Origin: a plasmid
Assembly: GCF_055900595.2 (NCBI RefSeq)
Contig: NZ_JBVWEU010000006.1
Length of the DNA stretch: 8,513 nt
Reading direction: 5' to 3' (one strand)
The notes under the pieces are model-generated. The model ran no database searches. It was not told where the DNA came from and saw nothing but the letters and a program-made list of their open reading frames with translations. Positions 1-8,513 of the stretch are shown here, piece after piece. Position numbers and translations under genes: made by a program. The number at the start of each line of letters is the position of its first letter. Positions within the stretch are counted from its first letter, which is position 1.

Positions 1-166
1 ATGCACGAACCCCCCGTTCAGCCCGACCGCTGCGCCTTATCCGGTAACTATCGTCTTGAGTCCAACCCGGTAAGACACGACAAAGCGCCACTGGCAGCAG
101 CCACTGGTAACTGATTTAGAGGAGTTGGTCTTGAAGTTATGAGCCGGTTAAGGCTAAACTGAAAGA

Positions 167-272
167 ACGATTTTGGTTACTGCGCTCCTCTAACTAGCCA
201 GTTACCTTGGTTCATAGAGCCGCAAACTCTTAGAACCTAAGAAAAACCGCCCCGCAAAGGCGGTTTTTCTTT
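167..272 (+). ncRNA. RNAI: RNAI antisense copy-number control RNA (approximate ends)
   Basis: Aligns with pMB1 RNAI (conserved ctgcgctc...gccagttacctt core) and ends in hairpin ccgcc...ggcgg followed by tttttcttttt at 247..274. Ends set by alignment from memory, not by transcript data. Confidence 0.6.
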
Positions 273-796
273 TTCAAGAAGAGTACTAGGTCACACTTGA
301 TGACGTCAAGACGGTTTTCGCTAAAGAGGAACAACCACGCCACCTTCATTTCTTTGAAAAAAGAGGATAATTCCAAAATAGTTGTAGTCACCTCAATCAA
401 AGTAAATTCATCATTAATATCAAATAAATACCACAAACCCAAGTGAGGGTAACCTTCGTCCTTTATATCAATACATTTATCTGGTTTGTTAACTTGCTCG
501 ATCACTTCCGCTGCATCAAATGAGAGATATATGGCAGGTTTGGTTTTCCCTACAGGGATTCTTTTATGTACATCCCTTACCATTCCTTCATAATAATCTT
601 TATTTGAATGATAAATAGACACATAATCCTCTGAAATTTCCTCCCTAAGATAAAAACACTTAATAGTTGTAGCGCCAAACTCATCTTTATGATCTTCCAT
701 AACATAACGCCATAAATATGAATTATTTGCTCTGCCCGTAAATGCATTAATACAAGGGATTGATTTGAGGTTATTTAAAGTTGATAACACAGTCAT
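230..796 (-). CDS. Hypothetical protein, 188 aa, third gene of AT-rich operon; no family recognised
   Basis: Open frame in the ORF track (190 aa from GTG at 800..802). I place the start at ATG 794..796, which overlaps the upstream gene's TGA stop (796..798) as TGATG, with GGAG about 10 nt upstream. The stop TAA (230..232) lies inside the RNAI region. AT-rich, protein-like composition. Confidence 0.7.
   Translation of the reverse strand: MTVLSTLNNLKSIPCINAFTGRANNSYLWRYVMEDHKDEFGATTIKCFYLREEISEDYVSIYHSNKDYYEGMVRDVHKRIPVGKTKPAIYLSFDAAEVIEQVNKPDKCIDIKDEGYPHLGLWYLFDINDEFTLIEVTTTILELSSFFKEMKVAWLFLFSENRLDVIKCDLVLFLKKKNRLCGAVFLRF
283..309 (-). promoter_or_regulatory. Putative RNAII (primer) promoter
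   Basis: Minus strand reads TTGACG (304..309), 15-nt spacer, TAGTAC (283..288), placed just beyond the RNAI 3-prime end as in ColE1. Spacing is short; weak call. Confidence 0.35.
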
Positions 797-1440
797 CACC
801 ACTCCATCATTTTAAATAATGATTTGATAGCAATGGAGTTATCAAGGCTATCGCCAATATATGCCCTACCTGTAACCTTAACCACTCCAGAAACTTTTCT
901 AACAAAGGAAAAAATAATCTCGTTATTTGTTTTCACTATTAAATTTAGCGTGCCTTTGCTTTTCTTAGTTTGTTTATATATAAGCCCAAAACACTCTGAT
1001 TTTTTATCAAAGTAAATCTGAGCGTCTTTTTTTGCAGCAAGTTCAGGGGCATACCTAATCAACTGAACAATAGCCTGCAAAGATGGTTCTAGGTCACCAG
1101 TGCAGAACTCGTATTCTCTATTATAAACAGAAATGGCACTTCTTATTTTTTTAAAAAACAATAAGAATTCACCTGATAATTCTAATGATTCGTAATGTTT
1201 TAAAATTGACTCATAACCGTCACCAGAGCAATCTAATGTTTTAACATCATCATTCCAAGACTCCCAAACAGAATTCTCAACAACAACAAATGCTCGACCC
1301 AAAACTTTAAACAAATCCGGATCTCTTAAATCATTTAGCTCTAACTTATTATAATCAGAAACATCATAACGAACACCGAGATCAATGCTATCATTAGTAA
1401 TATAATAATCTTCACTATCGCAGTGGTTAATGTATTTCAT
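796..1440 (-). CDS. Hypothetical protein, 214 aa, second gene of AT-rich operon; no family recognised
   Basis: ORF track gives 796..1458 from a TTG. The first ATG is 1438..1440, 1 nt after the upstream gene's TAG stop (1442..1444), with GGTGA SD-like sequence 5-9 nt upstream. Stop overlaps the next gene's start. Confidence 0.7.
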   Translation of the reverse strand: MKYINHCDSEDYYITNDSIDLGVRYDVSDYNKLELNDLRDPDLFKVLGRAFVVVENSVWESWNDDVKTLDCSGDGYESILKHYESLELSGEFLLFFKKIRSAISVYNREYEFCTGDLEPSLQAIVQLIRYAPELAAKKDAQIYFDKKSECFGLIYKQTKKSKGTLNLIVKTNNEIIFSFVRKVSGVVKVTGRAYIGDSLDNSIAIKSLFKMMEW

Positions 1441-1441
1441 A

Positions 1442-1666
1442 CTAATCACCTGACTCAACGAATTTATTCAATCCATCGATAAGGTTCTTTGCATGTTTTT
1501 TGGTTAGAGCTATGGAATAAAAAACCCTTCCTGATTCTTTTTCAGGAAAGTCCACTAACTCTAAAAAACAAATATCTTCAGCTATCCCAACTCTTAGAGC
1601 CATCGGGAATACAGGTTCATTTTTTCTTGGTGTTACTTTTCTTTCTAAAGAATCTTTATTGCTCAT
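1442..1666 (-). CDS. Hypothetical small protein, 74 aa, first gene of AT-rich operon
   Basis: ORF with ATG at 1664..1666 preceded by a GGGG-containing SD-like sequence, tightly packed against the next gene, and preceded by an AT-rich promoter-like region. Confidence 0.6.
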   Translation of the reverse strand: MSNKDSLERKVTPRKNEPVFPMALRVGIAEDICFLELVDFPEKESGRVFYSIALTKKHAKNLIDGLNKFVESGD

Positions 1667-1790
1667 TATAATACCCCGATAGAAATAAATTTAAGTTTAG
1701 AACATAAAAAATAATACCATAAAACAACATCTTTCATCCACAATGCTCATTTAACATTACATTGGTCACTTTATGGAATTTTGTGGCCAT
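1667..1790 (-). promoter_or_regulatory. AT-rich upstream region of the three-gene operon; putative promoter and possible Rcd-like transcript region
   Basis: Strongly AT-rich with several TTGnnn / TAtnnT candidate hexamers on the minus strand. The motif atttaacat occurs twice (1749..1757, 1792..1800). Lies directly downstream, in minus-strand sense, of the cer-like core. Confidence 0.35.
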
Positions 1791-1791
1791 G

Positions 1792-2030
1792 ATTTAACAT
1801 AACACCAAAATTGTACGCACCGCTAAAACGGCCTCAGGGCGTTTCTGACGGGAAACCGGTAAAATAGGCAACAAACCACCCGAAAACCCGCCAGAAACGC
1901 GCAGGCTCTGTTTTTACGGCATGCATGAGTATGCACGCAAGTGCATAGCGCGAAAATTCACGCCATTCAGCCAGGGTAAGTCCTGTTTCCGGCGTTCTTC
2001 CCATCCGAAAACGGTGAACGGGGACGCAAT
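1792..2030 (-). other. cer: cer-like XerCD multimer-resolution site (core 1792..1821 plus putative accessory sequences to about 2030)
   Basis: Reverse complement of 1792..1821 is GGTGCGTACAA-ttttggtg-TTATGTTAAAT. Against ColE1 cer as I recall it (GGTGCGTACAA-ttaaggga-TTATGGTAAAT) the XerC arm is 11/11, the XerD arm 10/11, with an 8-bp spacer. A palindrome-rich segment (atgcatgagtatgcacgcaagtgcata, 1921..1947) lies about 100 bp into the accessory side, where an ArgR box would be expected. Confidence 0.6.
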
Positions 2031-2159
2031 TTATTGCGTGGCCGTGAAGCGTTGCCGGCGCAGCCGGAAAACCGGTTTTCAGCACGTTCAGGAATCGGGT
2101 TCGTCGACGGCCGGCAATCACGTTATGGCAAGTCGCCGGACGACTCACCACACGATTCA

Positions 2160-2340
2160 CCGGCGACTCTTCACTAGAGTCGTACCCAGAGTCGTCACGT
2201 CTAAAAAACAACCAAACGGGGAGTCGGGTCTAGAGTCGGGTCGTTGTTAACTTATTGTTTTTATAGTCCTGAGTCGTTACCGACTCTATGACGACTCGCC
2301 GGGGACTCTATGACGAGTCGTCATAGAGTCGGATCTGTAT
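2160..2340. repeat. Cluster of GAGTCG/CGACTC repeats including a 13-bp perfect inverted repeat and a third direct copy; function unknown
   Basis: GAGTCG or its complement occurs at least ten times in about 180 bp. gactctatgacga-g-tcgtcatagagtc (2310..2336) is a 13-bp perfect palindrome around one central base, and cgactctatgacgactcg (2288..2305) is a further direct copy. Confidence 0.6.
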
Positions 2341-2484
2341 AAATAAAATTAAAAAAACGAAATTTATAGAACGTAAACTACTGATATAAAATACAAATCT
2401 GCAAAATTTTAATTTTGCGTGGGGTGTGGATATTTTTAGTGGTGAGGAGCGTTCAGAGATCTGGCGATTTTTGGGAAGGTTCAG

Positions 2485-2489
2485 GAACT
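2485..2489. repeat. Target-site duplication, left copy (GAACT)
   Basis: The 5 bp immediately outside IRL are identical to the 5 bp immediately outside IRR (7440..7444). Confidence 0.85.
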
Positions 2490-2527
2490 GGGGTCTGACG
2501 CTCAGTGGAACGAAAACTCACGTTAAG
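2490..2527 (+). repeat. Tn3-family IRL, 38 bp
   Basis: Exact match to the Tn3 38-bp terminal repeat; the tnpA stop codon (2523..2525) lies inside it, as in Tn3. Confidence 0.95.
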
Positions 2528-5500
2528 CAACGTTTTCTGCCTCTGACGCCTCTTTTAATGGTCTCAGATGTCCTTTGGTCACCAGTTCTGCCAGCGTGAA
2601 GGAATAATGGCCGAGCATATTGATATGTCCGTGGCAAAGCGGGGAGAGGCGTGCGATATCTTCATCATTCAGTGTTTCACCCTGCGCCCGGAGATGATCC
2701 AGGGCTGCCTGCATATAAATAGTGTTCCATAACACGACGGCGTTAGTGACCAGCCCCAGTGTGCCCAGTTGATCTTCCTGACCGTCGGTATATCGTTTTC
2801 TTATCTCACCTTTTTGACCGTGACAGATGGCTCTGGCAACGGCATGGCGACTTTCTCCCCGATTAAGCTGGGTCAGAATGCGCCGGCGGTAATCTTCATC
2901 ATCAATATAATTAAGCAGATACAGCGTTTTGTTGATGCGCCCCACTTCAATGATTGCCTGAGTCAGTCCGGAAGGACGTTCACTTTTCAGCAATGAACGG
3001 ACCAGCACTGAAACCTGTACTTTGCCCAGCTTCAGGGAGCCAGCGGTCCGGATCATTTCGTCCCACTGAAGGACTATTTTTCGGGGATCTGATTGCCCTC
3101 TGGCAATATCATTCAGCACGCCATAGTCGGCATCATGGTCCATTCGCCAGAAAACCGAAGCACCGGCATCAGCCAGGCGTGGAGAAAACTGGTATCCCAG
3201 CAGCCAGAAAAGGCCAAAGACAAGTTCGCTGGCACCTGCTGTATCGGTCATAATTTCGGTTGGATTCAGCCCGGTCTCCTGTTCCAGAAGACCTTCCAGC
3301 ACAAAGATAGAGTCCCTCAGCGTCCCCGGTATAACGATGCCATGAAAGCCGGAATACTGATCGGACACAAAGTTGTACCAGGTGATCCCTCTGTTATTAC
3401 CAAAGTATTTGCGGTTCGGTCCGGCATTGATTGTTCTGACTGGCGTAACAAAGCGCATTCCATCTGCAGATGCCACTTCTCCTCCACCCCATATCTGTGC
3501 CAGTGGCAGCGTTGCCTGAAAATCAACCAGTCTGGCATTAGCGCTGGTGATAGTTTCAGCCCGCAGATAGTTCGCTTTTGTCCAGTTCAGCCGGTGTCGG
3601 GTCAGTGCAGGAACATTTGATCTGATCAGTGGTTCCAGACCGATATTGCAGGCTTCAGCCATCAGCACGGCGCTGATGCTGACGGGCAGATCATCAACTC
3701 TGGCACTGGCTTCACTAGCATGGAAAAACTCATCAGCAAATCCGGTATGGGCGTTAATTTCGAGCAGCAACTCCGTTAAATCCACCGGAGGGAGTAGATC
3801 ACTGATCATTTTGCTCAGTCGTTTCAGACTGTCCGGCTCATCAAGACTGGCGAGGGGAGAAATTGTCAACCGGGGCTTCGGGCCAGAAACATCGAGTTCG
3901 ACAGCCTCATTTTCGCAAAGACGTGCAGCAACCTGTCTGTAACGACTATCAAGCTGATGACCCAGAGATTTTATTGCTTCCTGCGGGTCTGTCGGGTGCC
4001 CCAAAGAACGATAAACCTTAATCCGGTTTGCCTGCCAGTCAGCACCCTGTAGTAATCTTGCACGAGGATCTCCCCACCGGTTACTGCCGGTAACGTAGAC
4101 ATCCCTCCGCCTCAGACTATCCTGCAGTTTACTGAGAAAGCAGAGCGTGTATCCCCTGCGGGTGATATGTTTTTCCTTGTTAATCACCAGCCGTTTCCAT
4201 GACCGACTGATAATTTCCGTTGGTGCGTCGTCAAAAAACTGCCGCCGTGAGCTGAACTCCCGGCTGAGGTAGTCACAGGCATTCAGAGTGGTAACCCCGG
4301 CAGGTGCGGATGAAAATTTAACGGTATTCAGCAGATGGGGCAGGAAACGACGAACGCGCCCGTACTGCTCCACCATTTCTTCATGAAAATTATCGTCTGA
4401 GGGCCGGGCAATTTCACGGACAAGCGTGATGATTTCAGCCAGCTTTTGCCTTGGGATGTAGCTGAACACCTCAGCACGAATCGATTCGTCCGGTGTTTCT
4501 TCTTTCAGCAGGTACGAACATGCGCTGGCGAGCGCCAATGCAGATTTATCCAGATCCTTCAGCGAGCGGAGCCGTTTTTTCTGCCCAATCTTTCTGGCGT
4601 CACGGATGATAACGGCCAGCATGGCGTCCAGAACGTCCAATGCATCATCCAGCGCCAGCGTTTCCCATGCAAGGACAAAGGCAACCAGAACCGCCATCCT
4701 TTTCTGCGGTGACATCCTGGCAATATTGAACACCGAAGTCATACCAGCATAACGTGCGAGATTTTTCAGGCGCACAGCCGGGAGTGTACTCAGGTTTTCA
4801 GCATGCAGGCCAAAATCGTTCAGAGTTTTCCAGCGTTCAATTGCTTCATTAAACGCCGGACCACTGATGGTCACAGGGCCCTTTTTCAGTGATTCCAGTA
4901 AAGACAGGCGGCTGCAATCAGTTGGCCCCAGCAGCATCTCCAGCTGTGAACGCTGTTCGGCTGACGGTATCAGTGCCAGTTTGTTCCACAGGCGCAACGT
5001 CGCCTTTTCCCTTACCTCTGAAATCAACCGGGTCAGCGTAGTGGCTCCGGGGAGAATAATACGATGTTGCATAAGCCACCCTGTCGCCAGATCGAAAAGC
5101 AGGCCAGGACGTTCGTTGCTTATCCAGCTCCGGGTATATAAAAGACGGGTAAGGCGAAATGTCCAGGGCCAGGCAAATTCACGATACTGATAGTGCTGAC
5201 GTATCAGCGCTGCATGCTCACGGCGGGTATTTTCCCTCTGACCGTATTCTGCAAGAACGGTGATATCACGAATCCCGAGCTGTCTGGCGGTAAAATGCCG
5301 GACGCCGGAAGGAATATGATTCATATCGGTGAGGAAGGTGCCCAGAAAACGGACACATCCAATTTGCAGGGCAATGCCCAGACGGTTGTGATCACCTCTG
5401 CTTTTTCCGATAAATTCCTTGTCTGCTTCATCAAGGTGAAAATATCGTGCCAGCTGAAGCTCATCCGGTTCACCGGTGAATCTGCCATAGCTTTCAGTCT

Positions 5501-5528
5501 GCTCAGTGGTCAGAAAGTCAACGGGCAT
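2523..5528 (-). CDS. tnpA: Tn3-family transposase TnpA, 1001 aa
   Basis: The ORF-track frame (2523..5687) has an internal Met giving MPVDFLTTEQTESYGRF..., which I recognise as the Tn3 TnpA N-terminus. Start set at ATG 5526..5528; the 53 upstream in-frame codons run into res and are not coding. Confidence 0.92.
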   Translation of the reverse strand: MPVDFLTTEQTESYGRFTGEPDELQLARYFHLDEADKEFIGKSRGDHNRLGIALQIGCVRFLGTFLTDMNHIPSGVRHFTARQLGIRDITVLAEYGQRENTRREHAALIRQHYQYREFAWPWTFRLTRLLYTRSWISNERPGLLFDLATGWLMQHRIILPGATTLTRLISEVREKATLRLWNKLALIPSAEQRSQLEMLLGPTDCSRLSLLESLKKGPVTISGPAFNEAIERWKTLNDFGLHAENLSTLPAVRLKNLARYAGMTSVFNIARMSPQKRMAVLVAFVLAWETLALDDALDVLDAMLAVIIRDARKIGQKKRLRSLKDLDKSALALASACSYLLKEETPDESIRAEVFSYIPRQKLAEIITLVREIARPSDDNFHEEMVEQYGRVRRFLPHLLNTVKFSSAPAGVTTLNACDYLSREFSSRRQFFDDAPTEIISRSWKRLVINKEKHITRRGYTLCFLSKLQDSLRRRDVYVTGSNRWGDPRARLLQGADWQANRIKVYRSLGHPTDPQEAIKSLGHQLDSRYRQVAARLCENEAVELDVSGPKPRLTISPLASLDEPDSLKRLSKMISDLLPPVDLTELLLEINAHTGFADEFFHASEASARVDDLPVSISAVLMAEACNIGLEPLIRSNVPALTRHRLNWTKANYLRAETITSANARLVDFQATLPLAQIWGGGEVASADGMRFVTPVRTINAGPNRKYFGNNRGITWYNFVSDQYSGFHGIVIPGTLRDSIFVLEGLLEQETGLNPTEIMTDTAGASELVFGLFWLLGYQFSPRLADAGASVFWRMDHDADYGVLNDIARGQSDPRKIVLQWDEMIRTAGSLKLGKVQVSVLVRSLLKSERPSGLTQAIIEVGRINKTLYLLNYIDDEDYRRRILTQLNRGESRHAVARAICHGQKGEIRKRYTDGQEDQLGTLGLVTNAVVLWNTIYMQAALDHLRAQGETLNDEDIARLSPLCHGHINMLGHYSFTLAELVTKGHLRPLKEASEAENVA

Positions 5529-6249
<721 letters not shown>

Positions 6250-6361
6250 TACGCCTATTTTTATAGGTTAATGTCATGATAATAATGGTTTCTTAGACGT
6301 CAGGTGGCACTTTTCGGGGAAATGTGCGCGGAACCCCTATTTGTTTATTTTTCTAAATACA

Positions 6362-6390
6362 TTCAAATATGTATCCGCTCATGAGACAAT
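6362..6390 (+). promoter_or_regulatory. bla P3 promoter
   Basis: TTCAAA (6362..6367), 17-bp spacer, GACAAT (6385..6390), then RBS aaggaagag before the ATG, as in native Tn3. Confidence 0.8.
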
Positions 6391-6419
6391 AACCCTGGTA
6401 AATGCTTCAATAATATTGA

Positions 6420-7292
<873 letters not shown>

Positions 7293-7352
7293 CTGTCAGA
7301 CCAAGTTTACTCATATATACTTTAGATTGATTTAAAACTTCATTTTTAATTT

Positions 7353-7379
7353 AAAAGGATCTAGGTGAAGATCCTTTTT
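7353..7379 (+). terminator. Hairpin plus T-run downstream of bla
   Basis: aaaaggatc-taggtgaa-gatccttttt inverted repeat followed by T residues. Confidence 0.5.
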
Positions 7380-7401
7380 GATAATCTCATGACCAAAATC
7401 C

Positions 7402-7439
7402 CTTAACGTGAGTTTTCGTTCCACTGAGCGTCAGACCCC
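7402..7439 (-). repeat. Tn3-family IRR, 38 bp
   Basis: Exact reverse complement of the IRL sequence. Confidence 0.95.
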
Positions 7440-7444
7440 GAACT
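7440..7444. repeat. Target-site duplication, right copy (GAACT)
   Basis: Identical to 2485..2489. Confidence 0.85.
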
Positions 7445-7484
7445 CCCCGGAATGGCCGGAGAGGAAAACTGAAGCATGACGGGG

Positions 7485-7907
7485 TCAGGATTTCTTCCAG
7501 AATTTCCACCACGGAGAATGAACCTGTGGAGAGGGTTCGAGCTTGTGTTCCAGAAGCTGCATAGCCTGGCGAAGAGAATCGATATGTTCATCACGAGCTT
7601 TAACAGCCCCTTTAAGACCATCGTTTTCAGCTTCAAGCAAAGCAATTTTATGCTGTAAATCATGTAAACCAGAGATGTTAACCCCTGTAGCGCCTGCGTC
7701 ACCTTTTACATCATGTTTTACAGTGTCGCCCCCACCATAAAGCGAGCCAAAAACCCTAATAAGCTCTGATGTATCAACAACTTTAGTATTTTTCCCATGC
7801 TTTACAACAGAGGTGTAACTTAGTTTCCCACTGTTAATCATCTTGTAAATTGTGGGGCGACTAACCTTAACAAGCCGAGCCGCTTCACTAATAGACACTC
7901 TGGCCAT
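7485..7907 (-). CDS. HTH DNA-binding protein with C-terminal coiled coil, 140 aa; function unknown
   Basis: N-terminus MARVSISEAARLVKVSRPTIYKMINSGKL is a typical helix-turn-helix; the C-terminal heptad-like stretch (LQHKIALLEAENDGLKGAVKARDEHIDSLRQAMQLLEHKL) suggests a dimerisation coil. Its ATG (7905..7907) overlaps the rop stop as TGATG. Confidence 0.75.
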   Translation of the reverse strand: MARVSISEAARLVKVSRPTIYKMINSGKLSYTSVVKHGKNTKVVDTSELIRVFGSLYGGGDTVKHDVKGDAGATGVNISGLHDLQHKIALLEAENDGLKGAVKARDEHIDSLRQAMQLLEHKLEPSPQVHSPWWKFWKKS

Positions 7908-8098
7908 CAGTTTCCATCCTGTAATTCATCCAGTCCCGAAGACAGTGTACGGAAAAGATGCTCCGCATCATCGTGGAGTTTCTCACAAAGGTCGGCCTCT
8001 ACATCAAGATCAAGCTCGTTAAGCTTCTCCAGCAGGAGCAGAGACTGATTCTGGATGAATTTAGCCATGTTCAGCGCTGTTTTCTGTTGTTTCGTCAT
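7907..8098 (-). CDS. rop: Rop/Rom RNA one modulator, 63 aa
   Basis: MTKQQKTALNMAKFIQNQSLLLLEKLNELDLDVEADLCEKLHDDAEHLFRTLSSGLDELQDGN aligns along its whole length with pBR322 Rop as I recall it (MTKQEKTALNMARFIRSQTLTLLEKLNELDADEQADICESLHDHADELYRS...). Confidence 0.9.
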   Translation of the reverse strand: MTKQQKTALNMAKFIQNQSLLLLEKLNELDLDVEADLCEKLHDDAEHLFRTLSSGLDELQDGN

Positions 8099-8099
8099 A

Positions 8100-8513
<414 letters not shown>

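Follow-up and report, generated by a model that had tools for sequence, protein, structure and literature searches.

The minus strand at positions 2054..1792 of the window very probably holds an Xer multimer resolution site of the cer family, which depends on ArgR and PepA. The window, that is, the whole stretch of 8,513 nucleotides that was analyzed, is a small ColE1-type plasmid of Klebsiella pneumoniae. The identification is based on sequence anatomy, homology, spacing, orientation and RNA covariation; protein binding, strand exchange and a stability phenotype at this site are what we infer from the family. The site is a new, previously unannotated member of a very common and known family. 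Work on cer-type sites goes back to the 1980s, the related site mwr has been studied in detail, and the current understanding of Xer recombination is left unchallenged. Its importance is mainly for annotation: small plasmids of a very common Klebsiella and Enterobacterales family have it as a landmark of their backbone. The coordinates of its features are given in Table 1.

Table 1. Positions in the window of the resolution site, its putative elements and RNAI
Feature	Position	Strand	Basis or remark
RNAI	168-271	plus	
Whole cer/mwr-type multimer resolution site	2054..1792	minus	30-bp core and about 233 bp of accessory sequence
Distal accessory sequence, presumed PepA-wrapping DNA	2054..1938	minus	90% identity to mwr
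ARG-box (putative ArgR-binding) homologue, CGTGCATACTCATGCATG	1937..1920	minus	column-for-column alignment with the cer ARG box
Position homologous to ColE1 Pcer, GTGCAT-15-AAAAAC or GTGCAT-14-TAAAAA (one-base shift)	1910..1936	minus	degenerate
Rcd-like stem-loop, arms 1900..1887 and 1852..1839	1900..1839	minus	fold and covariation
Phased T-tracts, centres 1896, 1885, 1874, 1863 and 1854	1854..1896	minus	overlap the hairpin
Conserved 15-mer GGGTGGTTTGTTGCC, apical part of the hairpin	1881..1867	minus	15/15 in ColE1, ColK and mwr
Conserved GCCGTTTTAGC junction	1822..1832	minus	just upstream of the XerC arm, nine-site panel alignment
T-run	1828..1825	minus	within the GCCGTTTTAGC junction
XerC-binding arm, GGTGCGTACAA	1821..1811	minus	11/11 to ColE1 cer
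Central (crossover) region, TTTTGGTG	1810..1803	minus	8 bp, same length as cer
XerD-binding arm, TTATGTTAAAT	1802..1792	minus	10/11 to the ColE1 cer arm

Core of the site

An Xer core consists of 11-bp XerC and XerD arms with a central region of 6-8 bp between them (PMC2699498, PMC5357621). The window was searched with the arms of ColE1 cer and a free 8-bp spacer, which gave a single match, on the minus strand at 1792-1821, with one mismatch in total. This core (minus 1821..1792) reads GGTGCGTACAA-TTTTGGTG-TTATGTTAAAT and is the only Xer core in the window. The pattern was matched by none of 200 dinucleotide shuffles, and in a positive control it recovered the authentic cer site of ColE1 (NC_001371, 3909-3938), GGTGCGTACAA-TTAAGGGA-TTATGGTAAAT. 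These data agreed in every point with the sequence-only reading, which had described a close match to the cer core with 11 of 11 positions in the XerC arm, 10 of 11 in the XerD arm and a spacer of 8 bp. The shared XerC arm lies within a 22-bp run that is identical in the two plasmids, whereas the central regions, although equal in length, differ in sequence (TTAAGGGA in cer, TTTTGGTG in the window).

The core is dif-like with 11-bp arms, a feature that links it to psi and to chromosomal dif. Its XerD arm, TTATGTTAAAT, is identical to the XerD arm of E. coli dif, a site that is not known to have accessory sequences. The psi site of pSC101, which depends on ArcA and PepA, differs from the site studied here in its central region (6 bp against 8 bp) and has accessory sequences without similarity; blastn found no match between the psi locus and the block 2054..1792. 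The central region of dif is likewise 6 bp (PMC5357621).

Extent and homology of the site

The closest characterized relative of the block is mwr (pJHCMW1, NC_003486, 3081-3342), with 89% identity over the whole 263 bp; blastn aligned 264 bp at 89.4% identity (E=3e-97). The mwr site is the ArgR/PepA-dependent Xer site of the K. pneumoniae plasmid pJHCMW1 (PMC2699498), a plasmid that belongs to the same replicon cluster as the window and shows the same orientation of the site relative to RNAI and the same Rcd-like hairpin. The block also matched ColE1 cer (E=7e-17), CloDF13 parB (E=7e-17 over 112 bp, the ARG box included) and the site of ColK (E=9e-16 over 160 bp). The parB and ColK sites have the same architecture, with similarity across the ARG box, the hairpin and the core. 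However, their accessory sequences are more divergent from those of the window, and in CloDF13 the XerC arm is a different one, GGTACCGATAA, and the central region is 6 bp long.

The sequence-only reading had proposed an alignment to cer- and psi-type sites, and this alignment showed a match well outside the 11-bp arm. Between the ARG box and the XerC arm the site was 94% identical to mwr and 68% identical to ColE1 cer (NC_001371, about 3700-3938), where the maximum among shuffled sequences compared with ColE1 was 56.5%. In the distal accessory sequence the identity to mwr was 90%, and that to ColE1 cer, 57.5%, was little higher than the best value for shuffled sequences (55%). Besides the XerC arm, the likeness to cer includes the length of the central region, the XerD arm, the position of the ARG box, the T-tracts and the conserved 15-mer. 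The name "cer-like", used in the sequence-only reading, therefore held for the family and for the core, but the closest relative is mwr, so that the site is better described as mwr-type accessory DNA with a cer-type core.

The edges of the block were sharp. The alignment to mwr stopped exactly at 1792 and 2054, and in many of the 501 plasmid records that matched 1776-1850 the match started exactly at 1792. A panel of nine sites was aligned (cer, ColK, parB, mwr and sites from plasmids of K. oxytoca, Enterobacter mori, E. coli and Raoultella); the ARG box, T-tracts, hairpin and core were in register, and the flanking sequences diverged immediately past the XerD arm. The homology edge at 1792 is the boundary expected for a functional module that ends at the XerD arm. 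Of the extent first proposed, 1792-2030, the start was retained, but the conserved block reaches 2054 and not 2030. Cer-type sites have some 180 bp of accessory DNA next to the XerC arm, and in the window the DNA on this side, about 233 bp, was homologous to characterized sites. The accessory side had been placed at the higher plus-strand coordinates, and this was correct, as the site reads on the minus strand.

In the window, as in ColE1 and pJHCMW1, RNAI and the site are on opposite strands. Since RNAI of the window is on the plus strand, RNAII, and hence replication, runs on the minus strand; RNAII thus enters the site from the ArgR side and runs towards the core. An invariant orientation of the site relative to RNAII and oriV has been reported for ColE1-like plasmids (PMC2831885).

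ARG box and T-tracts

A palindrome-rich candidate ArgR box had been suggested about 100 bp into the accessory side. The ARG-box homologue CGTGCATACTCATGCATG was found at that place, with 98 bp between it and the XerC arm and with the half-sites TGCAT and ATGCA 4 bp apart. The start of the box is 116 bp from the arm, compared with 115 bp in ColE1, and the ColE1 reference is without one G that is present in all its relatives. The E. coli ArgR consensus is TNTGAATWWWWATTCANW. The box matched this consensus at 10 of 16 positions, a score that 1543 of 2000 shuffles (77%) also reached and that is not above chance when taken alone; the ARG box of ColE1 cer matched at 12 of 16. An equally good match to the consensus was found elsewhere in the accessory DNA of the window. 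The proposed assignment of the box is based on positional homology, on palindromic TGCAT/ATGCA half-sites with ARG-box geometry and on the conservation of the half-sites throughout the family. Because the consensus score is common in shuffled sequence, ArgR binding could be weak, as at mwr, whose ARG box has been termed "less than ideal" (PMC2699498).

The phased T-tracts between the ARG box and the core were spaced by 11.5, 10.5, 11.5 and 8.5 bp, and three of them coincided with tracts of ColE1 cer. Phased A-T tracts are a described feature of the family (PMC2831885).

Mosaic structure of the site

The similarity to mwr broke off about 12 bp upstream of the XerC arm, and from there the site was nearly perfectly matched to cer. 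The sequence CGTTTTAGCGGTGCGTACAATT is identical in the window and ColE1, whereas mwr has GGCCTCTCAGGC-GGTGCACGCAA at this place. The core of mwr is GGTGCACGCAA-CAGATG-TTATGGTAAAT, with a 6-bp central region in place of 8 bp, and the arms of the window differ from it at 3 of 11 positions (XerC) and at one position (XerD). Judged from these alignments, the site is a mosaic in which accessory DNA of the mwr type is joined to an XerC arm of the cer type and a spacer of 8 bp.

The poor, osmolarity-dependent resolution by mwr has been traced by mapping to two parts of the site: the core, in which the central region is the probable determinant, and the ArgR-binding site (PMC2699498). In "mwrT", a variant made in the laboratory, a C in the ArgR-binding site is replaced by T (PMC7399989). 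In the 18-bp ARG box the sole difference between the window and mwr is a T in place of C at box position 3. Because this is the single difference within the box, the T is probably the same nucleotide as the mwrT substitution. In sequence, then, the site resembles cer at both determinants of mwr inefficiency, the ARG box and the core with its central region. From this resemblance we would predict efficient and osmolarity-independent resolution of dimers. The site is a natural counterpart to the laboratory hybrids that have been used to explain the poor resolution by mwr.

The variation of the family was surveyed by a metagenome scan with a gapped pattern running from the hairpin loop to the XerD arm, which together with plasmid loci gave 100 unique sites. 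These contained 17 XerC arms and 40 central regions, with spacers of 6 bp in 26 sites, 7 bp in 39 and 8 bp in 35. The XerC arm GGTGCGTACAA was the commonest (45 of the 100 sites). The XerD arm TTATGTTAAAT was present in 21 of the 100 sites, in a search that accepted no base but G or T at the one variable position of this arm. The 29 sites with accessory DNA at least 93% identical to that of the window had 6 XerC arms and 17 central regions, and the cer core was found with four accessory types. The occurrence of many cores with one accessory type, and of several accessory types with the cer core, indicates that the modules have been reshuffled. Among the 100 sampled unique sites, the central region TTTTGGTG occurred only in that of the window; in PLSDB, at least 95 records matched the 75-bp core region at 99% identity or more.

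Rcd-like hairpin in the accessory DNA

The minus strand at 1911..1826 was predicted to fold into a single long hairpin (MFE -39.2 kcal/mol, z = -4.0), and all members of the panel folded alike despite their different stem sequences; the stem of the window differs from that of ColE1 cer through compensatory changes. RNAalifold predicted 19 pairs in a family alignment of 32 sequences, and compensatory double changes were present in 11 of them. In this alignment 95.7% of the cells were paired, compared with 33-64% when the partners were slid, and none of 500 shuffles reached the observed values by any of five measures. G-U pairs, which are C-A mismatches on the other strand, made up about 16% of the cells, and the plus strand folded 7 kcal/mol worse. 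Together, the covariation, the G-U pairs and the poorer fold of the plus strand argue for selection on a minus-strand RNA.

Rcd of ColE1 has been described as an RNA of about 70 nt that is encoded by cer, forms a single stem-loop with a conserved 15-nt sequence and is transcribed from Pcer with its 15-bp spacer (PMC4393325, PMC5935869). It delays the division of ColE1-carrying cells while dimers persist. The window likewise has a single long stem-loop with a conserved 15-nt sequence, on the strand that reads towards the core, and GGGTGGTTTGTTGCC is presumably the 15-nt sequence described in PMC5935869. No Rfam family matched the region, even at E<=1. When 298 Gb of genome contigs were scanned with the 15-mer, 6 of the 120 loci listed were real cer-like sites and nearly all the others were chance matches; alone, the 15-mer is too short a pattern for 298 Gb.

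The promoter was sought by a custom scan, as a generic promoter scanner allows only spacers of 16-18 bp. On the site strand of ColE1 the only sigma-70-like candidate that scored at least 8 of 12 was TTGCAT-15-TAAAAT, which overlaps the ARG box and which we read as the Pcer hexamers. These hexamers are not conserved in the window, where the same scan of the site strand found no sigma-70-like promoter of at least 8 of 12 upstream of the hairpin. The degenerate state is common to other mwr-type sites, and the E. mori site keeps TAAAAT. A ColE1-type Pcer is thus not recognizable in the window, and since the scan found no promoter at this threshold, the putative Rcd part may be silent.

A joint reading of the central regions and the hairpin is speculative, and we think it rather unlikely to hold. 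The central regions would be under diversifying selection that prevents Xer recombination between co-resident ColE1-type plasmids, and the mwr-type subfamily, this site included, may keep the Rcd hairpin under RNA-level selection despite the loss of a ColE1-type Pcer. If this were true, selection on the hairpin without Pcer would mean that the hairpin is expressed in another way or has another role.

Plasmid context

The segment 1700-2350 was 100% identical to several PLSDB records, which included plasmids of 8514 bp, such as pS471M_P4 (NZ_CP079659), and a family of cryptic plasmids of 3559 bp. The 8.5-kb form consists of the 3559-bp plasmid and a 4950-bp Tn3-family blaTEM-1 transposon at 2490-7439, which is flanked by 38-bp inverted repeats and carries a tnpR resolvase gene and a res site. 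In many isolates of the 3559-bp progenitor, which is free of the transposon, the site is 100% identical, and PLSDB records of exactly twice and three times the progenitor length carry two and three copies of the site. The region was matched by 2168 PLSDB records, and in none of the best 25 of them was any feature annotated there.

The whole small plasmid is also contained in a 170-kb IncC plasmid. In this cointegrate, 2490-8513 and 1-4730 of the window are contiguous around two copies of the transposon.

Proposed mechanism and alternative explanations

Homology between cer and mwr is high; both sites require ArgR and PepA, and at both the Xer reaction goes no further than the Holliday junction (PMC2699498). 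By analogy with these sites (PMC2699498, PMC5357621, PMC7399989, bioRxiv 10.64898/2026.02.23.706985), homologous recombination would produce a plasmid dimer, in which two directly repeated copies of the site would pair. ArgR would occupy the ARG box (1937..1920), and the accessory sequences of about 230 bp, helped by the phased T-tracts, would wrap around host PepA. This interwrapping would bring the two 30-bp cores into line and act as a topological filter that lets recombination proceed only within one molecule. With XerD on its arm (1802..1792), XerC at 1821..1811 would be licensed to exchange a single strand pair where the 8-bp central region begins or ends, and the resulting Holliday junction would be completed to monomers by host processes independent of Xer, as at cer and mwr. 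The same strand of the accessory DNA would also encode the Rcd-like hairpin RNA (1900..1839).

The only serious rival to this proposal is that the site is a decayed or inefficient member of the family, like mwr in standard medium or fpr, and that dimers of the 8.5-kb plasmid are mainly resolved by TnpR at res; we regard this as improbable. The window does hold tnpR within a complete Tn3-family element, which could resolve dimers by itself. Dimers of pJHCMW1 are reportedly resolved by its Tn3-family resolvase and res, and fpr is said to be a deficient natural site in the cer family (both in work cited by PMC7399989). In standard L broth, dimer resolution by the closest relative, mwr, is poor (PMC2699498), and the ARG box of the window is weak, with a consensus score of chance level. 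However, the T in this box and the central region of cer length make the site cer-like at both weak points of mwr (PMC2699498, PMC7399989), and its arms, spacing and hairpin are all intact. The unchanged site of the 3559-bp progenitor speaks against decay as well, since that plasmid is free of the transposon. The records of two and three progenitor lengths would fit inefficient resolution, but they could equally be artefacts of long-read assembly. We consider it very improbable that the main selected function of the region is not recombination but an Rcd-like regulatory RNA acting as a checkpoint of cell division or in an indole checkpoint. In its favour are the strong, strand-specific covariation of the hairpin and the invariance of the apical 15-mer, but conservation is just as high in the arms of the core and in the distance to the ARG box, and a ColE1-type Pcer was recognizable neither in the window nor in other mwr-type sites. 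Moreover, the two functions coexist in ColE1 without competing (PMC4393325), so that such an RNA would be more an addition to a resolution site than a rival to it.

The remaining two explanations are both extremely unlikely. The presence of the whole plasmid inside the 170-kb IncC plasmid would be consistent with a core that serves as an attachment site for Xer-mediated integration or cointegrate formation, in the manner of an IMEX, and not for resolution. However, the junctions of the cointegrate are the copies of the Tn3-family transposon and not the Xer core, and an Xer-mediated origin of the cointegrate was rejected for this reason. The window has only the one Xer core, and in the family full accessory sequences impose an intramolecular, resolution-only selectivity (bioRxiv 10.64898/2026.02.23.706985). 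The region could also be protein-coding, through the ORF at 1834..2211 on the minus strand or that at 1921..2250 on the plus strand, which run for 125 and 109 codons without a stop; among the closest mwr-type relatives the minus-strand frame is likewise uninterrupted. In contrast, it is interrupted by stop codons in the homologues from ColE1, ColK, CloDF13 and E. mori, and both ORFs span the homology breakpoint at 2054. Neither ORF had a Pfam match, and none of the 25 best records had a CDS annotated here. Substitutions between the minus-strand ORF and mwr were distributed 6:3:3 over codon positions 1:2:3, and they were evenly spread in comparison with more distant sites, without a bias to the third position. 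The two ORFs were rejected as genes on the Pfam, codon-position and stop-codon evidence, just as the sequence-only reading had dismissed them, and recognition of the resolution site removes both spurious ORFs.

Features around the Xer site

The hexamer GAGTCG occurred 11 times in the window when both strands were counted, and all 11 copies were packed into 190 bp at 2141-2331. The count expected across the whole window was 2.7, and a count of 11 was reached in none of 200 shuffles. Many of the copies were spaced 11-12 bp apart, and a perfect inverted repeat was located within the same GAGTCG-rich region (see table). The cluster looks like an iteron-like array, putatively protein-binding, that abuts the distal end of the cer/mwr-type dimer-resolution site. 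The K. oxytoca plasmid pKO_JKo3_4 also carried the GAGTCG array, as in the window, but pJHCMW1, the plasmid of the mwr site, was without it. The 140-aa HTH protein is a candidate binder of the array; against the NCBIfam model 'plasmid replication DNA-binding protein' this protein scored 57 bits, which was below the cutoff of 85.

The three hypothetical ORFs were on the same strand as the Xer core and downstream of it. Searches of Pfam, NCBIfam and PADLOC gave a significant match for none of the three, which leaves the cargo of a very common cryptic plasmid without a known function.

Coordinates of features outside the Xer site
Feature	Position	Strand	Remarks
Three close-set ORFs (~74, 214-220 and 158-190 aa)	230-1666	minus	annotated as hypothetical
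Perfect 19-bp inverted repeat	2280-2298 / 2314-2332		within GAGTCG-rich region
Tn3-family transposon, 4950 bp	2490-7439		tnpA, tnpR, blaTEM-1; 38-bp inverted repeats
HTH_17/excisionase-type DNA-binding protein, 140 aa	7485-7907	minus	adjoins rop

Transposon, cointegrate and multimer-length records

The resolvase of the transposon, together with its res site, is a second, Xer-independent route for resolving dimers of the 8.5-kb plasmid. The entire window plasmid was also found integrated at 4277-15031 of a 170-kb IncC plasmid (NZ_CP079618.1) from the same hospital collection. The insert was flanked by copies of the transposon, one complete and the other truncated by IS26, and this locus is a replicative cointegrate of the Tn3 type, by which the conjugative plasmid gains a ColE1 origin and an Xer site.

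Three PLSDB records had lengths near or equal to multiples of the 3559-bp progenitor, the transposon-free cryptic plasmid. CP128762.1 (7118 bp) was exactly twice and NZ_CP139788.1 (10677 bp) exactly three times its length, with two and three copies of the site, respectively, and NZ_CP140478.1 (10688 bp) was near three times its length, also with three copies. These records could be true multimers or artefacts of long-read assembly.

Module shuffling and reference plasmids

The core and accessory modules of cer-like sites are shuffled across the family (loci L131-L250 of the survey), in which near-identical accessory sequences were paired with many different XerC arms and with many central regions, which were 6, 7 or 8 bp long. 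Two cer-like sites were present on each of several contigs from metagenomes (L162, L193 and L200-L203); in L162 and L201, where both cores were read, the two cores on the contig differed.

At about 3838-3850 the ColE1 reference (NC_001371) reads GCGATCGCGCAG, while all close relatives read GCGATCGCGGCAG. This 1-nt difference is located in the 5' arm of the ColE1 Rcd stem, the hairpin RNA encoded within the accessory DNA, and is possibly an error of the old sequence. A second exact XerD-arm-like sequence, TTATGGTAAAT, was present away from the known site in both pJHCMW1 (about 450-485, preceded by GGATG) and CloDF13 (about 4393, preceded by GACG).

What the first reader, a model, noticed from the sequence alone, without database searches (positions are those of the whole stretch)
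2160..2340. Dense GAGTCG repeat array with a 13-bp perfect palindrome, not explained by any annotated feature
At least ten copies of GAGTCG/CGACTC plus the palindrome gactctatgacga-g-tcgtcatagagtc and a third direct copy form an iteron- or operator-like array between the cer accessory region and an AT-rich stretch (2340..2420). The plasmid has no Rep protein or relaxase that would need iterons or an oriT. In the pre-insertion backbone the array lay roughly 200 bp downstream of the HTH-protein gene, making that protein a candidate binder; other possibilities are a trans-mobilisable oriT or a single-strand initiation site.
Basis: seen in the sequence. Interest (0 to 1): 0.5.

Follow-up and report, generated by a model that had tools for sequence, protein, structure and literature searches.

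The report
Borrowed F-type transfer origin, TraM sites
The repeat array is the set of TraM-protein docking sites of an F-plasmid-type origin of transfer that this small, relaxase-less resistance plasmid carries so that a co-resident conjugative IncF plasmid can move it; this is a known strategy, though databases label these plasmids "non-mobilizable".

Summary
GAGTCG occurs 11 times in the window, all at 2141-2331, and the 27-bp palindrome and its third copy are there. The real unit is the pentamer GANTC: 13 copies at 2142-2330 in three clusters, 10 of 12 gaps being 11 or 12 bp (0 of 5000 shuffles).

The array is not an iteron or operator set. Window ~2136-2450 is colinear with the traM-to-SLT(orf169) intergenic region, the oriT, of F-like conjugative plasmids. 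It includes the F nick sequence TTTTGCGTGGGGTGT|GG (nick 2427/2428, + strand). Phased GANTC is the published motif of the ribbon-helix-helix protein TraM of pED208 and R1. The same GANTC distances from nic recur in diverged small-plasmid alleles and in Klebsiella IncF oriTs next to traM.

The neighbouring 140-aa HTH protein is an unlikely binder: its two alleles (44% identical) pair freely with three array alleles.

Best reading: an orphan F-type oriT, mobilised in trans by a Klebsiella IncFII/FIB plasmid supplying TraI, TraM, TraY and the pilus. The closest allele is the pC603_2 type. This is a known kind (pOriT; pSe-Kan, pKPN2), here in a GANTC-type allele. Transfer itself is untested.

The parts
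2142..2193 (.). sbmA-like cluster (named by position, farthest from nic): five GANTC motifs at 2142, 2154, 2165, 2177 and 2189, spaced 12/11/12/12 bp. The extended motif GANTCG is oriented three leftward, then two rightward.
   Evidence: The same distances from nic (277, 265, 254, 230) recur in small-plasmid alleles L007-L011 and in conjugative oriTs L014-L016. GANTC pairs 12 bp apart are the TraM RHH motif (PMC3159463).
2221..2237 (.). sbmB-like cluster (by position): two GAGTC motifs 12 bp apart.
   Evidence: The same distances from nic (198, 186) occur in the conjugative plasmid L014; L016 has 186 and 193.
2248..2260 (-). IHF-consensus-like site (1 mismatch) between the sbmB-like and sbmC-like clusters, at the position of IHFb in F.
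   Evidence: Such matches are not enriched in the window overall (15 found, 10.4 expected); only the position is suggestive. The F site order is taken from PMC12117103.
2271..2330 (.). sbmC-like cluster: six GANTC motifs at exactly 11-bp spacing. It contains the 27-bp perfect palindrome (2304-2330) and the 19-nt inverted arms (2280-2298 / 2314-2332).
   Evidence: It spans +98 to +157 from nic. F sbmC is included in the DNA up to +143 and lies beyond the TraY sites, which end at +90. Conjugative oriT L001 has five GANTC at identical distances from nic (137, 126, 115, 104, 93) and a palindrome in the same place.
2338..2367 (.). Expected TraY (sby) binding region within the AT-rich stretch. Inferred only from position (+61 to +90 in F).
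   Evidence: Position transferred from the F relaxosome cryo-EM map (PMC12117103). No sequence test was possible.
2374..2386 (-). IHFa-like site (TATCAGTAGTTTA, 1 mismatch to WATCAANNNNTTR), +42 to +54 from nic.
   Evidence: F IHFa occupies +23 to +60. The block aligns with 'aacataaactaatgat' of pSTEC367.
2400..2427 (+). Inverted repeat GCAAAATTTTAATTTTGC followed by the TraI trans-esterase recognition sequence GTGGGGTGT. The nick is predicted after T2427 on the + strand, which is therefore the transferred strand.
   Evidence: 17 nt 5' of nic and 2 nt 3' are identical to F, pSTEC367 and the Klebsiella IncF plasmids. The F TraI substrate oligos are GCAAAAACTTGTTTTTGCGTGGGGTGTGGT and the post-nic 22-mer GGTGCTTTT... 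(PMC5422253).
2428..2449 (+). Post-nic segment GGATATTTTTAGTGGTGAGGAG, the counterpart of the F 22-mer GGTGCTTTTGGTGGTGAGAACC bound by the TraI helicase form. Transfer would proceed rightwards from here.
   Evidence: Alignment and oligos. The transposon starts 62 bp 3' of nic, so this segment is intact.
2490..7439 (.). Tn3-family blaTEM transposon (38-bp terminal inverted repeats), flanked by the 5-bp target duplication GAACT (2485-2489 and 7440-7444). Not part of oriT; it would enter the recipient early.
   Evidence: Read. The uninterrupted junction 'caggaactccccgg' is seen in L007-L011. The backbone NZ_CP018446 is 100% identical over 2100-2440.
7485..7907 (-). 140-aa HTH_17/excisionase-type protein of the ColE1 backbone, next to rop.
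   Evidence: Pfam HTH_17 at 3.3e-8 and NCBIfam 'excise' domain. Distant homologues are annotated 'entry exclusion protein 1'. Its alleles reassort freely with the array alleles.

Best explanation
Window ~2136-2450 is a complete F-family (MOBF/MPF-F) origin of transfer without its genes, carried on a ColE1-type plasmid that encodes no relaxase, coupling protein or pilus.

The GAGTCG array is the TraM-binding part of this oriT. It consists of three clusters of GANTC motifs phased at 11-12 bp, called sbmA-, sbmB- and sbmC-like here by position.

Proposed mechanism (inferred by homology with F, R1 and pED208):
1. In a cell that also holds a suitable IncF conjugative plasmid, host IHF and helper TraY bend the AT-rich stretch 2338-2405.
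2. Helper TraI binds GTGGGGTGT and nicks the + strand after T2427.
3. Helper TraM tetramers place their ribbon-helix-helix domains on pairs of GANTC motifs and dock the relaxosome to the coupling protein TraD.
4. The + strand is then transferred 5'->3' starting at 2428, so the blaTEM transposon enters early and the array enters last.

The most similar conjugative allele sampled is the Klebsiella IncFII/FIB pC603_2 / pC336_3 type. Its TraM begins MPRVQVY, and its oriT, like the window's, uses only GA(G/C)TC.

What is shown: homology, motif phasing, conservation of motif positions, and independence from the HTH protein. What is inferred: binding, nicking and transfer.
For: 1. Colinearity with oriT. 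Window 2256-2436 aligns to the traM-SLT intergenic region of the conjugative IncFIB/IncFII plasmid CP067590. A four-way alignment with pC603_2, pSTEC367 and F is colinear from the sbm region to beyond nic, with TTTTGCGTGGGGTGTGG invariant.

2. Identical spacing to nic. The distance from the last GANTC to the nic motif is 93 bp in both the window and pC603_2. Five motifs sit at the same distances in both: 93, 104, 115, 126, 137.

3. The motif matches a characterised protein. In the pED208 TraM-sbmA crystal structure each RHH domain reads one GANTC through Lys3, Gln5 and Tyr7, and motif pairs are 12 bp apart. An 11-bp pair binds better than a 12-bp pair in isolation, and a 10-bp pair does not bind. 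R1 TraM also binds GANTC elements (PMC3159463).

4. The candidate helper TraM fits. TraM of the Klebsiella plasmids matches R1 TraM (1dp3, E 1.3e-19) and pED208 TraM (3on0). Their ribbons are (K/R)-(V/I)-Q-x-Y.

5. Motif positions are under constraint. Three small-plasmid alleles are only 62-69% identical across the array. They keep GANTC at nearly the same distances from nic (277, 265, 254, 230, 148/149, 137/138, 104/105) while the central base and the spacers change. Six conjugative oriTs with different TraM alleles show the same grid.

6. Allele matching. The window array scores best against L001, the pC603_2 type (local score 50, against at most 35 for the others). The window, L001 and L012 all use GA(G/C)TC exclusively. 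The L010/L011 allele matches the GA(A/T)TC-rich L015/L016 oriTs.

7. Site positions fit the F relaxosome map: IHFa at +23 to +60, TraY at +61 to +90, sbmC up to +143.

8. Precedent. The ColE1-like, mob-less plasmid pSe-Kan carries an oriT(F) and was mobilised by F tra genes; pKPN2, also mob-less, carries an identical oriT(F) (PMC9282650). Relaxase-less oriT plasmids (pOriT) are widespread (PMC10123127).

9. Prevalence. The array is present at 95% identity or more in 476 PLSDB records, almost all small Klebsiella plasmids. This argues against a decaying relic.
Against: - No experiment on this allele was found. Binding, nicking and transfer are all inferred.
- No sampled conjugative plasmid carries this exact array. 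The best is about 72% identical over 2256-2436. The two larger plasmids with a strong array match that were inspected (an IncL/M plasmid typed conjugative and an IncR plasmid typed mobilizable) hold inserted ColE1 segments, not native oriTs. The cognate TraM is therefore not pinned down.
- The motif layout differs from the crystallised pED208 sbmA. That site has four staggered motifs; here there are runs of motifs on one helical face.
- The IHF matches have one mismatch each and are not statistically enriched. TraY sites could not be tested.
- The three bases after the conserved GG 3' of nic differ from the conjugative plasmids (GGATAT versus GGTGAT / GGTGCT).
- An attempt to check co-residence with a helper plasmid failed.
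Confidence: 0.88

Rival explanations
1. Relic oriT. The segment was captured from an IncF plasmid together with, or next to, the cer region. It is homologous to oriT but no longer functions and persists as a passenger.
For: traM, traY and traI are absent. No conjugative plasmid with the same array allele was found. MOB-suite types these plasmids as non-mobilizable.
Against: The nic core is identical to functional F-type oriTs. GANTC positions are kept across alleles that have diverged to 62-69% identity, the signature of selection on the motifs rather than decay. The array is found in hundreds of plasmids at 95% identity or more. A comparable mob-less ColE1-like plasmid with oriT(F) was experimentally mobilised.
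Confidence: 0.06
2. Operator or iteron array for the plasmid's own 140-aa HTH protein. The protein binds the GAGTCG repeats to regulate itself, copy number or partition.
For: The gene lies about 200 bp from the array in the transposon-free backbone, and gene and array travel together into larger plasmids. The protein has a DNA-binding HTH_17 domain and a coiled-coil-like C-terminal half.
Against: The two HTH alleles are 44% identical and differ in the predicted HTH segment (SRPTIYKMINSGKL versus SRTTLHRLIKAGDL). They occur with all three array alleles in all six combinations. The same phased GANTC arrays occur next to traM in conjugative plasmids that have an SLT gene, not this HTH gene, beside nic. 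HTH homologues occur in plasmids of Geobacter, Acidithiobacillus and Pseudomonas, and in ColE1-type plasmids typed as mobilizable. The gene's own promoter lies on the far side from the array.
Confidence: 0.03
3. Single-strand initiation or primosome assembly site, or some other replication-related structured DNA, formed by the palindromes.
For: The region has perfect 13-nt and 19-nt inverted repeats and lies downstream of the ColE1 origin in the direction of leading-strand synthesis (RNAI orientation).
Against: The whole region is homologous to oriT, not to any ssi. In the diverged alleles the palindrome sequence changes while the GANTC grid is kept, which fits duplex recognition by a protein rather than a conserved hairpin. 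A pas-like sequence homologous to that of pBR322/pUC appears to be already present next to the origin at about 8130-8200 (comparison from memory of the pUC sequence).
Confidence: 0.02

Closest known systems
F-like plasmid oriT with TraM sites sbmA/B/C, GANTC type (R1, pED208; Wong et al. 2011, PMC3159463; PDB 3ON0)
   Same: Both use the pentamer GANTC as the repeated unit, phased at 11-12 bp with inverted symmetry. Both have three clusters between nic and where traM would start. The overall order is the same: nic, IHF, TraY region, sbmC, IHF, sbmB, sbmA. The nic core GTGGGGTGT|GG is of the F type.
   Different: There is no traM, traY or traI in cis. The motifs form runs on one helical face (five at 12/11/12/12 bp, six at exactly 11 bp) rather than the four staggered motifs of the crystallised pED208 sbmA. 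The extended motif here is (T/C)AGAGTCG. Binding by any TraM is untested.
oriT of Klebsiella IncFII/FIB conjugative plasmids such as pC603_2 (CP067590). The same nic-region sequence is listed as oriTDB OriT_100096 on a plasmid that conjugated successfully (PMC13274134).
   Same: The nic region is about 87% identical. Five GANTC motifs sit at identical distances from nic (93-137 bp) with a palindrome in the same place. Both use GA(G/C)TC exclusively. Of the nine conjugative oriTs compared, this one gives the best local alignment.
   Different: Identity is only about 72% across 2256-2436. The spacers differ, as does the sixth base (GAGTCT there, GAGTCG here). The window has a sixth motif in sbmC and denser sbmA- and sbmB-like clusters. 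The middle (IHF/TraY) block is closer to the E. coli plasmid pSTEC367 (72%), so the element looks mosaic.
Relaxase-less ColE1-like plasmids with oriT(F): pSe-Kan and pKPN2 (Chen et al. 2022, PMC9282650); the general class pOriT (Ares-Arroyo et al. 2023, PMC10123127)
   Same: Both are small ColE1-type replicons with no mob genes that carry an F-family oriT and depend on relaxase supplied in trans. pSe-Kan was mobilised by F tra genes.
   Different: Their oriT is about 90% identical to that of F itself, with F-type TraM motifs A(G/C)CG(G/C)T. The window carries a GANTC-type allele related to Klebsiella IncF plasmids, so a different helper specificity is expected.
ColE1 bom/oriT with MobA-D (MOBP5/HEN) and the NikA-only pCERC7 group
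   Same: These are ColE1-type backbones in which the mobilisation module sits between the rop/origin side and the cer site. The oriT module is exchangeable between backbones.
   Different: The nic sequence, relaxase family and accessory proteins are unrelated. The window has neither mob genes nor nikA.

Membership tests
F-family (MOBF, MPF-F) origin of transfer | Nick-site core recognised by TraI (GTGGGGTGT|GG in F) preceded by the GCAAAA...TTTTGC inverted repeat | tested here: met
   Window 2400-2429 reads GCAAAATTTTAATTTTGCGTGGGGTGTGG. The 17 nt 5' of nic and 2 nt 3' are identical to F, pSTEC367 and Klebsiella IncF plasmids. F TraI substrate oligos are given in PMC5422253.
F-family (MOBF, MPF-F) origin of transfer | Colinear homology with the traM-orf169(SLT) intergenic region of conjugative F-like plasmids | tested here: met
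   blastn hits fall exactly between traM and the SLT gene. The four-way alignment is colinear over about 330 columns.
F-family (MOBF, MPF-F) origin of transfer | Multiple TraM binding sites: repeated short motifs phased about one helical turn apart, with inverted symmetry, on the traM side of nic | tested here: met
   13 GANTC motifs in three clusters at 11-12 bp spacing. The same grid is seen in 6 conjugative and 5 small-plasmid oriTs. Motif identity is from PMC3159463.
F-family (MOBF, MPF-F) origin of transfer | IHF binding sites flanking the TraY region | tested here: inconclusive
   One-mismatch consensus matches at 2374-2386 and 2248-2260 sit at the expected positions, but such matches are not enriched in the window (15 found, 10.4 expected).
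F-family (MOBF, MPF-F) origin of transfer | TraY binding sites (sbyA/sbyC) between IHFa and sbmC | not testable with these tools
   No usable consensus exists for the relevant TraY alleles. Only the position (+61 to +90, window 2338-2367) can be transferred from F.
F-family (MOBF, MPF-F) origin of transfer | Strand- and site-specific nicking by TraI, and TraM/TraD-dependent transfer | not testable with these tools
   Requires mating and cleavage assays.
pOriT (relaxase-less plasmid mobilised through an oriT alone) | No relaxase, coupling protein or mating-pair-formation genes on the replicon | tested here: met
   Apart from the Tn3-family genes, the ORFs are Rop, the HTH protein and three proteins with no family match. 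PLSDB reports no relaxase typing.
pOriT (relaxase-less plasmid mobilised through an oriT alone) | oriT homologous to that of a conjugative or mobilizable element present in the same host range | tested here: met
   At least 3303 conjugative plasmids, mostly Klebsiella, match part of the query, mainly the nic region. The closest allele is pC603_2. Co-residence in one cell was not shown.
[quoted passage not shown] | Repeat sequence co-varies with its cognate binding protein | tested here: not met
   Three array alleles and two HTH alleles occur in all six combinations.
[quoted passage not shown] | Presence of a Rep initiator that uses the repeats | tested here: not met
   The replicon is the ColE1 RNAI/RNAII type, and no Rep family hit was found.

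The most novel reading that the evidence does not exclude
The small Klebsiella ColE1 plasmids may carry a set of interchangeable orphan-oriT alleles, each shadowing one TraM/sbm specificity allele of the resident IncF plasmids. At least three alleles were seen, with conserved flanks around a variable sbm/TraY core. They would be swapped as cassettes by recombination at or near nic, which would explain the free reassortment with the HTH gene on the other side of nic. On a multicopy replicon, 13 TraM motifs per copy could also titrate helper TraM. That would relieve traM autorepression or compete with the helper's own oriT, making the small plasmid an active manipulator of helper transfer rather than a passive hitch-hiker.
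Probability: 0.15. Interest if true: 0.55.

Novelty: new member of a known kind. Interest (0 to 1): 0.3.

Why it matters
Practical value. About 940 PLSDB plasmids that match this array, and all the small ones inspected here, are typed "non-mobilizable". Yet they carry what looks like a complete F-type oriT, and this one also carries a blaTEM transposon. If the oriT works, these multicopy resistance plasmids spread with the dominant Klebsiella IncF plasmids, and mobility predictions for them are wrong.

Conceptual value. This adds a GANTC-type, Klebsiella-associated allele series to the known phenomenon of oriT-only plasmids. The series is a natural experiment on TraM-site specificity: motif positions stay fixed while the central base and the spacers vary.

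The finding does not reveal a new kind of system.

Tried and rejected
- Iteron/operator reading: tested through allele co-variation and rejected.
- Reference oriTs: look-ups of F (AP001918), pED208 (AF411480) and R1 (KY749247) by accession failed. F was obtained as NC_002483. pED208 and R1 were used only through the literature and PDB sequences.
- Native conjugative carrier of the exact array: the two larger plasmids with good array matches that I inspected (pNE1280, IncL/M, typed conjugative; pC248_2, IncR, typed mobilizable) hold inserted ColE1 segments with rop and the HTH gene, not native oriTs.
- Co-residence: the neighbouring accessions of pC603_2 gave a 2058-bp plasmid, a missing record and a plasmid of a different strain. 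Nothing could be concluded.
- Alignment artefact: global pairwise identities with free end gaps gave meaningless values (0% and 100%) for the sbmA/B segment. They were replaced by nic-anchored comparison, local scores and shared 8-mers.
- IHF consensus scan: not significant on its own.
- Promoter/terminator scan of 1750-2500: nothing above chance.
- The AT-rich three-gene operon (230-1666): NCBIfam and PADLOC gave no hits.
- Rfam: only RNAI was found.

Full report
**Context.** The window is a whole small ColE1-type plasmid.
- RNAI lies at 168-271 on the + strand, so RNAII runs leftward across the window's ends.
- A Rop gene and a 140-aa HTH gene follow the origin.
- A cer-like Xer site lies near 1793-1822 (read; compared with the ColE1 cer core from memory).
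- A 4950-bp Tn3-family blaTEM transposon occupies 2490-7439, flanked by the duplication GAACT.
- The transposon-free backbone exists as NZ_CP018446 (3559 bp). It is 100% identical over 2100-2440 and annotates nothing under the array.

**Observation.**
- GAGTCG/CGACTC occurs 11 times, all within 2141-2331, against 2.7 expected.
- The 27-bp perfect palindrome (2304-2330), the longer 19-nt inverted arms (2280-2298 / 2314-2332) and the third direct copy (2282-2298) are all present.
- The better description is the pentamer GANTC. There are 13 copies at 2142-2330, spaced 12, 11, 12, 12 | 32 | 12 | 38 | 11, 11, 11, 11, 11.
- No shuffle out of 5000 reached 13 copies or 9 spacings of 11/12 bp. The rest of the window has 0.54 GANTC per 205 bp.
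- Twelve of the 13 motifs carry the extra G (GANTCG on one strand or the other). Their orientations give inverted symmetry within the first and third clusters.

**What it is homologous to.**
- A sensitive blastn search of 2100-2440 against 72,556 plasmids hit its 5000-record limit. 907 records cover most of the query, and most of the rest are large conjugative Klebsiella, E. coli and Salmonella plasmids matching the right-hand part.
- In those plasmids the match lies exactly between traM and the SLT transglycosylase gene (orf169/gene X of F). That interval is the F-type oriT.
- The window reads TTTTGCGTGGGGTGTGG at 2413-2429. This is identical to F, pSTEC367 and the Klebsiella plasmids.
- The published F TraI substrates are GCAAAAACTTGTTTTTGCGTGGGGTGTGGT and, for the post-nic side, GGTGCTTTTGGTGGTGAGAACC (PMC5422253). 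The nick therefore falls after T2427 on the + strand.
- A four-way alignment of the window, pC603_2, pSTEC367 and F is colinear from the repeat clusters through nic and about 25 nt beyond.

**Why the repeats are TraM sites.**
- Wong et al. 2011 (PMC3159463) solved pED208 TraM bound to sbmA. Each ribbon-helix-helix dimer reads one GANTC through Lys3, Gln5 and Tyr7, and each tetramer bridges two motifs 12 bp apart.
- In their assays an isolated 11-bp pair bound better than a 12-bp pair, and a 10-bp pair did not bind. R1 TraM also recognises GANTC elements, whereas F TraM (Asn5) reads A(G/C)CG(G/C)T.
- TraM of the Klebsiella plasmid matches R1 TraM (E 1.3e-19) and pED208 TraM. All six further TraM alleles I fetched have a (K/R)-(V/I)-Q-x-Y ribbon.
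- In pC603_2, five GANTC motifs lie 137, 126, 115, 104 and 93 bp from the nic motif, with a palindrome at the same place. The window has 148, 137, 126, 115, 104 and 93.
- F and pSTEC367 have no GANTC in this region. They have other repeats in the homologous positions, as expected for a different TraM specificity.

**Evidence of constraint.**
- Small plasmids carry at least three alleles of this oriT: the window type, L007-L009, and L010-L011. They are 62-69% identical across the array but have nearly identical flanks.
- GANTC is kept at nearly the same distances from nic in all of them. The central base and the spacers change.
- Conjugative oriTs L014-L016 share much of the same grid, for example 266, 254, 198, 186, 137, 115, 104 and 93 in L014.
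- The alleles pair up. The window array aligns best with pC603_2 (L001), and the window, L001 and L012 (pC336_3) all use GA(G/C)TC exclusively. The L010/L011 allele matches the GA(A/T)TC-rich L015/L016 oriTs.

**Map against the F relaxosome.**

| F feature (PMC12117103) | Position from nic | Window equivalent |
|---|---|---|
| TraI trans-esterase site | -2 to +9 | around 2427/2428 |
| IHFa | +23 to +60 | 2405-2368; a 1-mismatch IHF match at 2374-2386 |
| Three TraY molecules | +61 to +90 | 2367-2338 |
| sbmC | inside the DNA reaching +143 | six-motif cluster at +98 to +157 |

- A second 1-mismatch IHF match (2248-2260) lies between the sbmC-like and sbmB-like clusters, where IHFb lies in F. 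The IHF matches are not significant on their own.

**The HTH protein.**
- It has an HTH_17/excisionase-type N-terminus and a coiled-coil-like C-terminal half.
- Distant homologues are annotated "entry exclusion protein 1". The family extends to unrelated plasmids of Geobacter, Acidithiobacillus and Pseudomonas.
- Two alleles, 44% identical and differing in the predicted HTH segment (residues 13-28), occur among the small plasmids. Each is found with each of the three array alleles.
- That independence, together with the presence of the same arrays in conjugative plasmids lacking this gene, argues against it being the array's binder. It does not exclude some other role for the protein.

**Comparison with what is known.**
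- Relaxase-less plasmids that carry only an oriT are a recognised and abundant class (PMC10123127).
- The ColE1-like plasmid pSe-Kan, which lacks mob genes and has an oriT about 90% identical to F's, was mobilised by F tra genes; pKPN2, also mob-less, carries an identical oriT(F) (PMC9282650).
- oriT-only mobilisation by IncF helpers is also documented for Klebsiella virulence plasmids (PMC8299605).
- The nic-region sequence of pC603_2 is listed as oriTDB type 100096 on a Klebsiella plasmid that conjugated (PMC13274134).
- The window is thus a new member of a known kind: a GANTC-type allele on a Klebsiella ColE1 backbone. Its motif layout is runs on one helical face, including six at 11 bp, rather than the staggered four-motif sbmA of pED208.

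**Limits.**
- Nothing here shows binding, nicking or transfer.
- The exact array allele was not found in a native conjugative oriT, so the helper assignment is by best resemblance only.
- TraY sites could not be assessed.
- Co-residence with a helper plasmid was not established.

**Verdict.** The favoured interpretation (operator or iterons for the HTH protein) is not supported, and the alternative of a trans-mobilisable oriT is strongly supported. Confidence in the oriT/TraM-site explanation is 0.88. Interest is modest at 0.3: the main value is correcting the "non-mobilizable" label for a large group of small resistance plasmids.

Noticed in passing
window 2100-2165 and 2428-2489, compared with L007-L011, L018, L019: The flanks of the small-plasmid oriT are nearly identical in all alleles, while the core (about 2166-2400) drops to 62-69% identity. 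The HTH allele on the far side of nic reassorts freely with the core. This looks like cassette exchange, possibly by recombination at nic, as proposed for qnrB19 plasmids (Tran et al. 2012, cited in PMC6764390 and PMC8683028).
   Followed up: partly
L008 648-658 and L009 1508-1518 (small plasmids); L013, L015, L017 (conjugative): The nic cores vary at the two positions known (from memory: Harley & Schildbach 2003) to switch F versus R100 TraI specificity. GTGGGGTGTGG (F type) is in the window. GTAGTGTGTGG (R100 type) is in several Klebsiella/E. coli IncF plasmids. An intermediate GTGGTGTGTGG occurs in two small plasmids.
   Followed up: no
window 230-1666, minus strand: An AT-rich three-gene operon (74, 214 and about 158-190 aa) has no NCBIfam or PADLOC match. 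Related backbones carry different cargo at this position: an anti-phage dCTP deaminase, ParA with DUF6530, an ATP/GTP phosphatase, or cloacin. This suggests a variable cargo or defence slot next to cer.
   Followed up: partly
window 7485-7907, minus strand: The 140-aa HTH_17 protein has distant homologues annotated 'entry exclusion protein 1' in ColE1-family plasmids. It also gives a sub-threshold match to NCBIfam 'plasmid replication DNA-binding protein' (rep_pAB02_ORF2, 57 bits against a cut-off of 85). Its function in these plasmids is unknown.
   Followed up: partly
window 2490-7439: The Tn3-family blaTEM transposon (4950 bp) is inserted 62 bp 3' of the predicted nick with target duplication GAACT. 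It leaves the TraI-binding segment intact and would be among the first DNA to enter a recipient.
   Followed up: yes
L005 (NC_019346, IncL/M pNE1280) 2501-3514; L006 (CP067912, IncR) 2501-3487: Segments of this ColE1 backbone (array, HTH gene and rop) are embedded in larger plasmids next to Tn5403 or IS26. These are cointegrates, and they may give the larger plasmids an extra F-type oriT.
   Followed up: no
window 1793-1822, minus strand: A cer/mwr-like XerC/XerD core (GGTGCGTACAA-TTTTGGTG-TTATGTTAAAT) lies directly to the left of the oriT module. Assigned by comparison with the ColE1 cer core from memory, not tested.
   Followed up: no
PLSDB typing of L003, L007-L011, L018, L019: All the small plasmids inspected that carry this oriT are typed 'non-mobilizable' by MOB-suite, as are 942 of the 1088 records matching the array. 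This is a systematic annotation gap.
   Followed up: partly

Follow-up and report, generated by a model that had tools for sequence, protein, structure and literature searches.

A rop gene that overlaps a predicted ExcI-family gene downstream of the origin of a small Klebsiella ColE1-type plasmid

Introduction

Antisense control of copy number has its textbook model in the ColE1 replicons, from which most cloning vectors are built. Their Rop protein stabilises the kissing complex between RNA I and RNA II, and the standard picture of such a replicon has a solitary rop gene aimed at the origin. The window analysed here (contig NZ_JBVWEU010000006.1; 8,513 nucleotides) is a complete circular plasmid, a small Klebsiella ColE1-type replicon, in which rop runs away from the origin and into the start of a gene for a 140-residue protein with a helix-turn-helix (HTH). 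What is this second gene, is its overlap with rop conserved, and what might its product do for the plasmid? A preliminary description of the locus had suggested a copy-number or partition regulator, or the binder of a nearby repeat array.

Table 1. Positions of the features discussed, in the numbering of the 8,513-nucleotide window.
Feature	Position	Strand	Basis or remarks
RNAI	168..271	+	Rfam RF00106, 74.3 bits, gathering score 47
cer-like multimer-resolution site	1792..2010	-	core GGTGCGTACAA-TTTTGGTG-TTATGTTAAAT (1821..1792); regex match alongside ColE1 cer core
Palindrome ACGCAAT-TT-ATTGCGT	2025..2040		conserved after the ExcI-family genes of three lineages
F-like (IncFII(K)/pKpQIL-type) oriT, predicted	2142..2449	+	nic-region match, AT-rich spacer, GANTC array; downstream of ExcI-family gene in ancestral backbone
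Tn2/Tn3-type transposon (tnpA, tnpR, blaTEM-1)	2490..7439		inverted repeats and duplication read directly
ExcI/Exc1-family gene	7485..7907	-	140 aa; HTH_17 PF12728, 34.8 bits against 27
Parts of the 140-residue protein			winged helix 1-53, flexible linker, long helix 78-122, C-terminal PWWKFWKKS tail
TGATG stop/start overlap, rop into ExcI-family gene	7905..7909	-	read directly
AGGA Shine-Dalgarno-like motif	7917..7920	-	within rop end, 9 nt before second ATG
rop	7907..8098	-	63 aa; Pfam PF01815 Rop, E 9.4e-29, 99.5 bits against cut-off 25
ori-to-rop spacer	8099..8270	-	origin region ~8262-8270; weak hairpin 8235..8219; strong hairpin without U-tract

RNAII, the origin and rop

RNAI lies on the plus strand, and RNAII is therefore encoded on the minus strand, where it starts just to the right of position 271, passes through the 1/8513 junction and reaches the origin near position 8265. 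The origin marker of the plasmid is alignable to ColE1 and its relatives. rop starts ~170 nt past the origin on the RNAII strand, with GAGG at 8109..8106, 7 nt upstream of its ATG. The preliminary description had both genes co-directional with RNAII and downstream of ori, and the strands of RNAI (plus) and of the two genes (minus) bear this out.

The Pfam match of the Rop protein spans model positions 1–53 of 57 and places it in the Rop/Rom family. The allele is of the Klebsiella type, with the C-terminus ...LDELQDGN, and the residues that we take to contact RNA (Lys3, Asn10, Phe14, Gln18 and Lys25) are invariant in an alignment that includes ColE1 Rop. Family, RNA-contact positions and a place downstream of ori are thus shared with the classical rop of ColE1 and pMB1. 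The layout differs: in ColE1 and a ColE1-like Escherichia coli plasmid (L098), rop is solitary and convergent with RNAII, and the origin marker and rop lie on the same strand, whereas here the marker is on the plus strand and rop on the minus strand. The classical arrangement, a solitary rop directed towards ori, was not found in this plasmid. In pBR322, bom/oriT lies between ori and rop. The preliminary description had contrasted this orientation with that of pBR322; against ColE1/pMB1-type plasmids, ColE1 and L098 being those compared, the opposite orientation was confirmed. Gene order likewise departs from the usual one of ColE1, and the gene downstream of rop is functionally uncharacterised. 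It is still homologous to the long-named exc1 gene of ColE1.

Scanning of the ori–rop spacer detected no consensus sigma-70 promoter upstream of rop and no operator-like repeat between ori and rop, and a terminator scan with folding found no convincing terminator there. The sole candidate, a hairpin at 8235..8219, was rejected as a terminator: at -8.9 kcal/mol (z -0.78), its stability is no greater than that of shuffled sequence. As neither a convincing terminator nor a consensus promoter separates ori from rop, RNAII read-through into rop is possible, and it is proposed, as a possible but unproven driver, to contribute to expression of both rop and the 140-residue protein. By eye, a -10-like TACACT occurs ~30 nt upstream of the rop ATG and a TATAAC precedes rop in Kluyvera; neither was counted as evidence.

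A conserved overlap between rop and the downstream gene

The stop codon of rop and the second ATG have base 7907 in common (CATCA on the plus strand at 7905–7909), and the TGATG overlap with an HTH gene that had been described beforehand is correct in both coordinates and sequence. The start of the 140-codon gene is backed by its homologues, which match MA-VS-SEAA from residue 1. Among 22 species-level loci, whose partner proteins are 40–87% identical to that of the plasmid, the junction is TGATG or TAATG in 16 and a 10-nt gap in the other six. AGGA, AGGAG or AGGAA stands at the equivalent position in all three junction types.

Furthermore, rop lies directly upstream of an ExcI-type gene in 23 of 80 species-level loci, and wherever such a contig also carries ori, the relative orientation is identical to that of the plasmid. 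Two other arrangements occur: a 10,060-bp plasmid has an exc1-like gene followed after 25 nt by rop, and in pCKO3 the two genes are divergent and 68 bp apart. To judge from these junctions, the juxtaposition of rop and its partner is conserved and not due to chance. The earlier reading of a two-gene unit stands, and we regard the identity of the two genes and their operon structure with high confidence.

It had also been stated that Rop is normally annotated alone. This does not hold, as rop and its partner are routinely annotated as a pair in well over 1000 plasmid records. The Rop type of the plasmid is present in ~1,160 of the 3,506 rop-bearing plasmids in PLSDB; by Rop type, about one third of rop-bearing PLSDB plasmids would have the co-directional, ExcI-overlapping layout. 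They are mostly small Klebsiella plasmids carrying resistance transposons, such as the TEM-1 element found here. Sequence records thus indicate that the pairing of rop with an ExcI-type gene is real and common, not a rarity.

Relationship to ColE1 Exc1 and Acinetobacter OrfX

The 140-residue protein is matched by 771 clusters (50% identity). In a tblastn search, a Klebsiella protein that bears the annotation 'entry exclusion protein 1' matched with 34% identity (E 7e-14), and one database member of the family is named 'Excl1 protein'. Identity to ColE1 Exc1 is 24% in an end-to-end alignment. The two proteins are homologous with a common domain order: an N-terminal winged helix with the pattern MA-V...DTSELIRV.G, a helical middle and an aromatic and basic C-terminus (GFWSRLFGR in ColE1). 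Exc1 is also encoded by a backbone gene of ColE1-like plasmids near cer. The gene positions differ. ColE1 exc1 is far from rop, has exc2 after it, lies on the strand opposite to RNAII and is aimed at the XerD side of cer, whereas the gene of this plasmid overlaps rop, comes after ori and is aimed at the XerC side.

A second relationship is to OrfX of Acinetobacter Rep_3 plasmids. The model NF038291 (rep_pAB02_ORF2/OrfX, 'plasmid replication DNA-binding protein') matches with 57.2 bits (E 2.5e-15) against a cut-off of 85, which indicates homology and not membership, and the N-terminal domain is 39% identical to that of A. baumannii OrfX (E 2e-9). OrfX similarly combines a helical middle with a C-terminus that is basic and amphipathic (KKRGLFGRVLNAVF). 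Its gene shares bases with the replication gene before it, and an Xer (pdif) site in the same orientation comes after it. In an 8,731-bp A. baumannii plasmid, the overlap of repM with orfX is 8 nt long and the pdif site lies 308 bp downstream. Correspondingly, the gene of the present plasmid has the rop overlap upstream and the cer-like site downstream in matching orientation. OrfX differs in its upstream partner, which is an iteron-type initiator and not Rop, and in its length (191 aa), with a long low-complexity linker. On these comparisons, the 140-residue protein is homologous to ColE1 Exc1/ExcI and distantly related to Acinetobacter OrfX.

Several homologues carry the legacy name 'entry exclusion protein 1', and in ColE1 and cloacin plasmids the gene adjoins that of the Exc2 lipoprotein, so the protein might be thought to mediate entry exclusion. 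We consider this scarcely credible. Later work traced exclusion to mbeD, and ExcI has no known function (PMC2831885). The predicted protein is, from its AlphaFold2 (AF2) model, a cytoplasmic DNA-binding protein, and the plasmid has no exc2 and no mob genes. All Rahnella ColE1-like plasmids carry ExcI together with ori and the multimer-resolution site (PMC2831885).

Truncated or frameshifted copies are common among the database representatives of the family, and in the near-identical record NZ_CP126061.1 rop alone is annotated under the match. Given these broken copies and this rop-only annotation, the gene is probably dispensable for replication.

Predicted fold and C-terminal tail

The N-terminal region passes the cut-off of the TIGR01764 excisionase domain (32.2 bits against 28.8) as well as that of HTH_17 and is predicted to adopt a winged-helix fold, which together identify an excisionase-type HTH. 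Membership of the MerR family (PF00376) was not supported (13.7 bits against a cut-off of 28.2). In the AF2 model (pLDDT 87), the domain has the topology beta-alpha-alpha-beta-beta-alpha and is joined to one long helix, in agreement with the earlier description of an HTH/coiled-coil protein. This helix probably dimerises as a coiled coil. The best Foldseek matches were BldC, Pukovnik Xis, RdfS and the phage P2 DNA-binding protein 4lhf (target TM 0.46–0.77), with weak E-values, the best being 0.015. Sequence searches of solved structures returned generic coiled-coil matches only, and PADLOC and PHROG scans returned only weak HTH or excisionase matches. The protein resembles excisionase/BldC-type proteins in its domain scores and nearest structures, and some of its relatives lie directly after tyrosine or serine recombinase genes. 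It differs from them in its additional long helix and membrane-type tail, and in the lack of an integrase or attachment site in the plasmid. For action as a recombination directionality factor there are only indirect pointers, in the recombinase genes upstream of relatives and the Xer sites downstream; the backbone of this plasmid carries no recombinase.

The C-terminal tails of the family have a distinctive composition. Tryptophan accounts for 14.8% of positions in the final 10 residues and 0.27% elsewhere; Trp and Phe together reach 26% against 1.5%, and Asp and Glu 2.4% against 14.4%. Many members end in KGF[FL]KRLF, and one in KGFLKRLFKY. This short, terminal aromatic and basic segment is nearly identical to the membrane tag of E. 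coli MinD (KGFLKRLFGG), whereas the tail of this plasmid's own protein is a Trp-rich variant and a putative membrane anchor. Hydrophobic moments did not separate the tails from internal helix windows, which are equally amphipathic, and the assignment of a membrane anchor hence rests on composition and the resemblance to MinD. By this analogy, the short aromatic and cationic helix at the C-terminus probably serves as an inner-membrane anchor.

An F-like oriT and a transposon downstream of the gene

The preliminary description offered the repeats at 2160..2340 as a binding site for the HTH protein, which would then act as a centromere- or iteron-binding (partition) protein on a phased array. The region holds 13 GANTC motifs at 2142–2331, where 1.4 are expected, with a phasing of 11–12 bp, and in the ancestral backbone the array lies ~200 bp downstream of the gene. 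Xis/BldC-like domains bind phased repeats cooperatively. However, the array and its flank are homologous to a pKpQIL-type oriT and occupy the position of TraM sites. The nic-region match (2401–2449, with TTTTGCGTGGGGTGTGG at 2413–2429) is exact to pKpQIL over 41 nt, with five GANTC motifs at 11-bp spacing; the corresponding stretch of pKpQIL is flanked by traM and the SLT gene, and blastn matches to the oriT stretch were found in at least 3,385 conjugative plasmids. TraM binds GANTC motifs 12 bp apart and recognises them at such spacing (PMC3159463).

From these matches, the repeats are identified by homology as the GANTC sites for TraM in an F-like oriT, and the 140-residue protein is therefore probably not their binder. 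Furthermore, both HTH types are found with both GAGTCG-type and GAATCG-type arrays. A centromere-binding protein would be expected to co-vary with its array, which should be absent from unrelated systems, and every pairing of array type with HTH type was found. The Kluyvera, Pantoea, Mixta and all Rep_3-linked homologues have no array. The suggestion that the protein binds the repeats thus fell away, and a partition role at this array is highly improbable.

The same region raises the possibility that the protein is a relaxosome accessory for the F-like oriT, aiding mobilisation by a co-resident IncF plasmid. The stop codon of the gene lies ~110 bp from the predicted nic in the ancestral backbone, and the plasmid has no relaxase of its own. 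As rop-coupled genes occur in Kluyvera and Pantoea/Mixta plasmids without such an oriT, and the gene is also found in Rep_3 and recombinase-linked contexts, this function is very unlikely.

The transposon was annotated from the near-identical CP128780.1, with a 3,559-bp backbone (for example NZ_CP018446.1) remaining without it, and is flanked by a GAACT target duplication (2485–2489 and 7440–7444). It inserted 45 bp after the stop codon of the ExcI-family gene and now parts the gene from oriT and cer.

Gene neighbourhoods and the proposed role

Relatives of the gene follow replication or recombination genes in other plasmids. A Rep_3 initiator precedes the gene by 2–15 nt in 14 loci and by 76 nt in two; a tyrosine recombinase precedes it by 55–69 nt in 15 loci, and a serine resolvase is upstream in two. 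The recombinase-linked relatives include Acidithiobacillus-type loci. An Xer site follows downstream, with its XerC arm first in the direction of the gene, at all 27 of the loci where an Xer site was found, and it lies exactly 141–142 bp after the stop codon in 10 Rep_3 loci from different genera. In the present plasmid, the cer-like site is oriented like RNAII, rop and the ExcI-family gene. An ArgR-box-like TGCATACTCATGCA, assigned by eye against ColE1 cer, lies upstream of its core.

It is proposed that rop and the 140-codon gene form a single two-gene operon directly downstream of the ColE1-type ori, in the direction of RNAII, and that the stop/start overlap would make synthesis of the 140-residue protein track that of Rop. 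The product would combine an excisionase/BldC-type DNA-binding winged helix with a coiled-coil dimer and an inner-membrane tail. It may recognise cis-acting DNA in the stretch that separates its own gene from the Xer multimer-resolution site, and serve as a plasmid-encoded architectural or tethering factor in multimer resolution or plasmid positioning. Its DNA target, dimerisation, membrane binding and function are here inferred by us from models and comparative data. Taken as a whole, an operon that encodes a DNA-binding, membrane-tailed maintenance factor of the ExcI/OrfX family is a tentative explanation, with slightly less than an even chance of being right. Plasmid maintenance is the most likely role for the protein when set against replication initiation or conjugation; a specific part in maintenance or multimer resolution is a possibility, though a rather doubtful one.

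Two observations run against a maintenance role. Linkage to Xer sites may merely reflect compact backbones with clustered maintenance functions, and ColE1 exc1 lies on the other side of cer, towards the XerD arm and far from rop. In addition, cer-type recombination works with the host factors ArgR and PepA alone, which counts against a role in resolution (PMC2831885).

Alternatively, the HTH protein could be a transcriptional repressor of the rop operon or of another replication-control promoter, and so a second copy-number regulator. Small winged-helix proteins of the MerR, Xis and BldC types often regulate transcription, and the fold matches agree with this. The gene adjoins rop in four different arrangements and rep in Rep_3 plasmids, and the divergent genes of pCKO3 share their intergenic region in a typical autoregulatory layout. 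However, the ori–rop spacer offers neither an operator-like repeat nor a recognisable promoter, and a conserved membrane-type tail would be unusual in a simple repressor. Repression also does not account for the recombinase genes of Acidithiobacillus-type loci or for the constant distance to Xer sites. We judge a repressor to be unlikely.

The maintenance hypothesis can be widened. ExcI and OrfX might constitute one pan-plasmid family of membrane-tethered, excisionase-like architectural proteins, co-translated with Rop or a Rep_3 initiator and acting at the adjacent Xer site. There they would aid or regulate the resolution of multimers of ColE1-like and Rep_3 plasmids, and their action might extend to the movement of dif modules in Acinetobacter. 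This broad generalisation is speculative and unlikely to be right.

Significance

Ever since exclusion was assigned to mbeD, the ExcI family has been an acknowledged gap in function. Its partner genes, the spacing and orientation of Xer sites, and the MinD-like tail together turn this gap into a testable hypothesis on the stable inheritance of small multicopy plasmids. The hypothesis is also relevant to OrfX, whose part in the Acinetobacter dif-module system that moves carbapenemase genes is unexplained. If the pan-plasmid reading were true, ColE1 exc1 would gain a function 40 years after its naming, and copy-number control would be tied to multimer resolution through a common operon.

Candidate target sites

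Two motifs were considered as general targets of the family and rejected. The TGATAACAAA box is invariant in Rep_3-linked loci and absent from ColE1-like loci, and ACGCAAT-NN-ATTGCGT is not a universal operator, being absent from the Pantoea/Mixta, Citrobacter and ColE1 loci. For the plasmid itself, the palindrome at 2025..2040 is a candidate operator by virtue of its sequence conservation. It was found in 19 sources, against 0.03 matches expected by chance, and it lies 30 bp after exc1 in locus L004 and ~100 bp after the gene in Kluyvera.

Organisation of the rop–HTH gene pair

The sequence is a complete circular Klebsiella pneumoniae plasmid of 8,513 bp, and its backbone is a 3.56-kb ColE1-type replicon (e.g. 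NZ_CP018446.1). The last 1,073 bases (7441-8513) are 98.4% identical to PLSDB plasmids of 8,514 bp and 3,559 bp, and CP128780.1 aligns with the whole window end to end at 99.6% identity. As RNAI lies on the plus strand, RNAII lies on the minus strand and crosses the 1/8513 junction to reach an origin near 8265.

Features of the plasmid and predicted regions of the 140-aa protein
Feature	Position	Strand	Details
RNAI	168..271	+	Rfam
Three consecutive low-GC ORFs (74, 220, 190 aa)	230-1666	-	hypothetical in relatives' annotation
Complete F-like (pKpQIL/IncFII(K)-type) oriT	2142-2449		plasmid without relaxase
Tn2/Tn3-type transposon	2490..7439		4,950 bp; blaTEM-1; GAACT duplication at 2485-2489 and 7440-7444
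Second gene, 140 aa	7907..7485	-	HTH_17/excisionase-type domain (domain search)
TGATG stop/start overlap	7909..7905	- (coding strand)	read directly; one base shared by both codons
rop, full-length	8098..7907	-	99.5 bits against PF01815
Winged helix, beta-alpha-alpha-beta-beta-alpha	residues 3-53		AlphaFold2
Linker, low confidence	residues 54-77		AlphaFold2
Single 45-residue helix	residues 78-122		AlphaFold2
Short terminal helix	residues 133-137		AlphaFold2

The preliminary description reported that the rop stop codon overlaps the start of a 140-aa HTH gene as TGATG, which is correct in every particular. Its placement of both genes on the RNAII strand, past ori, is confirmed by the strands of RNAI and of the two genes. 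Alignment with ColE1 Rop shows that the RNA-contact positions are kept, and an AGGA motif lies 9 nt 5′ of the second gene's ATG. A promoter scan found no consensus promoter between ori and rop, the stability of the sole terminator-like hairpin there did not exceed that of shuffled sequence on folding, and a strong hairpin in the same interval has no U-tract. The sequence therefore leaves room for RNAII read-through into rop, which may occur; read-through as far as the multimer-resolution site was also proposed by Rozhon and colleagues (PMC2831885).

ColE1 (NC_001371) has its ori marker and rop on one strand, so that rop is convergent with RNAII; the gene is solitary and lies beside the mob genes. 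The ColE1-like Escherichia coli plasmid L098 has the same orientation, whereas the relative orientation of rop and ori is inverted in the window and in all plasmids with the rop–HTH pair. The opposite orientation that the preliminary description gave for pBR322 is thus borne out by ColE1 and L098, and the rop–HTH arrangement is not the ordinary ColE1 layout.

Distribution of the arrangement

Rop matched 3,506 PLSDB records by tblastn, comprising 1,161 with a Rop at least 80% identical to that of the window and 2,343 with the ColE1/pMB1-like type (60-80% identity). Approximately one third of rop-bearing plasmids therefore use the co-directional rop–HTH layout and RefSeq annotates both genes, contrary to the earlier remark that Rop is normally annotated alone. 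The 140-aa protein itself matched 2,440 records, and rop was listed under the first base of the match in 26 of 60 records sampled at even spacing. When the same-strand gene directly 5′ of the family gene was tallied over 80 species-level loci (one genome per species), rop occupied this position in 23, with a 1-nt overlap or a 10-nt gap. The genera include Klebsiella, Serratia, Pseudocitrobacter, Kluyvera, Enterobacter, Raoultella, Pantoea, Mixta and Chimaeribacter.

The junction reads TGATG or TAATG in 16 of 22 loci, with a 10-nt gap in the Pantoea/Mixta group, and all 22 have an AGGA-type motif 5′ of the second gene. That this junction is conserved, although the HTH proteins of rop-paired loci are just 40-87% identical, argues for selection on tight co-expression of the two genes. 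Other arrangements exist: in 10,060-bp bacteriocin plasmids, an exc1-like gene precedes rop by 25 nt; pCKO3-type plasmids carry the pair divergently, with 68 bp between them; and one plasmid, L096, carries a co-directional rop without a partner. As a variant of the ColE1 replicon layout, the rop–HTH arrangement is widespread but undescribed.

The second gene belongs to the ExcI/OrfX family

By sequence comparison, the 140-aa protein is homologous to ColE1 Exc1. 'Entry exclusion protein 1' is the annotation of relatives at approximately 34% identity, and one database member is named 'Excl1'. The function of ExcI has been given as unknown, exclusion having later been assigned to mbeD (PMC2831885). 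A second match is to NCBIfam NF038291 (E 2.5e-15; 57 bits, under the cut-off of 85), the model for an Acinetobacter gene named orfX by the Hall laboratory, and the first 54 residues of the protein share 39% identity with A. baumannii OrfX (pairwise E 2e-9). OrfX is an HTH protein of unknown function, encoded always 3′ of a Rep_3 initiator and co-occurring with pdif sites (PMC9927589, PMC13141974). The second gene is a member of a long-known family, which comprises 771 clusters at 50% identity; no solved structure of any member was detectable by sequence search. The comparative evidence here yields a specific, testable hypothesis for the ExcI family.

Modelling of the protein with AlphaFold2 (95-sequence alignment, mean pLDDT 87) gave a winged helix whose best fold matches were Streptomyces BldC, mycobacteriophage Pukovnik Xis, the RdfS excisionase and the phage P2 DNA-binding protein 4lhf (target TM 0.46-0.77; E-values weak, best 0.015). 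Of the features conserved across family sequences, the C-terminal tail stands out most. In 120 full-length representatives, the last 10 residues are enriched relative to the rest of the protein in Trp (14.8% versus 0.27%), Trp plus Phe (26% versus 1.5%) and Lys plus Arg (29% versus 14%), and depleted in Asp plus Glu (2.4% versus 14.4%). The tail has two flavours, PWWKFWKK and KGF[FL]KRLF(G), the latter nearly identical to the E. coli MinD membrane-targeting tag KGFLKRLFGG (PMC5471200). ColE1 Exc1 ends in GFWSRLFGR and A. baumannii OrfX in KKRGLFGRVLNAVF. A hydrophobic-moment test of the tail did not discriminate. We infer a DNA-binding protein, probably dimeric, that could attach to the membrane.

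Genetic neighbourhood and putative function

Elsewhere among the 80 loci, the upstream gene encodes a Rep_3 initiator in 16 (gap of 2-15 nt in 14 and 76 nt in 2), a tyrosine recombinase in 15 (55-69 nt) or a serine resolvase in 2 (60-88 nt), and is unidentified or off the contig in 24. An Xer-type site lies 3′ of the family gene in 27 loci, with the XerC arm first along transcription in every one. In ten Rep_3-linked loci of different genera, this site is exactly 141-142 bp past the stop codon, and the interval holds phased T-tracts and an invariant TGATAACAAA box, approximately 50 bp past the HTH stop and 90 bp before the Xer site (loci L020, L022, L032, L037, L040, L041, L043, L044, L046 and L056; Providencia, Proteus, Xenorhabdus, Photorhabdus, Cedecea, Shimwellia and others). 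In Klebsiella-type plasmids, the distance is constant at 707-715 bp because oriT sits in between. The A. baumannii genes repM and orfX have an 8-nt overlap and are followed, 308 bp further on, by a pdif site in the same orientation.

Sequence context and the modelled fold point to the HTH protein as a plasmid-encoded architectural factor, which would act at or near the Xer multimer-resolution site. This proposal draws on the excisionase-type fold, the upstream recombinase genes in some plasmids, the fixed distance and orientation of Xer sites in others, and the adjacency of the gene to the side of the site where cer accessory sequences lie. Against it, all maintenance functions cluster in compact backbones, cer functions with host ArgR and PepA, and ColE1's own geometry differs.

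Comparison of the TGATAACAAA box and a second element across loci revealed no universal binding site for the family. The second element, the palindrome ACGCAAT-TT-ATTGCGT, lies at 2025-2040 and is followed by CCCCGTTCACCG on the other strand. Both sequences are kept 3′ of ExcI-family genes in Klebsiella-type, Kluyvera-type and cloacin-plasmid lineages, and the palindrome occurs 19 times against 0.03 expected.

The repeat array lies within an F-like oriT

Downstream of the HTH gene, the ancestral backbone has a conserved 135 bp, an AT-rich stretch, the GANTC array, a GC-rich stretch with a palindrome, and a cer-like site. The array holds some 13 GANTC motifs, spaced by 11-12 bp; the motif is GAGTCG or GAATCG, depending on the plasmid. 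The sequence TTTTGCGTGGGGTGTGG at 2413-2429 resembles the F nic region. A blastn search with 2140-2489 matched at least 5,000 records, at least 3,385 of them conjugative plasmids. In the F-like plasmid pKpQIL, the homologous stretch lies between traM and an SLT transglycosylase gene, where oriT sits; its nic region matches the window exactly over 41 nt, and five GANTC motifs have 11-bp spacing. In the F-like plasmid pED208, the motif recognised by TraM is GANTC at 12-bp intervals (PMC3159463). From the homology and position in pKpQIL, the nic match and this TraM recognition, the array is best explained as the TraM sites of a borrowed oriT.

The HTH protein had been suggested as the binder of these repeats (2160..2340), which is probably wrong: both array types occur with both HTH-protein sequence types, and the array matches F-like TraM sites. 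The preliminary interpretation thus stands for structure and orientation, but not for rarity and probably not for the array. MOB-suite classes the plasmid as non-mobilizable; having a borrowed oriT but no relaxase, it is of the known 'pOriT' type (PMC10123127) and would hitchhike on IncF(K) plasmids. This oriT is absent from Kluyvera, Pantoea and Mixta plasmids, which keep the rop–HTH pair.

CP128780.1, otherwise 99.6% identical, carries a 53-bp palindromic segment of the array (window 2280-2332; 19-bp inverted arms, 15-bp centre) in the opposite orientation. The 3,559-bp backbone L001 has the window's orientation, so both exist in nature.

Other features of the plasmid

The Tn2/Tn3 element inserted 45 bp past the HTH stop codon, approximately 60 bp from the predicted nic site, and separates the rop–HTH operon from oriT and cer by 5 kb. 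Relative to CP128780.1, 27 substitutions are grouped in the RNAII/ori region (8266-8418 and 22-146), whereas RNAI, rop and the HTH gene are identical; this cluster resembles a patch recombined in from a different ColE1-type replicon.

The three low-GC ORFs are the sole cargo of the 3.5-kb backbone and have no match in Pfam, NCBIfam or PADLOC. At 361, the window has one A fewer than CP128780.1, either a frameshift or a sequencing difference. As a result, the last ORF runs on to 230 instead of 321, so that it crosses the expected RNAII promoter and ends within RNAI. A short 'replication initiation protein' CDS annotated inside RNAII/ori (window 1-114, per CP128780.1; ColE1 784-942, RefSeq/GenBank) is most likely a spurious call, because ColE1-type replicons need no Rep protein.

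Contigs near-identical to the comparison loci L012, L025, L028, L029, L031, L033 and L035 occur in assemblies labelled Microbacterium, Ructibacterium, Solirubrobacter, Marinifilum, Pseudovibrio, Streptococcus and Bacillota MAG; these enterobacterial-plasmid contigs are probably contamination.
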